Source: a virus (lineage: Duplodnaviria > Caudoviricetes). From it: a stretch of DNA of 64,000 nt. Location of the stretch: IMG/VR virus record IMGVR_UViG_3300029288_000065, positions 64,001 to 128,000 of that record; one strand, written 5' to 3'. The notes under the pieces were generated by a model that worked only from the letters and a program-made list of their open reading frames with translations, searched no databases and had not been told where the DNA came from. Below, in pieces: positions 1 through 64,000 of this stretch. A program made the position numbers and the translations under genes. Position 1 is the stretch's first letter. Each line of letters begins with the position of its first letter.

Positions 1-354
1 TCCTTCTTCTTGGAGGATATAATTTATATGTCTAATTATATCCTCTGGAGACCATTCTGTGTCTTTGATGTATCTCCCAATGGATAATTTAAGTTCACAA
101 TATTTTATTCCTTCTTTTTTGAGATCCCATACTATTTGTCGGATAGTATAATCTATACTCCATGGATCCCATTTGATTTTATCTAGAATATTAAATTTAT
201 TTAAGAAACCGTGGAATGTTTTTTTCTCATTTCTCTTAAAAAGGAGTTGTTTTTCTATTTCTTGGATTGACAAATCTCCGCCATGATGTTTTATGATGTT
301 GTGGAGTGTTTTGGCGGATATAGATCCACCACAGTGTCGATGTAGATCAATCAT
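1..354 (-). CDS. Adenosine/adenine deaminase family protein, N-terminal part (runs off the window)
   Basis: Not in ORF track. Manual translation from ATG 354: MIDLHRHCGGSISAKTL...FHGFLNKF...DLKKEGIKYCELKLS, with the ADA-type DLHxH metal motif and the 'EG(I/V)xYxE' segment; open to position 1. Confidence 0.8.
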   Translation of the reverse strand, partial: MIDLHRHCGGSISAKTLHNIIKHHGGDLSIQEIEKQLLFKRNEKKTFHGFLNKFNILDKIKWDPWSIDYTIRQIVWDLKKEGIKYCELKLSIGRYIKDTEWSPEDIIRHINYILQEEG

Positions 355-371
355 ATTTTTAAAATACTGGA

Positions 372-653
372 TTACGCGCTACCACTACCAGTAGAGGTTG
401 GTGGGTATGTTACTTCTACGCGTCGATCAAGTTTTTCATAAGAAATCATTTTCTTATTTGACAAACTTCTAAGTGTAGTCTGATCAAAACGATTTTCTTC
501 AGCTTCTAACATAGCTTTTGGACGTACTTCGGTCATACCATATCCAGTAAAAATGAGACTACCAACTTGTCTTTGGACGTTTATCTTAATTGTCTGATTA
601 CCTATATTGGTAAGAGAAATGGTTTTAATGATGGTGTATGGGGCAGTTGCCAT
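372..653 (-). CDS. Small putative virion protein, paralogue of 50563..50814
   Basis: ATG 653 follows AGGAG; shares N(I/L)GxxxxxI...S.IF.GYG...ExxRxD with the 50563 ORF; ends TGSGSA. Confidence 0.6.
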   Translation of the reverse strand: MATAPYTIIKTISLTNIGNQTIKINVQRQVGSLIFTGYGMTEVRPKAMLEAEENRFDQTTLRSLSNKKMISYEKLDRRVEVTYPPTSTGSGSA

Positions 654-723
654 GTTTTTTCTCCTAATCCAATTTATTTTTGACTTAATCAAAAATATTG
701 TAAATAGGAATGGGAGATAATCT

Positions 724-1764
724 ATGAGGTTGTCCAAAATACATGGAAGAGTCAACGTTGTTTTAGAAATGCGTGCTGATGAACTTACACCAAATCAAGC
801 ATTCCATATGATGGTTTCTTTATTGACTGGAATGGGTATTCCTCCACAGGTTGTGGGAGATGTAGCCCAGAAATTTGAACAACTCAGGAATGAATTTGCT
901 AGAAATCCATCAAAGGGCGCTCAATTAACAGGTGAAATCCCAAAGAGAAAATTATCAAGACATTCTTCAGGCATAGATTTCATGGACTTATTCACCCAAA
1001 CAATTTTTAGAGTACCACCAAGATCTCCTGCTTGGGCCAGTGCACTGCAGAAAGCATATGGATTACGAAAAATAATCGAAAGAGATTGGCCAAATGTTCA
1101 TATTCAGTGGGACCGAGGATATCCAAATGCTTTTGCAGATGCAATAGATCAATCGAATATTTGGGGACAACTTGCCAATCTCGGAGGAGAAAGTAGAGGC
1201 GCTCAGAGATCTTATCTCACAAAATATGGTCCCGAACTTCGAACACTCCTAAAGAAGAATGGACTCGAACCAATTGGTTTACGTGGTGGTGTTAGTGGCA
1301 CTTTGATGGCCATGCTGGAACTTGCTCAACTAATGTGGGTTGTTTATAAGAAGATTCGTGATGGTGAACCAATTACGGATTTACAGGAATTCTTTAAGTG
1401 GAAGTTGACAAAAGACGATGTCGAACATATCCAACAGGAAGCTTATCAGATGGAGGTTGAAGAACAACAGGAAGAACGTGCAGATGCATTGGCTGCTACT
1501 GAACCGCAAGAGCCAACTCCTGGACCAAAACCAGTTCCTGAACCAACTCCTGAACCAGTAACAGCCAAACAACAGATATTGAAGGCAGGAGAAAGTTCCG
1601 AACCGGGGAAAGTAGCAGTACAGTCAGAACCAGAAGAACCAAAACCAGAGCCAGAACCAGGTGAGAGTGAAGCAGAAAAGGCAGAGAAGGCCAAAAAAGG
1701 CTTGGAACTGGCCAGAAGTCTAAGTCAGTCTATTCAGAGGAAGCCTAAACCACCCGCTTCCTAA
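724..1764 (+). CDS. Hypothetical protein with Pro/Glu-rich C-terminus (possible head-internal protein)
   Basis: 346-aa ORF, PEPTPEP-type low-complexity tail, AAATA motif upstream. Confidence 0.55.
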   Translation: MRLSKIHGRVNVVLEMRADELTPNQAFHMMVSLLTGMGIPPQVVGDVAQKFEQLRNEFARNPSKGAQLTGEIPKRKLSRHSSGIDFMDLFTQTIFRVPPRSPAWASALQKAYGLRKIIERDWPNVHIQWDRGYPNAFADAIDQSNIWGQLANLGGESRGAQRSYLTKYGPELRTLLKKNGLEPIGLRGGVSGTLMAMLELAQLMWVVYKKIRDGEPITDLQEFFKWKLTKDDVEHIQQEAYQMEVEEQQEERADALAATEPQEPTPGPKPVPEPTPEPVTAKQQILKAGESSEPGKVAVQSEPEEPKPEPEPGESEAEKAEKAKKGLELARSLSQSIQRKPKPPAS

Positions 1765-2284
1765 TTAAGTTGCCCAAATTCATTTTGGCCAGACCAAGTG
1801 GTTTATTTTTGTGTTTGTTAATTTTGTCTTCTGGGACACCTACTTCTTTCGCCCATGTAATAATTCCATTTAGATCAAGTGTTCCAATCTTTTTGGCGAA
1901 GTCATCCTTGAAGGTTTTCTTTACTATTTTGATTTCGCCGTCATTTTCAACGCTCATTGTTACCTCGTATCCTGCTGTCCCAAGGTGTAGTTCTTGCTTG
2001 ACTTTTTCATCATTGGTTTCGATGTGTGGTAATGGATCATTTCCATATATCTCTTTGTAGAACTTTTTTTGGAAAGCTCTTTTTACACCTCTGGCTAACA
2101 TTGGTCTGTTTCTTATTTGTGGCCAAAGTCCGTGAACCATGTGGAGGAATTTTAGGAGCCTTTCAGTACTCCATTTATCTATGTCTTTGGACATATGGGA
2201 CATGAGACTATATTTCCCGTCATTCTCTTTTATTTGGAATGAAGACTTGAATGATTCCCAAGTATCGTATTCTGGAAAAAGCAT
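1745..2284 (-). CDS. Hypothetical protein
   Basis: ORF; likely start MLFPEY at 2284, divergent from dUTPase. Confidence 0.55.
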   Translation of the reverse strand: MLFPEYDTWESFKSSFQIKENDGKYSLMSHMSKDIDKWSTERLLKFLHMVHGLWPQIRNRPMLARGVKRAFQKKFYKEIYGNDPLPHIETNDEKVKQELHLGTAGYEVTMSVENDGEIKIVKKTFKDDFAKKIGTLDLNGIITWAKEVGVPEDKINKHKNKPLGLAKMNLGNLIRKRVV

Positions 2285-2291
2285 AAAATTT

Positions 2292-2307
2292 AAATACTGC
2301 AGTATTT
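2292..2307. promoter_or_regulatory. 16-bp perfect palindrome between divergent genes (two back-to-back CAGTATTT motifs)
   Basis: AAATACTGCAGTATTT read directly; the same [AC]GTATTT core precedes several other genes. Confidence 0.5.
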
Positions 2308-2326
2308 TAAACGAAAAGGAGATTCC

Positions 2327-2965
2327 ATGATTACGCAAAACATTGATAGTACTGGAAAGTCATATGAGTATGAAAGCCATGGAAATTTATACGTACGACG
2401 TGAGCCAGATCAGTCATTTATTCCACGTTTCGCCAAACCGGGAGATGTTGGTTTGGATCTCCCAGTTAAGATAAATGTTGATTTAATCAAATTCGATACG
2501 GAATCTGGGTCTGTAAAACCTGACAAGTTAAGATCTGTCATGTTATATCCGGAGTTGAAACAATATATTTATCCAAATGGTATAAACAATGATGGTTTTC
2601 CCTGTCTTGATATTCCTGCTTTTGGGTGGGCCGAGATACCTTCTGCTTTGTCCGTGAAGCTTCCAGATGATGCTTGGGGTTTGATAAAGACTAGATCTTG
2701 TACTGCTTGGAAGCAACACTTAATGGTTAGCTGTTCGACGATAGATCCTGGATACATAGGCTTATTGGGTACTCTGGTGTATAATCCAAATCACACACCT
2801 GTTAGAGTGTATGAATATAATCCAGAAACTGGGAAGGGTGATCGTCTTTCTCAGCTTATTTTGATTCCGATTTATCCTTTACATAAAATTGTTTTGGTTG
2901 ATTACCTTCCAAAGACTGATCGTGGGACCACTGGGTTTGGTAGTTCAGGTTGTAGTCACGAGTGA
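2327..2965 (+). CDS. dut: Trimeric dUTPase
   Basis: Motifs GDVGLDL, TRS, TIDPGYIG, GDRLSQL, DRGTTGFGSSG. Confidence 0.92.
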   Translation: MITQNIDSTGKSYEYESHGNLYVRREPDQSFIPRFAKPGDVGLDLPVKINVDLIKFDTESGSVKPDKLRSVMLYPELKQYIYPNGINNDGFPCLDIPAFGWAEIPSALSVKLPDDAWGLIKTRSCTAWKQHLMVSCSTIDPGYIGLLGTLVYNPNHTPVRVYEYNPETGKGDRLSQLILIPIYPLHKIVLVDYLPKTDRGTTGFGSSGCSHE

Positions 2966-3174
2966 TAGGAAAAGTGATGATCTTACCCACTTTTGAACAA
3001 GTTTTCCGTGGTGATAAATCTCAAGAAGAATGGGAAAATAATATTCGTGGAATAATCACCAGTTTACGACCATATATGATGGAGAAAGAAATATTTAAAT
3101 CAATTATGAATTCTGGTCGAGGATCTTTAAACCCAATAGAAGTTCGTCGTCTGTTGAACGAGAGGAAACCATGA
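2962..3174 (+). CDS. Small hypothetical protein, C-terminus resembles GatB/YqeY tail
   Basis: IMNSGRGSLNPIEVRRLL resembles the GatB-type 'VMK.TRG.ANP..V..LL'. Confidence 0.35.
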   Translation: MIGKVMILPTFEQVFRGDKSQEEWENNIRGIITSLRPYMMEKEIFKSIMNSGRGSLNPIEVRRLLNERKP

Positions 3175-3464
3175 AACACGCAGTATTTTTCGTAACCATA
3201 ATTGAATTGGACGACGAATTATTCGTTGATGATATGTTTTTCGGTGGTATTGTTGAGGATAAAGACAAAGCAGATTTGCTGGCTCGTGATATTATCAATG
3301 ACAATGGTATTCAGGGTGCTATAGTACCAAAAGTATTGCCGTTGGTTGATAATTTATCAAAAGCGATGGAAATTGCCAATAAATATTTTGTTCGTATGAG
3401 AAATGAGATTTATGATACAGAGACTCGCAGGAAGTCCAAGGATTTATCTAAGAAACAAGCTTGA
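3171..3464 (+). CDS. Hypothetical protein
   Basis: ORF with SD, ATGA-coupled to upstream gene. Confidence 0.55.
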   Translation: MKHAVFFVTIIELDDELFVDDMFFGGIVEDKDKADLLARDIINDNGIQGAIVPKVLPLVDNLSKAMEIANKYFVRMRNEIYDTETRRKSKDLSKKQA

Positions 3465-3476
3465 TAGGAATAATCT

Positions 3477-4079
3477 ATGTGGTACATCTTGAAAGGCAGG
3501 AAATACTTTAAATCTACTGATCTTCGCAAGTGTGATGATCACTTGAAAGATAGACATTCCAGAAGAATAGCGTCTGACTTTATCCCGGATGAAAAACGTA
3601 AAGAGATGACAATTTCGACTGTGTTTCTGAGTTTGGATCATAATATGGGTGGTAGTGGTGGTGGTCCTGTATTGTTTGAAACAATGTGTTTTGGTGGGAA
3701 AATAGATGAGAATACGAATAGATATTCGTCATGGGATGATGCTTTCTTGGGTCATATTAGGATGACTGAACAGGCATTGTTTGAATATTTGAAAATTGAT
3801 GGACAATTTAAGCCAATGGATTTGAAAGCTTTGGTTTACACAGGGAAAATTAAATTTTTTGATGAGACTGACGATACAATCACTGATTGCAGACTTATTG
3901 TTGATGATGGGATTCATCAGCCTTCTACTACTTTTGGTGTGTTTAATAATATTTTCTATAAGAGGATGTTGTGGTCTGAAAAGGAAAAATCTTATAAGAT
4001 TTTCTTTTGGGAAATTGGAGATCCAAAGTGCGATATCTTAAAAGAAGTAAGTCCTTATTCAATGTACTTTAAAAAGTAG
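3477..4079 (+). CDS. Phage hypothetical protein; C-terminal WEIGDPxxD motif
   Basis: ISTVFLxLDH...PVLFETMxF...RYxxWxxAxxGH pattern recalled from phage proteins; ends in TAG. Confidence 0.6.
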   Translation: MWYILKGRKYFKSTDLRKCDDHLKDRHSRRIASDFIPDEKRKEMTISTVFLSLDHNMGGSGGGPVLFETMCFGGKIDENTNRYSSWDDAFLGHIRMTEQALFEYLKIDGQFKPMDLKALVYTGKIKFFDETDDTITDCRLIVDDGIHQPSTTFGVFNNIFYKRMLWSEKEKSYKIFFWEIGDPKCDILKEVSPYSMYFKK

Positions 4080-4196
4080 ATTTCCTACTCGTTTGTTATA
4101 TCTCCTTAATAGTCGATAATTGGTAGTATCTTCCTGAATATTTCTACGAAGATTTGCAATAGTGATGACTCAAAGATATATTCAAAGGAGATCAAA

Positions 4197-6947
4197 ATGA
4201 TTTTCCAACTTCCAAAAATTGAAGACCTTGTTGATAAGCAATTCTTCCAGGTCCCAGTAGCAGACGGAATTCTGGCAGGATACCAAGTCGACCAAGAAAC
4301 TAAAACATTCTATGCCAAAGAAAGCCAAATAATTATCCCATCAATGCATGGGCTAACACACGTCGCTGAAGACCCAGTACCAGACGCAACACCAGATCTA
4401 CATGGCCTAATGTCAGGAGATGACAAAGCCAAATTGGACGCACTGGTCCAGATGAGATTGGGAATTCTTGGTTACCAAGGAGCGGGCTTCCCAGACGATG
4501 GCGGCTTCCTCACAGGCGACATAATTCTAGCAGCAGGAAGTGAATTTATTAGTATAGAAAGAGTAGGGAACACAGTAAGATTCACAGTTGACTCCCCAAT
4601 CCCATTAAATTGTGGATGCGAGAGCTGCGCACAGATTTTCTGGATACAAGACGAAAGTGAAGCAAGAGCGATCAGACCACCATCTTGCAATGGTGTAATG
4701 CCAAACGTATCAGCTTACGGCGAACTTAAAATATACTTATTACCAGAATCTACTATCGTAGACCCACAAGACCCGTTAACGACGTTAAACACAAAGGGAA
4801 ATTACCCAACACTAATCTTCAAGAGATATGATAATGGTTTAACACCATTCGAAGCGTCATTTGAAATGGTCCTCAAGAGAAACTCAAATTTGACAAGTAA
4901 TGTAGGTTGGGCATTTACACCTGGCCCAACCAATATAGCACAATTAGTATGGTATATGGGAAGTGATAAAAATGGTGCACAAATAAAATTCGAACTTTGG
5001 CCTGATTCAGAACCTGGGCTAATGGGCCAACTTCTTTACCGTGGAAATCTGATCACGAAGATGCCAGCAGTCATCACTGGTTACACGACATCAATGTTGA
5101 CCACAAACCAATATAATGTTAAGAAATGGGATCTAAAAAATGAAGTCCCAGTTGGAAGTGCTTTTGTGGCTAAGAACGTCTGGAAATACCTAAATCCTGA
5201 AAACACAACAACAAACACAACGAACCCAAAGACTCTTGTCTTGGATAATACCGTTGGTATACTCCCAGTTGGAACTTTGGTAGATCTCTACCAATTTGAA
5301 ACAGCCAGAACTGGTCTTTCCAGAACAGTTGTTTCTTACTTCATAAAAGAACCAGCTGCAAATTCTACTAATCTTTGGTCTTTGGCTGGTGCAGTCAGAT
5401 TTGGTGACCGGTTTACCGCCCGTGAAGAAATCAACAACCCATCCACGGGTTCAGATTTGGCAGCAAGTGAATTGAACGTATCAGACGTTAGATTATTTGA
5501 ACGAGGAGAATGGGGTCTTCTTGGTTTTGAAGATAGATTAATTCTCTCAGATGACGGTGGAATAGCTGCGTCCACTGATGGAGTACAGAGGAGAGAACCT
5601 TCCGGTGACCCGATCAACAATGATATAGTTGCTGACATTGATCCTACTATCCCTGGCTTAAAGGTTCTAAAACAGACTCCAGATAGAAGCTCGGTTGACG
5701 TGGATGGTGACGGTGTTGTGACCGACAAAGATTTGGCAGCATTTGCTTGTGCTTATGGTTCCAAAATTGGTGATGCCAATTATAATGTAAAGGCTGATTT
5801 GAATGGTGATGGTCGAGTAGATGTCCGCGATTTGGCAATTCTTGGTCAATTTTTTGATCTTGGTGTCGAGAGGGTTACTGACAGACCACTATTCCTGTGG
5901 AATAGAAGTAGCCATAAGAACGTACTGACTCACCTTCAACTTGGTATGCCAGCAGCTGATGCAAGATTATTCCCACCGTACGATCTTCTTTTATCTGCTC
6001 CAGTTGATAGCTTTGATGATACCTACGTTAGAGTAATCCAACGTGGTGTATTCCAAACTGGACCTTTTGCTGGCGCTCCTTATATTGTTGTAAAAGGTAT
6101 TGAATGGCGAGAACTCCCTCAACAAGGTATTCTAAGAATTTTGACCGGTGCATTCAGAAATATTATATGGAGATATTATTTCAAAGCAGCATTCTCAAGT
6201 GACGACGATGATGGTGTAACTCTTATTGGCCGTGATTATGTCTTCCCATTTGATGAAGATTTCCCAATCCTTAATTTCCGTGGAACATCTTGTACCGTTC
6301 CGGGGGCAACTGATCTACCTGCTACTGATTATAATGTTCCGACAAGTTCCATTTGTTGTGAACTCCTTCATCAAGATTATACAGCTCCGTGTATGAGATT
6401 CCAATTTGAGTCTGATTGGAATACTGGTTCAGAAGCCGTCCAATTACAAATTATTTGTGGCATGCTTGATATGGGTGTTGCTTATACACTCTACGATCCA
6501 GTGACCCATCTTGATGATCTTGTTCGTGGTTTCTCTCCAGGGTATACAGTCAGTAAGATTATGGTTCAGCAAGGTTTCATCACTGACGGGATTGGAGCTG
6601 GTGTTGTTTCAAATCCGACCACGTTTAAGGTTTATTGGGGCGGCGAATTGGCTGTTCCTGTTAGTGGTCAGACTGAGAAATGGAACGAAGTTGAAGTAAT
6701 GTATAAAGATAATCAGGCATGGTTGTGGTGGAATGGTATTTTGGTTTCGCCTGATCCTACTCTTTGTTCCAAGCTTCCTACCCCTGTTGCTGTTAATACG
6801 CCTTATTTCCCGTTACATCCTCAGGTTTCGACTGGGAAAGTTGCTCTTAGAATGTTCCCTGGGGCAATTGTTCGATCCTTTGATGTCAAGGATCAATTGA
6901 CGTCGTTTAATGAATATTCTTATAGTCAGCAGGGGATCACTTCTTGA
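4197..6947 (+). CDS. Large virion structural protein with dockerin-like Ca-binding pair
   Basis: 916 aa; ATPxxxGLMSxxDKxKLD fibre-type motif; DVDGDGVVTDKDL...ADLNGDGRVDVRDL. Confidence 0.7.
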   Translation: MIFQLPKIEDLVDKQFFQVPVADGILAGYQVDQETKTFYAKESQIIIPSMHGLTHVAEDPVPDATPDLHGLMSGDDKAKLDALVQMRLGILGYQGAGFPDDGGFLTGDIILAAGSEFISIERVGNTVRFTVDSPIPLNCGCESCAQIFWIQDESEARAIRPPSCNGVMPNVSAYGELKIYLLPESTIVDPQDPLTTLNTKGNYPTLIFKRYDNGLTPFEASFEMVLKRNSNLTSNVGWAFTPGPTNIAQLVWYMGSDKNGAQIKFELWPDSEPGLMGQLLYRGNLITKMPAVITGYTTSMLTTNQYNVKKWDLKNEVPVGSAFVAKNVWKYLNPENTTTNTTNPKTLVLDNTVGILPVGTLVDLYQFETARTGLSRTVVSYFIKEPAANSTNLWSLAGAVRFGDRFTAREEINNPSTGSDLAASELNVSDVRLFERGEWGLLGFEDRLILSDDGGIAASTDGVQRREPSGDPINNDIVADIDPTIPGLKVLKQTPDRSSVDVDGDGVVTDKDLAAFACAYGSKIGDANYNVKADLNGDGRVDVRDLAILGQFFDLGVERVTDRPLFLWNRSSHKNVLTHLQLGMPAADARLFPPYDLLLSAPVDSFDDTYVRVIQRGVFQTGPFAGAPYIVVKGIEWRELPQQGILRILTGAFRNIIWRYYFKAAFSSDDDDGVTLIGRDYVFPFDEDFPILNFRGTSCTVPGATDLPATDYNVPTSSICCELLHQDYTAPCMRFQFESDWNTGSEAVQLQIICGMLDMGVAYTLYDPVTHLDDLVRGFSPGYTVSKIMVQQGFITDGIGAGVVSNPTTFKVYWGGELAVPVSGQTEKWNEVEVMYKDNQAWLWWNGILVSPDPTLCSKLPTPVAVNTPYFPLHPQVSTGKVALRMFPGAIVRSFDVKDQLTSFNEYSYSQQGITS

Positions 6948-7153
6948 AGCCATTTTTATTGTTATTTTGTTTACACCAGGACGAGATTATTGATAATCGT
7001 ACCATTGAGTCTCCGTTTGAACAGTTGCAAAAAGCTGGTTTACTTGTTTCTCATCAAGAGATGCCGTCCTGGATTTTTCAGAAGAAATTAATTTTATTGT
7101 TTAAATGTAAGAAATGTGGGAGAACAAGGATTGAGGAACATACTAATCCATAA
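6944..7153 (+). CDS. Small protein with CxxC
   Basis: CLH...CKKCG; overlaps upstream stop. Confidence 0.45.
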   Translation: MKPFLLLFCLHQDEIIDNRTIESPFEQLQKAGLLVSHQEMPSWIFQKKLILLFKCKKCGRTRIEEHTNP

Positions 7154-7161
7154 ATAATAAT

Positions 7162-8043
7162 ATGGATGGGTTCATTTGTATCGTTCGAACCGAAGAAGAT
7201 ATTTTAAAATTGGATTTAACTATCAAATCACTACAGAAATATAATATCTCCTTTAAGATATATTCAAGTAAGAATATTCCAAACGCCATTATTGCCAAGG
7301 ATAACCCACAGAGAAGTGTTCATAGAATATCACCATATACTACTACTATATGTATTGAACCAGGAATTATATTACTTAAAGATCCATTATCTTTATTCTC
7401 TTTGAAAGGTGATATATTATTTGGGAAAGGTGTATTTCTATTTCGAAAGTGCGCTCACATTTTTATGGAGGATCTTTACCAGAACGATGATGTAGAGATG
7501 ACAGTCAAGGAGCATGGTCTTTCGGAATGGGCTTTTCCTGACGTCGCGATGTACTTCGGAGACTTTCGAAAAAATTGGGGAGACCAAAATAAAACATGGC
7601 GGCTGGTAAAGAACGGTTTTGAAGAAAAGAGGCAATACCCAGGATTACTTGTACTACCTGAAAAACATAAGATTCCAAGTATTATTGATAATTTGAAGAA
7701 ATTCGTTGGATTTAAAGTTGTTTCTGAATTTAAATGTAATTTTATCTGCAGGGATATTATGGATAAGATTAATGGTGATTATAGGAATATGTGTATATTG
7801 ATTATTAATGACAAGGTTATTCTCTTGGAATATTCAAAGTATTATAACACTTATAATTGTTTTAAAAATGTTAAACCAGATGGAATTGATTTGATTTTAA
7901 AATTGAAATACAATTCAGAAAATATTTCTCAAAGAAATTATCCCATAAAGATATTACCATTTGGTACAGATCCTTGTTCTGAATTATCGGAGATTATAAA
8001 GAACGAATGGAATTTTGTATTTTCTAGTCTAAAAATCAAATAA
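7162..8043 (+). CDS. Divergent GT-A (GT8-like) glycosyltransferase-like protein
   Basis: N-terminal 'IKSLQKY...SPYTTTICIE' parallels 58015 ORF 'ILSLREF...TPYERTLFLD'. Confidence 0.4.
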   Translation: MDGFICIVRTEEDILKLDLTIKSLQKYNISFKIYSSKNIPNAIIAKDNPQRSVHRISPYTTTICIEPGIILLKDPLSLFSLKGDILFGKGVFLFRKCAHIFMEDLYQNDDVEMTVKEHGLSEWAFPDVAMYFGDFRKNWGDQNKTWRLVKNGFEEKRQYPGLLVLPEKHKIPSIIDNLKKFVGFKVVSEFKCNFICRDIMDKINGDYRNMCILIINDKVILLEYSKYYNTYNCFKNVKPDGIDLILKLKYNSENISQRNYPIKILPFGTDPCSELSEIIKNEWNFVFSSLKIK

Positions 8044-8722
8044 TATCTTTTTCATCCTCTTCTATAAGTTTAATGCGTGGATCTTTAGCTTTGACTAATA
8101 ATCTATTGTCATCCCTGGCTAATTCCAGATACTTTTTTGATCCTCTTGCTTTTTTCAATTTGTGTTTGAAGAATCTGGCTTTGATTGCCAATGCAAATAG
8201 ATCTTTCTCAAGTTTTTCAGCTTTTTTGACTGCCTCTCCACTGGTCACAAAATATGAAGAAGGATCTATTGCTGGCATATCTTCCTTAATATTTGGAAGT
8301 TGCCAAACATCTTTTGGTTGTCCAGGAAGCTGCTCAAACCCCAATATTGCAAAAGGTTCTTTATCTGTTATTGATGCTCCTACTCTAAGGAATACCAATT
8401 TTCCATTTCTTTTGTACTCATTTACTTCATTTTTCCGTACGTGTGATCTCATGTGAGAAGTGAAGGCGGCTCCTCCAGCACTTATTTCTTCTTGGCAGAA
8501 TTCACACTTGATAGTTTCATAATGTGATTTTTGGATCTCTGGTTTTACTTTTGGCTCTTCTATTTTTTGCCCTGGTTTTGTGAATACAAGTCCCTCTTTT
8601 CCTTTATGCTCTTGGGCTTCTCCTCTTCGTACGTGTGCTCTCATATGAGATGTTAGAGCTGCTCCACCAGAACTTACGTCCTTATGACAAATCTGGCATT
8701 TTTGTTTTTGAAAAGTGGCCAT
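8036..8722 (-). CDS. Protein with two C2H2-type zinc fingers
   Basis: CQICHKDVSSGGAALTSHMRAH and CEFCQEEISAGGAAFTSHMRSH. Confidence 0.75.
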   Translation of the reverse strand: MATFQKQKCQICHKDVSSGGAALTSHMRAHVRRGEAQEHKGKEGLVFTKPGQKIEEPKVKPEIQKSHYETIKCEFCQEEISAGGAAFTSHMRSHVRKNEVNEYKRNGKLVFLRVGASITDKEPFAILGFEQLPGQPKDVWQLPNIKEDMPAIDPSSYFVTSGEAVKKAEKLEKDLFALAIKARFFKHKLKKARGSKKYLELARDDNRLLVKAKDPRIKLIEEDEKDII

Positions 8723-8770
8723 TTTTATCCTCCGTGTAATTATTTACGTATTTGATAAATGGAGATAATT

Positions 8771-9115
8771 ATGAATCATTATGATGACATTGTACGTCAA
8801 TTCATTAAAAATTCTACACATGATTCCAGTACACCAGATCAAATGGATCAGTTTCTTTGTGAGAATGCTCTACAGGCGGTAATGAATGGTTTTATCGTTC
8901 TTCTTATACGGAAGTTACCGAAGAATGAGAGGAAAGATTTCGTCGATTCTGCAATTCGGGTAATGCGTCAGACACTGATTGCTGAATACGATGATTATCT
9001 TAAAGATAATAAGGATGAAAAAGCAAAGTTGCAAAATTATAAGGAAGATTTTGTTTTAAGGGTTAATAGGAATCTACAGAAGGTAAAGAAGAAGATTGAG
9101 GAAATGATCTACTAA
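8771..9115 (+). CDS. Hypothetical protein
   Basis: ORF with GGAG SD before ATG 8771. Confidence 0.55.
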   Translation: MNHYDDIVRQFIKNSTHDSSTPDQMDQFLCENALQAVMNGFIVLLIRKLPKNERKDFVDSAIRVMRQTLIAEYDDYLKDNKDEKAKLQNYKEDFVLRVNRNLQKVKKKIEEMIY

Positions 9116-9125
9116 GGAGGGTAAC

Positions 9126-9311
9126 ATGAGTAACGACCCAGAAAAGAAGATTCAGGTAAAGATACTAATTGATGGAGAAGAATCACCAATGAGAATTGAG
9201 TTTAATGCTCCAAAAAGATTATTTGATCTACTTCAGACCGCATATACAGAACAAAATGCTATTGAAGCAATCCATATTATACTTGACGAGGCTAAGAAAT
9301 CAATTTCTTAA
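9126..9311 (+). CDS. Hypothetical protein
   Basis: Strong AAGGAGG SD. Confidence 0.55.
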   Translation: MSNDPEKKIQVKILIDGEESPMRIEFNAPKRLFDLLQTAYTEQNAIEAIHIILDEAKKSIS

Positions 9312-9553
9312 TATTCACTTACTGTTTTCCAGAATTTCTTCATAACATGAGTTAAAGGATGGGGAACTTCCATTTTCATTCTTAGCTGATTTGTTCTGCT
9401 GTTATAATAATATTTTGTTCGATGTGTGTAAGGGTCTGGTTCGTGGAACATTATTGGAACTTCTGTACCTTGGACGAGTTCTACCCATCTTTGTGGGTTA
9501 TATCCTTGAGATGGAAAGCCACGGTTATTAATGATATCTTCAAAAATGCTCAT
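9308..9553 (-). CDS. Hypothetical protein
   Basis: ORF preceded by TAAATA motif. Confidence 0.5.
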   Translation of the reverse strand: MSIFEDIINNRGFPSQGYNPQRWVELVQGTEVPIMFHEPDPYTHRTKYYYNSRTNQLRMKMEVPHPLTHVMKKFWKTVSEY

Positions 9554-9611
9554 ATATTATATTTACTTGGACCTTCGCACAGTAAAATATATAGTAAGGT
9601 AAGGAAGAACT

Positions 9612-12600
9612 ATGCCAGATGCTCCTCAAGTAAGCAGATATGATCCAAGTTTCCAGAGGTTTGATATACAGAATAACCGTACCGGTTTTAAACCAGTATC
9701 TCTTCCATTGATTTTGATAGTTCCAGGTAGACGAATAAATAATATCCCAGTTCCAAATTCAGATGTCTCCAATGTGAAATTTTATATTGCAGATGCACCA
9801 GACGCAGCTCTGGTTGCAGGTTTTGAGCATAAATTACTACGGATTCCCAGTTCAGAATTATTCACATTAAACGTCTCCAGATTACAATTGGTTAATACAC
9901 AGATAAATCTTGATGCAATGGTATATTATTATCCAAATGATCCAACAACGATATTTTCTTGGGCGGATGCGCAGGATGGAATGGTTTTCGATTATACTAC
10001 TACCTACAGCAATATTAAAGGGCAAATAATATATCACCCAGACGCTGATTATTATGATGTATCACATTTCGTTTTGGATGTTGAAGGTTTACCACGTCCA
10101 AAACCTTATCTTTTTATTTGGGAATGTCAGTATTATGGAAGAATAATTTTGGACCCCTCCCAGGCATCTACACGAGGTGCTTTCTGTATTGATAATAATT
10201 TAAAGCTCACGAGATTCACCTATTTGATGTATCATCCTGGTGATATTCATAATGAAATGGTCAAGAAAACACCAGCTCTTTATTTTAAAGAGAATGTTCC
10301 GATGTCAGAAGATCAGCTTATCGCTTTCTATAGACCTTTTGCTGATTTACTCCAGGATGTTACAGATGAACAAGGTTTCCTTTATGGGATTAATTTTATT
10401 GACAGAGTCCCAATACAATTACTTCCTTACTTGGCATATTTAATAGGTTGGGATTTACCAAATTATCCATCGGCTACAGACACACTTAGAAGATCAATAT
10501 TACACCAAGCTGTGTATCTCCAGAAATTGAAAGGCTCTCGAAGAGCTATCTCAGAATTGTTCGAAATTTTTGGATTTACTATTGAATTAATCAACCTTTG
10601 GTATTCATCTGATGGGAAAACACTTATTAGCCCAGATGAGAAACCTCCAGCAGAATTGAGTAGTAATACAATAGTCTCAAAAGAAGTTTGTCAAATAGAA
10701 CCGATGTTTGCTGATTATAAGACAGATGGCTTTGGAGTTTTTGGTGTACCTCTGATGTATAAGGCTTCAGGTAACATAACTCTAAATGCTTGGTTATTGA
10801 AAGATGGTACAACTGCTACACAACTAAACCAAGTTGTGACAGATTTAACTGACAATCCAGATTTGTTGGTTGGACAATGTCAAACATCTGCGGATGGTTT
10901 TTTAATTCCAAAGGCTATTATTGATATTATTTCTGGAAGTACTGATATTCTTTCTTATAGTGAAATTTTAATCAATAAGGACACAGGATTACCAGTTGGG
11001 AATCTTAGTTCCTCAGTTCCTGTTTTGAATACGCAGAACATAAAATATGATAAACTTAATAATACTATTAATATGGCTTTTGACCATTATATTGAATTTT
11101 CTGGAACTACTCTTTTTATTTTCGCAACATATCCGAGAATTCAATTGACAATTCCGCCAATAATCGAGGGTCTGCGATCAAACAGATTTGATGTAAAGCT
11201 ACTGCTAGACGAAGAGCAAATTCCAGAGATTGATCTTATTGAATTCTTGATGAATTTCTTATTTAAGTTGAAAGCTTTCCATTCTCTTCTTAGGAAAATA
11301 AGATATTCTTTGACATTCTCTGAAGTTTACAACGTTACTGATTATTGCTCTGAAAATTTCAATAAATACCAGTTGCCACCTCCTGTACAACCTCCTGATA
11401 GTTCGGGAGAATGTGTTCCTTTTGTTTCTACTGAAACTACACAATTACGTAATAAGATTTATGACCTTCTGACAGAGGAACATGCTGCTTGGAAGGCATA
11501 CGACAATACTCACCAGGCTACACAAGATGATTTGAAAGTTCCGGTCAATACACCAGATGGTACGACATGTCAGTTTACCAAATATGGTCAGGATAGAGTA
11601 ATATCTGATGATTCTTTAAATCTTGATCTTGTACCTGACACTCGTGAGAAGATGTGTGACCTGGTTTCTCCTGCTCCTCCTTTCTGTTTTAAGGGGAGAG
11701 TCAAGGATGAGGTTGATCCTGTACCAAGAATGATTTTTACGGAGATTTCTAGGTGTAAACCTTGTCAATTAAGTTTTGGATCTGGTTTTTATTGGATGTT
11801 CGATACGAATTCTACCTTACTACTCACTAATGGATTTGGACAATATCAGGGTCAAAATAGAAGAAGTTTCTTGGGGAAGAAGATTTTCCAATATAATCAT
11901 CCACATAACTCGCTGCATTATTCTGACCGTCCTGAAATGACTGCATACCAATGGGACAATACTCAATTATTGGCTTATCAGAGGCCACAACTTGAAATTC
12001 AGAAGGATAACCTTGGTTTTCCAGCACACAGGTTTATTTCACACAATAAATTGAAAAATGATTTCACTTCTTCTCATTGGATGGCCAAACCTTGGGATAA
12101 TGAAGATAATGATTTGAATGCTCAATTGATAACTGGGACAAATGGTGACCAATATTTGGTTTTTGATAATGAACCTGTTGTCTACCTTGGAAATAATCTT
12201 GATCCTGATATATCATCTTATGGAACGCATGATGATAGATCATTCTTGGTAACTCATAGAGTTTATATGCATACTACTCCTGGCCACCCAGCAATAACAC
12301 TTGATTGGCGTATTCAAGAGACAACTCAGCAGGAAATTTCATTCGATTCTACATTGCCATTTGGCCCAATTTTTAGATCTTTTAATCAGAGATGTAACGC
12401 TGATTATAGAAGTGGGTATCCATCAGACACCGGTAGATTTTCAGTTGACCCTGCAGATCTCGAATGGGATCGTGGTGCCAGTGATATTGGTGGAGATGTT
12501 CTTGGTTTACCAACCAGAACAAGTATAACTGGTTTGACGGCACTTTTCAGGTCTGGTAGTCAGATTCTTTTAGATGAATCTGATTATTTATATGGATTTT

Positions 12601-13412
12601 ACAAACCTTATCGGAATGATTGTGAATGTGTGAAGTATGGTTGCGATGCTTCTGGGATGACTGCTAGTACGGATTATGAATATCTTTTAAATATTGATCC
12701 TTGTTTATTAAATGTTTACATTCAATCAGATGGTACCTATGATTTTAATTGCGACCAACTTCATATTGATCCAAGAGCTATCTTGAATGAGTTTTTTGGA
12801 ACATGTTCCTTTATGAGTGATGGTGAGATCCCAACTTCTTTCTGTATTTCGCCTATTACACCTCAGAAAGGTACGATTCGATACAAGGATACTTATGATG
12901 TAATTTACGAACTGTCTTGGGAATTTAAGAATGATAGTACAGGGAGTTGGTTAGATATTACAAGTGTTACCAAATCTCCTCATGTTTGGGGAGAGCCCGA
13001 TACTGGGTATATTAAAGATTTAAAGGTTTTCAGACGTGGGATCGTGACTACTTGTAGACAGATTCTAAAAATTCTTGGGTATAATGATTATACTATTGAA
13101 GCGCGTTGGAATACACAGGTAGTTGATTTCTTCCAATCAAATTTGGTTTGCGGTGATATTCCGTTTACTGATGATTTTTGTAATCATTTTGATTGTATGA
13201 TATCTGAGGATGTTTTACCTGTTGTTGATTGTGGTTCTCGGTTCTCTGATCCTGGGGATGGAAGTGTAGAATGGGGTGACTTAATCACCAATACTGCTGG
13301 TATAGTAGTTGGGATTTCTTACTCGGTTCAACCTTTCCAATGGGTAAATGTTTGGGATAATGATGATGGATTGGTTGTTGTTGGGTGTGGCACAGGTACT
13401 GGTAGTGCATAA
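9612..13412 (+). CDS. Baseplate/tail protein with P2 gpI-like domain
   Basis: LLPYLAYLIGWD...LRRSI...LQKLKGSRRAISELFEIFG signature; 1266 aa, Cys-rich C-terminal half. Confidence 0.75.
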   Translation: MPDAPQVSRYDPSFQRFDIQNNRTGFKPVSLPLILIVPGRRINNIPVPNSDVSNVKFYIADAPDAALVAGFEHKLLRIPSSELFTLNVSRLQLVNTQINLDAMVYYYPNDPTTIFSWADAQDGMVFDYTTTYSNIKGQIIYHPDADYYDVSHFVLDVEGLPRPKPYLFIWECQYYGRIILDPSQASTRGAFCIDNNLKLTRFTYLMYHPGDIHNEMVKKTPALYFKENVPMSEDQLIAFYRPFADLLQDVTDEQGFLYGINFIDRVPIQLLPYLAYLIGWDLPNYPSATDTLRRSILHQAVYLQKLKGSRRAISELFEIFGFTIELINLWYSSDGKTLISPDEKPPAELSSNTIVSKEVCQIEPMFADYKTDGFGVFGVPLMYKASGNITLNAWLLKDGTTATQLNQVVTDLTDNPDLLVGQCQTSADGFLIPKAIIDIISGSTDILSYSEILINKDTGLPVGNLSSSVPVLNTQNIKYDKLNNTINMAFDHYIEFSGTTLFIFATYPRIQLTIPPIIEGLRSNRFDVKLLLDEEQIPEIDLIEFLMNFLFKLKAFHSLLRKIRYSLTFSEVYNVTDYCSENFNKYQLPPPVQPPDSSGECVPFVSTETTQLRNKIYDLLTEEHAAWKAYDNTHQATQDDLKVPVNTPDGTTCQFTKYGQDRVISDDSLNLDLVPDTREKMCDLVSPAPPFCFKGRVKDEVDPVPRMIFTEISRCKPCQLSFGSGFYWMFDTNSTLLLTNGFGQYQGQNRRSFLGKKIFQYNHPHNSLHYSDRPEMTAYQWDNTQLLAYQRPQLEIQKDNLGFPAHRFISHNKLKNDFTSSHWMAKPWDNEDNDLNAQLITGTNGDQYLVFDNEPVVYLGNNLDPDISSYGTHDDRSFLVTHRVYMHTTPGHPAITLDWRIQETTQQEISFDSTLPFGPIFRSFNQRCNADYRSGYPSDTGRFSVDPADLEWDRGASDIGGDVLGLPTRTSITGLTALFRSGSQILLDESDYLYGFYKPYRNDCECVKYGCDASGMTASTDYEYLLNIDPCLLNVYIQSDGTYDFNCDQLHIDPRAILNEFFGTCSFMSDGEIPTSFCISPITPQKGTIRYKDTYDVIYELSWEFKNDSTGSWLDITSVTKSPHVWGEPDTGYIKDLKVFRRGIVTTCRQILKILGYNDYTIEARWNTQVVDFFQSNLVCGDIPFTDDFCNHFDCMISEDVLPVVDCGSRFSDPGDGSVEWGDLITNTAGIVVGISYSVQPFQWVNVWDNDDGLVVVGCGTGTGSA

Positions 13413-13444
13413 ACAAATATAGTTGGAAAGGATAGGAGAATCCC

Positions 13445-13906
13445 ATGAGGAAGTTTCTTGGTAAATTGGATGTAATGCTTGAAGAGGAGACAGGTATTAC
13501 TCCTCCTCCTGGAAATGAACAAGAAATTACACAAGCTGCCAATGATATAATCCAAATAGCATGTCAGCTTCAAGATACAATAGCTACACACAAACGCGGG
13601 CTGGAAGATGCAGAAATACAATTACAGAATATTGTTGAACAATTAAATACAAAGCTCGGTTGGGAGATCCGAAAACGTCAACCAAAGTTGATGATTGCTC
13701 ACAGAGATGGGACTTGTAATGCTGGATATTATTCAAATAATCTCCAATTCCGTCCTGACTTGGCTGGAAAAGTTTGGAACGTTGATGGTCCTCAAGCGAG
13801 AATGTTCCGTAGGGAATTTGAACACTCCTTACCTTTAACAAATGATCTTGGAGGCTTGGCTGATTCGGTAGTCAAGTTCTTCAAAACGAGGTACAAGACA
13901 CTTTAA
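13445..13906 (+). CDS. Putative head-associated protein (LDxxLEE motif)
   Basis: N-terminal FLGKLDVMLEE; AAATA motif and SD upstream. Confidence 0.5.
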   Translation: MRKFLGKLDVMLEEETGITPPPGNEQEITQAANDIIQIACQLQDTIATHKRGLEDAEIQLQNIVEQLNTKLGWEIRKRQPKLMIAHRDGTCNAGYYSNNLQFRPDLAGKVWNVDGPQARMFRREFEHSLPLTNDLGGLADSVVKFFKTRYKTL

Positions 13907-13907
13907 C

Positions 13908-14936
13908 ATGGAAAATCATCTCCGAGAAGATGTACACATAAGTTTAAAGACAATATTCTACATCTTCGACGAATATTGTAAAATTCACGGCTATTTCTAT
14001 GATATCGTAAATGATGAACCAAATTGCCAGGGATTTCTAGTAAAGGCTGACAGACAACCACTTTACGATTATATGAAGTCACATGCTGATCGTCTTCACG
14101 TTATTATTGATACAAGTGAAAGGAAAGATGGAGTATTATTCAAGTTTGCCCTTGAAGCAATAAATGATGGTCATTGGGAAGTGAAAACTGACGATATTAG
14201 TATGAGTCCTTTTGCAAATAGAGAAGACGCTGAAAAAGTTCGGAAAAATGAGACGATGTATCAGAAGAAGGGTTTCAAGAAGTTATCAAGTAGAGTGGAT
14301 GAAACTGTAGCAGTACAGAGAGAGCCAGACACAAATTTTGGAGTTCCAGGGACTGGTTCTGAACGGACAAATATTTGTTCTGATGAACCGAGAAAGAGAA
14401 CGCAACCAAAGATTGGTCGACAAGATTTAACAGATGTGGCGAAGAAAACTCCTTCCGAGATAATAAAGAAATCACAGGAAGTCAAGCCTTTGGCTTATAA
14501 TCCTAGAGAAGATTTTGATCGTGTTCTGGATACTCTGCTTGAACGTACGCAACCAAGAATTAGTCAGGGACATGTTGATGATCCGAAGAATTTAGTTGGA
14601 TCTTCGACCCGAAATCCAGAATCGGTGGTCCCTAATCCTGCTCATTTACCGGAAGAGCCTTTAACAGTTCCTGAAGAACCGATTGATCCTTTCCGTGGGA
14701 AAGTTGGGATGACTGGGGTACGTCAAGAAGCTGGGGCGTCTGCCACTCCTCCAATAAAGAATGCTGTTGGACAACTTCCTTCAGGTGGTGAGGGTGCTTT
14801 CCAACCCACCCAGATTCAGAAGATTCCGCCAATTGGCATGCCTCCGACACCGAGAAATATACCACGGAAAACTATTCCTATAAATCTTCCTCCGCCCAAG
14901 AATACTCCTGCATTTAGGAAGTTAAGTAGTAGATAA
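13908..14936 (+). CDS. Putative head-associated protein, Pro-rich C-terminus
   Basis: Internal FDRVLDTLLE; low-complexity tail. Confidence 0.5.
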   Translation: MENHLREDVHISLKTIFYIFDEYCKIHGYFYDIVNDEPNCQGFLVKADRQPLYDYMKSHADRLHVIIDTSERKDGVLFKFALEAINDGHWEVKTDDISMSPFANREDAEKVRKNETMYQKKGFKKLSSRVDETVAVQREPDTNFGVPGTGSERTNICSDEPRKRTQPKIGRQDLTDVAKKTPSEIIKKSQEVKPLAYNPREDFDRVLDTLLERTQPRISQGHVDDPKNLVGSSTRNPESVVPNPAHLPEEPLTVPEEPIDPFRGKVGMTGVRQEAGASATPPIKNAVGQLPSGGEGAFQPTQIQKIPPIGMPPTPRNIPRKTIPINLPPPKNTPAFRKLSSR

Positions 14937-14978
14937 TTGGGCAAGACCAAAAATACCATATAGGAAGAGAAGAAACCC

Positions 14979-15608
14979 ATGGATGAATTCGATAATAGAA
15001 TACGATTTGATCCACCTCCAATCAATTTCACTGATGATGTGGGAACTACAGGTCAGACCCATGATACTTACCCAGCACCCAATCAGCAGCCACGATATGA
15101 TTGGATGAGGATGTTCCTTATTGGTCTTCTTTCACTTCAGTCTTCAGATGATGCTCCTACACAGTATAGAACTGGTACTATGTGGTTTAGACGTGGTGAT
15201 AAGGCGATTCTTCAATGGAATGGATCTGCTTGGGTAGATATTTCTGATCATATTGTAATGAGGGTTGGTACTTCATCGGTTTCATTACAGAGTTTTTATG
15301 AGACAACAGTTGCCAAATTAAACTCTGTTATGCCAAGATACACATTTGGTGGAAAGTTTACCAAGAATGATCCTACTTATATTCCACTTCCTGATGTGAT
15401 TGGCTCTGCAATGGTTGGGTATCTAACAATTTTGAGACCACTTCTCTATGTAAATGGTCAGTTGATTGATCCGAGATTAATTCAGTTTAGTAGTGGTATT
15501 CCTATTACTGTTGAACTTCCTACTACATTGGGTATAAAAACAGACGATATTTTTACTGTGATCATTGAACGGTTTGATTTATTTGTTGATACAGAGATGT
15601 TGGCATAA
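14979..15608 (+). CDS. Putative tail structural protein
   Basis: GTMWF...LQWNGSAWV fibre-type motif; structural gene context. Confidence 0.55.
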   Translation: MDEFDNRIRFDPPPINFTDDVGTTGQTHDTYPAPNQQPRYDWMRMFLIGLLSLQSSDDAPTQYRTGTMWFRRGDKAILQWNGSAWVDISDHIVMRVGTSSVSLQSFYETTVAKLNSVMPRYTFGGKFTKNDPTYIPLPDVIGSAMVGYLTILRPLLYVNGQLIDPRLIQFSSGIPITVELPTTLGIKTDDIFTVIIERFDLFVDTEMLA

Positions 15609-15618
15609 GGAGCGATGG

Positions 15619-16707
15619 ATGAGCCAGAAGATTGAAATCCCAGAAACCGTCAAGGTTTGCATGCCTGGTGATGATCTGAAAAGGCCAAAACGAGAGGCAT
15701 GTCAGGGTGTAATTGAATTTATTGTTAAGGATAAAAATGGCCAAATAGTCCAACGTTGGGAAGAACCAAATATTGTTAAGATTTTCGCAAAAGAAATGCT
15801 CTCACACAGATTACCTTCGTCACAATACTGGGACCCACTGGCTAGTAGCGGTGCAGGTGCCTGGGTAAACACAGACCTTGACCCTGATGAAGAATTCTCA
15901 GCAAGATATATTCTCCTTGGTGCGTCATTTGACGCCAATGGAATACCAATTGATAATGACCCAAGGTATTATACTACTGACCCTGTTACAAATACTATTG
16001 TACCGATTCGTTTGGAACCAGGCGCAGATTATGATGGGGAATTAATCAATTCAATTCCTCTTACAGACCCAAATCGTCCTTTAAAAAAGATCGAAGCCAT
16101 TGATTTCCAACCAACTTATCAACCTGCCGGTCAACCTTTACTCCAGAGCGACGTTAGAGCTATTAACAATATTGTGTTACTCCAGACTACGATAAAGCTT
16201 GATGAATATAATGGTTTTGGTCTAACTGATAGTGATTTCTTTGTTCTAACTGAGGTTGCTTTGGCTGGTGGTCGTAAGATTGATAGTGTTGATAATTGTG
16301 AATGCAAACCACGTGAATTATTCTTGGAAGGTCCAACAGGTTCTGCTGGGGTTGCTTTGCATTGTGTTGCCAATGGTAGTGACGTTATTTCGATTGACCC
16401 GAGTGAAACAGAGGTTGATCTTATTAAGCAGGGTGATCAGATAAAGATTGTTGGTCCTGATGATTCTCAAGGTGAGGAGACTTTATCACAGGTGTCTCCT
16501 TTTTATTTGGTCATGAGTAAGGCTGTTGGTGGCCGAGACATTACTCTTGATCGTACTCCGGTTTTTTCTACTAATACTCCAATTGTTGGAGGTATTGGTG
16601 TTTTCCGTGATACATTGAGGATTTTCTCTCATCGAATTTTGAAGACTCCGGTGAAGAAGAGTGCTGATTTTGAGATTACGATCATTTGGCGAATTATTTT
16701 TAATTAG
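15619..16707 (+). CDS. Tail-collar/baseplate-associated protein
   Basis: GxIEFxVKDKNG...N.V N-terminus, LTEVAL, C-terminal F.HR...PVKK..DF.I.I.W.I.F. Confidence 0.65.
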   Translation: MSQKIEIPETVKVCMPGDDLKRPKREACQGVIEFIVKDKNGQIVQRWEEPNIVKIFAKEMLSHRLPSSQYWDPLASSGAGAWVNTDLDPDEEFSARYILLGASFDANGIPIDNDPRYYTTDPVTNTIVPIRLEPGADYDGELINSIPLTDPNRPLKKIEAIDFQPTYQPAGQPLLQSDVRAINNIVLLQTTIKLDEYNGFGLTDSDFFVLTEVALAGGRKIDSVDNCECKPRELFLEGPTGSAGVALHCVANGSDVISIDPSETEVDLIKQGDQIKIVGPDDSQGEETLSQVSPFYLVMSKAVGGRDITLDRTPVFSTNTPIVGGIGVFRDTLRIFSHRILKTPVKKSADFEITIIWRIIFN

Positions 16708-17120
16708 TCTTGTTTTTGTCTGTCTCGGATTATTGTTTTGAAGATCTCTAATTCTCGTTTTGATAGTTGGTATTGTATACTTGCACTTTCATAACTTAAA
16801 ACCATTGATATTGTCGCGTCACCAACCATCTCTTGGAAAGAGATATGTATATCAGTTGTATACCAATCCAAGTTTGTGAAAATGTGTAATATATTGTATA
16901 ATCCATGGGCGCGGATTTCCATTTTGAATACGTGACCTATGCGGTTATGTGGATTGGCGAATTCTTGGATGTCTTGTGTGTATACATCTTCTGGGATTTC
17001 ACACCACAAGCCATAATAATGTATATCAGTAGGTATAAATATTGTGTATGTTTCATGATATTTATGGTTGTACTTCATAATAAAATCTCGCTGCAAGTCG
17101 AAATTCAGGAATCTTTTCAT
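16704..17120 (-). CDS. Hypothetical protein (EFANP motif)
   Basis: ORF; motif family member. Confidence 0.5.
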   Translation of the reverse strand: MKRFLNFDLQRDFIMKYNHKYHETYTIFIPTDIHYYGLWCEIPEDVYTQDIQEFANPHNRIGHVFKMEIRAHGLYNILHIFTNLDWYTTDIHISFQEMVGDATISMVLSYESASIQYQLSKRELEIFKTIIRDRQKQD

Positions 17121-17159
17121 ACGTTTTCTTATCGTGTTTGCATAATTCCTAAATAATGG

Positions 17160-17603
17160 TTGTTTGATATAATTTCTCGGAGGTGGTTTATGCTTTCAGA
17201 AGACCAGAAGAATATCGTCCGTACAATCATGAATGCTGCTGATCCTCAGAATGTTCTTGATTGGGGATATACAAACGAGACTTCAAGTCATGATTCTTAT
17301 TATATTTCATATAACGAGAAACATGTTGGGTTTTTCCGTTTTGTAGATCCCATCACATTATATGTGAAGGCTGGCAGACATTTTCGAACGTTTGATATTG
17401 CGAATCCAGCAGAGTTTGATGTGAATAATGTTGCGCTCTGGATTATTAGAAGTGTATTATATGATTTTGCCATTAATATTAATGATAATATTACCGATGC
17501 TCCACTTGATTGGAAAATTAAACTAATAGAAAGTTTAAAGAGTGTTCTTATTTGGGCAATGATTATTGGTGGGATTTTGATTGGGATTTCTCTCTTTTTG
17601 TAA
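17160..17603 (+). CDS. Hypothetical protein with C-terminal TM helix (FDIANP motif)
   Basis: Hydrophobic C-terminus VLIWAMIIGGILIGISLFL; start may be downstream (MLSED). Confidence 0.55.
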   Translation: MFDIISRRWFMLSEDQKNIVRTIMNAADPQNVLDWGYTNETSSHDSYYISYNEKHVGFFRFVDPITLYVKAGRHFRTFDIANPAEFDVNNVALWIIRSVLYDFAININDNITDAPLDWKIKLIESLKSVLIWAMIIGGILIGISLFL

Positions 17604-17612
17604 ATATAATGT

Positions 17613-18212
17613 ATGATTTACCAACTATATGGCGGTGGTGGTTTAGGTGACTCATGGGCGTCTGTCAACTATGTTGGCAAGTGTCATGGCACTCTGTCTG
17701 TAATAACAAAAGATAATGCTGTTAAAACAGATATGTTGAACGATATAATTTCGTTGCTTGGAGTCCAAAAGAATGTAAATCTATCGCAGCAACGTGGTGA
17801 TCATAGTTTAACTAGAATGGTTTGGATGAGTCCATATTTGCCTACTGTTAGGCGTTGGAAGCCTGGACCTTTTGGTAGGATTTGTTATCAGTTTGAGGGA
17901 ATTAGTAATGCACATTTGAAACAACCCCCACAGGCTGATTTTGAGAGGCTTGTTAGTTTCGCTCCTGGTTTTCAGTTTGTCAGACTCGGAAAGCCAGCAA
18001 GTTTGATTGAGTCAGTTGAATTGATGTATAAGAGCGATTTGTTTTTGGGGATTTGTAGTGGCTTTTCTCATATTGCTCATAGTATGGGTATTCCAACTTT
18101 TCTAATTCAATATCAGATGCCAATCGCACCGTGGCATCATGGTAAAAAGTATTCATTATGTAATGGGACGAATGAGGCAATTCATGTTGTCAAGTCTTAT
18201 CTGAAGATTTAA
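17613..18212 (+). CDS. GT9-like glycosyltransferase, paralogue of 55236 ORF
   Basis: GGGLGD N-motif; SDLFLGICSGFSHIAHSMGIP. Confidence 0.7.
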   Translation: MIYQLYGGGGLGDSWASVNYVGKCHGTLSVITKDNAVKTDMLNDIISLLGVQKNVNLSQQRGDHSLTRMVWMSPYLPTVRRWKPGPFGRICYQFEGISNAHLKQPPQADFERLVSFAPGFQFVRLGKPASLIESVELMYKSDLFLGICSGFSHIAHSMGIPTFLIQYQMPIAPWHHGKKYSLCNGTNEAIHVVKSYLKI

Positions 18213-18504
18213 TATCTTCAACAACCCATTCATTCCAGGAGACTTTGGAAATTAGTCCTGCTTCCCACCATAAATTGGTGTATTGGTCTCGAATTTTCTT
18301 TATCCACCTAATATCAAATGCTTTCTCTTCTTTTACCCAGATAAACGGAATATTTCCTACACTTTTGACGATGATGTACCTCTCAAGTGCTTCGTTTTTG
18401 AAATAAGTAAAAGTGTACTTTTGAAGACGACACCACGAAAGAAAATCTTTAAAGATTTCCAGAGGATCACATTCTGGATTTGCCAAATCAAACTCTATCT
18501 TCAT
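18190..18504 (-). CDS. Small protein of DLANP family
   Basis: MKIEFDLANPECDP...WWEAGLI. Confidence 0.6.
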   Translation of the reverse strand: MKIEFDLANPECDPLEIFKDFLSWCRLQKYTFTYFKNEALERYIIVKSVGNIPFIWVKEEKAFDIRWIKKIRDQYTNLWWEAGLISKVSWNEWVVEDIKSSDKT

Positions 18505-18814
18505 AATCCTTAAAAGTCCCTGTATATTTATAATTATTCTTTCTCTTACCTATTCGTTTAAAGTGTTTTATTCTCTCACTAAAGTTCACTAAGCACGTAT
18601 CACAAATATAAACTTCCAGGAATTCATAGTCGTCGAAAGGGTCGTATTTTGTGCTCCCGTAGTTTCCGCTTCCTTTAAATATTACGCCTCCATCTAGCAT
18701 TCCCCAATAGAGAAGTCCATTTTTGGATGGTCTAACTTCTTCCTGAAGCATAATCTTCCCGCAACAAATGCAAATACATTTTACTATCTTGGTTGGGGCT
18801 CTCTTTTCAGACAT
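18488..18814 (-). CDS. Cys-containing hypothetical protein
   Basis: CICC...GNYGS..D...ICDTC. Confidence 0.55.
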   Translation of the reverse strand: MSEKRAPTKIVKCICICCGKIMLQEEVRPSKNGLLYWGMLDGGVIFKGSGNYGSTKYDPFDDYEFLEVYICDTCLVNFSERIKHFKRIGKRKNNYKYTGTFKDYEDRV

Positions 18815-19436
18815 TTTTCCCTCGTTTTCTATTCATACCAGGTCTATAAGAGAAGAATCTTTCTGTATTCTCCTTACAATATTCTGCCCATTCCTTTGCT
18901 TTGACAATAATATTAACAATTTTATTTATAATAAATTCCGGATCCCATTGTGGGTTTGCTACAGTTTCGTCACTCCAACTAGCAATAGTCATAATATTAT
19001 AGGAACGTTGCCCTATACCATTTGTATTTGTTATATGAGATATATAAATCCCATTCCCATTCTCGTCACTTTCTGTGTCCCACCCGAAACCGTTTTCTTC
19101 TTGAATCTGTCTTTCTGATTTGTTATTGCAAAAGACTTTAAAGGACATTCCGTAGACTTGTACGTAGAGACAAGTTCCATTTCGACCTCCAATTCCTTTC
19201 TGATATGATGGTTTTAATCGTCTTGATATTGTTTGTTTACTTTCAAGGAGACGTACTAATTCAGATGAGTGCCAACTCTTCCTACTATGTGGTGGGACAA
19301 AGCAGGAGTTGACAGTAGGTACAACAACAGGTGGTTCTTTAACTCTGCTCATAGCAAGTCTAATTTGTGACTTTATGCCTTTTTCTTTCAGGCGTTCTTG
19401 AGTCTTGGTTAATATTCCAAGTAGAACTTCTCTCAT
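18807..19436 (-). CDS. Hypothetical protein (VANPQWDP motif)
   Basis: ORF in coupled minus-strand operon. Confidence 0.55.
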   Translation of the reverse strand: MREVLLGILTKTQERLKEKGIKSQIRLAMSRVKEPPVVVPTVNSCFVPPHSRKSWHSSELVRLLESKQTISRRLKPSYQKGIGGRNGTCLYVQVYGMSFKVFCNNKSERQIQEENGFGWDTESDENGNGIYISHITNTNGIGQRSYNIMTIASWSDETVANPQWDPEFIINKIVNIIVKAKEWAEYCKENTERFFSYRPGMNRKRGKNV

Positions 19437-19855
19437 TGTTTTACCCCTATCTTGAAGATCTTATCTATGTGAGCTACTATCTTTTCTGCGATCTTATCAG
19501 GATCAAAGTGTGGGTCAGCATATTCCCACTTTTCTTCAGTATGCGTAGGACCAAAGAAACATACTAACGTGAATCCTTTTTCGTCGAAATAGAACAGAGA
19601 AGTTAAGAAATCAAACACGAAAACACCGCAAGTTTCTGGCCAACAATATTTTGTTTGAACCATGCGTTTTCCAGGCAATACTTTTGTAATTCTTTGATAT
19701 ACTGCTTTTCCACTTTGATCTTCTGGTTCATTGTCGAGATTTAGTCGTTTTACTACTGCCAGACATTTCGTATAAAGAATTGCACGTATGGCAGTTCTAA
19801 AATTCTCAATGAGTACATCTTCCTGCGGGTTGTCGGCTTCTTTATTATAATACAT
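19433..19855 (-). CDS. Hypothetical protein (WEYADPHFDP motif)
   Basis: ORF in coupled minus-strand operon. Confidence 0.55.
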   Translation of the reverse strand: MYYNKEADNPQEDVLIENFRTAIRAILYTKCLAVVKRLNLDNEPEDQSGKAVYQRITKVLPGKRMVQTKYCWPETCGVFVFDFLTSLFYFDEKGFTLVCFFGPTHTEEKWEYADPHFDPDKIAEKIVAHIDKIFKIGVKQ

Positions 19856-19881
19856 GTCGTATAGTATCTAGGTCTTATTCA

Positions 19882-20442
19882 CTATAAATCATAGTTTGTC
19901 GTCGGTATCTTTGGCTCCATCTTTTCGCGTTTCAAGTAATCAGATGACAAAATGTATGCAAATCTTTGTTGTTTTGCATTCTTTTTCTCTTTCCCGACTG
20001 GTGATTTTTGAATATATCCATAAAGGATAAGAGCTTCCAATCTGAAATAAACCTCTGGTGGTTCCATTCGTTCTTTTTGTTGAGATCTTACCCAAATATT
20101 GGCTTCTCGTTCTATGAAATCTTGACTTACCACACCATTTTCTTGATATTCATCTCTTATAAGTTTAACGATTGCTCTTTGCGTGCTTGATAATTCTTCG
20201 TCATTCAGATAATTGGTTACTTTATGGATCTTCTCTTCGCCAGCTAATAATCTAAATATCATTGAGAAGACTGCCAAAAGCATACCACATACTATTGCTG
20301 CTATTCTTTGTTCGTCATCTATCTGTAGATCGAATCCTGGAATTCCTTTGACGATTCCAAATATGATTAAAATTGCCGCGAATGAGAAAGTTATTCCTGA
20401 AAAACCAGAAAGTCGTTTGAGGATTGAAACCAAGATCTTCAT
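19882..20442 (-). CDS. Membrane protein with two N-terminal TM helices and possible winged-helix C-domain
   Basis: Two hydrophobic segments; 'LEALILYGYIQK' wHTH-like segment. Confidence 0.5.
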   Translation of the reverse strand: MKILVSILKRLSGFSGITFSFAAILIIFGIVKGIPGFDLQIDDEQRIAAIVCGMLLAVFSMIFRLLAGEEKIHKVTNYLNDEELSSTQRAIVKLIRDEYQENGVVSQDFIEREANIWVRSQQKERMEPPEVYFRLEALILYGYIQKSPVGKEKKNAKQQRFAYILSSDYLKREKMEPKIPTTNYDL

Positions 20443-20476
20443 ATTGTATCTTTGTCGTTGGACGATAGAAAACCTT

Positions 20477-20767
20477 ATGAAAAATATTGATTTAGCAGAC
20501 CCAAGTATTGATCCTGTGGAATTATTTGAAAGTTATAGATCATGGATGCGAGAGAATTATCATCAAAAATGGATTACCAATACATATTTGATTTATTTGT
20601 GGTTTTCAGAGAAGATGAAATGCGATCTTAAAAGTCCAGTTGAAGAGAATCAATGGCAAAGCGTACGTAGATTGTGCGCAGCTTGGGTAAAGATAGGGTT
20701 GATCCATAGGGAAACAGATTCAAGTAAATACTTGGAGTACTACAGATTCGAAATGGAGTTGCGATGA
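20477..20767 (+). CDS. Small protein of DLADP family
   Basis: MKNIDLADPSIDP...AWVKIGLI; true start inside track ORF 20213..20767. Confidence 0.6.
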   Translation: MKNIDLADPSIDPVELFESYRSWMRENYHQKWITNTYLIYLWFSEKMKCDLKSPVEENQWQSVRRLCAAWVKIGLIHRETDSSKYLEYYRFEMELR

Positions 20768-21384
20768 AAAAGTGGATTTTTGTCACAGGGACAACTCGTG
20801 GGAGTTTTACAGCGGTTGAACCAGATGGAGAGATCAGAGAAGTAATAGGACTCGATGTTAATTTGGGAATGGAAAGCGGGGAAAACGTCAAAGAAGCCGC
20901 ACAAAAACTTCTAAATAAGCTCGCAAGATCACATACCATACCGGAAGTCTTATATAAGAAGAATAAGATTATTGCATATGAAATATTGGACAATGGTGAT
21001 TTCGTAGACATAAAGAAAGATCTCTCAGAAGTAGACGTAGAGGAGGTACACAAAACAGAAGTAACATCAGTATATCAGAACGTAAAATGTAAATGGTGTG
21101 AGGAAGCTCTTCCCAAGAATGGTGCTGCTCAATTTTCACACCTGAAAAAACATCTAAAACAATTGGTAGTTGCTGGTTTGATGACTCAGGAAGTAATGAA
21201 CGCTGTTAATAGTCTTACCTTAAAGGGCGACGTGGTGGAAATCTTACAACGCGCAAAGGCCGCTGGACTCTTAAAGGCCGCTGTGGCTGCTTCACCTGGA
21301 TCGGAGCAGGGGCAGGGGCAGCAGAAACAGGAACAGAACCAGCAAAAACCTTTGCCAACTTCTGATCCAACTCCAAAAACCTAG
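20764..21384 (+). CDS. Protein with one C2H2-type zinc finger
   Basis: CKWCEEALPKNGAAQFSHLKKH. Confidence 0.6.
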   Translation: MKKWIFVTGTTRGSFTAVEPDGEIREVIGLDVNLGMESGENVKEAAQKLLNKLARSHTIPEVLYKKNKIIAYEILDNGDFVDIKKDLSEVDVEEVHKTEVTSVYQNVKCKWCEEALPKNGAAQFSHLKKHLKQLVVAGLMTQEVMNAVNSLTLKGDVVEILQRAKAAGLLKAAVAASPGSEQGQGQQKQEQNQQKPLPTSDPTPKT

Positions 21385-22276
21385 CTTCACAAGTAAATTC
21401 CTGTCCCTTGCCTTCCAAGAATTTACCGATTCTCTCAATATATCCTTGATATTCAGAATCTGGCATTTTCTCACAGAAATCAGCAACGGCCTTTGGATCA
21501 TAATTAAATTTCCTGATATCAATAAACAAATCTGGATCTATTATTTCATGAATATTACAACAACCGAGATAAATTGGAATCGAAGCTGATAGAAAACCGT
21601 GGAATATTTTCTCGGTCAGGTAATTCTTGGAATAAACAGGATCGTGGCTATTTTCCAAGGCCCAGACGAACTTGCAATCCGTCAATAAGATTCTGGCGTC
21701 GTTGAATTTTATTGGTGTACCTCTATGACCATTGACGTATTTTTCTCTTTGATAATTTGGATCATTTATATCCCACCCACCACCATAATACTTAAATGAT
21801 CTTCCTTTTAGAGCTTCTACAACTTTGGTTCTGTAATACCCCCAATCACTTGGGAATTTTGGTGCTGGTTTCTTACTCAGACACATACCAAACATATACT
21901 TTGCTTGTTTATTTTTTGATGTCTGGTCAAAAAGTTGTTTCTCATCCTTCCACCAAGTCATTATTTGATGGTGCATCGTTTTTGGTTGAGTACAGTAATT
22001 TGGATTGAAGTGGAATCTCATATCCCATCTTGAAGCGTTCAGGTTATAATTTGTATATTCTTGATCGAGGTATGTGAATGATTCAGCGTACCAAGTGGCT
22101 TTGCGAAATGGTCCCATTTGATGATTATAACCATTGGTTGTTAGGTATATGTCTTGTGGCATTGGTCTTGTGAGATGTCCGTTTATCCATTGGTGTTGTA
22201 ATGGAATATTTCTGATTCTGCTTAATTCAAATTCCGCTTCTAATTTTGACCAAGATGTCCATAGTACCCGTTTCAT
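21215..22276 (-). CDS. Alpha-1,3/4-fucosyltransferase-like (GT10)
   Basis: GT10 motif KFVWALENS...NYLTEKIFHGFLSASIPIYLG. Confidence 0.8.
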   Translation of the reverse strand: MKRVLWTSWSKLEAEFELSRIRNIPLQHQWINGHLTRPMPQDIYLTTNGYNHQMGPFRKATWYAESFTYLDQEYTNYNLNASRWDMRFHFNPNYCTQPKTMHHQIMTWWKDEKQLFDQTSKNKQAKYMFGMCLSKKPAPKFPSDWGYYRTKVVEALKGRSFKYYGGGWDINDPNYQREKYVNGHRGTPIKFNDARILLTDCKFVWALENSHDPVYSKNYLTEKIFHGFLSASIPIYLGCCNIHEIIDPDLFIDIRKFNYDPKAVADFCEKMPDSEYQGYIERIGKFLEGKGQEFTCEARFLELDQKLAKVFAGSVPVSAAPAPAPIQVKQPQRPLRVQRPLRVVRFPPRRPLR

Positions 22277-22363
22277 AAATATCTCCTTTGTTCTTTATAT
22301 ACGGTAACCTAATTTCTCTTTCTAATGTAGATAATCAAAAATATGGGGTAAGAGGAGATAAGT

Positions 22364-24109
22364 ATGCCCACGATCAACCCAGCACTCGTTCCAACCATAG
22401 CTCCTGGAAACATGTTTTCCAGATTCACAACGGATGACACTTTAAATATAAGGTGGTTAACAGCAGAAGATCCAGTGTTGTTCGAAGTATACAATCGCCC
22501 TTCTGCTGATATTGCACTCAGACAATTAATCATAGCCAAAGCAATTGATAATCTTGAACTCCGTCTTGGACACCTCACGATATTCCCATTCTTGATTCCA
22601 CCACTCCTAAATTATGGTTCTGGTGAAATAGATCTTCCATTGTCTTGGATATGGGATATGCACATTTCGATCCCATCCAAATGGGAATATCTGCGACTTG
22701 CCAAGATTAAGAGAATCAAAGGCGAAAATATTAGTCACACAGGAACAGTCGTAGGTGATTATACTGGTATCCTTAGGCTGATCTTTACCGCCCAAGCTGC
22801 AGGAGCTACTTCAGAAACATCTCTATTCTATTTGGACTTCCAAATCGATAGTGTCTATACCTATCAATTTGCCAAGGCTAATGTTGTCACCTCTTCAGAA
22901 GAAACAAATGCTATAGACCCAGGTGAAGCGGAAACGATTGGTGGATATGCGATTTTCAGAACCTTGGACCCAACTGATGTAGGAATTGCTGGTTTCTACA
23001 ATGCGGTTCCTCCGCCAGCCGTTCCAATACTAAACCCAGATGGTACTTTTGCAAATCCAACGATTTATTCGATGGTGGATACAAATGTCGGTGATTCACC
23101 CAGTTTCGCAAGTTTTGCACTAACGCATGGTACGGGTGTGTTAGTTGTCAGTGCATATAATTCAATTCCTGCAATGGATTCTAATTTTAATTCTTGGTTA
23201 ACAAGTAATAATTATCCATTTAGAATTGGTTCTACAAGAACTTCTCTACATGGAATTGAAATTCCTACTGCTTTATTTAGAGAATTTAACATCGTAGTCC
23301 CATCTCCAGATGAACCAGCTGATGATCTTTCCCTGATGAATAGCCCAGTTTGGGTTAGTTCAATCGAACGAATTGATACCTTGGCGAATGAACTTCGTGT
23401 TGTTTTCTCAACACATACTATTATCGATGCCAGTCCTGTAGTTGTTGAATTTGCATCAATGACACTTGAGAGAACGTTTATTGGTGGGAGAGTGGTACCA
23501 ATTACCCCATTGTCTAATCTTCTGAAAAATTCTTCTTCAGAAGCTGATAACTTCCTCCAAGGTTTTGGAACAGGTTATGCTGTATTGAGTAGTCTCTGGG
23601 GTGCTACAACGAATGAAGTTGAATCATTCTTTGATTCTTTCTTGGCTATTTTGGATGTTCCCCCAGTGACGTCATTTACCAAAGAATCAACCATTATTTC
23701 AAGTTATGCTACTTCAAGAGTTCCGAAATGGGTTCCAACACAAGGTATGTTTGGTGCTCTCTTTGGAACTACCGCCAGAAGGACTACTCCGATTTATCCG
23801 TCTGATGATAATCGGTATGTTACTGAGCAGGATCAAGGTTTGGGTGATCCTGTTGATTTCCGGACTTATCCTACATTCCCAGATGCACTCAGAGAGAATA
23901 CTGATATTGAACCGATTGGGTATGTTGGTGGCTTGGTTCATAAGTGTGTTTCTTTGATTGTTAGCTCAAATGGTACTGCACATACCTACGATACTGACAT
24001 TCTTCCACGTTTGAAGGTTCTTCTTGGAAGGGACCCAATTTTTGGTGATGAATGGTATGATGGTACGTATTGGAAGAAGTACAATGGTGATGCTTGGATG
24101 ACGATGTAA
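22364..24109 (+). CDS. Putative virion structural protein
   Basis: 581 aa; VYNRPxxD...LxN motif; C-terminal GDEWYDGTYWKKYNGDAW. Confidence 0.6.
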   Translation: MPTINPALVPTIAPGNMFSRFTTDDTLNIRWLTAEDPVLFEVYNRPSADIALRQLIIAKAIDNLELRLGHLTIFPFLIPPLLNYGSGEIDLPLSWIWDMHISIPSKWEYLRLAKIKRIKGENISHTGTVVGDYTGILRLIFTAQAAGATSETSLFYLDFQIDSVYTYQFAKANVVTSSEETNAIDPGEAETIGGYAIFRTLDPTDVGIAGFYNAVPPPAVPILNPDGTFANPTIYSMVDTNVGDSPSFASFALTHGTGVLVVSAYNSIPAMDSNFNSWLTSNNYPFRIGSTRTSLHGIEIPTALFREFNIVVPSPDEPADDLSLMNSPVWVSSIERIDTLANELRVVFSTHTIIDASPVVVEFASMTLERTFIGGRVVPITPLSNLLKNSSSEADNFLQGFGTGYAVLSSLWGATTNEVESFFDSFLAILDVPPVTSFTKESTIISSYATSRVPKWVPTQGMFGALFGTTARRTTPIYPSDDNRYVTEQDQGLGDPVDFRTYPTFPDALRENTDIEPIGYVGGLVHKCVSLIVSSNGTAHTYDTDILPRLKVLLGRDPIFGDEWYDGTYWKKYNGDAWMTM

Positions 24110-24125
24110 CTAGTATTTTAGGTTT

Positions 24126-25055
24126 ATGCGAATCGAAGGACGTCGAACTCTAGTAACAGGTGGTGCTGGATTCGTTGGATCATTTCTCTGCCCAATGCTT
24201 CGTACAAAAGATCTCTTCGTACCACGCCGGAGAGATTATGACCTAACAGAGATAAGCCAAGTACGAAAATTATTTGACGATACGAAACCAGAAATAGTGG
24301 TACACTTGGCAGCAGAGGTAGGCGGGATTGGTGCTAATCGTGCCAATCCAGGACGATTCTTTTTTGCTAACATGGCAATGGGTCTGAACCTTATTGAAGA
24401 GTCAAGAAAGCGTGGAGTTGAGAAGTTTGTACAAATCGGGACAATTTGTGCATATCCGAAGTTTACACCTGTTCCATTCTTGGAAGAAAATCTTTGGAAT
24501 GGATATCCAGAGGAGACAAATGCTCCATATGGGGTAGCAAAGAAAGCACTTTTGGTGATGCTCCAGGCTTATAGAGAGCAATATAATTTCAATGGGATAT
24601 ATCTTCTTCCTGTAAATCTTTATGGTCCTGGTGATAATTTCGATCCAAAAACCAGTCATGTAATTCCTGCGTTAATCAGGAAGTGTGTTGAGGCCAAAGA
24701 GTCTGGTGCGTCTGAAGTAAGGTGTTGGGGATCTGGTGAGGCTAGTCGTGAATTTTTGTACGTTTCTGATTGTGCAAACGCTATTCGGATGGCTCTTGAC
24801 ATCTATGATGGACCAGAGCCTGTAAATTTGGGTGTTGGTTTTGAAATTAAGATTAGAGACCTGGCTGAGAAGATAGCCAAGTTGACTGGTTTTACAGGGA
24901 AGTTGGTTTGGGATAGAGAGCAGCCTGACGGACAGCCAAGAAGGTGTCTTGATACTACACGGGCCAAGAAGCTTTTTGGTTTTAAGGCTCAGATTGATCT
25001 TGATGTTGGTTTAAACAGAACTATACAATGGTTTAGATCATGCCAGAGCCATTAG
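24126..25055 (+). CDS. fcl: GDP-L-fucose synthase
   Basis: [50 protein letters not shown]. Confidence 0.93.
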
Positions 25056-26182
25056 CTTCATTACTTCGTCCAAAGTCATTTGATCAAATTATTGGTCAGT
25101 CACACCTTATTGGTGTTGACAAACCGTTTCGTAAGATGATTGAAAATAAGCGATTAATGAGTTGTATCCTTTTTGGACCGAATGGGTGTGGAAAGTCTTC
25201 TTTGATGTCTGTAATTTCAAGCTTTTATAAGACATTCTCTTTTAATGCTACGACGTTCTCGACCAAAGAGCTAAGAAAGGTTATAGATTCTGAGGATATA
25301 TCTGTTGTACAGATTGATGAGTGTTACCGTCTTACTGCCACCCAGGCCGATGTACTTTTACCTCATATTGAGAATGGGAAGATTGTTTTTGTTGGGAGTA
25401 CGGTTGAGAATCCTTTCCATACTCTAAGAAGATCACTTTTATCAAGGTGTCAGATTTTTACTCTTGAGCCGTTGTCTGAGAAGGAATTGATGATGTTAAT
25501 TGTAAAGGGTGTTAAGCATTATCGAGAGAAACAGATTCTTATTATTGATTCTGATGCAGTGAAATATATGGCGCGTGTGTCTTGTGGTGATGGAAGGAAG
25601 GCTTTGTGCCTTCTGGAGATGGCCAAGGAGATTTCTGGTGATATATCTCTTGAGGCTGTCAAAACCATTGCGCCGTCCAAGTATGTTATTTATGATGAGG
25701 GTTTTAAGTATGATTATGCTTCTGCTTTCCAGGGAAGTATTCAACATAGTGATCCACATGCGGCTGTTTATTGGTTAGCGAAGTGGTTGGAATCTGGTGA
25801 GGACCCCAGATATATTGCCAGACGTTTGTTGGTTTCTGCTGCTGAGGATGCTGCTGGAAATCCTATTTGTACTGCTGTTGCTCATGCTGCTTATACTGCG
25901 GCTTGTGAGGTTGGTCGTCCTGAATGCGATATTGTGTTGTCTCAGGCTACTGTTTTGGTTGCTTCGTCAGTTAGGGATAAATCTGCTGCCATTGCTATTT
26001 GGTCTGCGTTGAAGGATGTTCGTGAGGGGGTTGATGTTCAGGTCCCTGTTTCAATGAAGGATTCACATTATCCTGGTGCTGAGAAGTTGGGTTTTGGGGC
26101 ATATCATGATGGGATGAATCAATCTGCATATGTTGGTGTGAACAAGAAATATTATTTTCCAAAGGGCACTGTTGACAAATGA
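25040..26182 (+). CDS. rarA: Replication-associated recombination protein A (MgsA/RarA AAA+ ATPase)
   Basis: PLASLLRP...[42 protein letters not shown]. Confidence 0.9.
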
Positions 26183-26270
26183 ATGTATTATAGCCAGTAT
26201 TTAGGTGTTTTGTGGTTTGTTTACATCGACTGCAATAACGGTTTTCTAGAGTATTATTCCTACTCCTCAT
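25995..26270 (-). CDS. Possible small zinc-ribbon protein
   Basis: CSRC...H...CQQC in the part mostly outside rarA; 3' part overlaps rarA. Confidence 0.35.
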   Translation of the reverse strand: MRSRNNTLENRYCSRCKQTTKHLNTGYNTFICQQCPLENNISCSHQHMQIDSSHHDMPQNPTSQHQDNVNPSLKQGPEHQPPHEHPSTQTK

Positions 26271-26329
26271 AATATAAATTTGGCTGATGATACATAAGCA
26301 AAGAAAATATATTTAGTAAGGAGTAGAAA

Positions 26330-29083
26330 ATGAGCGTCCTAAAAGCGCAGAATCATGAGGTGCGAAATAGTTTTCAAAAACGGTTGGATATATTATTGGA
26401 AGAAAATGAGGAATTTCTAAACGTAATTAGGAAGGAATTACCAACAAAAAAGGGGAAAATTACAGAAAGACCACCAACATCAATGCAAGGTATGTCAGTC
26501 CGTTATTATAATGGTATGAAATTTTTCGTGACACCACCTGAGAATAATTTATCTCTGGTTTACGGGAAAAATGGGCTTGCTGGATTCTTAATCAGTAATA
26601 GAGCAATAAAACAAGATTCTGGAAAATTTTCACCAGAAGGGTTAAACAAGGTTATTTTCCAAGCAGTTTATAACCCAGAAGAAATCCAAGCAGATAAGGA
26701 TAAAGCAAAAAATTTAATTATCAGGTTATGGAATAACCCACATGATAACCAAGCTGAAGAAGAACTTATGTCATTGGGTCTTGGTGCTTTCGATGTGATA
26801 AAACAGAAGCTTCGTGAATTGGTTGGGGTAGTTGATACTCCACCAACAGAACGAGAAGCCCCAAAGGCAAAGAAGGGTACTGTAGATCTCCCAACAGAAA
26901 TAGGAAGACCTCTTTGGGATATTCAGAAAAAGCTTAGATCTATCCCACCAGGCGAGAAGGAATCTGAAGAAGCAAAGAAAATTCTAAAAGAAAAAGAATT
27001 AAGCGATTTGATGGATAGATTCACAGCATCACCCACAAATAAGGACTTATTCAATCAGGTAATAAAAACAACTGTTGAGAGGGGCTTATTACCAGAAAAT
27101 AACGCAGCTGAATTACAACAACGTTATGATGCTTTCTTAAAGTCATTACCAGAAATTGAGGAGGAACCGAAGAGTGAAGCACCGAAACCAGAGAGAACGG
27201 TTTCGGGGATGCCACCAAAGAACGCAGCAACAATGTTGCGAAAATTATTCGCGAAAGAAGCTATTAATAAGAATGATGAATTACTGAAAAGCATTCTGAA
27301 GAGAGTTCAGAGTGCTTTTACTGGTTTAAGTGGTATTATGAAGATATATGAGAAGTTACTCGTTGGTACCGAATATGAAGGGGTTATTCAGAGGAAGAAA
27401 GCAGAATTTTTTGAAGCGTTGAAAAGTCATAAGTATGAACTTCAGAGATCACAAGCAGATCCAAGAATGGCTCAGGCAAGTAGAGCTACTTATGACGATA
27501 AAGTAGAGATGGAAACGAATCGATTAGCTACAGAAATCCTGGCTATCTTAAAAGAAGCTATTGAAAAACTATCATATTCACCAGATGAGGAAACAGCAAA
27601 TAAATTTTCAAATTTGAAACCTATATTATTGGATTTAACGATTCCATTAGGACGACTCTCTGCCGGTGTCCCAACGAAGACAATTGAATCTCCGAGTACT
27701 GAAGGATTACCAGAGGGACCAACTCCTGAGGCTCCATCACAGATTTCTACGTTCAATACCGATGAAGATATAAAGAAGTTGGTTGGTAGTGGTGTTCTAC
27801 CACAACAACTATTGGAATATACTCCTGAAGGTCGTCAGAAATATATTCTAGATCTGATTTCGTTTGAAAATCCTAATAGAAATGAATATATTGATAAGAT
27901 CCCAGGTAGTATTATTAATAGCATTATTGGTGGATCTTCGGATACAGATTTTAGGCCCTTTATCTTTGGTGCTGGCTGGGAAGATGACAGGCCCAAAGCC
28001 AAGGAAAAGAAAAAGAATATAGATGATTTAAATGTTGAGAAGTCGTTGGGTAAACCTTTTGAAACCGCAGGAGCAGAAACGCATAATTTGGAGGGATGGA
28101 TACAGATTTTCCAAGAAAGGGCTGGTGTTCCTTTTAGACTTGATTCTGGTATTCCAAAGGATGTACAAGCCAAAGAATTCCCATTGGTAATCAAGGGTAC
28201 TATAAAGCATGCTTTGGATGCTGCTTTAAAAGAAGTTGATCTAGCTTCTGTGATTCAAAAAGGTGCTGTCAATGTTGGTACCACGGGTAGAATTGCACAA
28301 ATTCAGGCTCGAGAACATCTACCAGCAGCTGATGATCCCTATATTGCCAAGTATACTCAAGGTTTGAAAGATCCACATAAATATATTGGATATATTATAA
28401 AATTTAGAAATCCAGTGAATCCAAATGAGTGGACACGTGTTTCACGAGGGATGGAGAATATTTGGAAGAATAAGATTAAGATTGCTCCAGATTATGAACG
28501 TGCATTCCTTCGTTTTCAGGATTTCAGAGATCCAGAAGAGGGGGATCCAAGCGGTAAGAGGAGTGTTGATGCGATTGTAGACAATATGAAGTCCACCAAG
28601 GGTGGTCTTGGTGGTTGGGAATTTGATGTTGTCCCAACTTCCGTTCCAAATCCTTTTTTGAAAACAAAACCTGGTGAACGTGTTGTGGCTACTGGTACAA
28701 CTGGGATTGAAAAACCATCGTTGGTAAAGACTACTGCACCAAAAAGGGAATTGTCTCCGATAAAGATGGTTGGTGGTGAGTTTGATTTGGGTGAACAACC
28801 TTCTTCTTTAAAGGCATTGGGTCTTCCTGGTAGTGAGCCAAAAGTTGAACCACCACCGGTTGTGTCTGCTGAACTTGGTTCAAGTCCTGGCAAATTATCT
28901 CCTACACCACCAATTAAACCTCCAAAGTCATCGTACAATCCGTATATGGTTCCTCCTGAATTGAAGGTGAAGAAGTTGCCGATGAAAGCTCCTACTCCTC
29001 CAATTCCTTCTGGATTACCAAAATTGGCATTACAAAGTCCTAAGAAAACAGAAAGTCCGTTAAAAGCAAGGAAGAAAGAATGA
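26330..29083 (+). CDS. Large charged protein, putative head-internal/ejection protein
   Basis: 917 aa; N-terminal FQKRLDILLEE; Pro/Lys-rich tail; AAATA motif and SD. Confidence 0.55.
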   Translation: MSVLKAQNHEVRNSFQKRLDILLEENEEFLNVIRKELPTKKGKITERPPTSMQGMSVRYYNGMKFFVTPPENNLSLVYGKNGLAGFLISNRAIKQDSGKFSPEGLNKVIFQAVYNPEEIQADKDKAKNLIIRLWNNPHDNQAEEELMSLGLGAFDVIKQKLRELVGVVDTPPTEREAPKAKKGTVDLPTEIGRPLWDIQKKLRSIPPGEKESEEAKKILKEKELSDLMDRFTASPTNKDLFNQVIKTTVERGLLPENNAAELQQRYDAFLKSLPEIEEEPKSEAPKPERTVSGMPPKNAATMLRKLFAKEAINKNDELLKSILKRVQSAFTGLSGIMKIYEKLLVGTEYEGVIQRKKAEFFEALKSHKYELQRSQADPRMAQASRATYDDKVEMETNRLATEILAILKEAIEKLSYSPDEETANKFSNLKPILLDLTIPLGRLSAGVPTKTIESPSTEGLPEGPTPEAPSQISTFNTDEDIKKLVGSGVLPQQLLEYTPEGRQKYILDLISFENPNRNEYIDKIPGSIINSIIGGSSDTDFRPFIFGAGWEDDRPKAKEKKKNIDDLNVEKSLGKPFETAGAETHNLEGWIQIFQERAGVPFRLDSGIPKDVQAKEFPLVIKGTIKHALDAALKEVDLASVIQKGAVNVGTTGRIAQIQAREHLPAADDPYIAKYTQGLKDPHKYIGYIIKFRNPVNPNEWTRVSRGMENIWKNKIKIAPDYERAFLRFQDFRDPEEGDPSGKRSVDAIVDNMKSTKGGLGGWEFDVVPTSVPNPFLKTKPGERVVATGTTGIEKPSLVKTTAPKRELSPIKMVGGEFDLGEQPSSLKALGLPGSEPKVEPPPVVSAELGSSPGKLSPTPPIKPPKSSYNPYMVPPELKVKKLPMKAPTPPIPSGLPKLALQSPKKTESPLKARKKE

Positions 29084-29107
29084 AATATATAAAAATTGGA
29101 GGAATAC

Positions 29108-31579
29108 ATGTTACCCGTTGAACCTTTTGATGGAATGATATTTATAGATCAATTCCAGATAAAGTGGATTTATAATTCTTCTCTAAATTGTTGGCAGCAT
29201 TCTGGAAAAGTTGATAATATTCCACCAGCCGATTCACAGACAACTGGATTACTCACAAAAGATAAAAAAACAATGATAGATGGTATTCCACCAAAAGGTG
29301 GTGGATATGCAATTATCACAAAACCTCTTCTTGGAAAATTTAGGTCAACGAGTAATCCTGATAGTGTACTTTTCGGATTTGTTGATATGAAGAGTGATAG
29401 TCTCGTTATTTCTTGTGTGGATGCCGAAGGAAATGTAATAACAAGAGAAAATTGTAGTACGCCACCACAGTTTAAAGAAACAGATACATTCCCACCTGGT
29501 TTTTCGTTTGACTTTTCAGCACCTTTTATTGATTCACTTTGTATAGAAATCCCAGGAGGACCAGGACCACGTGGTCTTCGGGGTGAACGCGGGAAAACAG
29601 GAAGTGATGGAACAGGCGATGGCCCACAAGGAGACACAGGAAAACCAGGAACAGATGCTGTTACGCATTGGATACTTTCTGGTGTGAAGATAATTGAGAC
29701 TGATGAAATTTTCGAGACCGCTGTTGTTGCTCTGGATCTAAAAGCTGGAGACGGAAAATTAATTGTAACAAAAGGAAAAGTAAAGCTTCCTTCTGATTCT
29801 GATACTCCTGTAGAAGAGTTTTTGGCATCAAGAATCCAAAGAACAATAAAATGGGGGAAATGTTTCTCATATACTCTGAATGCTACCCCCTGTGTCGCTT
29901 CTGATCCAAATTCAGCATCCTTTTCAGAATTTCTTGAAGAAGACCCCATTATAGCATTTTATCCAGAATCTTTTCTACCAGAAAATAAGGAAATAACAAA
30001 ATATCAACCTGTCAGAGCGAAGTTGAGCGATCTTATAAATGATATTATTACATTTTACAACACGAAACTTGGTGAGGCTTCTGAGAAATGGGATAAGCAG
30101 ATCGAGGATTTTATTGTTACTCAGGATAAGGCTGCTCGTGCTGTTCTCGATGACCTTGCAAATCAACTTGCAGCTTGTGAACAAAAGAATACAATGGAAT
30201 TTTGTTTGGGAATCAATAGAGATTGCTGCGATCAAAACATCGCTACTGTAAATGACCCAGCTTACACTACTATCCTTGAAGAATTGGGTTACGATCCGAA
30301 AACAGCGAAGACAACCAATTTGAGTCTAACTGAAATTTCTGCTAGTAGTTCTCCTGTATTCTCGTTTGATTCTCTACCTGCGTATGGGCTTCCTGGTGAT
30401 TTAAGTGGTGGTTTGGTTGTTGATTCTTCTTGTACTCCATCTGATGGGGTTGGTTGTTGGTGTCAATTTAAAAATGGTTCATTATCATTTGTTCCTTCAG
30501 GAACGTTTATTCCAAGAGATACTATTATATATAATGGTCCTTGGGGATGTGGTATACTACCGCCGAAGATTAGATTGGTTACTACACCTGATGCAGCCAA
30601 TCCGACACAGATTGCGATTCTTGCTGATTTACAAGCGCAGATGGATGCCACTGGTGCTTCACCATCAGAGATAATTCGATTACAACAGGAAATAAACAAG
30701 ATTTTGGATGGCTTCCCTGGTGTAAACACATATTCTCATTATCTCCAGAATTGGATTAATGCATTTAGCACAAATCTAGAAAATGGTTATTTGGCTTATA
30801 ATAAAACACAGATATTGTATACAGGCGGTGGTCCGGAATTCCCAATTGGTACGTTTGCATTCTCTTATATATCTGGTGCATTTTCGCAAGCAATTCTTAA
30901 TGATGCAAATAGATGGGGATATCAACCACAAGATGATGTGTTTATTCATGGGCCTTTCCAGAAATATTGGGTTGGAAATGAGGGTGGGAGTACTGGACGA
31001 GGACCTTTCTTTATCCTCAATCCTTATAATAGGTCAATTCGCATGTTGTATAATTCGAAGATGGTTACTGATGAGATAGGTTTGGAGATTGGTTTTGCAC
31101 CTATAGGTTATGCAGATCAAACTCCTGGTGATTATTTCTCTACTTATGCATATAATGGAAACGCCCAGTATCAACCATTCGAAACTCCTGTTAAAAATGT
31201 TGCAACAACAAAAATGGATGCTGCTGTTATTGCCATGGAAAATAATATTACTTGGTACCCATTCCCAACTATCGGTGGTGCAAAGGATGATCCTGGCCAT
31301 ATAGAATATGCTTATGGGCAAAAATCGCTTTCAGAAAAATCTGTAGTAGTAACTACTACGACACCTGGATACTTTTTTGCTAGAGTTAAATTGGCATATA
31401 GCGCTACAAATTTCTTTGGTTCTTTGATGATGCCTCCGAATGATCTTTATAATACAAAGGAATTTACTACGAATAGGGTGTTAGTTTATGAGGAAGGGAG
31501 ATTTACTGCTCCTACATTTGTGTCAGAGCCTGTTGCAATTGGATCCGTAAAAATACAGGCATTACGGATAGAGGCATAA
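29108..31579 (+). CDS. Collagen-repeat tail fibre/spike protein
   Basis: GPRGLRGERGKTG...GPQGDTGKPG; PxDGMIF..W N-domain; coiled coil and Cys clusters. Confidence 0.7.
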   Translation: MLPVEPFDGMIFIDQFQIKWIYNSSLNCWQHSGKVDNIPPADSQTTGLLTKDKKTMIDGIPPKGGGYAIITKPLLGKFRSTSNPDSVLFGFVDMKSDSLVISCVDAEGNVITRENCSTPPQFKETDTFPPGFSFDFSAPFIDSLCIEIPGGPGPRGLRGERGKTGSDGTGDGPQGDTGKPGTDAVTHWILSGVKIIETDEIFETAVVALDLKAGDGKLIVTKGKVKLPSDSDTPVEEFLASRIQRTIKWGKCFSYTLNATPCVASDPNSASFSEFLEEDPIIAFYPESFLPENKEITKYQPVRAKLSDLINDIITFYNTKLGEASEKWDKQIEDFIVTQDKAARAVLDDLANQLAACEQKNTMEFCLGINRDCCDQNIATVNDPAYTTILEELGYDPKTAKTTNLSLTEISASSSPVFSFDSLPAYGLPGDLSGGLVVDSSCTPSDGVGCWCQFKNGSLSFVPSGTFIPRDTIIYNGPWGCGILPPKIRLVTTPDAANPTQIAILADLQAQMDATGASPSEIIRLQQEINKILDGFPGVNTYSHYLQNWINAFSTNLENGYLAYNKTQILYTGGGPEFPIGTFAFSYISGAFSQAILNDANRWGYQPQDDVFIHGPFQKYWVGNEGGSTGRGPFFILNPYNRSIRMLYNSKMVTDEIGLEIGFAPIGYADQTPGDYFSTYAYNGNAQYQPFETPVKNVATTKMDAAVIAMENNITWYPFPTIGGAKDDPGHIEYAYGQKSLSEKSVVVTTTTPGYFFARVKLAYSATNFFGSLMMPPNDLYNTKEFTTNRVLVYEEGRFTAPTFVSEPVAIGSVKIQALRIEA

Positions 31580-31580
31580 A

Positions 31581-33779
31581 ATGAATTTAAATTTTCCACC
31601 AAACCCTCCAGATGGAATGATTTTTGAATTGACTCCTGACGTGTATTATCAATTTGACAAAAAACAGAATACTTGGGTAAAGCTTGCTGGTTTTGAAATG
31701 ACAGTTGATGTTGCTACACCTTTAGCTGATGGCTTAATGTCAGCCGATGATTATAAGAAAATTAACAGACTTCTTATTCCTCCGCCACACACAACTTTAA
31801 GATCAGTATTTTGTGATATAATCTGGGATTCTGGAACTTTTGGTTTTAGGTCCAATAGTGAAGATATTTTCATTGATTTTGAATTACCGCTCGTTGAAAC
31901 AGATAAGAATGGTTTTCAGACAGCTACTAATCAAGTATTCCAAATCCATGAGAATACCTATGGTATGAATTTTAGAGTTAATATGGTCCAACTTTATCAG
32001 GAATTGGTTAATCGTGGTCAGTTAAGGTATAATAAGAGGATTGGAGAGCAGGGTCTTCGTGGTTTGAAGGGGCTTCCTGGACGTGATAGGTTGAATACAG
32101 GTCCTGTTGGGGCGGCGGGGGCAAATGGGAAGAATTCTGTTTGGCCTGGAATTTTATCTCAGAGTACATCTGGGGTTGCCAATGATCCAAATCGTGCAGT
32201 AGTAGACATTTCGGTTGAGAAAATTTCACCAACTGAGAATTATATTGTTGTTACACGGGGTAGTATAGTAAATTCTTCTTATTGTCCACAATATGTCAAA
32301 CCAACATCTATGAATTCGAAGTGGGTTTTGGCGATTGATGATCGACCTGAAACTACGACTCAAATACGAGAATGTGATGTATCAGAACAATGTGGTTTTT
32401 CTTGTACTGGGATTCGAACTTTAATAATTCCTTTCTGTACTACCAAATTATATTATTTTGATTTTTCAGAAATTGAGACTTCTATTTCTGATAGATTTAC
32501 TACATTATTAGAGAAAATGAAATCCGAAAAAGAAAAATTGGCTAATGATTGGCTAAAAACTATGATTTCAGTATTTTCTGAACAGAAGTTAGCTCTTTGT
32601 TGTGCTTTAGAAAATTGTAATACAAAATCAGAAAATAAGCGTACAAAAGAGTATATTGAGACTCAGCGTATTGCTGCTGCTCAAGCTGGTTTACAATTGG
32701 TTATTGGTAAGAAGAGTGATAATGCAAATCAATATGATGCCAATCCTGGTACACTTTGTCAATATCCTCCACCAAGTACATCTCCAAATACGCCTATAAT
32801 AGATCCTGATTCAAATCAGATTTGCCCTGCATTGGCGGTTATAAATTTGGATTCCAGAGTTAATTATAATAATTTAACTCCTGTGTCTATTGATATGCCT
32901 GCTGGTCGTTATTTATGTGAGATCACTGATTGTTGTGCTATAAATTATAATTATAATTCATGGGGTGGTGTTTATTGGGTTTCATACCATAATCTTTATG
33001 CAGAAAAGCATAATCAACCAGATAGAAATACTTATCCTGTTGGTTTGCCCATGTGGCATCTGGATGTTGAAGGTCCACAACACCAATGGGATGGTTGTGT
33101 TCCTGGACCACCCTTGGGAAATGGACTTGTCAAGAATTGTTACTTCGCAACTGAAGCTGAGGCCATTGCTTCTTATAAAGGAAATAGTACTTTAATTGCC
33201 CATGGTGGTGGTATGATGCATTTCTGGTCAGGTATGGGTGATAAATGTTGCGTCAATGGACATATTCAAATAACACTGAGAGATGCTGACTGTATGAATC
33301 CGCAACCAGGTAGTGTTGGTGTAGAATGCGCTACAGAACCAGCTTTCGCTACTGATATTACAGGAGTACCAGATAGTGAAAATTATTTTTGTGATATAAA
33401 TTTGGAACAAATTTTGTGGTACGAGTATGGCTGGCGTACAGGTGCTTGTTGTGGTGTATTACTTGAAGCAGGTGGAACCACCTGGATCGTAGTAAAGAGA
33501 TCAATTGCCGATGATGTTACTTGCGGCGGTGGTGAGAGTTTAAATACCCCTTGTATCAAGGGAGCATATGAACTTGGTTTTCATCCAGCGTTTGCATTCC
33601 CAACTATTGACGGACAGGTCTTTTTAGGTAAACCGACTACTGTTCAGAGGGTTATTCGAGATATTGATTTGGAAGGTGAAATTATTTCAAAGTTATCTAA
33701 AGGTCTCTATATTGAAATAAAGGGTGATCCGCTACATAATTTTGAAGGAATTTTGTTCCCATACGATCTTGGGTCATAA
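31581..33779 (+). CDS. Collagen-repeat tail fibre/spike protein (paralogue of upstream gene)
   Basis: FPPNPPDGMIF, ATP..DGLMSADD, GEQGLRGLKGLPG...GPVGAAGANG. Confidence 0.7.
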   Translation: MNLNFPPNPPDGMIFELTPDVYYQFDKKQNTWVKLAGFEMTVDVATPLADGLMSADDYKKINRLLIPPPHTTLRSVFCDIIWDSGTFGFRSNSEDIFIDFELPLVETDKNGFQTATNQVFQIHENTYGMNFRVNMVQLYQELVNRGQLRYNKRIGEQGLRGLKGLPGRDRLNTGPVGAAGANGKNSVWPGILSQSTSGVANDPNRAVVDISVEKISPTENYIVVTRGSIVNSSYCPQYVKPTSMNSKWVLAIDDRPETTTQIRECDVSEQCGFSCTGIRTLIIPFCTTKLYYFDFSEIETSISDRFTTLLEKMKSEKEKLANDWLKTMISVFSEQKLALCCALENCNTKSENKRTKEYIETQRIAAAQAGLQLVIGKKSDNANQYDANPGTLCQYPPPSTSPNTPIIDPDSNQICPALAVINLDSRVNYNNLTPVSIDMPAGRYLCEITDCCAINYNYNSWGGVYWVSYHNLYAEKHNQPDRNTYPVGLPMWHLDVEGPQHQWDGCVPGPPLGNGLVKNCYFATEAEAIASYKGNSTLIAHGGGMMHFWSGMGDKCCVNGHIQITLRDADCMNPQPGSVGVECATEPAFATDITGVPDSENYFCDINLEQILWYEYGWRTGACCGVLLEAGGTTWIVVKRSIADDVTCGGGESLNTPCIKGAYELGFHPAFAFPTIDGQVFLGKPTTVQRVIRDIDLEGEIISKLSKGLYIEIKGDPLHNFEGILFPYDLGS

Positions 33780-33781
33780 TA

Positions 33782-34366
33782 ATGGGTAGATATGTCATTC
33801 GGACAAGTCAATATTGTGCCCTCTGTAAAGAAATAAAATTTCAAAAATGGCTTCATGATAATTCCGCGAATTTATATGAAAAATTAATGAATCACCTAAA
33901 AGATAGTACTAGTTGTAAATCCAACACAAAAAAAATGATGGAAATACAGATGGATCTTGGGAAAGAAGGAAAATTGGTTGATTTGGTAAAATTTTTATTG
34001 GTTGAATATCCAATTACTATTGACAAGGATGGGGACATAGATGAAAAGGCACCAGAAATTATATCGACCCCTGGTCCTCAGAGGAGTAGGTACTTAACGA
34101 AGATTGATAATGATGTAGTTTTTAAACACTATAATCCCCATATGCTGACATTTCCTCAGAAGTTGGTAATGCAGAATTCTGATTTAAAGCAATTGGAATT
34201 GGATGCAAAGGATTTTATTACTGGAAAATTGAATACTGATTATATTATTATTGATGATAAGGCATACATAGAATATTTTAAGTTGAAATATCAGGATGAG
34301 AGTAAGAAAATTCCAAAGGATAAACGTGAAATCTTTTTATATCGTACAAAGACAAATATAGTTTAG
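33782..34366 (+). CDS. Hypothetical protein
   Basis: ORF, CALC near N-terminus. Confidence 0.5.
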   Translation: MGRYVIRTSQYCALCKEIKFQKWLHDNSANLYEKLMNHLKDSTSCKSNTKKMMEIQMDLGKEGKLVDLVKFLLVEYPITIDKDGDIDEKAPEIISTPGPQRSRYLTKIDNDVVFKHYNPHMLTFPQKLVMQNSDLKQLELDAKDFITGKLNTDYIIIDDKAYIEYFKLKYQDESKKIPKDKREIFLYRTKTNIV

Positions 34367-34367
34367 A

Positions 34368-34700
34368 ATGGCTACAAATACTACATATGTAAAACCAGGA
34401 CCTCAGCAACCACAACAACGTCCTTTAAAATGTCCAAAATGTAATTCAACAGATATTGTTGCTGGAAATTCCGAACATAAGAACAAGTGTGAGAAATGTG
34501 GGTATACATGGTTTAGTGATCCGGATTCCAAAAAAGACGTTGTCCCTGTTTTGACAGGGGATACAAAGACTGGGAAGCAAGTTGATGAATCGTTGGTTAT
34601 TGTTTTAAAATCACCAGAAATTCTTTTGACTTTAAACCAGAAACCAAAGACAAAATTTGAGAAGCAATTAGATGAGGAACTTTCTCGTCTTGGAGATTAG
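34368..34700 (+). CDS. Zinc-ribbon protein
   Basis: CPKC...CEKCGYTW; C-terminal FEKQLDEEL. Confidence 0.6.
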   Translation: MATNTTYVKPGPQQPQQRPLKCPKCNSTDIVAGNSEHKNKCEKCGYTWFSDPDSKKDVVPVLTGDTKTGKQVDESLVIVLKSPEILLTLNQKPKTKFEKQLDEELSRLGD

Positions 34701-34702
34701 AG

Positions 34703-35752
34703 ATGGAACCAAATGAGATTGCCAATTACCTTGGTGATGATGACCATGTTGAGAATGTAATTCAGGAAGTCGTTGATATTCCAGATGACAAGCTTTTGAC
34801 AGAAGCTGGTTTGCTTGGCAGAATTTTTACTTCAGTACTTCGCGAAGTATTCCCAAACTTGGGGATAGATATTACAGATCCGACTATAAAGAGAGCATTG
34901 GCTGTTCATCCTGATATTGGAAATATTGCAAAATTTGCTCAACAATATCAAGCTTCATTGGTTGGTTTAATGCAAGCTACCAGGTCCTATATAAAGGACA
35001 AAGCTGTTACTGAGAAGGTCCACGATGTATTGAGGAATGCTGTTAAGGTTGGTGTTCCAATTATTAAGGAAGCGGCTGCGGCTGCTGCTGAGAAGTTTGC
35101 TCAGGAAATGCGTCATAAGGGTGAGGGAGATCTTGAACGAAAGACTGATAAAGTTGAAGGTGATATTTCCAAGACGGTGGAACCTCCAAAACCTGCACAA
35201 CCAAAACCACAAGATCTAACTGGTAGAGGTGACGAGTTAAGAGGTACACCAGGATTACAGATGGCTTCCTTTAACCGTATAGGTTACAAAACTATTCTGG
35301 AAGCCGAACAGCCAGTACCATCCTCAGGACCAGTCAACACGCCAAAAGCAATAGACAAACCACGTGCTGGTCCAGTCTTGAAGAGTAAAGAACTTCTTGC
35401 TGGAATCCCAAGTAACCAAAAGCCTTTGAATAAACCAATTTCAAAACCAGCAGCAATGCCCCCGAGAGTGGAGTGTGTTATTGATTTAAAGCAATTAACG
35501 GAGATGATTCAGGCGGCTGGGGCGTCGACGGGTACTGATGAGGGAATAAAGCCTCTGGATATTCCCCCGAGTAAGAAGAAATTCACTACGATCCTTTTTA
35601 AGGATAATGGTCGTCCGAAATATAAGGTTGCTGTGAAGAATGATGGTCAGAATATTCATGAACTTGAGAATATTGCAAAACGAATAATTAATGGAAATCC
35701 CCCTGAAGGATGGGTTAGTGGAGAAGATTACGCAATAATTAGACTTGGCTAG
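34703..35752 (+). CDS. Putative head-associated protein
   Basis: LLTEAG and TILEAE candidate protease sites, Pro/Lys linkers. Confidence 0.5.
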   Translation: MEPNEIANYLGDDDHVENVIQEVVDIPDDKLLTEAGLLGRIFTSVLREVFPNLGIDITDPTIKRALAVHPDIGNIAKFAQQYQASLVGLMQATRSYIKDKAVTEKVHDVLRNAVKVGVPIIKEAAAAAAEKFAQEMRHKGEGDLERKTDKVEGDISKTVEPPKPAQPKPQDLTGRGDELRGTPGLQMASFNRIGYKTILEAEQPVPSSGPVNTPKAIDKPRAGPVLKSKELLAGIPSNQKPLNKPISKPAAMPPRVECVIDLKQLTEMIQAAGASTGTDEGIKPLDIPPSKKKFTTILFKDNGRPKYKVAVKNDGQNIHELENIAKRIINGNPPEGWVSGEDYAIIRLG

Positions 35753-35780
35753 GTATATAACAACAACTGGGGATTTTTCA

Positions 35781-36671
35781 ATGCACATACAAGAAGCATT
35801 TGGGATATTTGATAATGCAAGAACTTTCGCACTTAGTACCGGAAAGAAACCAACAATAATACTTAAACAAACAGAGCATTTTGGTGATACGTTGTATGCT
35901 ACCCCAATTTTAAGACATTATCGGTTAAAGTATCCAAATGGTTGTGTATTATTCGTAACAGGTGATAAATTTGCTGATGTTCATAAATATAATCCTCATA
36001 TTGACAAATTGTTTATAGTTCCAGTTAAATCTGATTGGCGAGCATCTTACGTTCATAAGTTGTTTTCTCTGGAAGGAATTGATTTTAAACTGGCACCAGC
36101 TGTAATTTTTGGTACATTTCTTCCATCGCATGTTTGGTCGCTTCCAAATATTTTCGATCAATATATCAAAAATGCTGGAATAGACGGAGAATTACTTGGT
36201 GGTAGGCAGACAGTTGCTGTTACAGATAAGGATGATGAGGATTGGGTTACTTGGTTTTTGACGAAGAATCAAGTCGATCCACGTAGAGCTATCGCTCTTG
36301 AATATCATAGTTATTCTCATAGTCATGGTTGGTCTCATCTCGAATTTCAAAGGTTTTGTGAATTGTGTGTGAATAAGGTCTACGTAATTTCACTTGCTGG
36401 TTCTCATGAGAATATCTATGCAAAGACAGTTGATGGTCGTGGTATGTCTTGGAGAAGATCGGCTGCGTTACTAAATAGAATTCGTGGGATAGTTGGGATG
36501 AGTTCTGGGATGTGTGTTCTTGCATCTTCTTGTCCAAGTAAGCCTTTCATCTTTGAATTGAATTGTCCAGATAGTATCTCGATTAGGAAAATGGGTTTCA
36601 GTGAAAATTGCCAATCTCTGGTCGGATACAATGCTGACCAAGTCATTAAACTTGTTTGCGAGAGACTATGA
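35781..36671 (+). CDS. GT9-like (heptosyltransferase-like) glycosyltransferase
   Basis: HFGDTLYATPILRHYRLKYP...YNPHID; GMSSG. Confidence 0.8.
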   Translation: MHIQEAFGIFDNARTFALSTGKKPTIILKQTEHFGDTLYATPILRHYRLKYPNGCVLFVTGDKFADVHKYNPHIDKLFIVPVKSDWRASYVHKLFSLEGIDFKLAPAVIFGTFLPSHVWSLPNIFDQYIKNAGIDGELLGGRQTVAVTDKDDEDWVTWFLTKNQVDPRRAIALEYHSYSHSHGWSHLEFQRFCELCVNKVYVISLAGSHENIYAKTVDGRGMSWRRSAALLNRIRGIVGMSSGMCVLASSCPSKPFIFELNCPDSISIRKMGFSENCQSLVGYNADQVIKLVCERL

Positions 36672-37693
36672 AATTTGATGTCTTTGTTTACAATATTCCA
36701 CATAATGCCTGGACGTATTGTCGTGGATATATAAATGCATTTCAGAAAATGGGTTTGTTAAATAATGCTGGTGACATACATCTTTGGCATAATCCAGCGA
36801 ATTATCCCGCTCTATTCAGTGGCCCAGCTAATTTCATAGTAATGATAGGCCCTGAACATCATCGAAGTCAAATCTTTGGAACACCAGAGAAAAGAGCTGC
36901 AATTCAGACCTTAAAGAGGCAAACCGGAAAGAAATTAATTGCCATATGTTATGAATCTTCTGTTGATCCTTTTGGAGCTGATTCTTGGCAGAGAGCAGGT
37001 TATCCTTGGCTTGCCAACAATCTTTTTAGATATGGAAGTAGATCATCCCAATGCTATAGTACGAATGGTCTTATTGAACAATTTAGATGTTTTGATTATG
37101 TCTTCACTCAAGATGAGATAGATATGCGTTTTTTCCAGAACAATAAAATTGTATCTCATTGGTTGCCAGCTTGTTGTGATATTGATGTTTTCAAGCCAAT
37201 GGTTGAGAGGCCTGTAAATAGAGCTGGATTTATTGGTAATGTTTGGTGGCCCAGGGAAGATTTAGTGAAGTTCTATCCTTTCAAGTTTGATATAATGACA
37301 GTTCCCAAAACCAGTTTTGATTCACCAGATGCTCTTGGGATGGCTACAAGCCTGGCTCAGGCTTTTGGTTCTTTTAATATTGGTGTCAATTTGCGATCTC
37401 CTTTTGCTGGTGTTTCTATGAGAACATTTGAATTGATGGCTTGTGGGATTTGTCCGATATTATATCATCCAGCTCCTGATAGAGTGTTGAATCGTGGTGT
37501 ATTTGGTGATTGGCCTCATGTTGCATGGTTTACTGAATGGTCGCCAGATGATTCCAAGAAAATTGCTGGGTATTATACACATATGGTTGCAAATTATGAA
37601 CAGACAAGACAACATGGTATTGAAAACAGGAAGTTGATTTGTGAGAAACATACTCCAGTTCATAGAATAAATACTATCTCCAAGTGTCTCTGA
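36668..37693 (+). CDS. GT-B glycosyltransferase (CgeB/GT4-like)
   Basis: WLPACCD..FKP, GFIGN, IGVN...MRTFELMACG, KHTPVHRI. Confidence 0.8.
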   Translation: MKFDVFVYNIPHNAWTYCRGYINAFQKMGLLNNAGDIHLWHNPANYPALFSGPANFIVMIGPEHHRSQIFGTPEKRAAIQTLKRQTGKKLIAICYESSVDPFGADSWQRAGYPWLANNLFRYGSRSSQCYSTNGLIEQFRCFDYVFTQDEIDMRFFQNNKIVSHWLPACCDIDVFKPMVERPVNRAGFIGNVWWPREDLVKFYPFKFDIMTVPKTSFDSPDALGMATSLAQAFGSFNIGVNLRSPFAGVSMRTFELMACGICPILYHPAPDRVLNRGVFGDWPHVAWFTEWSPDDSKKIAGYYTHMVANYEQTRQHGIENRKLICEKHTPVHRINTISKCL

Positions 37694-37733
37694 GCAGTAA
37701 TATTCCAGATAAATATATTATAAGGAGACCAAC

Positions 37734-38951
37734 ATGGATCATTTGAATACCATAACTCCAATACATGAATGTAGGATATGCAATCAAGTTTCACCTTTCA
37801 GGACAGTAATCGATTTGGGAAGTCAGTTTATAGCAAATGCTTTCCATCCGAAGTCTGATCCGCCAACATTAAAAGCCCCATTAAAATTAGTTAGATGTAC
37901 TAATTGTAGTCTTGTACAACTTGAACACTCTATTAATTGTGATTTGATGTACCGAAATTATTGGTATAAGTCAAGTATAAACCAGACAATGCGTGATCAC
38001 CTTGAAGGGTTGATAGATTCAATTCTCCAAATAAAAAGAGTAAAATCAGGAGATACGGTAATAGATATTGGATGTAATGATGGTTGGACTCTTGGATGTT
38101 ATAAGCCGACTATAAATCGCATTGGTGTTGATCCTTCGAATATTAAACCAAGTAATACCAGTAAATTTATCAATGGATATTTTACAGCTGAAAACCTTGC
38201 AGACACCCCGAAAGCAAAGATTATAACGTCAATTGCAATGTTTTATGATTTAAATAACCCAAGAAAATTTATAGAAGATATTGATTCTCGCTTGGATCGT
38301 GATGGGATATGGGTTCTTGAATTGGCTTATCTTCGTGATATTCTAAGTGCCAATTGTTATGATACTATTTGTCATGAGCATGTTACTTATTATAGACTTG
38401 GAACCTTTGAGCCTCTGTTAAGTGGTTTAAATCTGGAAGTCTTTAAGGTTGAATTCAATAAGATAAATGGTGGATCGTTTAGAATCTATGTTGGTCGTAA
38501 GGGCAATTATAAGGTGGATAATGAAGTTCTGAATACTAGAGAATGGGAGAAATATCTCTTCCTAGATTCTGATAGGCCATATATTGAATTTGCTGAACGT
38601 GTTAACTCATCCAAGAATCAGCTGATCAACTTCTTGACAGAACAAAAGAGGAACGGTAAAAAGATATTTGGATACGGAGCTTCAACCAAAGGCCAAATAA
38701 CAATGCAATATTGTGGCATTACGCCTGATCTTATTGAAGCGGTTGCAGAAAGAAATCCGGATAAATATAATTTATACACACCAGGCACAAATGTTCGCAT
38801 TTGTTCAGAAGAAGAAATGAGAAATGCAAAACCAGATTTCTTGATTGTTTTCCCTTGGCATTTCCTACCTGAATTCAGAGAACGAGAAAAGATATTGATG
38901 GAATCTGGGACGAAATTGGTCGTTCCTTTACCACGATTTGAGGTGATTTAA
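37734..38951 (+). CDS. NDP-hexose C-methyltransferase-like (Zn-binding N-domain, SAM domain, C-terminal domain)
   Basis: CRIC...LG...C..C.LVQL, DIGCNDG, DTICHEH, GYGASTKG, PWHF. Confidence 0.88.
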   Translation: MDHLNTITPIHECRICNQVSPFRTVIDLGSQFIANAFHPKSDPPTLKAPLKLVRCTNCSLVQLEHSINCDLMYRNYWYKSSINQTMRDHLEGLIDSILQIKRVKSGDTVIDIGCNDGWTLGCYKPTINRIGVDPSNIKPSNTSKFINGYFTAENLADTPKAKIITSIAMFYDLNNPRKFIEDIDSRLDRDGIWVLELAYLRDILSANCYDTICHEHVTYYRLGTFEPLLSGLNLEVFKVEFNKINGGSFRIYVGRKGNYKVDNEVLNTREWEKYLFLDSDRPYIEFAERVNSSKNQLINFLTEQKRNGKKIFGYGASTKGQITMQYCGITPDLIEAVAERNPDKYNLYTPGTNVRICSEEEMRNAKPDFLIVFPWHFLPEFREREKILMESGTKLVVPLPRFEVI

Positions 38952-39592
38952 TGTGCAAATTCCTCACTGGACCCAGGGAAGCGAATAAAGCAACGGAATT
39001 TCTAATCCAGAATGGATATATTCCGAATTTTGCCTGTCAACCCAAAGATTGGGACGTAGCGCAAGTCCTACCGCAATTAAATGACGGTGATATTCTGGAT
39101 ATGGGGTGTCAGGGCTCAGTTATCCTAACAAATTGTGTGAAGATGGGATTAAAAGGAAAGAAGATTGGTATTGATTTCCAAGAAATTCCTGCGCCAGAAG
39201 GGGTAACACACATAGTTGGTGACTTAACCAAGACTGATTTCCCAGACAAAAGCTTCGATTTTATTACTTGTTTGAGTGTCATTGAACATGGCGTAAATGG
39301 ATATGTTTTCTTCCAGGAATGTTCAAGATTGTTGAAGCCAGATGGAAAATTATTCGTTTCCTTTGATTATTGGGAGCAGAAATTACATACTACTGCAACT
39401 GTCTTTGGTTTGCCGTGGTGCATCTTCTCAAGACAGGAAGTTGAGATTATCATCAACATTGCCAGTAAATATGGTTTGACCTTGTTGGGGCCGGTTGATT
39501 GGACCATAGGCGAACCAGTGATTCGTCCTGGTTTCTTTTCACCGTGCGAACATAGTTATACTTTTGGTTTACTTGGTTTTAAGAAGGCCTAA
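38951..39592 (+). CDS. Class I SAM-dependent methyltransferase
   Basis: ILDMGC, GDL..TDFPDKSFD, SVIEH, RLLKPDG. Confidence 0.85.
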   Translation: MCKFLTGPREANKATEFLIQNGYIPNFACQPKDWDVAQVLPQLNDGDILDMGCQGSVILTNCVKMGLKGKKIGIDFQEIPAPEGVTHIVGDLTKTDFPDKSFDFITCLSVIEHGVNGYVFFQECSRLLKPDGKLFVSFDYWEQKLHTTATVFGLPWCIFSRQEVEIIINIASKYGLTLLGPVDWTIGEPVIRPGFFSPCEHSYTFGLLGFKKA

Positions 39593-40039
39593 GGCTTTCT
39601 TCTCTTCCTTGGTTAGTTTTTCAAGAGCTTTCTTTTTGAGTTGGACTTTGGTCTCTTTTTCTTTCCAGATTTTTTGTGCTTCTTCCATTGCTGATCTTGC
39701 CATTATCATGAACCATTTCTTGTGGTATCTGCTGACTGGGTGGACGGCTTCTGCCTCTTCGATGAATTTATCGCAGAGTGAAAAAACAGTGTAGCTTGGC
39801 TTTCTTTGGATTGCTTCAAGCATCTTGGCTTTTACTCTTTGAGTATCTTTCTCGTGGTGTCTTTCTCGCCAGGTAGAGAGTTGTGGATTGGTATATTTGG
39901 CGAATAATTTGTCCTCAACTAATTCACCACAGAGATAACAGAGTAATCTGGTTACTTCGTTTAATCTCCTTCTTTGGGATTTTATAACCTTATTACATTG
40001 TCCATGTTCATCGATCGGTCCGCTATCTTGACAAGGCAT
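39569..40039 (-). CDS. Phage hypothetical protein
   Basis: MPCxD...LLCxLC...WxxRHxxxD pattern. Confidence 0.55.
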   Translation of the reverse strand: MPCQDSGPIDEHGQCNKVIKSQRRRLNEVTRLLCYLCGELVEDKLFAKYTNPQLSTWRERHHEKDTQRVKAKMLEAIQRKPSYTVFSLCDKFIEEAEAVHPVSRYHKKWFMIMARSAMEEAQKIWKEKETKVQLKKKALEKLTKEEKKALGLLKTK

Positions 40040-40049
40040 CCTTTTTCTC

Positions 40050-40253
40050 CTAGCAACAACATGCTGACATTGCTCTATTTAGTGTTCTGACTGCTCGTTT
40101 GCAGGTTTTGCATGGAGGTAAAGTATTATCTTTGTTTAGTTTTACTTCAAATAAGAAGGCATCTATTTTCCCACACATTGTCTTGCCGTTGGTAGATGCA
40201 TGCCACTTCTTGTCTGTCTTGAACCAATAGATAGTGGCTGCTCCATTATCCAT
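40050..40253 (-). CDS. Small Cys/His protein
   Basis: WH...TMCG...CKTC. Confidence 0.5.
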   Translation of the reverse strand: MDNGAATIYWFKTDKKWHASTNGKTMCGKIDAFLFEVKLNKDNTLPPCKTCKRAVRTLNRAMSACCC

Positions 40254-40474
40254 TATGCATTTCCCGTGAAAGAGACATCAATATGCATCTTATCCCTAAC
40301 TGCAATTGCCTGTTTCGGCAATACAGTCCCAGATTCATGTGTTCTTGGTCCACCTGTGAAAACAACTGTGTAGAGTGGTCTTGGGAATGCAAGGTCAACG
40401 ATCTCGGAGTATGACAAAGCCTTATCCGAGATTTCATGTGGTTTCCCGTTGATATAGATCGTTTTCTTTTCCAT
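40253..40474 (-). CDS. Multi-ubiquitin-family beta-grasp (ubiquitin-like) protein
   Basis: TIYINGKPHE...LSYSEIVDLAF...YTV.F..GP...G.V.....V.D.M.I.V..T; start MEKK at 40474. Confidence 0.7.
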   Translation of the reverse strand: MEKKTIYINGKPHEISDKALSYSEIVDLAFPRPLYTVVFTGGPRTHESGTVLPKQAIAVRDKMHIDVSFTGNA

Positions 40475-40585
40475 GGTTTGTCTTATCAAAGTCAAGGCAG
40501 AGCATAATTTCATAATCAGGCTAGAATGATAAAAGTAATTATGCAAATTCCAAATAAGCCAATCAACAGTCGTGGCTTCCAATCA

Positions 40586-40924
40586 ATGTTCAAAAAGGAA
40601 CTGACAATAACAAAGTTCCATAAGCGTGTGAAAGACAGTGAAGAAGGAGAGATACTTCAAGTCAAGTTTAACGTCCTAAGCCAGGATTTCGCTGCGCCAA
40701 ACCAATCAATGATAATTGCGATGGTGGTTCGAGTCAATGAAAGGTGGGAACACCGTCCCTCTGGGAGGTGCGAAAAGAGAATTGAACATGTAAATTTGGA
40801 TATCGATAATAAGAGATTTTTCAAGAGAAATAATCCAAAGATTACGGTGAAATATAAGAATGGCGCTGTAGTGATTGAAAGAATAATGAAGCTTCTGGCT
40901 AAGGTGATGGGAGAGAAAACTTAG
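40586..40924 (+). CDS. Hypothetical protein
   Basis: ORF; likely start MFKKEL. Confidence 0.5.
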   Translation: MFKKELTITKFHKRVKDSEEGEILQVKFNVLSQDFAAPNQSMIIAMVVRVNERWEHRPSGRCEKRIEHVNLDIDNKRFFKRNNPKITVKYKNGAVVIERIMKLLAKVMGEKT

Positions 40925-40933
40925 GAGAAATCC

Positions 40934-41248
40934 ATGTCTCAGCATGGCGAAGAACTAATCAGAGCCTGCACAGAACTAAGAATCCTGGAAGAGAACCACG
41001 CCGAGCACATCAAAGGTTGGAGATGTGGATTCTTCCCAGATGAGGATGTGCTGAAATATGCTCACGGAGAAGTAACAGAACTTGAAGAAGCACCAGATGA
41101 CATCAACGAAATGGCTGATGCACTAATCTGCCTGTTCTCCTATAGCGTAAGAAAGAAATGGAATATAGATGATGTGGGTAAAGCGATTCAATATAAATTA
41201 CGGAAGAGATTTAAAGACGTAGACAAACTCGTCTCAGGAAAATCTTGA
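40934..41248 (+). CDS. MazG-like dNTP pyrophosphohydrolase (DUF550-like)
   Basis: ExxELxxxPDDxxEMAD motif followed by K...R. Confidence 0.7.
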   Translation: MSQHGEELIRACTELRILEENHAEHIKGWRCGFFPDEDVLKYAHGEVTELEEAPDDINEMADALICLFSYSVRKKWNIDDVGKAIQYKLRKRFKDVDKLVSGKS

Positions 41249-42178
41249 GATAATTGTTGTCAACTCGTTTGCCATATTCTGTGGATTCCAAGCATCATAG
41301 AAAGGCTGAAGTGGTACAAACCCACTGGCAACAATCTCAGGAATCGTTCTATCCTCAATACAAATCGAAGGTTTTGCATTCCAAAGATGCCTAAACATAT
41401 AGGTCTTATTCACGATTATTGGACGCTTTACTGCCAGAGCATAATCAATAGTACTGGAAATACCACGGTGCATTTCGTGGTAAAGGAAGATATTTGCTGT
41501 ATTGGCAGCTAAGAACTGGAGTAATCCCAATGGGGTTAAGAAATCGTGACTTGGGATAATCTTGATCCCAGGTTTCGTGATAACGCTTTGTGATTCTTGA
41601 ATTCTTGCTCTTGCTTCAGCGCCTGTTGGGTCAAAGAACTTACTATATCCAATGTGCATTTTAATTATTGCTTCGTCATATTTTTCTTGAATTTTTTGAA
41701 CTACAATCGGGAATCCTTTATTTTGGAACCCAAATCCAAATGTACCAAATGTTGGGATTGTTGGGATCGGATAAGGATTACCATATTGATAAATTGGTCG
41801 ACTGAATTTGGAGATGTGTGGATTTCCTGCTTGTAGTGTTGGGTCACTGGCAATTAGGTGGTGGAATGCACCAGGCCCTGTAGTTTGAGCGATTTCGTGG
41901 GTTATTTCATGGTAAATCCCGATACAAAGTCGTTTTGTCGCTTTGATTAAGTCAAGTCCGACCCAGGGCATTGTTGTTGGGTGGTAATTAAAAATTATTG
42001 CGTGTGGTTTGATACTTCCTACTGCTCTTAGTACATCTGCTGCTGATGCACAATATGAGATGTGCCAATTATAATGTGATTGTGCTGAGTAGAGGAGATT
42101 ATAGACGTTTACACCGAATTGGTATACTCCGCAGGCACTTTCTGTACTGTTTATTATCAGAACATCTTTTGCGCTCAT
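41234..42178 (-). CDS. GT-B fold glycosyltransferase-like protein
   Basis: Start MSAKD coupled (ATGA) to FkbM stop; CGVYQFG, FGFGFQNKG, GISSTIDYALAVKRPII. Confidence 0.7.
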   Translation of the reverse strand: MSAKDVLIINSTESACGVYQFGVNVYNLLYSAQSHYNWHISYCASAADVLRAVGSIKPHAIIFNYHPTTMPWVGLDLIKATKRLCIGIYHEITHEIAQTTGPGAFHHLIASDPTLQAGNPHISKFSRPIYQYGNPYPIPTIPTFGTFGFGFQNKGFPIVVQKIQEKYDEAIIKMHIGYSKFFDPTGAEARARIQESQSVITKPGIKIIPSHDFLTPLGLLQFLAANTANIFLYHEMHRGISSTIDYALAVKRPIIVNKTYMFRHLWNAKPSICIEDRTIPEIVASGFVPLQPFYDAWNPQNMANELTTIISRFS

Positions 42179-42848
42179 CGTTCTTCCCTCATGTAGAAGT
42201 GGTTGTAGCTGACTGCGTTGACTATTTGGTAACCCATTGCTCCAAGGACTGATGCTTCTTCGGCATTTCTGTTTGCATAGGGGCATTCTATCACGAAGAT
42301 TGATGGATATAATTCTTTTTTGTAAAACCACGTAGTACATCTAGTTCGCCGCCTTCAACGTCAATTGACATAACGTCTATTTTGTTTATTCCTTCAATTT
42401 GCGGGTATTCTTCTGGATGGCTGAAAATGTAATCCAAAGTCCGTACTTTCACTTTGACTATTTGTTTACCTTTGTAGATATTTCCTTTGGCTAGATCAGC
42501 TTCGACGTGAGCGTAGGGTTTTAGTGCTGAGGCAGCTTCCATGGTTACTACGCCACCTTCGAAACCTGCCCAATCTGTTGCTACAAGAATTTGGAAATCG
42601 ACGTTGTCAGCAATGTAATTTGCCAGTGCTACTTCTATTACTTTATTTCCTGCGTCTCTGTGCATTTTTGCAAAATGTGGATTGGCTTCAAAACCTACTG
42701 TGTTCCATCCGTTTTCTTTGAAATGTCTTGATTGTGAGATGAAATCTGGTCTTGCTGCTCCAACTTCAATAAATGTTCCTTTGTATGAGTAATCTGGGAA
42801 ATAAGATCTGATAACTGCGTCCGTTTTAAATTCTCCGTAGAAATTCAT
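42175..42848 (-). CDS. FkbM family methyltransferase, C-terminus in -1 frame
   Basis: FIEVGA, FEANP, RTLD, IDVMSIDVEGGELDVLRG; after A-AAA-AAG (42321-42315) the -1 frame gives ELYPSIFVIEC...MGYQIV...YNHFY, a typical FkbM ending. Confidence 0.8.
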
Positions 42849-42921
42849 TATGTCCTCCTAAGTGTATTTACTATTTATTTTTTAATGAAATTTACGTATT
42901 TTACTTCCAAAGGAGATAATC

Positions 42922-43194
42922 ATGTCAAAACCAGTTTGTGGTGATCCAAAAGAGGATGAGAAAGCTGAAAAGGCATTCAAAGCAATCTTTGATACTTTCT
43001 ATGCTGGTGGTCAATTCAAGACTAGTACTCTAAGAAACTTAACTATCGAGAACTTGAAGATCATGAGAAATATTTCTCGTGATTTTGCACGTGCCGAAGA
43101 ATATATTGTTGTTAGACTAGAACAATCTGACGGAGCTCAAAAAGCCCAAATAAATAGTTTGGAGAAGCGTGTTACGGAGTTGGAAAAGGTTTAA
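42922..43194 (+). CDS. Hypothetical protein
   Basis: AAGGAG SD, C-terminal coiled coil. Confidence 0.55.
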   Translation: MSKPVCGDPKEDEKAEKAFKAIFDTFYAGGQFKTSTLRNLTIENLKIMRNISRDFARAEEYIVVRLEQSDGAQKAQINSLEKRVTELEKV

Positions 43195-43195
43195 C

Positions 43196-43483
43196 ATGCA
43201 ATTTAAAGATGAATTGCGATCTCTTTTAAATAAGTATTCCAAAGAGAATGGATCTAACACACCAGATTGGATATTAGCAGAATATATTGAAGGATGTTTG
43301 GAAGTATTCGATAAGACTCAACAAAAGAGAGCTACATGGTACAATTCATGGTTTAAGAACGAAATATTAGATAGAAGTGGAAAAATACATGGGGTAGATG
43401 AATCGAATGATAACACAAATGGTGTGTTCCCATCTTCCACCGACACGAGAACGATTGATAGAAATCAATACAGTCCTATATAA
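43196..43483 (+). CDS. Phage hypothetical protein
   Basis: LLNKYSxEN.SNTPDxILAxY...CL motif. Confidence 0.55.
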   Translation: MQFKDELRSLLNKYSKENGSNTPDWILAEYIEGCLEVFDKTQQKRATWYNSWFKNEILDRSGKIHGVDESNDNTNGVFPSSTDTRTIDRNQYSPI

Positions 43484-44114
43484 TAATATAAATAATAAAT
43501 TTATTGCCAAAATATGTTTATTTGTTGAAGACATAAACCTCCAAAATAGCTCCTGGCCAGAAGCAGAACAAACCAGAAAACTTTGGACAAATCCAAAGAT
43601 CGAAGTAATAAGAACATTCAAAAGACAGACATATCAAGAATTATTTGATTTTGCCAATCATAATATTACTGGCATAACAATGATATCAAATTGTGATATA
43701 TATTATGATAATACACTTGAAAAATTGAATCAGGTTGATTTTTCTAAGTTTGCAGTTTGTCTAAGTAAAATAGAGATAATCGATAAGTTTGGGAAATTGT
43801 TTCGTCTAACACCTGAGATGTGTGGTTTTTCACAGGATACTTGGATTTTTAAGACTCCGATCAAGAAGATGAAGAATGCCAATTTTCATATGGGTGTCCA
43901 AAGATGTGATAATCGCATCTCTTTTGAATTTAAGGAAATAGGATTAATGCCAATTAATCCTGCCAATGATATAAATTCTTATCATTGGCATTTGTCCGCT
44001 GTTAGGACTTACAGGAAGGATATTGACTGTGTTCCTGGTCATGTTTGGATGCTTAGGCCACCTTATGACTTAACTGCGAAGCCAGAATTGATACCAGAAA
44101 AGTACGACGCTTAA
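43407..44114 (+). CDS. GT-A-like glycosyltransferase-related protein, paralogue of 48897 ORF
   Basis: NCDIYYD, SQDTWI, GxxxCDNR shared with 48897 ORF. Confidence 0.65.
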   Translation: MITQMVCSHLPPTRERLIEINTVLYNNINNKFIAKICLFVEDINLQNSSWPEAEQTRKLWTNPKIEVIRTFKRQTYQELFDFANHNITGITMISNCDIYYDNTLEKLNQVDFSKFAVCLSKIEIIDKFGKLFRLTPEMCGFSQDTWIFKTPIKKMKNANFHMGVQRCDNRISFEFKEIGLMPINPANDINSYHWHLSAVRTYRKDIDCVPGHVWMLRPPYDLTAKPELIPEKYDA

Positions 44115-44124
44115 GGAGAAGAAC

Positions 44125-44601
44125 ATGAAGAGTAATAATGTAATTATTGGTTCGTTGGTTGCGTTTAATGTTTTCGTCTTTGTAATAGCACCAATTACAG
44201 GATGCTCTTCAGGAGATCCGGAGAAGGACAAGCTTAGGAATGATTGTGCCCAATTTCAAAGAGAAATAACCAAGCTGAATGGTTTACTGTCGGCTGAGAA
44301 GACTCCGCAGGTAGAAATGGTGGAGAGGATGGAGAAATTAAATATCCAACACAGGCAGAATCTAGAGAAGTTGAATAATCAACACAAGCAGGAATTGGAT
44401 AAACTTCAAGGAAAAATTGTTCAAATGACAAAGGAGATGAAGGAGAAAGAGATTTATGTTCCGCTGGCTGGTCTGGCGGCAGAATTGAAGGAAATTCGAG
44501 CTGAAAATCAGGCTCAGGCAGCAAACATTCAGAAACTTTTTCAACTTTGTGATAATTTGGAGAAAACCAAGTCTGAGAGAGGTCATTACAAGGGTGATTA
44601 A
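44125..44601 (+). CDS. Putative lipoprotein/membrane-anchored coiled-coil protein
   Basis: Hydrophobic N-terminus ending ITGC; long coiled coil. Confidence 0.5.
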   Translation: MKSNNVIIGSLVAFNVFVFVIAPITGCSSGDPEKDKLRNDCAQFQREITKLNGLLSAEKTPQVEMVERMEKLNIQHRQNLEKLNNQHKQELDKLQGKIVQMTKEMKEKEIYVPLAGLAAELKEIRAENQAQAANIQKLFQLCDNLEKTKSERGHYKGD

Positions 44602-44693
44602 CAGTGAAAGGGTTATGGATAAAAATCCGATGTTTGTTTGGATACCATGAATATGTTCGTGGATTGGGATTATGTCGACATTGTTGGAAGAGA

Positions 44694-45482
44694 CTATAGA
44701 GGAATTAGAAAGTTCGATAAATAAACCCAATTTGGAACTATGTCATAATTTTCCTGACCTATAAAATGCTTTACACATTCGGGATGCGACCCATAAAAAT
44801 TAGGATGTTGCTTGCACCAATTTATAGCATTAAGTCGTTGTTCAGGTGTTTGAGCATGTCCCAAATATAGTTTAAAGTGATTTACAGATTTCGCAGCGAC
44901 CTGATTACAAAAACAATAACTGTATCTGTGTATAGTGCCACCCTCCAGAGGCCATATAGCAAAATTGTTGCCAGGAGGAACCCAACAACCATCACCGTGA
45001 TCAAGCCCTTTTTGTTCTCTTGAATAGATTCTAGGAGCTTCCCCATAACCATACCCCTGACCACCGTCAAAATTGAAATTTCCCCAGAAATGCCTGAACT
45101 TAAATGCAAGAGGACGAGCACCTATTAAAATATTTGGATAACAATCTTCACATAAAATCTCATTCGCCTGAAGATTTAGAACAAAGGGGGTGGAACATTG
45201 ACTGAGTAATTCTTGGGTAGCAAGACCAATTGCCGTACCACCAGTTTCAGGCTGCCACCTTCCTTTTACAAAAGTAATTGGGGCATATTTTGATAGAGTT
45301 TTAAACACTTCCATTGTTGAGTCGGTACACCCGTAGTCACCAACCAGAAAATTGCAACCAAGCGGCATTGCAGACACGAATGATTCAATAAATGGGTAAA
45401 AAAGTGAGACCAGATTATGAGCAACAATTATAATGGTTAGATTTTTGTTTTCTTTGGATTGTGTCCATTTTATTTTGTGCAT
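44694..45482 (-). CDS. GT2-like glycosyltransferase
   Basis: LTIII...GDYGCTDST...LQANEIL. Confidence 0.65.
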   Translation of the reverse strand: MHKIKWTQSKENKNLTIIIVAHNLVSLFYPFIESFVSAMPLGCNFLVGDYGCTDSTMEVFKTLSKYAPITFVKGRWQPETGGTAIGLATQELLSQCSTPFVLNLQANEILCEDCYPNILIGARPLAFKFRHFWGNFNFDGGQGYGYGEAPRIYSREQKGLDHGDGCWVPPGNNFAIWPLEGGTIHRYSYCFCNQVAAKSVNHFKLYLGHAQTPEQRLNAINWCKQHPNFYGSHPECVKHFIGQENYDIVPNWVYLSNFLIPL

Positions 45483-46255
45483 AATTTCTCTCTTAGAGTA
45501 GCTGCCAGCTGGTCGTAATTCTGTACAACCAAAGCTGCATTATCCCAGATCTTATATGGATAATTAAATCCAAAAAAGATCCTCAACTTTCCTAAATTAT
45601 GTTTTGTGTAAGTACAGGCATTTACACCACTTGCTTGGGTAATAAAGGCGACGCATTTATTGCTCAAGTCCGATAATTGTAATAGATTAAATTTTGAACC
45701 ATCGTGAACGTTTCTCATTGAAACGCCTGGAAGATGTGAACATAAGTATTGAAATTGTGGAAATTCAGTAGCTAATTTTCCAATATAGTATCCTATTCCA
45801 TGATTACATTGGCCAGACCAAGCTGGACCATTCTCAACAAGTATAGTATTTGGAGCAAGTTGTAATCCAAGATCTCGTAGATTTAATACGGCTTCCTCTG
45901 GTTTTGTTGGAAGGTCTAGAAAGTTGTGTGTGTTATGATAATGCATTTGTCGATTTATTGTGTGGATTTGGTTGGTTGGAGATAATCCATAATACCCAAG
46001 TATGTCCGAGAATGTTCCAAACCAGGTTTGGAAGAATTCATAACCAGGTGGGCATTGTGGTGTTGGATTTAATAAACTATAATCTTGTTGAGCTTCGAAA
46101 ATTTTTAACCCATAATCTGCCCAGAGATATTGCATTGGGGCTCGACATTGAAGTAACATTTCTGCGTGTGGATATTTTCTTCTAAACGCATCAATTATAA
46201 CTCTGGTTAAGAGTACATCTCCGTAGTGTAGACTATTATTTATGAAGATTTTCAT
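45470..46255 (-). CDS. GT9-like glycosyltransferase
   Basis: HYGDVLLTR...YP; FITQASG. Confidence 0.6.
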   Translation of the reverse strand: MKIFINNSLHYGDVLLTRVIIDAFRRKYPHAEMLLQCRAPMQYLWADYGLKIFEAQQDYSLLNPTPQCPPGYEFFQTWFGTFSDILGYYGLSPTNQIHTINRQMHYHNTHNFLDLPTKPEEAVLNLRDLGLQLAPNTILVENGPAWSGQCNHGIGYYIGKLATEFPQFQYLCSHLPGVSMRNVHDGSKFNLLQLSDLSNKCVAFITQASGVNACTYTKHNLGKLRIFFGFNYPYKIWDNAALVVQNYDQLAATLREKLCTK

Positions 46256-46283
46256 CGGTGTTCCTCTCTGGATATATATTTTT

Positions 46284-47129
46284 ATGCAGATCCTTTGTTT
46301 CGGTCACCATGGTCAAACAGGATATTACTTGGAGAAACATTGTCAAACTCTTGGCCACAAATTCTTCGGAGCATCAAGAAGAGATGGCCATTTCCGTGGT
46401 GATATAAAAGACCCAGTTTTTGTCGCTGAGGTAATCTTAAAATCAAAACCAAACATTATCTTTAACCTGGCAGCCAGAAGTTCTATACAACATAAGTATA
46501 TTCAAGAATATTACGACACGATTGTAATGGGAAACCTAAATATTTTATCCAGTGTTTACGAATATGACCCAAACATAAAAGTTTTTGTTACTGGTAGTGG
46601 GTTACAATTCAAGAATGAAGATAAACCAATCTCAGCAAATGATCCTTTCGATGCCAGAGATGCTTATTCAGCAGCCCGTATAGCGGCTGCTTACCAAGCC
46701 AGATACTTTAGAAAGCAAGGATTGAAAATATACATTGGTTATCTTTTCCATCACGAGAGTAAGTTCAGAAATGATTCTTGTATTAGTAAGAGAATATTAC
46801 ATGCAGCTCAGAAAGGTGAGAAATTGGGTATTGGTGATATAAATGCCGCAAAGGAATGGGGATTTGCTGGAGATATTGCCAAAGGTATTTGGACGTTGGT
46901 AAATCAGGACGAAATCTTTGAAGCAACTATAGGAACTGGTGTCGCTCATCAAATAAGAGAATGGTTTGATGTGTGTTATAGTCATTTTGGACTTGACTGG
47001 CAGAAGTATCATGAACAAATTGCTTTTAATCGGGATTTTAAAATTCTTGTTTCAGATCCAACTATAATGAAGTCACTTGGTTGGTCATGTGAATCAAATT
47101 TAAAACGTCTTCTTGGTCAGATGATTTAG
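46284..47129 (+). CDS. Gmd-related NDP-sugar SDR (dehydratase/reductase)
   Basis: GHHGQTG, FNLAARSS, Y.AAR, LFHHES.FR, KEWGFAGD. Confidence 0.75.
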   Translation: MQILCFGHHGQTGYYLEKHCQTLGHKFFGASRRDGHFRGDIKDPVFVAEVILKSKPNIIFNLAARSSIQHKYIQEYYDTIVMGNLNILSSVYEYDPNIKVFVTGSGLQFKNEDKPISANDPFDARDAYSAARIAAAYQARYFRKQGLKIYIGYLFHHESKFRNDSCISKRILHAAQKGEKLGIGDINAAKEWGFAGDIAKGIWTLVNQDEIFEATIGTGVAHQIREWFDVCYSHFGLDWQKYHEQIAFNRDFKILVSDPTIMKSLGWSCESNLKRLLGQMI

Positions 47130-47136
47130 GAGAATC

Positions 47137-47898
47137 ATGACTGAATTTGAAAAAATTCTAGATGAGAAATTATTTTACCAGGATGATATAGGTAATTTAA
47201 ATAAAATTCTTGATACAAACATTTTTGTTATTTCATTACCAAAATGTGGTACTACATCTATCCGTGAAGGATTTAAAAATCTAAACTTTAGGGTTATTCA
47301 TTGCCATATCAATAGTTCAACATTTAATAATATCTCCAATGGAGACATTTTAAAGGAAAATAATTGGGGTATGGAACATTTTGTAAAGTATAGATTAGAA
47401 TCGAAACCAGATGAAATTACAATATTTTCAGGTTTTAGAGATCCAGTAACATGGTATATGAGTATGGCTTTCTTCTGTAATAACATCCCACAAGATTCAC
47501 ATAACTTTTTGAAAAACTTATATTCTGAACCACCATGGTCAACGTATAATTTTAGAGAACATTTTGATTTAATAAAGAATATTACTGGAATTAACATATT
47601 TGAATATGAGTTTGATAGAGAATCTGGTTTTTTAATTTTAAAGAAAGATAGAATTAATCTTATAATATATAGATTTGATAAGTTAAAATCTTTGGAAACT
47701 TATATAAAAACATTATTCCCAGATTTCAATTTACCACTTTGTCGATTTACAATAGACCCAAGATATAAAGAATTCAAGAATAATTTCAAAGTCAGCATCC
47801 CTGATTTTGAGAAATTAGATAATGACCCTTATACAAAGTATTTCTTTGGAAATACTTTCAGAGAAAAGATTTCTGAATTTATCTCATCTCCCGTTTAG
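47137..47898 (+). CDS. Sulfotransferase-fold/capsular polysaccharide synthesis protein
   Basis: [10 protein letters not shown]-loop and RDP motif. Confidence 0.6.
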
Positions 47899-48853
47899 CA
47901 AGTTTTAAATCAAAATCAACCATCCTGGAAACCAACTTCTTAAAACTAATTTTTGGAACCCAACCCAGTTGTTCTTTGGCCTTTGTTGGATTCCCCATTA
48001 AAAGATCAACTTCAGTCGGACGTTTATACTTCTCATCAATAACAACAAATTTCTGCCAATCAAGATTTAAATAATTAAAAGTCTCAGTAAGAAAATCTCT
48101 TATTGAATGTGTCTCGCCCGTTGCAACAACATAATCATCTGGGTGATCATGCTGGAGCATCATCCACATAGCTCTTACATAATCTTCAGAATCACCCCAG
48201 TCACGTTTTGCATCCAAATTACCCAAACGAAGATCTTTCTGTTGTCCTAAAAGTATTCGAGTAGCTGCTCTAGTAATCTTCCTAGTTACAAAAGTTTCAC
48301 CACGATATATTCCCTCATGGTTAAACAATATTCCATTACAGGCGAATAAATTATAAGCTTCACGATAATTAACTGTTAGATAAAAACCTGCGACCTTGGC
48401 ACAAGCATATGGACTCCGTGGGTAAAATGGGGTCTTCTCAGTCTGTGGTGTTTCTACAACTTTTCCAAACATCTCTGAACTTGCTGCATTATAAAATTTA
48501 ACAGGTTTGACTTTGTTCAATCTCCTAACTGCTTCAAGGAGTCGTAAGGTCCCTGTTGCAACTATATCAAAGGTATATTCTGGTATCTCGAACGATACTT
48601 TCACATGAGATTGAGCACCGAGATGGTACACCTCATCGGGTAATACATTAATTAAGATATCATTTAGACTATTTGAATCATGGAGATCTCCATAATGGAG
48701 GTGTAATTTATCGAAAATCTCATCAATTCTTGCTGTATTGAATGAAGAAGATCTTCGAATTATTCCATGAACTTCATATCCTTTCTCAAGAAGTAGTCTA
48801 CAAAGATTGGCCCCGTCTTGTCCTGTTATTCCTGTAATTAGTGCTATTGGCAT
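47879..48853 (-). CDS. gmd: GDP-mannose 4,6-dehydratase
   Basis: [61 protein letters not shown]. Confidence 0.96.
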
Positions 48854-48896
48854 TGTTGCTCCTTTATTATTATATTTATCAAAAAATATATATTGT

Positions 48897-49547
48897 ATGA
48901 TACTTCTAGTTGGCGGGCACATTCCAAAATCCCAAGATCGACAAAAAGAATATGAATACTGCCTCTGGAAAAACCTTGAAAATCCAATAATTCAGAAAAT
49001 ATATCTATTCGTTGAAGATACCATTGAAGACTACATTAAACAGACCAACCCAGAATTACTTAAATGTGAAAAATTAAAAATCATAAAACATGGGAAGAGA
49101 GTCACTTTCCTGGATTTCTTTACATTTGCAAATACTGAGTTCGAAGTCGGGACATTGGTATCAATATGCAATGCTGATATATTCCTCGATACCACATTGA
49201 GTAACTTATCAGGATTTGACATGACTGGGGTATTTATAGTCTTAAGTAGAGCTTTTGATGTAACAGGTGGCCCCATAGTAGAATGTGATCCACAAAGATG
49301 GTGTGATTCCCAAGATACTTGGATTATAAAAGTACCGTGTACCATTACAAATTGTAATTTTGGTTTGGGAATCCGTGGGTGCGATAATAGAATGATTACT
49401 GAAGCTAGGCTAGCTGGTTACAGAGTTATTGATCCAGTTACAGTAGTTAAGAGTTACCATGTCCATGCTAGTCAATATAGAACATATGATAGTATTGAGC
49501 CAATTCCAGGGCCTTATCAGCATTGTTTTGATTATATTCTAAAATAA
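48897..49547 (+). CDS. GT-A-like glycosyltransferase-related protein
   Basis: NADIFLD, SQDTWI, GCDNR. Confidence 0.65.
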
Positions 49548-49567
49548 AAGATATCTTGAGGTGGAAA

Positions 49568-50560
49568 ATGGGTCTTTCTTGTGCACGACCAGGCGACTTT
49601 GATGGAAATCCTTACGAAACCGTAGGAGCAAACACATTATTTTGGAAACCAGGACATACACAACTGGTTTGTACATGGAGTATTTCAGCGGCATTGAAAG
49701 ACAAAACCTATAAATGGTTGTTTTATGTTGATGGAGTGGTTATTGATCGTAATGCCACTTCTCCAAAAGTCCTAACAGTAGTCCAAAATTACATTCCAAA
49801 GATTACTGCGGTAGCCATTCCTCCAGCAGTTGATTACGATAATGCCTATGATCCTCTTTGTGGTGGCCAGGAAGCCAATATCTTAACCTTTTGGGATTCC
49901 GGTTTGATAAACAATCCTTGTAATGCGATTTTGTCACCTTTGGATTGTAAAATAAAAGTCTACTTCAGGCGTTCTGCTTATTACTATTATCATCTCATTA
50001 TAAATGATGTTTTGGTTGATACAGATTCTCATTCTGGGGATGAATATAATTTTGGTACTGGTGTCTGTAGTGCTTTCCCGACAATTATTTTGGTCCCATT
50101 ACCAGCCAAGTCATCTGATATGTTGTCGTGGGGTGTAGAGTTTTGGAATTTATATGAGAATCGGATTTGTCCTGATGTGTTACTTCCCGAGTATGGGTAT
50201 GTTGCTCAGGAGTTTCCTTTGCAGGAGCAGGTTCTGGATAAAGTTAAGAAGAATTATATTAGTGTTTCAGATAAGCAGAGAGGTTTGACTGTTCCTCAGT
50301 CTGGTGAGAATATTACTGTTGCTCCGAGGCAGGCGTTGGTCAATGGTGTAGTTGTTACGAAGCCAGCTACGAAGAAAATGTGTAAGGGTGCTCAAGATTA
50401 TAGGTATGCTACTCAATTTGATAAGACCAAGTTTTACTCAATTTATGATATTACAAAGTTTACTGACCATATTCCGTGTGAGACTAAGGATTTGGCAAAG
50501 GGTACTGCTACGCAAATAAATACTCTTGATGAGACAATTCCAACCGATTTGGTGGAATAG
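49568..50560 (+). CDS. Putative virion protein
   Basis: Beta-rich, Cys-containing; AAAGATA motif and SD upstream. Confidence 0.5.
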   Translation: MGLSCARPGDFDGNPYETVGANTLFWKPGHTQLVCTWSISAALKDKTYKWLFYVDGVVIDRNATSPKVLTVVQNYIPKITAVAIPPAVDYDNAYDPLCGGQEANILTFWDSGLINNPCNAILSPLDCKIKVYFRRSAYYYYHLIINDVLVDTDSHSGDEYNFGTGVCSAFPTIILVPLPAKSSDMLSWGVEFWNLYENRICPDVLLPEYGYVAQEFPLQEQVLDKVKKNYISVSDKQRGLTVPQSGENITVAPRQALVNGVVVTKPATKKMCKGAQDYRYATQFDKTKFYSIYDITKFTDHIPCETKDLAKGTATQINTLDETIPTDLVE

Positions 50561-50562
50561 TC

Positions 50563-50814
50563 ATGCATGTTGTTGAGATAAAGAACCTTGGCCAAAAGTC
50601 AGTCTCGATTTTAATTTATGAACGTCCAAAGAGTCCAATTTTCCCTGGATATGGTCTAGTGAAGTTATCCAGAATGGGGTCTATTGTTGTTGAGTATGAT
50701 AGGGTTGATCTTGAGATATTATTAAAGAAAAAGAATATCCGGATTTGGCACTCAACCAGGTATGTTCCGCCTGCTGGTAGGGAATTGTACGTAACTAGTA
50801 GCAAAAATACCTAG
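50563..50814 (+). CDS. Small protein, paralogue of 372..653
   Basis: KNLGQKSV...SPIFPGYG...EYDRVD. Confidence 0.55.
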   Translation: MHVVEIKNLGQKSVSILIYERPKSPIFPGYGLVKLSRMGSIVVEYDRVDLEILLKKKNIRIWHSTRYVPPAGRELYVTSSKNT

Positions 50815-50823
50815 GAGGCTTCC

Positions 50824-51525
50824 ATGACCATAAATGAGAAGTTGGATAGAATATTCACAGAAGAAGATCAAATAGACTTGGGAGGGATATTACCAGGAAT
50901 GAAGAAAAAAGGACCACCTCCTGTTGAAGAAGAAGAACCTCTGGACCCAAATCTCCCATCAAAAAATCAAGCCTCAGGAGATATCTCAACTTCAACCGCC
51001 CCAGAACCAGAAGCATTCCCAGAACTTGGTGACTCAACATTAGATAAACCAGAACAGGTACCACCATTGGCTGCAGATGAACCAGAAGCTGACGTAGCAG
51101 CACAGACCCCAGAAAAATTGGAATATTCCAAAGTAGCAGAAGCACTAACAACTGTAAATTCACAATTAAAATCAATGTTTGGTGAAGTAAAGGAAAATGA
51201 CGTCGTTGATGATAATACTGTAATTCCAGAATGGACTCAGCTTGGTTCAAAGCTTGGGATTGATGATGAGAGAGTTACCCAAGCATATCCTACAATTGGT
51301 GAACAATGGAATGCGTTGGGTGCTTTTGGCAAGCAATTTTTAATTTCTTTGAATGTTTTGGCGTCGAATGCTGGGAAAATTATTAGTGGTGGTATTAAGG
51401 GTCCTCCTGAACCTGAATCAACTCCCGAAGCTGTACCAGGAGCTGAAGAAGAGATTACGCCTGAGGATTTACCAAAGCCAAAGGGCTTGCAGCTTCCACA
51501 GCTTCCGCCTTTGACATTGAAATAG
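50824..51525 (+). CDS. Acidic Pro/Glu-rich putative head-associated protein
   Basis: N-terminal INEKLDRIFTEE. Confidence 0.55.
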   Translation: MTINEKLDRIFTEEDQIDLGGILPGMKKKGPPPVEEEEPLDPNLPSKNQASGDISTSTAPEPEAFPELGDSTLDKPEQVPPLAADEPEADVAAQTPEKLEYSKVAEALTTVNSQLKSMFGEVKENDVVDDNTVIPEWTQLGSKLGIDDERVTQAYPTIGEQWNALGAFGKQFLISLNVLASNAGKIISGGIKGPPEPESTPEAVPGAEEEITPEDLPKPKGLQLPQLPPLTLK

Positions 51526-51534
51526 GAGTAATTT

Positions 51535-52860
51535 GTGGATATACTATCCAGGCTTAGAAGACTTCGTACAAGTCTTTCTGATATGACCAATGATTGGCGT
51601 TCAACTATGAATATAAAGTCCCCAGAGGAAGTATCCCCAGAAGAAGGTGAGGATGTGGACCTTAGTGACGAAAATTTAACTATGGGTCCTAAAGATATTC
51701 CTGAGGAACCGCCACCAGCTTTTGAAGAACCCACCGAACCTCCAGAAGATGTTGCTGATATTCCAGAAACTCCAGAAGAACCCAAAGATGACGTCGGAGA
51801 TATAGCTTCTGACGAAGAGAAGCCCAAGAAGCGCGTTTGGGAACCTATCACCCCTCCAGACAACGATATGAAGAGCTTAAGCTTTAGGAGTGACAAGGAA
51901 GGTATTTTCCTTGACATGAAGAGAATGGATATAGTTAGTGGTCTTTGGATAGCCAGATTATATAAGGATGGTAAGATTCTGGATTATGGTCAGATAATAA
52001 TTCCTAAAGATATCAGGGACCCCATTACCTATATCATGGAATTGGGTAATGCTATGTTGGATAATAGGTCGATGAGGTATGAGCAGGAGTGGCGAGCTTT
52101 CTATGATTCTAAGCGGAGGGAGAAGGAAGGGTCACAGAAGGCCAAGATTACTCCTGAGGCTGATGAGTTGAAGGCTGGTGAACCTTCTAAGAAGGAGCCA
52201 GAGGCTGAAGTTCCAGAAGTTCCTGAGGCAGGTCCTGAGGTTGGTCCAGCTCCTGGTGGTGATGAAGGATTGGATGATCTCTTCGGCGGTGGTACGCCAG
52301 CTGAGGAGGGTTCTGAAGAAGCTGAGATGGGCGAAGGGTTATTGGATGAACTTCTTGGTAAGGGAGAGATGGAAGGACCTGCTGAGTCAATTGAAATAAA
52401 TGCTGATGTTATTGTTGAGGAGACTGTTGACGTAATATGCGAGACTGATTTTGACGACAAGATTATTACTACTGCTATAGCTGTCTTTCGAGAAGGTGAG
52501 AATGGTAAGGAAGTTCTGTTAGGTCAGCGGAAGTCTGAGCCGGCTGCTGGTCAGTGGGCTATGCCTGGTGGTCATGAGAAGGAAGGCGAGACTCCTGAAG
52601 AGACTGCTCGGAGGGAGCTTCAAGAAGAGACAGGTATTGAGTCTGATAAGCTTACTTTGATTGCTATGCGTCCTGGTGATCAAAATCGCCGAAAAAGAGA
52701 TTATGTTTTTGCTACTGTTGTTGATTCTGATGTTGTTCCGAAGCCAAGTAGTGATTGTGGTGCTTTGAGGTGGGTGCCTGTTACGAAGTTGCCGCCTTTG
52801 GCTTTTCAGGACGATGAGTATATTTTGCAGTCTTTAAAGGAGATGTTTGTCGACAGTTAA
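51535..52860 (+). CDS. Acidic low-complexity protein with C-terminal Nudix hydrolase
   Basis: Nudix box GGHEKEGETPEETARRELQEETG, preceded by WAMP. Confidence 0.85.
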   Translation: MDILSRLRRLRTSLSDMTNDWRSTMNIKSPEEVSPEEGEDVDLSDENLTMGPKDIPEEPPPAFEEPTEPPEDVADIPETPEEPKDDVGDIASDEEKPKKRVWEPITPPDNDMKSLSFRSDKEGIFLDMKRMDIVSGLWIARLYKDGKILDYGQIIIPKDIRDPITYIMELGNAMLDNRSMRYEQEWRAFYDSKRREKEGSQKAKITPEADELKAGEPSKKEPEAEVPEVPEAGPEVGPAPGGDEGLDDLFGGGTPAEEGSEEAEMGEGLLDELLGKGEMEGPAESIEINADVIVEETVDVICETDFDDKIITTAIAVFREGENGKEVLLGQRKSEPAAGQWAMPGGHEKEGETPEETARRELQEETGIESDKLTLIAMRPGDQNRRKRDYVFATVVDSDVVPKPSSDCGALRWVPVTKLPPLAFQDDEYILQSLKEMFVDS

Positions 52861-53077
52861 TTTTCTTACCGGTCAATTTTGTGTAAATCTTCCTAGCAAT
52901 CATATCAACGTCGGCGCTTCCTTCTTCAAATGTAGGTTCTCCTTTCTTACGACTCCAATGCGGAGTTTGTTGTACGCCACCCAGGATATCGAAGGCTTCA
53001 TCTAGCATCCGATGTAATTTGTAACATTCGGCTGCTGAACGTTCACCATTCCCCAGGAAGATCTGTTCTGGTTTCAT
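52781..53077 (-). CDS. Hypothetical protein
   Basis: Fills gap; 3' end overlaps Nudix gene. Confidence 0.4.
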   Translation of the reverse strand: MKPEQIFLGNGERSAAECYKLHRMLDEAFDILGGVQQTPHWSRKKGEPTFEEGSADVDMIARKIYTKLTGKKINCRQTSPLKTAKYTHRPEKPKAATS

Positions 53078-53110
53078 AATCGCTGATATCAGTAGCTTGC
53101 ATGCTTAAAA

Positions 53111-54559
53111 TTATTGGGCGTGGAAAAATCTAATAAACGAACTGTCTATAGTAACTGCAACTCCATGATTTACTGCCCAGAAAGATCCAAACACACCATT
53201 GCATTTGGTCATTGTGAAACCAAAATCCGTTGACCTGTAAAGGTCGTTATTGTAATCTGGTTGAATGTATAGATTTTTACCATCAATTAAAGAATAAGAA
53301 CTTGGAATACTACCCATTTGAGATAGCTTATCAGTAGTCTGCAAATAAAAGACATTTGGATAAAGCCCAGGTGTGAGGTAAGTCTTTATCAATGACATTG
53401 TACTATCAATGCCCAATACCCAGAAAAAACCATCAACAATATTAAGAATTTCAGTCCAAGTGCGTCCAAAATCAAGCGATTGATAAACTTTCTTCCCATC
53501 TGAGGCAAAAGTAAGCAAAGTTGCACCTTGATAAACAACATAATCCCTGGTAAATGCCAAAGAACTTGTCTTCCTCCAAGTTAAGCCAGTATCTTCAGAA
53601 AGCCATACACCGAAATCATTAAAATAAAGGAATTCATTTGGTCGGTACGGTGTCCAAGCGAAACCTGGTGCTCCTTGCCACCACGGTGTTAAACCACTTA
53701 CAACTGCAGTCCAATCAATACCATTTTCAGTTCGATAAATTTTCTCACCGCCAATTAACCCAACACCATCCTGGTTTACAATTGCTCCTTTTGGATACCC
53801 ATCAAATGCAGGTACAATATTATTCCATGTAATACCATTATCATATGATTTATAGACATTTCCAATGGTGGTGTCAAGCATTAGGAAATAACCACCGAAA
53901 TCAACGATATTATATATTGAAACAGTTGGATCAGTAAACACCTCAGTCCAATTCACTCCATCAACTGATCTATAAATTGTCGAACTTATTAAGTTGTAGT
54001 CGACATCCCATAAAATATAAATGCAAAAGTATATGCCACCAACATATTTTACACTAACATCTGGGTTGTCACCTGTAGTATATGGTATATTTAATACTAA
54101 TTCCCAATTCCTACCAACACCATTATCAATTACAACAACACCATCATTTATTTGACTAATCACATCAGTTATAACTTCATTAGTATCAGATTGCTCTGTC
54201 ACATCGGCCAATGCGTTATTTGGCACATAATTATTTGATTCACCTCTATTTCTTTCTATATCAAATATATCAGAGGTTCCATCATTATAAGCAACAGTAC
54301 CATAGAGATGGATTGTGGCATCCAATATACTTTTCCCTGTGTTTATTGGAACGAAATTCCAGACTGCTGGCAGGAGGTGGTTCTGAAAGTCCACTATATC
54401 GGCAAAATTTGATCCAACTAGTTGTGAGAATACATCATCGGTTCCTGTTAGTTTTGCGGTTGTTTGGCTGTCGAAGGATACTTGGAAGGGTTCAGAAGTA
54501 TTGTCTTGGTAAGCTACCATACCAGACAGGTTGAATGTAAAGGACGTTACTGTTTTCAT
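53111..54559 (-). CDS. Asp-box/BNR-repeat beta-propeller protein, probably virion
   Basis: Repeats SVDGVNW, SYDNGITW, TENGIDW, SEDTGLTW, SLDFGRTW, STDFGFT; N-terminal GxVAYxDxT duplication. Confidence 0.75.
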   Translation of the reverse strand: MKTVTSFTFNLSGMVAYQDNTSEPFQVSFDSQTTAKLTGTDDVFSQLVGSNFADIVDFQNHLLPAVWNFVPINTGKSILDATIHLYGTVAYNDGTSDIFDIERNRGESNNYVPNNALADVTEQSDTNEVITDVISQINDGVVVIDNGVGRNWELVLNIPYTTGDNPDVSVKYVGGIYFCIYILWDVDYNLISSTIYRSVDGVNWTEVFTDPTVSIYNIVDFGGYFLMLDTTIGNVYKSYDNGITWNNIVPAFDGYPKGAIVNQDGVGLIGGEKIYRTENGIDWTAVVSGLTPWWQGAPGFAWTPYRPNEFLYFNDFGVWLSEDTGLTWRKTSSLAFTRDYVVYQGATLLTFASDGKKVYQSLDFGRTWTEILNIVDGFFWVLGIDSTMSLIKTYLTPGLYPNVFYLQTTDKLSQMGSIPSSYSLIDGKNLYIQPDYNNDLYRSTDFGFTMTKCNGVFGSFWAVNHGVAVTIDSSFIRFFHAQ

Positions 54560-54591
54560 AATGTATTTTTGATATCCAGTATTTTACTGAC

Positions 54592-55023
54592 ATGGGTCGG
54601 ATTAAAGCTACGAATGTTTTGACCAATTTGACGAAACTGGTTCGTTCTCAGTTTATAAATGATCTTGGTATTGTTTTGCGGGTAAAGTCTCAGCAATATA
54701 CTCATGAGGAGGCTGATAGGCCTTTAATTTTGTATTCTATTTTGGAGAGTAAACCAAAGGAGGAAGTGCCTGAAATTAGGATTGAGAGGAGTCGTGGTTT
54801 TCGTGGGGCTGTTTGGGATTTGCCTGTTTTTAGTAGGGTTTTGTGTGTGTTATATGTGAGAATTTATACTAATAGAGTGAGTATTGGGATTTATAATGAT
54901 GAGTATTCAGTTCCTACGAGCGTTGAGGAGGATACGAGTCGAGTGGTTTGGGAGTTTGCTGATCCGAGTTTTCCGGAGGCATTGACTGTTTGGGTAAAGG
55001 AGAAACTTGATGAGCGGCACTGA
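54592..55023 (+). CDS. Hypothetical protein (WEFADP motif)
   Basis: ORF; motif family member. Confidence 0.55.
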   Translation: MGRIKATNVLTNLTKLVRSQFINDLGIVLRVKSQQYTHEEADRPLILYSILESKPKEEVPEIRIERSRGFRGAVWDLPVFSRVLCVLYVRIYTNRVSIGIYNDEYSVPTSVEEDTSRVVWEFADPSFPEALTVWVKEKLDERH

Positions 55024-55228
55024 GTATGTTATCTATGTTAGGGTTGATTTGGGTTTGAACTATAAGGATACGAAGGAGGCTGTTGGGAATATTTTGGCTA
55101 GTGGGTCTTTGAGTGTTGACAGGAATTTTATGAAGGAGAAGTTTCCGGATATGAAGAGTGGTACTATTCAGATTTTGGATGGGGAAGATTATCCAAAGAT
55201 ATCTGAGTTTGAGATGATTGATTTTTAG
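55007..55228 (+). CDS. Hypothetical protein
   Basis: AAGGAG SD, coupled ORF. Confidence 0.5.
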   Translation: MMSGTEYVIYVRVDLGLNYKDTKEAVGNILASGSLSVDRNFMKEKFPDMKSGTIQILDGEDYPKISEFEMIDF

Positions 55229-55235
55229 ATTGTTT

Positions 55236-55988
55236 TTAGATAGTTTTTAGATAATTGCTGATTTTTTCTATTGCGTCTTCCATTCCTAGACAACAAGTGT
55301 ATGGGTTTCCGGCATGCCATCTATCGAATTTGTCTAGGTATTTTAGGAGGAACATTGGGATTCCTACACTATGGCAGAGGTGTGACATTCCGCTGCATAC
55401 ACCTACAAATAGGTCTGATTTGGCTGCTATTTCTATTTCTTCTTGGAGTGTTTTTCTTCCTCCTAATTTGACTAGTTTGAATTTTTTGAATATTAGTTGG
55501 AATCTTTGGATGTCCGTTGATTGTGGATTTTTTAGATTTCGTTCTGATCGTCCATCAAATTGATAACATATTTGGTGATAGGGTCCTGGTTGCCATTTGG
55601 TTTTGGTTGGGCAATATGGTAAATTATGTCGTTCGCTTACTTTTATTATTCTTTTCCCAGGTATATCTTTATTTTTATTTATGAATATTATTTTCCCTGG
55701 TGAGTCTAGGACTTCATATATGGCTTTTGCTTTATTTCCCCATCTTGAATCGTCGTAATATTTTGGTTGTTTGTCTTGTTCGCTTAATCTTAGGACGTAG
55801 TTGATTGTTCTCCAGTGATTTCCGAGTCCTGGTCCGTTGATTCCTTGATATATTTCTATTCCTGGTGGTGGCATGAATGCTGTTATTGGTATTGGTAATT
55901 TTAGTTCTTGTTTTGATGCTGGACCAATGAATTTTGGTCGTAGTAGTTGTGGTATGAATGTTGTTTTTCGTTGTTCGTACTTGTTCAC
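55236..55988 (-). CDS. GT9-like glycosyltransferase, paralogue of 17613 ORF
   Basis: GPGLGNHW, WQPGPY..ICYQFDG, SDLFVGVCSGMSHLCHSVGIP; start uncertain (GTG 55988 assumed). Confidence 0.7.
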   Translation of the reverse strand: MNKYEQRKTTFIPQLLRPKFIGPASKQELKLPIPITAFMPPPGIEIYQGINGPGLGNHWRTINYVLRLSEQDKQPKYYDDSRWGNKAKAIYEVLDSPGKIIFINKNKDIPGKRIIKVSERHNLPYCPTKTKWQPGPYHQICYQFDGRSERNLKNPQSTDIQRFQLIFKKFKLVKLGGRKTLQEEIEIAAKSDLFVGVCSGMSHLCHSVGIPMFLLKYLDKFDRWHAGNPYTCCLGMEDAIEKISNYLKTI

Positions 55989-56019
55989 AAATATATTTAC
56001 GAGATGGGATGGAGAATTC

Positions 56020-56760
56020 ATGATTGTTTTGATATTAACAGCCGCAGTAAATCCTTCAGTTGGGCGAAGGAGACTTACTGTTAGAGATCCTAATATTAGA
56101 ATGATGGAATATAGAGCATCTCTTTTTAGATGGATTACTGAGACTAAGGTTGATAAATTTATTATTGCTGATGCTTCAAATACTAGTATTATTAATAGTT
56201 ATTTTCATGAATTGGCTAAATTATATAATAAAATTTTACAGGAATTTATATTTGATTTTTCTGATGTTTCAAGGAGATTTGGGAAGGGTAGGTCAGAGGC
56301 GATGTTAACTGATTCGATTATTCCTAATTTATCAAATGGTGATGTTATTTATAAGATTACTGGTAGATTATTTCTTAAAAATTTTAATATACTTATTACA
56401 GATAAATTAGAATCTATTATAGGTTCTGATTTTGATAATAGAAGAACCAAAAGAACTGATACCAGATTTTGGAAGACTACTAAACAATATTATATGGAAA
56501 ATTTAATTAAATTAACTAATAGAATTGATGAGAATAAAGGATGGTGTATTGAAGATGTTTATCAGAAAATTGGTGGGTTTGTTCAACAACCAGTTTTTAT
56601 TGGGAGATCTGGTGCAAGTGGCGATATGTATTCGGGGATGTTGAATATTGATTTGCCGCCTTTGCCAGAGAAGCAGCCAATCAAAAAATCACCTCTATTT
56701 AATTTTAGGGTTGCTTCGAAGCATAATTTGCGGAGTTTTAAGAATTATATTACACATTGA
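56020..56760 (+). CDS. Glycosyltransferase-associated protein
   Basis: ILTA...R..EY..SL..W, GKG.SE, YKITGR, DTRF pattern recalled from polysaccharide loci. Confidence 0.55.
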   Translation: MIVLILTAAVNPSVGRRRLTVRDPNIRMMEYRASLFRWITETKVDKFIIADASNTSIINSYFHELAKLYNKILQEFIFDFSDVSRRFGKGRSEAMLTDSIIPNLSNGDVIYKITGRLFLKNFNILITDKLESIIGSDFDNRRTKRTDTRFWKTTKQYYMENLIKLTNRIDENKGWCIEDVYQKIGGFVQQPVFIGRSGASGDMYSGMLNIDLPPLPEKQPIKKSPLFNFRVASKHNLRSFKNYITH

Positions 56761-56804
56761 CGCGAAAGAACGGTTTGATATTATTTTGGTGAAAGGGGAA
56801 CACA

Positions 56805-57356
56805 ATGAAATTTCTAGCGATTTTTCTGGTTCTTGGTTCAGTTTTTTCTGAGGAAATTCAGCCGAAGACTGTTGGTGAGGCAGAGATGGCCTATAATAGG
56901 GAGTATAATACTGCTAAGGAGCAGTTTGATGCCAGAGTGAAGGTTGCACAAGATAAATTGGTTTTGTTTTTGAAAGATGAGATGAAGAGGTTGACCGTAA
57001 AAGGTGATTTGGATGGTGCTGTAGCGATTCGTGGGAAAATTAAAACTTTCGAAGAACCTGAAAAGCAAGTTGAAAAACCAATTTCTGAACCAATAGATAG
57101 AAGTAGTTGGTTAGTTGGTAAGAAGATTCTCTTTAGACATAAAACAGATATTGTCTTTACATTTAATAATAATAATTTATTTTTAAGAGATAAAGCTGGA
57201 AATCCGTTAGATAAATCAGGAAAATATTTCTTTGATGGGAAAATTTTAGTTATTACTCCTCTATCCAATTCCATTATAAATTTAAATTATGATGCTAAGG
57301 CTAATACATTTAAGACTGCTGATGGTTTTGTGGCATCTTTTATTCAACCAAAATAA
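56805..57356 (+). CDS. Secreted protein with signal peptide
   Basis: MKFLAIFLVLGSVFS signal; helical TxKGDLDGAVAIR segment. Confidence 0.6.
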   Translation: MKFLAIFLVLGSVFSEEIQPKTVGEAEMAYNREYNTAKEQFDARVKVAQDKLVLFLKDEMKRLTVKGDLDGAVAIRGKIKTFEEPEKQVEKPISEPIDRSSWLVGKKILFRHKTDIVFTFNNNNLFLRDKAGNPLDKSGKYFFDGKILVITPLSNSIINLNYDAKANTFKTADGFVASFIQPK

Positions 57357-57389
57357 TTATTAAGATATCTATCTTTGATACTACCAAAC

Positions 57390-57663
57390 ATGATATACTC
57401 ATACATCTGTGACCCAAAAACGACCCCGAAAAACTCCTCAAAGAATTCAAGAATACCACAACTCAGAACTATTCCACCTACCAAACCTAGCAAAATTCCT
57501 TTGCTGGAAAGAAACCAAAGAAACATGGTACCTCCAACTTCGTCACTACCTGGACTTCGCATCAGAACTCATAGACGTCTGGGAACTCCTAAAACTAATA
57601 GAAGTCTTTGAACGCTCAAAAGAAAAAGAAGGATGGATACTGTTTAGGATAAAACGACTATGA
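57390..57663 (+). pseudogene. Frameshifted DP-motif family gene (or sequencing error)
   Basis: Adding one A at 57416-20 and one at 57449-50 gives MIYSYICDPKNDPEKLLKEFKEY...VWELLKLI, matching neighbour MNIDLNNPNCDIEKLLTDF...AWEAVNLV. Confidence 0.5.
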
Positions 57664-58040
57664 ACATAGACCTAAACAACCCAAACTGTGACATAGAAAA
57701 ACTCCTAACAGACTTCACAGCCTACATCATCATAAACTTCCAGTATAAAGACCCATCCACAGGAGGAGCACAATTCAGCGCAAGAATGGTCGGATCATGG
57801 ATAAGAACCAGAACAGATGGACACTTCCATTTCTCCGACATGGGACTATACGGAGACATAGACCCAAGATTTAAAGAAGATGCCATGCGCTTAATAAAAG
57901 CCTGGGAAGCAGTAAACCTTGTAGATGACACAGGAGAAATGACAAATGGATACCGCGTATTCTGTATACCATATAGTTTAGTAATAAAAACAAAATTAGC
58001 AATGGAAAAAGCAATCAAAGAACAGATAAAGCCTGACTAA
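57660..58040 (+). CDS. Small protein of DLxNP family
   Basis: MNIDLNNPNCDIEKL. Confidence 0.6.
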   Translation: MNIDLNNPNCDIEKLLTDFTAYIIINFQYKDPSTGGAQFSARMVGSWIRTRTDGHFHFSDMGLYGDIDPRFKEDAMRLIKAWEAVNLVDDTGEMTNGYRVFCIPYSLVIKTKLAMEKAIKEQIKPD

Positions 58041-58626
58041 TCTCCTCATCAGTAAAAATCTTCTTCTTAGACCAACCATGCAAAAACTTAGACGAAGGAT
58101 TCAAAGAATTCCAATTATAAGCCTTATTATCAACCTCCAACCTCCCACCACCCCACTGAGCAAGAGACCTAGTCAAAGCCGGCTGATCACGCCCACCAAC
58201 AACCAACCACTCACTATGCCAAAGTCCAAATAAATCCCTAACTTTATCTGTAGAAAAAAGTAAAAAACCACTATTATATTGAGGTTTCCCACCAGAAGTT
58301 GGATGCACATCCCTCGTTAAAACCAAATCACCAGAAAAATCCCAAACCTCATCAAAGAGACCAACACACTTAACATCAGAATCCAAAAATAAAGTTCTCT
58401 CATATGGAGTATAATCACACAATTGAGTCTTTAACCACCTTGAAGGATTCTTATCCGTTACTTTTACCTGTTGTATTGTTGCTAGGGTATTCAAATACCC
58501 AGTATCACTCAAATCAGTTAGAACAGTAATTGGTTTGTTGGTAAATTCCCGCAATGAAAGTATACTACATGTACAGTTTATTAAGGCCTCTTCTCCGATT
58601 GCAATTTCAACTATTCCTTGTGTCAT
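58015..58626 (-). CDS. GT8-like glycosyltransferase
   Basis: K...TPYERTLFLDSD, YNSGFL, DQPAL, YN, FLH. Confidence 0.78.
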   Translation of the reverse strand: MTQGIVEIAIGEEALINCTCSILSLREFTNKPITVLTDLSDTGYLNTLATIQQVKVTDKNPSRWLKTQLCDYTPYERTLFLDSDVKCVGLFDEVWDFSGDLVLTRDVHPTSGGKPQYNSGFLLFSTDKVRDLFGLWHSEWLVVGGRDQPALTRSLAQWGGGRLEVDNKAYNWNSLNPSSKFLHGWSKKKIFTDEEISQALSVL

Positions 58627-58636
58627 ATTTTATTTT

Positions 58637-58808
58637 TGGTGCTCCTGGAAGGGTTCGAACCTCCAACCTTCCAATGGGATGAAACCCACCATCTAGTGCT
58701 ACGGATCAGACCCATCACACGAGTCGTCCCTTTAGATGACAGGTCATCACCCACTGGTGCTCCACCGACCCCACTACTGCGATAGTGGAGATTTTGAGCT
58801 ACAGGAGC
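58637..58808 (-). ncRNA. 172-nt tRNA-like RNA with enlarged D-loop and anticodon arm
   Basis: Acceptor GCUCCUG/CAGGAGC + A-CCA; U8A9; D-stem GCUC/GAGC; T-arm GGAGG-UUCGAAC-CCUUC; 33-nt D-loop and 87-nt anticodon arm both fold as hairpins. Confidence 0.8.
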
Positions 58809-58816
58809 AACTCTTT

Positions 58817-59242
58817 TTACTCATCATCGTATACAAGTCTCGGAGGCTTATTCTCCTTGAAATAAGCCCTAACATGTTCCTTTACAACTTCATTAAAACC
58901 ATACTTATTCATAATCTCCTCCAAATTCTCAGACGGCTCATCGCCACCCAAATATGCCTTTTCACCAACACAAATCAAAATATTATCAGCAAACACCTTA
59001 TGATTCCCTCTCACCACGTATGGGGTGGCGTAGAGAGGAGAATCATTACAACACCCACAAGAATGCCTCATTGAGACACCCTCAGCAATCGCGTAAACCT
59101 TCTTACTGGTGAAGTATTGCTTTCTCCACCTGTCAGTTTTTACCTCCATATCTGGAAATTCAATCATCAAGTTCTCGATCTCTGCTACTTCAAGTGCCTT
59201 GCTCTTCAGTTCTGCAAGGTGTTTGTCGATGGACTCTGACAT
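58817..59242 (-). CDS. Phage hypothetical protein
   Basis: AAGGAG SD; DRW...HSCGCCNDSPL motif. Confidence 0.6.
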   Translation of the reverse strand: MSESIDKHLAELKSKALEVAEIENLMIEFPDMEVKTDRWRKQYFTSKKVYAIAEGVSMRHSCGCCNDSPLYATPYVVRGNHKVFADNILICVGEKAYLGGDEPSENLEEIMNKYGFNEVVKEHVRAYFKENKPPRLVYDDE

Positions 59243-59252
59243 GTGTCTCTCC

Positions 59253-59558
59253 TTAGAGAAGCTTTAGTTCTCGGAACCAACCACTATCAACTGACGGGGA
59301 AATTGCCAATGCTGTGTGTGCGTTAATGTCTGGTTCATGGAAAATTGCGTGCTTAATTTCCTTGAACTTTTTCTCCCACGAGAGTAAGTCTTCCTCATCC
59401 TTGACGCCCAGGAGGACCATCGTCTTGTGGTTATTGTTCCAATCCTGTACCTATGGATCAGTTAGGTACCTGGAGAGGAACTCCGCTACAGCATGGCAAG
59501 CCTGTACTGCACGCTGAGAGGGCGAAAGATCCTTACGCACTAGCACATACAACTTCAT
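59253..59558 (-). CDS. Peptidyl-tRNA hydrolase Pth2-family protein with in-frame TAG at codon 36
   Basis: Not in ORF track. MKLYVLVRKDLSPSQRAVQACHAVAEF...TDP*VQDW...KTMVLLGVKDEEDL...FHEPD...TALAISP...LKLL; Pth2 hallmarks on both sides of TAG 59453-59451. Confidence 0.82.
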
Positions 59559-59919
59559 CTCGGAGTCTCCTTTCTTCCTGTATTTCCTTGCCCAGTTCCA
59601 ACCACTTTCTCTCGTATTTCTCGTCTCTGAGTTTCTCCATCAGACCAAATAAACTTCTGTTTGCGTAGGCTATGAGGTATGGGTATTTGTCTGAAATGTG
59701 ACAGGCTCGTTTGTCGTTCTCATTGCGATGGATGTGTAGTGCAATTAACCATTTGGAAGCTTCACGTTTATATCCTACGTAGGTTTTCCAGTTTTTTGAT
59801 TTTGGGTTGATGTGTTCGCCGATTTTGGTTCTAGAGTCTTGTTTTAAATCGGTGATTGCTTTGGCGTTTTTCCGGATGTAGTGCTTAATTACTTCTTCGA
59901 CCGTCAAATTCGTCGTCAT
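59533..59919 (-). CDS. Hypothetical protein
   Basis: ATG 59919 (MTTNL) after AAGGAG. Confidence 0.55.
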   Translation of the reverse strand: MTTNLTVEEVIKHYIRKNAKAITDLKQDSRTKIGEHINPKSKNWKTYVGYKREASKWLIALHIHRNENDKRACHISDKYPYLIAYANRSLFGLMEKLRDEKYERKWLELGKEIQEERRLRDEVVCASA

Positions 59920-59926
59920 CTTAAGT

Positions 59927-59975
59927 CTCCTTAACGGGTTTTGACCGAGGGGGTTGGCCATTACCCGTTAAGGAG
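59927..59975 (-). promoter_or_regulatory. Hairpin pairing with the Shine-Dalgarno of the 59919 gene
   Basis: 13-bp perfect inverted repeat CTCCTTAACGGGT/ACCCGTTAAGGAG with inner TGGCC/GGTCA stem; AAGGAG lies in the 3' arm. Confidence 0.6.
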
Positions 59976-60047
59976 GGTGAAGATCGATGTTTGGTACCTA
60001 ACGCATAACTGTCTCCTAATCTATTTTTATCTACGATTGTCAGTTTG

Positions 60048-60443
60048 TCAATAATCAACGCCTCTCATTTTCAATGTACCAAAATATTTCTCCATCCTCA
60101 AAAATTTCTTCTTTCTATCACTACAAAGGAAGATTAGGCAATCTACAAAGTGTTTCCAGAACGTGTCAGGGTCGAAATTCGGGTCTGCTAGTTCTATTTC
60201 ATAGAACACATAGCTTGGGTAATTTACATTATATTCTTTACTATAAAATATTTTTATGTCGGTATCTGAGATTTCTATAGAAGTTGCTCCGAGGATTCCA
60301 GTATCATAGTCCAGGCAACGTGGTGATTCACTTTTTATTGCAACCCGTCTAAGATCTTGCCCTAAGATTGAATATATTTCTTTCCCTAAGCGCTGGATTG
60401 ATTTTTCTATGGTATGCATGATTTCCAAATGATCTTCGTTCAT
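60048..60443 (-). CDS. Hypothetical protein (ELADPNFDP motif)
   Basis: ORF; motif family member. Confidence 0.55.
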   Translation of the reverse strand: MNEDHLEIMHTIEKSIQRLGKEIYSILGQDLRRVAIKSESPRCLDYDTGILGATSIEISDTDIKIFYSKEYNVNYPSYVFYEIELADPNFDPDTFWKHFVDCLIFLCSDRKKKFLRMEKYFGTLKMRGVDY

Positions 60444-60859
60444 TTTCGTTCCCCGAAATCTTTAAAATTATCCAGTACGTTACAGGCTTTGCTTCTTAAT
60501 TTTTTATGGTGTTCGATGCATTTTAGTGACGCATTTGTTATTCGTTCGCACTCGCTCGTGACATATTGTTTTATACTTTCAGCTGCTTCGTGAAAACAAT
60601 TGGGGTTTGCCATTTCGAATGTTAAATATTGTGTTTCACCATCAGAGCTGGTATTCAGATTGAAAACTAATAATAAATCACCTTCCACACTAATGGTTAT
60701 TTTTATAATAATTTTTGCAATATCATAATAATTATCCTTTAAACAGATTATTATTTCTTCGTAGGAATAATTTTTCTTGATTTCGAAAATGTCTGGGAGT
60801 CGTTTTTGTATTTCTGCCCAGATTTCGTTTATTATGGGGATTAGGGGGGTGTTATGCAT
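60440..60859 (-). CDS. Hypothetical protein (FEMANP motif)
   Basis: Start MHNTP directly after tRNA CCA. Confidence 0.55.
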   Translation of the reverse strand: MHNTPLIPIINEIWAEIQKRLPDIFEIKKNYSYEEIIICLKDNYYDIAKIIIKITISVEGDLLLVFNLNTSSDGETQYLTFEMANPNCFHEAAESIKQYVTSECERITNASLKCIEHHKKLRSKACNVLDNFKDFGERK

Positions 60860-60862
60860 ATT

Positions 60863-60938
60863 TGGCGCTTCCGGAGGGAATCGAACCCCCAACACACTGA
60901 TTTAGATTCAGCTGCTCTACCAATTGAGCTACGGAAGC
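60863..60938 (-). tRNA. Amber suppressor tRNA (anticodon CUA)
   Basis: 76 nt: GCUUCCG UA GCUC AAUUGGUA GAGC A GCUGA AU-CUA-AA UCAGU GUGUU GGGGG UUCGAUU CCCUC CGGAAGC G CCA. Confidence 0.88.
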
Positions 60939-60973
60939 GTCGTTCATAAGTATATATTATCGAGGAGACCAAA

Positions 60974-61459
60974 ATGGGAAAATCAATACCAACCAACCTC
61001 AAGAAATTAGCACAGCTAAAAATCAAAATTGATATACTAACTGAGAAGTACGAAAAAGACAAAGAATCCTACCAAAAACAACTCACGGAGCCAGGAGAAC
61101 GACTGGTAGATATAGACTCTGGACTTGCTTTAGTAATGATCCAAACCGAAAGACGACAATTTAATATTGAAGGTGTTAAAGCCAATGGAGGACAAGACTG
61201 CGTAGAAGAATCAGTAAGTGCAAAGAAATTTGATGCCAAATTCAAGAAAGGTGAGAAATATCTCCTCTCAGAAGACAAGATACAGGCTTGTTTCACGACA
61301 ACCAAACAAGCACCTTATATGAATTGGGAAGGACTTAAGGAATATCGAAGGAAAATTGAATCGATCCTCCAAAATACTGTAGGAAAAGTAATTAAAGAAG
61401 AGGAAAAACCCAATGCCAAGCCCAAAACCAATTCAGAGAACGGTATTGAAACTACCTGA
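60974..61459 (+). CDS. Hypothetical protein
   Basis: GAGGAG SD; Lys/Glu-rich. Confidence 0.55.
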   Translation: MGKSIPTNLKKLAQLKIKIDILTEKYEKDKESYQKQLTEPGERLVDIDSGLALVMIQTERRQFNIEGVKANGGQDCVEESVSAKKFDAKFKKGEKYLLSEDKIQACFTTTKQAPYMNWEGLKEYRRKIESILQNTVGKVIKEEEKPNAKPKTNSENGIETT

Positions 61460-61670
61460 ATCACTCCAGAGTAACAATATAGCTCTAAGTCTAAACCGAG
61501 AGCAAGCCACTATGCTCCTAAAAGGATTGGAAAGCCTTTCCGAAGACCAAAAGAAGACCGTAGTGTTTGCCAAGATGAAACGAGATCTCGAAAGTATTGT
61601 TGTAATCTGGGATAGACGAATTAAGAATACAAAACTTATTGAAGCTGAAAATGCTAAAAACACTAAATAG
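61413..61670 (+). CDS. Hypothetical protein
   Basis: ORF with GAGG SD. Confidence 0.5.
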   Translation: MPSPKPIQRTVLKLPESLQSNNIALSLNREQATMLLKGLESLSEDQKKTVVFAKMKRDLESIVVIWDRRIKNTKLIEAENAKNTK

Positions 61671-62361
61671 GATTCTTACATCCTAATCCACAATTGGTAC
61701 ACTTCTGATCTAGTGTTAGAGTGAAATCATGTACAGTATAATTTAAGCCCCAAGATTTGGCTTGAATAGCATAATCTAATGGAGTTGAGATCATTTTCCA
61801 CATAACTGGTTTCCGCCCGAGAAGAATCCATTCTCTAAATTCTGAATCTTTGAATCCGTCAGAAACCATTTTTTCAAATGTCCCCCATGGTTTCCTACTT
61901 TCCAGAACTTGTTGATAACGGTTTATTGATGGCATCCAAGATGATACAACCATCGCATAATAGATAGTCGAAATTTTCCAATCTCTAATCCTCCACCACG
62001 CCCCATAAATCTTGGCAGATCCTAAGAGATTTTCCAAGTCCAAAGTCCAATCAAATTTGGGGATAAATCTACGAGACCACTTCACAAGAATTTCATGATG
62101 TTGACTTGAACACCAATGTAGACCTGCCAGCATTGATGCCACATCACCAACCTGGTGTCCAAATCTTATTGGTGACCCACGGTATGTGGCTCCATACTTG
62201 TAAGCCAAATTCCGAACTGAATCAAAATTCCCATCGTCGTGGACCAATATAGGAATTTTTGGGAAAAACCGTTTCGCAGATTCCAAGAAAAGATGAGTAT
62301 AAGCTGGAGATCCAAAGGTTGAATATACCGTCCCAAAACGCATTTCCACATCCTTTATCAA
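61663..62361 (-). CDS. GT2-like glycosyltransferase-related protein
   Basis: ILVHDDG; GH..GD; start probably MRFGT. Confidence 0.5.
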   Translation of the reverse strand: MIKDVEMRFGTVYSTFGSPAYTHLFLESAKRFFPKIPILVHDDGNFDSVRNLAYKYGATYRGSPIRFGHQVGDVASMLAGLHWCSSQHHEILVKWSRRFIPKFDWTLDLENLLGSAKIYGAWWRIRDWKISTIYYAMVVSSWMPSINRYQQVLESRKPWGTFEKMVSDGFKDSEFREWILLGRKPVMWKMISTPLDYAIQAKSWGLNYTVHDFTLTLDQKCTNCGLGCKNPI

Positions 62362-62397
62362 TATATTTGATTATAAATATAAAAAAGAGGTTTATCT

Positions 62398-63219
62398 TTG
62401 ATGTTAAAATCAATTAAAACTTGTATTCCGAGATTAAGAAAACGACCAGAAGTTAAACTCAATATCTTAGAAAAAAGAAACCCAATAATATATGTATATA
62501 CTATTGCTTATAATGAAGAGGTAATGATACCATTTTGGTTAAGACATTATTCAAAATTTGCAACTAAATTGATAATTTATGATAATTTTTCAACAGATTC
62601 AACGAGACAAATAATTACATCATTTCCTAACACTGAGATTAAACAATTCGATACCAAAAACACACTTGATGAAAATAATTTACTTAAAATTAAAAATGAA
62701 TGTTATAAAGAAGCGAGAGGATATGCCGATTTGGTCATCGTCTGTGATGTTGACGAAATTCTCTACCATCAGGATATAATTGGTTTTTTAAAATATTGTT
62801 TGGAACAAAAAATTACATTCCCACGGGTTCTGGGGTTTCAGATGGTTGGGAAACAAGTTCCAACATTTGGACAGATTTATGACCACATAAAAACAGGTGT
62901 CGAATTTGAACGTGAATCGAAACATATCATTTTTGATCCGTTGTTAGATATTAATTTTACAACTGGTGCGCACGAGTGTAATCCTATTGGGGCAATCAAG
63001 TCATCTGAAGATTCTTTTTTATTATTACATTATAAATTCTTATCTCTAGATTTCGTAATTAAACGATATAATCTACTATGTAGTAGATTATCTGAAAATA
63101 ATAAAACGAGAAAATGGGGATGGGAATATCAAGTTACAAATAATCAAATTAAGAATTGGTATTTTGATTTATTGAAGAAATCCAAAAATATTTTAGAAAG
63201 AGAATGGAAGAGATATTGA
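62398..63219 (+). CDS. GT2 family glycosyltransferase
   Basis: AYNEE..IPFWLRHY, YDNFSTDST, CDVDE, LLHYK. Confidence 0.82.
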   Translation: MMLKSIKTCIPRLRKRPEVKLNILEKRNPIIYVYTIAYNEEVMIPFWLRHYSKFATKLIIYDNFSTDSTRQIITSFPNTEIKQFDTKNTLDENNLLKIKNECYKEARGYADLVIVCDVDEILYHQDIIGFLKYCLEQKITFPRVLGFQMVGKQVPTFGQIYDHIKTGVEFERESKHIIFDPLLDINFTTGAHECNPIGAIKSSEDSFLLLHYKFLSLDFVIKRYNLLCSRLSENNKTRKWGWEYQVTNNQIKNWYFDLLKKSKNILEREWKRY

Positions 63220-63232
63220 TCAAAGATCATAT

Positions 63233-63991
63233 ATGTTAAAGTCAGTATTCCAAAAACCTGGATTTCCACCTCTGAGAAAAATTATCCCAAATCAAGAAAC
63301 AAACAAAATTAGATATAACAAAAATTTTGAAATAGATATAGTTGAATTTTGTTCATTATCATGTTTAAATTGTAATAGGTCATGTGCATCCCATCAAGCA
63401 CCATCCAATCGATTTATCTCTATTGATGCTATAAAAGATTTTCTTCATCAAGTGAAAATATTTAAATGGGATTTAGAAAATATACATATTGTTGGTGGTG
63501 AACCAACTCTTCATCCACAATTTTTCCAATTATTAGAAATACTACAAAAATCAGGTATCCCAAATTTACAATTAACCTTAATTACAAATGGATATAGTGA
63601 AAAAACCAAACAAATTTTAAATCAAGTTCCAAAATCAATTAAGATTTTAAATTCAAAGAAAACCTCAAATATACAGAAAAATTTCGTATCATTCAATGTT
63701 GCGCCAATTGACCTTGAAGATTTCAAGGGATCCAATTTTTCGCAAGGGTGTCAAATTTCAGCAAAATGTGGATATGGTCTTGGCGTGTCTGGTTTTTACC
63801 CATGTTGTGTAGCGGCTGGAATAGATAGAGTATTCAAGTTTAATCTTCAGCAATCTTCTTTACAAAGTCTAACAACACAATGGTATAATAAAACTTGCTC
63901 TATTCTGTGCCGTTTTTGCGGTCATTTTCATGGGAAATCTCACTTTGATCCAAATTTTAAATCTCAATCATGGGTGAAAGCATATGGATAA
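63233..63991 (+). CDS. Radical SAM protein with Cys-rich C-terminus
   Basis: CSLSCLNC, GGEPTLHP, ITNG; C-terminal YPCC...CRFC. Confidence 0.88.
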   Translation: MLKSVFQKPGFPPLRKIIPNQETNKIRYNKNFEIDIVEFCSLSCLNCNRSCASHQAPSNRFISIDAIKDFLHQVKIFKWDLENIHIVGGEPTLHPQFFQLLEILQKSGIPNLQLTLITNGYSEKTKQILNQVPKSIKILNSKKTSNIQKNFVSFNVAPIDLEDFKGSNFSQGCQISAKCGYGLGVSGFYPCCVAAGIDRVFKFNLQQSSLQSLTTQWYNKTCSILCRFCGHFHGKSHFDPNFKSQSWVKAYG

Positions 63992-64000
63992 GTTTCAACA

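What the first reader, a model, noticed from the sequence alone, without database searches (positions are those of the whole stretch)
58637..60938. Candidate amber-gated translation module: CUA tRNA + TAG-interrupted Pth2 + giant tRNA-like RNA
Seen: within 2.3 kb on one strand lie a CUA-anticodon tRNA, a Pth2 gene whose only defect is one in-frame TAG, a 172-nt tRNA-shaped RNA and an SD-covering hairpin. TAG is a normal stop for many genes here (e.g. 4079, 34366, 34700, 50560, 51525, 55228), so the genome is not code 15. Known: Pth2 recycles peptidyl-tRNA, and some phages reassign TAG or carry suppressor tRNAs. Inference: full-length Pth2 is made only when the phage suppressor is charged and outcompetes RF1, giving a feedback or timing switch, or a snapshot of early TAG reassignment.
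Basis: partly seen in the sequence, partly recalled or inferred. Interest (0 to 1): 0.92.

Follow-up and report, generated by a model that had tools for sequence, protein, structure and literature searches.

The report
Double amber-gated phage Pth2-like operon
A giant landfill/groundwater phage that otherwise uses the normal genetic code carries its own UAG-reading tRNA and places UAG stops both in a tiny ribosome-stalling leader and inside a tRNA-hydrolase-like gene, so these genes are probably made only when stop-codon read-through beats normal termination; dozens of distant phages share the design, and I found no published description of it.

Summary
Confirmed, and larger than first read. 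The TAG at codon 36 of the Pth2-like gene is real: it is in an independent sample and is kept at the same column in 9 sequences of 54-96% identity while up to 76% of synonymous codons changed. Of 58 homologues, 17 have an internal TAG (7 columns); none has an internal TAA or TGA. 40 of 48 viral loci carry a tRNA(CUA) within 8 kb. The 'SD-covering hairpin' is an attenuator under a second gate: a leader Met-Arg-TAG...His-Pro-Pro-TAA (60006-59968). Such leaders occur in 40 of 52 loci versus 3 of 320 control windows. The gate codon follows the anticodon (TAA/UUA in TAG-recoded Lak-B1, TGA/UCA in one locus). Cultured Bxz1, XacN1 and Xoo-sp13 carry amber gates too. The module is: amber leader, hairpin, unknown ORF-A, Pth2-like gene, tRNA(CUA). 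Gating is well supported; its purpose is not shown (best guess: a sensor of release-factor shortfall). Hydrolase activity is unproven, as the catalytic motifs are altered. The 172-nt RNA is real but not conserved with the module. Early TAG reassignment is unlikely. The scan found this module before in many other genomes (91 notes, at least 61 genomes).

The parts
60863..60938 (-). tRNA with CUA anticodon (amber suppressor candidate), encoded CCA, G73, loop AU-CUA-AA
   Evidence: 99% identical in L014 and 80% in L012/L013, same position
60023..60051 (-). sigma70-like promoter candidate (TTGACA-17-AAAAAT) ahead of the leader
   Evidence: best-scoring site, but the count of sites is at chance level; TTGAC kept in L014 and L012/L013
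59968..60017 (-). amber leader: SD AGGAG, then ATG (60006) CGT TAG (60000-59998) ... CAC CCT CCT TAA = M R amber V P N I D L H P P stop
   Evidence: conserved with an in-frame indel in L014, L012, L015, L016, L026; family-wide in 40 of 52 loci versus 3 of 320 controls
59927..59975 (-). 13-bp attenuator hairpin: 5' arm = leader Pro-Pro-stop, 3' arm = AAGGAG SD of ORF-A
   Evidence: fold; 92% of cells paired, 2 compensatory changes in 4 sequences (not significant against shuffles, 63/500); modelled SD unpairing 0.00 to 0.52 with a ribosome on Pro-Pro-stop
59533..59919 (-). ORF-A, 128-aa helical protein of unknown function; its end overlaps the Pth2-like start by 26 nt
   Evidence: a profile finds the family upstream of the Pth2-like gene in about 40 loci; no clear fold match
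59253..59558 (-). Pth2-fold gene, 101 codons, in-frame TAG at codon 36 (59453-59451) after Asp-Pro
   Evidence: model pLDDT 96.5 matches Pth2 structures at TM about 0.8; TAG conserved
58817..59242 (-). 141-aa ORFan directly downstream; kept in close relatives only, possibly co-transcribed
58637..58808 (-). 172-nt tRNA-shaped RNA with D-loop hairpin and 24-bp rod; real but probably a passenger, not part of the module
   Evidence: absent in L012/L013

Best explanation
A self-contained read-through sensor with two amber gates in series. The phage tRNA(CUA) competes with host RF1 at UAG. Normally a ribosome on the leader stops at codon 3, too far upstream to touch the hairpin, so the ORF-A start stays hidden (OFF). 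If the tRNA wins, the ribosome reaches His-Pro-Pro-stop, pauses on the hairpin's 5' arm and frees the ORF-A SD. ORF-A is translated, coupling starts the Pth2-like gene, and that needs a second read-through at codon 36, which sharpens the response. SHOWN by sequence comparison: the gates, their conservation, their match to the anticodon and the hairpin geometry. INFERRED: that the tRNA is made and charged, that the stall opens the hairpin in vivo, and translational coupling. GUESSED (about 40%): the signal is a shortfall of release-factor activity during infection, and the output is a back-up release or tRNA-recycling activity, a prfB-like feedback built with a tRNA instead of a frameshift. The confidence below is for the gating, not for the purpose.
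For: TAG36 is at one alignment column in 9 sequences while 10/36 to 22/29 synonymous codons differ. 17 of 58 homologues have an internal TAG at 7 columns, mostly variable ones, none has an internal TAA or TGA, and the tree needs at least 5 changes. A tRNA(CUA) is present in 40 of 48 viral loci and is the nearest tRNA in 35 of 43. The leader motif is in 40 of 52 loci versus 3 of 320 control windows (a pattern I tuned on these loci; the stricter first scan gave 21 of 50 versus 1 of 322). A ribosome modelled on the Pro-Pro motif raises SD unpairing by more than 0.2 in 26 of 34 loci and lowers it by that much in none; a ribosome at the amber leaves it unchanged. Many leaders end in RGPP, RSPP, RAPP or RDPP, known translation-impeding motifs (PMC12992588); Pro-Pro-stop and Asp-Pro-stop impede release (PMC3985003). 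The gate follows the anticodon: Lak-B1 TAA/UUA, L042 TGA/UCA. The +4 base is a purine in 16 of 17 internal TAGs versus 26 of 46 ordinary TAG stops (rows are related; a purine favours suppression, own knowledge).
Against: Nothing is experimental: no RNA or proteomic data. The tRNA bodies share no acceptor-stem or discriminator identity set, and I saw no aminoacyl-tRNA synthetase in the part of the genome scanned (window ORFs and 11 families not displayed), so the charging route is unknown. TAG ends 17% of this phage's long genes, so strong suppression should be costly. 12 of 52 loci show no leader by my pattern and 8 of 48 no CUA tRNA nearby. The Pth2 catalytic motifs are altered. SD opening is a folding model only, and the hairpin covariation in four sequences does not beat shuffles.
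Confidence: 0.8

Rival explanations
1. Negative-feedback homeostat: the gates are real, but ORF-A and/or the Pth2-like protein deacylate, sequester or destroy the suppressor tRNA, capping harmful read-through while the tRNA serves some other purpose.
For: The output switches on exactly when suppression is high. The Pth2 fold binds tRNA esters and its site is altered, which could mean a new substrate. The gene is usually adjacent to the tRNA. TAG stays a common stop.
Against: It needs other targets for the tRNA, and none were found here: no further early-amber genes, and TAG-ended genes have no more long extensions (5/46) than TAA-ended ones (19/125). In Lak-B1 the module uses a separate UUA tRNA, not the recoding one.
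Confidence: 0.22
2. Positive-feedback or timer switch: tRNA accumulation or charging delays expression, and the products recycle or help charge the tRNA, locking the ON state.
For: Two gates in series give cooperativity. Short leaders shed peptidyl-tRNA that needs a hydrolase (own knowledge of lambda bar minigenes). ORF-A is unknown and could assist charging.
Against: There is no downstream payload to time, and a plain late promoter would be simpler. There is no evidence for a charging role.
Confidence: 0.2
3. Early stage of TAG reassignment: the tRNA lets neutral TAGs accumulate, first in neighbouring genes.
For: Borges et al. propose suppressor acquisition ahead of recoding (10.1101/2021.08.26.457843).
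Against: TAGs are confined to the leader and the Pth2-like gene. The same site persists across saturated synonymous divergence. The leader architecture is regulatory. Already-recoded Lak uses a TAA gate. TAG is not depleted as a stop here. The module could still be the raw material for later recoding.
Confidence: 0.07
4. Pseudogene or assembly error.
For: An in-frame stop; gene callers split the gene into 35- and 55-aa pieces.
Against: Independent sample; both halves conserved in frame; only TAG is ever used.
Confidence: 0.01

Closest known systems
Arrest-peptide translational attenuators (SecM-secA, ApdA/ApdP RAPP peptides; ermCL and TnaC from own knowledge)
   Same: A short upstream ORF stalls a ribosome on an RxPP or Pro-Pro-stop motif and unmasks the next gene's SD (PMC12992588, PMC10951233).
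   Different: Here access to the stall site is gated by an in-frame stop codon, so the input is suppression versus termination, not secretion, an antibiotic or a metabolite. PMC12992588 has no occurrence of 'phage' or 'stop codon'.
prfB (RF2) autoregulation through an in-frame UGA (own knowledge); ArfA as a back-up made only when tmRNA fails (PMC3985003)
   Same: An internal stop codon turns slow termination into expression of a translation-related product.
   Different: The bypass is a dedicated phage suppressor tRNA, not a +1 frameshift. There are two gates. The product is not a release factor (no PF00472 match in this 89%-complete genome).
Stop-codon-recoded phages with suppressor tRNAs (code 15 crAss-like and Lak; Borges et al. 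10.1101/2021.08.26.457843)
   Same: Phage suppressor tRNA; in-frame TAG proposed as a regulatory device.
   Different: This genome is code 11 and the gates are confined to one operon, not spread over structural and lysis genes. The tRNAs lack a common Gln-type identity set. That preprint has no occurrence of 'hydrolase' or 'peptidyl'.
Archaeal/eukaryotic Pth2, and the PTH2 noted in jumbo phages (Iyer et al. PMC7824862)
   Same: Same fold (TM about 0.8 to 2zv3, 1wn2, 1q7s) and Pfam PF01981.
   Different: The GK lysine position is variable (Arg16 here), Asp becomes an invariant Glu75, and the xAGxTQ loop is missing; it scores far below the NCBIfam equivalog cut-offs (27.8 vs 126; 26.4 vs 82). 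The motifs resemble human PTRHD1 from memory (not tested). That review links phage PTH2 to ribosome rescue and has no occurrence of 'suppressor'.
Unexplained suppressor tRNAs of standard-code phages (XacN1, PMC5852040)
   Same: CUA tRNAs in a code-11 jumbo phage that also encodes a Pth2-like domain.
   Different: The authors found no target. XacN1 has SD-ATG-AAG-TAG in frame just ahead of annotated ORF364, which carries the Pth2-like domain: a candidate target, although an in-frame ATG seven codons on could start the gene without read-through.

Membership tests
Pth2 peptidyl-tRNA hydrolase | Pth2 fold / PF01981 | tested here: met
Pth2 peptidyl-tRNA hydrolase | Canonical catalytic Lys/Asp/Thr set (residue roles from own knowledge) | tested here: not met
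   Alignment to 2zv3: Lys aligns to a variable R/Q, Asp to an invariant Glu, the Thr loop is absent; below equivalog cut-offs
Pth2 peptidyl-tRNA hydrolase | Hydrolyses peptidyl-tRNA | not testable with these tools
   needs an assay
Amber suppressor tRNA | Canonical cloverleaf, CUA in a 7-nt loop with U33 and A37, CCA end | tested here: met
   (A32 is unusual)
Amber suppressor tRNA | Aminoacylated and decodes UAG in vivo | not testable with these tools
   no RNA or protein data
tRNA-Pyl / pyrrolysine system | Pyl-type tRNA architecture and pylS/pylBCD genes | tested here: inconclusive
   ARAGORN's 'Pyl' label follows the anticodon only; the tRNA fits the standard RF00005 model end to end; no pyl genes were seen in the partial genome scan, but they were not searched for directly
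Code-15 recoded phage | TAG read as sense genome-wide or in blocks of late genes | tested here: not met
Arrest-peptide attenuator | uORF with stall motif overlapping an SD-sequestering stem | tested here: met
Arrest-peptide attenuator | Demonstrated stall and induction | not testable with these tools
   needs toeprinting and a reporter
tmRNA (for the 172-nt RNA) | G3-U70, no D-stem, tag ORF | tested here: not met
   It has U3-A70 and a D-stem; no ARAGORN or Rfam tmRNA call
Archaeal-type intron tRNA (for the 172-nt RNA) | Bulge-helix-bulge at the insert junctions | tested here: not met
   The predicted fold shows 1-nt bulges around a 3-bp helix, not 3-4-3 (by inspection)

The most novel reading that the evidence does not exclude
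A widespread, undescribed phage device in which a dedicated 'probe' tRNA exists mainly to compete with host release factors at a true stop codon. It reports termination capacity through an arrest-peptide attenuator and switches on a two-protein back-up (ORF-A plus a Pth2-fold protein with an altered active site). The probe codon is swapped (UAG, UGA, UAA) to suit the phage's code. This would explain the suppressor tRNAs of standard-code phages and supply the starting material for stop-codon recoding.
Probability: 0.35. Interest if true: 0.9.

Novelty: new variant of a known kind. Interest (0 to 1): 0.76.

Why it matters
It offers concrete natural targets for the puzzling suppressor tRNAs of standard-code jumbo phages (XacN1's authors found none), and it corrects gene models that are now split or started too late. 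It is directly testable in cultured phages on laboratory hosts, such as mycobacteriophage Bxz1 on M. smegmatis, and it would be a ready-made natural reporter of amber read-through.

Tried and rejected
Giant-RNA homologues: exact pattern in viral contigs 0 hits; phage blastn matched T-arms only; the metagenome pattern gave 3 unrelated hits; Rfam gave only a partial tRNA match, E 6.3. These scans find close relatives only, so absence is weak, apart from the syntenic absence in L012/L013. ORF-A: no Pfam, PHROG or NCBIfam family, no Atlas hit, no fold match above the helical-bundle background. ORF-A with Pth2-like complex prediction: no answer, no evidence either way. Sequencing runs: no RNA holder listed. 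No RF-1 family match in the genome, which is 89% complete. The promoter scan count is at chance level. My first structure string was misregistered (corrected). Literature searches for Pth2 plus suppressor plus phage found no description. The papers on Pth2 catalytic residues and on R/HxPP were not held, so those residue roles rest on my own knowledge. Code 15 and code 4 for the whole genome were rejected. The host was not determined.

Full report
Setting. The window lies in a 233,959-bp linear virus record, 89% complete, with T4-like capsid, portal, sheath and terminase genes. It is held by landfill and groundwater metagenomes. It uses code 11: of 268 long ORFs, 125 end in TAA, 97 in TGA and 46 in TAG, and coding cover does not improve under code 15. 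The host is unknown.

The observation. All four named features are present on the minus strand: tRNA(CUA) 60938-60863, a 13-bp hairpin 59975-59927, a Pth2-like gene 59558-59253 with TAG at codon 36, and a 172-nt tRNA-shaped RNA 58808-58637. An independent groundwater study covers the TAG without a difference.

The TAG is selected. The same Asp-Pro-TAG-Val site (Asp-Thr-TAG in one) recurs in L010, L012, L014, L015, L016, L080, L081 and L084, at 54-96% protein identity. Between the window and these relatives, 10 of 36 up to 22 of 29 same-residue codons have changed synonymously, yet the stop is always TAG. Across 58 homologues, 17 carry an internal TAG at seven alignment columns and none carries an internal TAA or TGA; well-supported branches force at least five changes (a 100-column tree, weakly resolved). 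40 of 48 IMG/VR loci have a CUA tRNA within 8 kb, often within 25 nt of the gene's stop; it is the nearest tRNA in 35 of 43 loci, and 42 of 182 tRNAs found are CUA.

A second gate. Following a first-stage note on this genome (e1-5650617), I tested the region ahead of the hairpin. It holds SD-ATG-CGT-TAG and ends CAC-CCT-CCT-TAA; the Pro-Pro-stop forms the hairpin's 5' arm, and the 3' arm is the SD of a 128-aa ORF-A whose end overlaps the Pth2-like start. Relatives keep this with frame-preserving indels: MT-amber-VKQFYKVYHPP (L012), ML-amber-VEHPP (L016), MS-amber-NKWDHPP (L026), and two ambers in L015. A strict scan found amber leaders ending in Pro-stop in 21 of 50 loci versus 1 of 322 control windows; a broader pattern, tuned on these loci, found 40 of 52 versus 3 of 320. 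Many end in RGPP, RSPP, RAPP or RDPP, which impede translation (PMC12992588); Pro-Pro and Asp-Pro before a stop hinder release (PMC3985003). Folding with a ribosome footprint at the amber leaves the ORF-A SD paired (mean unpaired 0.16), whereas a footprint at the Pro-Pro motif opens it (0.51); the rise exceeds 0.2 in 26 of 34 loci, and in the window it goes from 0.00 to 0.52. The stem shows two compensatory changes in four sequences, not significant alone. ORF-A is a conserved helical family found upstream of the Pth2-like gene in about 40 loci, with no recognisable family or fold.

The gate follows the anticodon. L042 has a UCA tRNA and a leader with TGA. Lak-B1, a TAG-recoded phage, has a UUA tRNA and a leader MELQHW-TAA-VTCDRGP. 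These are two cases only, but they suggest that the tRNA's job is to compete at a true stop, not to recode. Cultured phages carry gates too: Bxz1 has MF-amber ahead of gp153, Met-amber at the start of gp154 and the CUA tRNA 306 nt on; Xoo-sp13 and XacN1 have an amber at codon 4 and codon 3 of a larger protein that ends in the Pth2-like domain. The XacN1 paper reported finding no target for its CUA tRNAs (PMC5852040). Aeromonas phage Aeh1 has a more distant homologue with no tRNA nearby and no gate that I could see, so the link is not universal.

The protein. The read-through product folds confidently (pLDDT 96.5) as Pth2 (TM about 0.8); the 35-residue truncation keeps only one strand and one helix. 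The catalytic motifs of archaeal Pth2 are altered and equivalog scores are far below cut-off, so it should be called Pth2-like. Its invariant residues (R8, D10, Q19, H22, W40, E75) point to a conserved but possibly different activity.

The tRNA. It is a normal cloverleaf. Across loci the acceptor stems and discriminators vary freely, so no single identity set is conserved. From my own knowledge, generic CUA tRNAs are often charged weakly with Lys or Gln by host enzymes, which would fit a low-level probe; this is inference.

No other targets. Genome-wide I found no further convincing early-amber gene, and TAG-ended genes have no more long open extensions than TAA-ended ones (5/46 versus 19/125). 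The tRNA's only visible targets are the leader and codon 36.

The 172-nt RNA. It is real and well structured, but too large in the anticodon arm to decode. In L012/L013, 73% identical across the module, an antisense gene stands in its place and no T-arm element is found; no homologue turned up elsewhere. It is neither a tmRNA nor a bulge-helix-bulge intron tRNA. It contains ATCTAAA, the CUA tRNA's loop sequence, but not in a hairpin loop. Odd tRNA-like RNAs lie near the module in several other phages, so a loose link is not excluded; most likely it is a lineage-specific passenger.

Mechanism and verdict. Termination at the leader's amber is OFF. Read-through, then a stall at His-Pro-Pro-stop, opens the hairpin and turns ORF-A ON, and the Pth2-like protein needs a second read-through. 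I put this gating at about 0.8. For its purpose I favour a sensor of release-factor shortfall driving a back-up activity (about 0.4), over a homeostat that curbs the tRNA (0.22) or a positive-feedback timer (0.2). It works like an arrest-peptide attenuator crossed with prfB autoregulation but is a member of neither. I found no paper describing it. This scan has noted the module in many other genomes; those notes are not independent support, and one later check priced the bold reading at 20 in 100. What this genome adds is a double gate with an ancient, fixed internal TAG, and evidence that the giant RNA is separate.

Noticed in passing
L070:3555-3835 (G000:C1): tRNA-Leu(UAA) interrupted by an insert of about 195 nt in the anticodon loop that looks like a group I intron; not confirmed with Rfam.
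   Followed up: no
L024:11624-11852: Another giant (about 229-nt) tRNA-shaped RNA with acceptor stem, T-arm and CCA, 3.3 kb downstream of a Pth2-like gene; no sequence likeness to the window's RNA.
   Followed up: partly
L016:7273-7351, L055:7541-7627, L063:6505-6562: Odd tRNA-like RNAs inside or beside the module: an 8-nt-loop GAAA tRNA, one with an extended anticodon arm, and a 58-nt mini-tRNA in Bxz1. L037 has a TTCA 8-nt-loop tRNA.
   Followed up: partly
L063:5977 (Bxz1 gp154), L065:4437, L088:640: Annotated starts in Bxz1, Xoo-sp13 and XacN1 lie just downstream of an in-frame ATG...TAG; the gene models may be started too late.
   Followed up: partly
L066:4341-5291 (Lak-B1): Ochre version of the module: tRNA(UUA) and a TAA-gated leader in a TAG-recoded megaphage.
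   Followed up: partly
L080, L081, L082: The module occurs on contigs binned as Acidobacteriota, Clostridia and Thermoplasmatota; near-identical copies in two phyla suggest mis-binned phage or mobile DNA.
   Followed up: no
G000:C1:151259-157681(-): The 2140-aa ORF is followed in frame, after one TAA, by about 1800 open codons; probably two adjacent in-frame genes, read-through not examined.
   Followed up: no
window 53000-64000 and L074: Dense cluster of glycosyltransferase-like and radical SAM genes flanking the module.
   Followed up: no
window 60048-60850(-): Two ORFans between the tRNA and the leader carry the short [LF]-x-[DN]-P motif that first readers noted genome-wide.
   Followed up: no

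What the first reader, a model, noticed from the sequence alone, without database searches (positions are those of the whole stretch)
58637..58808. 172-nt tRNA-shaped RNA with two large structured insertions
Seen: intact acceptor stem, A73-CCA, T-arm and D-stem. The 33-nt D-loop holds a 9-bp hairpin (CUCCACUAU/GUAGUGGGG) placed 5' of a retained GG, so the elbow contact could persist. The 87-nt anticodon arm forms a long rod (CCAGUGG/CCAUUGG, GAUGA/UCAUC, CCUGUCAUCUA/UAGAUGGUGGG) that can end in a 7-nt loop GU-CUG-AU. Inference: too large to decode unprocessed; it may be a tRNA mimic (decoy for anticodon nucleases, synthetases, RelA or T-boxes), a Pth2 partner, or a precursor with unusual introns. 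It does not fit tmRNA layout or group I intron size.
Basis: partly seen in the sequence, partly recalled or inferred. Interest (0 to 1): 0.85.

Follow-up and report, generated by a model that had tools for sequence, protein, structure and literature searches.

The report
Rod-armed tRNA look-alike of jumbo phages
This is a real, conserved phage gene for an RNA built on a tRNA frame whose decoding arm has grown into a long rod carrying a fixed recognition motif; it matches no catalogued RNA family, probably cannot read codons, and its job is unknown.

Summary
The feature is real and lies on the minus strand (58637-58808) of a T4-like jumbo phage (234-kb record). Acceptor stem, A73-CCA, D stem, T arm, D-loop hairpin and 87-nt anticodon rod are as described. 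Rfam has no match. Homologues of the upstream gene gave four more distinct versions (142-206 nt) at the same position. The rod co-varies around a near-invariant GACCUG/URGGUU helix (14 pairs with two-sided changes; alignment fitted to the structure). The conserved tip is a GUGUGAU loop in three members, and other members have other tips. No single excision restores a normal anticodon loop, and no splice motif or splicing enzyme was found, so an intron precursor is unlikely. Every member with readable upstream DNA follows an amber-interrupted Pth2 gene, but most Pth2 loci lack the RNA. Best reading: a non-decoding tRNA mimic whose rod binds a partner; function is inferred, and expression is untested. 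It resembles T4 rnaC/rnaD in kind but is not homologous. The scan noted other families of phage tRNA look-alikes earlier on other DNA; none shares this sequence.

The parts
58637..58808 (-). 172-nt tRNA-shaped RNA gene, starting 8 nt after the stop of the 141-aa gene and ending 10 nt before the next ATG
   Evidence: syntenic homologues
58802..58808 (-). acceptor stem 5' strand; first three bases GCU in all members
58759..58799 (-). D arm: 4-bp stem, 33-nt loop, GG at 58765-58766
58769..58790 (-). 9-bp hairpin inside the D loop; different sequence in L316, absent in L317, so accessory
58671..58757 (-). 87-nt anticodon-arm rod; 94% identical to L316 against 57-68% at four-fold sites of the flanking genes
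58740..58745 (-). invariant rod motif, 5' strand GACCUG
58683..58688 (-). rod motif, 3' strand URGGUU (G-U-rich helix with GACCUG)
58709..58725 (-). tip hairpin, 5-bp stem with 7-nt loop GUGUGAU (His-like loop with G32); shared by W, L316, L317 only
58648..58664 (-). T arm with UUCGAAC loop
58637..58647 (-). acceptor 3' strand, discriminator A73 and encoded CCA
58817..59242 (-). 141-aa protein of unknown fold with an HSCGCC motif, directly upstream in every member; also occurs without the RNA
59253..59558 (-). Pth2-like peptidyl-tRNA hydrolase gene with a conserved in-frame TAG at 59451-59453
   Evidence: (PF01981, E 6.6e-11)
59533..59961 (-). 142-aa ORF of unknown function, also upstream of Pth2 in L024 and L028
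60863..60938 (-). amber (CUA) suppressor-type tRNA; its frame resembles the element's (13/15 bases at the 5' end, 21/28 at the 3' end)
58015..58626 (-). glycosyltransferase-like gene directly downstream (weak GT8 hit); not a conserved neighbour

Best explanation
A tRNA-derived, non-decoding structured RNA of one clade of T4-like jumbo phages. SHOWN: it keeps the tRNA outer shell (acceptor stem starting G1-C72, C2-G71, U3-R70; R73-CCA; D stem with GG; T loop). Its anticodon arm is replaced by a 52-87-nt rod under selection, in which a G-U-rich GACCUG/URGGUU helix is nearly invariant while the flanking helices change on both sides. The tip and the D-region inserts vary freely. INFERRED: it is co-transcribed behind the amber-interrupted Pth2 gene and cut out by the host's tRNA 5' and 3' processing enzymes. 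It shows a tRNA-like acceptor end and elbow to tRNA-handling proteins but does not decode, and the invariant rod motif is a binding site for a protein or RNA partner. It most likely works as a decoy or tether in the phage's control of host translation, beside Pth2 and the amber suppressor tRNA. I put about 0.8 on 'functional non-decoding mimic' and about 0.5 on the full statement; the partner is not identified.
For: Four more distinct versions at the same position (L316, L317, L319/L320, L321/L349-L353), all folding at z -4.3 to -5.6. In the unfitted MAFFT alignment of three members, all 96 cells pair, with 4 two-sided and 8 one-sided changes. In the six-row fitted alignment 98.9% of cells pair and 14 pairs change on both sides, 0/500 shuffles. 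The motif pair appears in register in 4-5 of 200,000 shuffled rods. A model built without L319/L353 aligns their motif in register. The rod is 94% identical between W and L316 against 57-68% at four-fold sites. Tips differ (GUGUGAU, an 11-nt loop, a tetraloop), so no codon identity is kept. One lineage lost both Pth2 and all but the last 8 nt of the RNA. [quoted passage not shown]
Against: Only five distinct versions, in two sub-groups, all from one narrow clade, so shuffle counts are inflated by kinship and A5 is fitted to the structure. The sub-group B match scores no higher than ordinary tRNAs under R1 (37.9 against 37.8 bits); its homology rests on position plus motif. The RNA is absent in relatives that keep Pth2 (L318, L322; L024-L037), so it is dispensable and not an obligate Pth2 partner. 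L319/L321 have a weakened T stem and a 6-bp acceptor stem. There are no expression, processing or binding data.
Confidence: 0.5

Rival explanations
1. It acts in cis as a tRNA-like punctuation mark. RNase P and 3' nucleases cut it out of the operon transcript, which stabilises the upstream Pth2/141-aa message or releases the downstream message; the freed RNA does nothing itself.
For: It always begins within about 10 nt of the upstream stop codon. In W and L316 the next ATG follows 10 nt after CCA with no obvious Shine-Dalgarno sequence.
Against: This does not explain a sequence-invariant motif in the rod, far from the cut sites, or 94% conservation of the rod. Downstream genes differ between members.
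Confidence: 0.17
2. It is a dedicated partner of the phage Pth2: a substrate-like inhibitor, scaffold or carrier whose use is gated by amber read-through.
For: Every member with readable upstream DNA has a Pth2 gene with the same in-frame TAG two genes upstream, and the lineage without Pth2 lost the RNA. Other phages carry different tRNA look-alikes beside Pth2 (L009, L052, L057), and those of L052/L057 are among the top outside scorers for model R2.
Against: At least 16 Pth2 loci lack this RNA. The co-loss is one event. D-loop-expanded look-alikes in general are not enriched near Pth2 (2/49 against 3/65 loci). The R2 margin over T4 tRNA-Thr is under 4 bits.
Confidence: 0.15
3. It is a precursor that is spliced (archaeal BHB, group I, or Lak-type enigmatic intron) to a working tRNA, or an elongated tRNA that decodes His with the GUG tip.
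For: Phage tRNA introns are reported (PMC6784885). This genome has a tRNA-Leu with a 195-nt intron. L317 lacks the D-loop insert. The tip loop has U33, GUG and A37.
Against: Exhaustive single deletions give no Y-U-NNN-R loop; the best product has C37 and a shifted register. No BHB at restoring sites, whereas an archaeal control shows one at D-loop 15/16. No EndA or RtcB in the 89%-complete record. The arm is 87 nt with no group I core match. No member lacks the rod, the tip is not conserved, and A73/G73 is not the bacterial His identity (C73 with G-1; own knowledge).
Confidence: 0.1
4. It is a decaying tRNA pseudogene swollen by hairpin duplications.
For: It is patchy among close relatives and cleanly deleted in one lineage. 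Some long tRNA hits in other viruses are such duplication artefacts (L018, L023, L099).
Against: Compensatory changes, an invariant motif across sub-groups whose neighbour proteins are only 60-65% identical, and a rod more conserved than synonymous sites.
Confidence: 0.05

Closest known systems
Bacteriophage T4 rnaC and rnaD (species 1 and 2 small stable RNAs; NC_000866; PMC9697503, PMC3014915)
   Same: Phage RNAs larger than tRNA, of unknown function. By my fold of rnaC it has an acceptor-like stem, a T arm with a UUCGAAU loop, a long D-region rod and a lengthened arm at the anticodon position.
   Different: No sequence homology: models R1 and R2 do not hit them and the rod motif is absent. 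T4's RNAs sit in the tRNA cluster; this one sits alone behind Pth2.
Canonical class I tRNA (Rfam RF00005), nearest frames tRNA-Thr(UGU) and the phage's own CUA tRNA
   Same: Acceptor, D stem, GG, T loop, R-CCA; 14/15 and 13/15 identical 5' bases.
   Different: Anticodon arm 87 nt instead of 17, D loop 33 nt; scores 16.6 bits against a cut-off of 29; ARAGORN misses it at default settings.
Bacterial Y RNA YrlA (PMC4201824)
   Same: A tRNA-like elbow joined to a long helix at the anticodon position that serves as a protein-binding handle.
   Different: YrlA is permuted (acceptor closed by a loop, ends in the long stem), carries GNCGAA(N)G and lies within 4 kb of Ro60. None of these holds here; no TROVE gene.
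Lak megaphage tRNAs with enigmatic introns (PMC6784885)
   Same: Oversized phage tRNA genes with conserved inserts.
   Different: Lak inserts were defined against intron-less alleles of typed tRNAs; here no allele lacks the rod and no excision gives a normal loop.
Bacillus cereus pseudo-tRNA tRNA-Other (PMC3399842) and allo-tRNAs (PMC5389517)
   Same: tRNA-shaped RNAs with non-standard roles or altered acceptor/T branch; L317 has a 6/6 branch.
   Different: Those are about tRNA-sized (own knowledge); I know of no 50-90-nt anticodon rod in either. Only abstracts were seen.

Membership tests
Canonical tRNA (RF00005) | 7-bp acceptor stem, discriminator and CCA, D stem with GG, T arm | tested here: met
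Canonical tRNA (RF00005) | 5-bp anticodon stem with 7-nt Y32-U33-NNN-R37 loop; Rfam score over 29 bits | tested here: not met
   87-nt arm; 16.6 bits
Canonical tRNA (RF00005) | aminoacylation and decoding | not testable with these tools
   needs charging and reporter assays
Archaeal-type intron-containing tRNA | bulge-helix-bulge at cut sites whose splicing restores a tRNA | tested here: not met
   only chance motifs, none restoring; control L161 shows one at 15/16, though the scan missed the anticodon-arm introns of the controls, so its sensitivity is limited
Archaeal-type intron-containing tRNA | splicing endonuclease and ligase available | tested here: inconclusive
   no PF01974 or PF01139 in the 89%-complete record; host unknown
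Group I intron in tRNA | catalytic core, about 200 nt or more | tested here: not met
   87-nt rod, no Rfam hit, no core motif
Lak-type intron tRNA | insert-less allele or excision giving a typed tRNA | tested here: not met
   the D-loop insert alone is absent in L317, but the rod remains
tmRNA | G3-U70, no D stem, tag reading frame, about 300 nt or more | tested here: not met
   U3-A70, D stem present, no ARAGORN or Rfam call
Y RNA (YrlA) | GNCGAA(N)G motif near the 5' end and permuted topology | tested here: not met
   sequence against PMC4201824
Y RNA (YrlA) | Ro60/TROVE gene within 4 kb | tested here: not met
T4 rnaC/rnaD | sequence or motif homology | tested here: not met
T4 rnaC/rnaD | stable, late-expressed small RNA | not testable with these tools
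   no cultured phage or host

The most novel reading that the evidence does not exclude
The RNA is the RNA subunit of an undescribed phage translation-control cassette. An amber suppressor tRNA gates synthesis of a peptidyl-tRNA hydrolase, and this tRNA-framed RNA tethers or inhibits a specific protein (the hydrolase, the 141-aa neighbour or a host tRNA-targeting defence) through its invariant rod motif, much as Y RNA tethers Ro60.
Probability: 0.2. Interest if true: 0.85.

Novelty: new variant of a known kind. Interest (0 to 1): 0.6.

Why it matters
T4's oversized tRNA-region RNAs, rnaC and rnaD, are still described as of unknown function. This family offers an unusually clean handle on such RNAs. 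Natural variants separate dispensable parts (D-region inserts, tip) from a conserved core (acceptor end, elbow, one six-pair motif), and the gene sits behind a conserved amber-interrupted Pth2. That turns 'what do phage tRNA look-alikes do' into defined pull-down and mutation tests. It also shows that tRNA finders and Rfam miss such genes. The caveat is that it is a small, patchy family in uncultured phages, and similar look-alike families seem common.

Tried and rejected
Exact and gapped DNA patterns from the element found nothing in viral or metagenome contigs. A motif pattern gave one viral and 22 genome hits; the 15 that I read were chance matches, several in coding DNA, and the rest look like the same gene family. 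BLAST against cultured phages hit only T arms of ordinary tRNAs. Pattern, BLAST and model R1 searches of 47-80 phage records, mostly capsid or Pth2 relatives, found no further member; many records are fragments. Model R2 found none in 97 loci. A 177-nt tRNA-like gene in a related phage (L308) lacks the motif and is a different thing. Sequencing-run search: no RNA holder listed, which says nothing on expression. The joints seen come from other organisms' tRNAs at 80% likeness and were ignored. The 141-aa protein gave no Pfam, PHROG, Atlas or PDB fold match. A general link between D-loop-expanded look-alikes and Pth2 was tested and not seen. Box C/D-like words (GUGAUGA, CUGA) in the rod are not conserved in L317/L319 and were dropped. 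A pseudoknot or switch between the tip loop and the strand 3' of it fits one-sided changes in L317, but L316 breaks the nested form; unresolved with three sequences. Genome-wide TAG recoding was not favoured: 52 of 287 long ORFs end in TAG, and code-4/15 gains were not specific. No complex prediction was sent, since the tool does not score RNA. Nine paper searches returned no description of this architecture; I judged from titles, abstracts and keyword passages of eight papers.

Full report
Setting. The window is part of a 233,959-base virus record, 89% complete. It has a T4-like major head protein (phrog_138) whose nearest cultured relatives are about 31% identical. Runs holding the DNA are landfill and groundwater metagenomes. 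The host is unknown. A tRNA-Met(CAT) with a 1:72 mismatch and a tRNA-Leu with a group I-like intron point to a bacterium (inference).

Observation. The element reads on the minus strand, 58808 to 58637. It has a 7-bp acceptor stem, U8-A9, a 4-bp D stem, a 33-nt D loop with a 9-bp hairpin before GG, an 87-nt anticodon arm, a 6-nt variable region, a normal T arm and A-CCA. It folds at -74.4 kcal/mol, z -3.6, and each insert alone has z about -3.5. ARAGORN misses it at default settings and Rfam gives only 16.6 bits to the tRNA model. Contigs from other samples agree where they overlap.

Finding homologues. DNA searches failed. The 141-aa protein directly upstream has six close homologues, and their contigs gave the family. 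Right after the stop codon lie tRNA-shaped RNAs of 167 nt (L316), 142 nt (L317), 206 nt (L319, L320) and 170 nt (L321, L349-L353). All fold at z -4.3 to -5.6, and the four searched have no significant Rfam match. L318 and L322 lack the RNA at this place. L346-L348 and L354-L356 keep only its last eight bases and have also lost Pth2.

What is conserved. (a) The tRNA shell: G1-C72, C2-G71, U3 paired with A or G, purine 73 and CCA, a D stem preceded by GGU, and a UUCRA T loop. The acceptor is 7 bp in W and L316 and 6 bp in the others. (b) The rod. Between W and L316 it is 94% identical, against 57-68% at four-fold sites of the flanking genes and 73% for the 5' region. In a plain alignment of W, L316 and L317 every one of 96 cells pairs, with four two-sided changes. 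With L319, L321 and L353 aligned to the model, 14 pairs change on both sides, while the GACCUG/URGGUU helix has five invariant pairs and one U-G/U-A pair. That alignment leans toward the structure and the members are kin, so the shuffle counts overstate significance. Still, the motif pair turns up in register in only 4-5 of 200,000 shuffled rods. (c) Not conserved: the D-loop hairpin (different in L316, absent in L317; L319/L321 instead carry a large domain between acceptor and D stem) and the tip. W, L316 and L317 share a 5-bp hairpin with loop GUGUGAU, supported by one two-sided and two one-sided changes. L319 ends in an 11-nt loop and L321 in a tetraloop.

Not an intron precursor. All single deletions in the arm were enumerated, and none yields a Y-U-NNN-R loop. 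A bulge-helix-bulge scan finds the expected motif in the D loop of an archaeal control but none at restoring positions here; the scan is noisy and missed other control introns. The record lacks EndA, RtcB and TROVE. tmRNA, group I intron and YrlA criteria fail.

Context. On the same strand lie a CUA tRNA (60863-60938), three ORFs, a Pth2 gene with an in-frame TAG, the 141-aa gene and the RNA. The TAG is at the same place in every member with readable upstream DNA. A CUA tRNA lies near Pth2 in 11 of 14 other Pth2 loci, which lack this RNA within the fetched flanks. So the RNA was never seen without Pth2, but Pth2 is often seen without it. The element's frame is as close to tRNA-Thr(UGU) as to the CUA tRNA, so it probably arose from a tRNA of that type (inference).

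Wider class. Pattern scans show that phage tRNA-shaped genes with hairpins in the D loop are common: about 40 distinct sequences, a few of them duplication artefacts. Only 4 of 30 distinct arms have a canonical anticodon loop, and they are not enriched near Pth2. None carries this rod. T4 rnaC and rnaD are the described precedent, with unknown roles (PMC9697503, PMC3014915), and are not homologous. Earlier notes of this scan describe other such families on other DNA; they are unchecked leads and share no sequence with this one.

Mechanism. Shown: a selected tRNA shell plus a rod with a fixed motif, with no fixed anticodon. Inferred: excision by host tRNA-processing enzymes, no decoding, and binding of a partner at the motif. 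[quoted passage not shown] Rivals are a cis processing mark, a dedicated Pth2 partner, a spliced precursor and a pseudogene.

Verdict. A real, conserved and apparently undescribed RNA family, a new variant of the phage tRNA look-alike kind. Interest 0.6.

Noticed in passing
window 59253-59558 and 60863-60938 (-); loci L024-L037, L316-L322: Pth2-like genes and amber (CUA) tRNAs form a conserved pair: 11 of 14 viral Pth2 loci carry a CUA tRNA within about 2.5 kb, mostly right behind the gene. An in-frame stop falls in the same loop in L024, L025, L031 and L037, and it is TAG in the window and the syntenic loci, although TAG ends many other genes.
   Followed up: partly
L157:3555-3836 (genome C1, outside the window): tRNA-Leu(UAA) with a 195-nt group I-like intron; the upstream ORF 3080-3739 runs into it.
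   Followed up: no
L157:1015-1101 and about 1495-1577: Two serine-type tRNAs with an AUCGAGA T loop and a shared variable/T block.
   Followed up: no
L009:4040-4435: Array of several tRNA-shaped genes without normal anticodon or T loops, about 400-800 nt behind a Pth2 gene in a 245-kb phage.
   Followed up: partly
L011, L022, L039, L047, L052, L057, L072, L088, L122 and others: About 40 distinct viral tRNA-shaped genes of 90-124 nt with one or two hairpins in the D loop and mostly non-canonical anticodon arms.
   Followed up: partly
L042:4972-5124, L153:1669-1818, L079:2869-3022: A complete tRNA nested inside the anticodon loop of another tRNA, recalling the Lak tRNA-in-tRNA case.
   Followed up: no
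L308:9493-9669 (-) and L012 about 4934-5124: 177-nt and about 190-nt tRNA-framed genes with a normal D loop and a large branched domain in place of the anticodon arm, unrelated to this rod.
   Followed up: partly
L027:2306-2400: 95-nt tRNA-Ile(UAU) with a second anticodon-like hairpin (GAU) in the variable region.
   Followed up: no
L161:4463-4627 and L158: Archaeal-type tRNAs with inserts in both D loop and anticodon arm that mimic this architecture; used as splice-motif controls.
   Followed up: partly
L001:1465-1538: Unannotated tRNA-like gene with an odd D arm in the tRNA cluster of Caulobacter phage BL57.
   Followed up: no
L346:4959-5525: In the lineage that lost Pth2 and the RNA, an Acb1-family (anti-CBASS) gene lies just upstream of the 141-aa homologue.
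   Followed up: no
window 58817-59242 (-): The 141-aa protein belongs to a family of at least 390 clusters, has an invariant HSCGCC motif in the seven aligned members, and has no known domain or fold match.
   Followed up: partly
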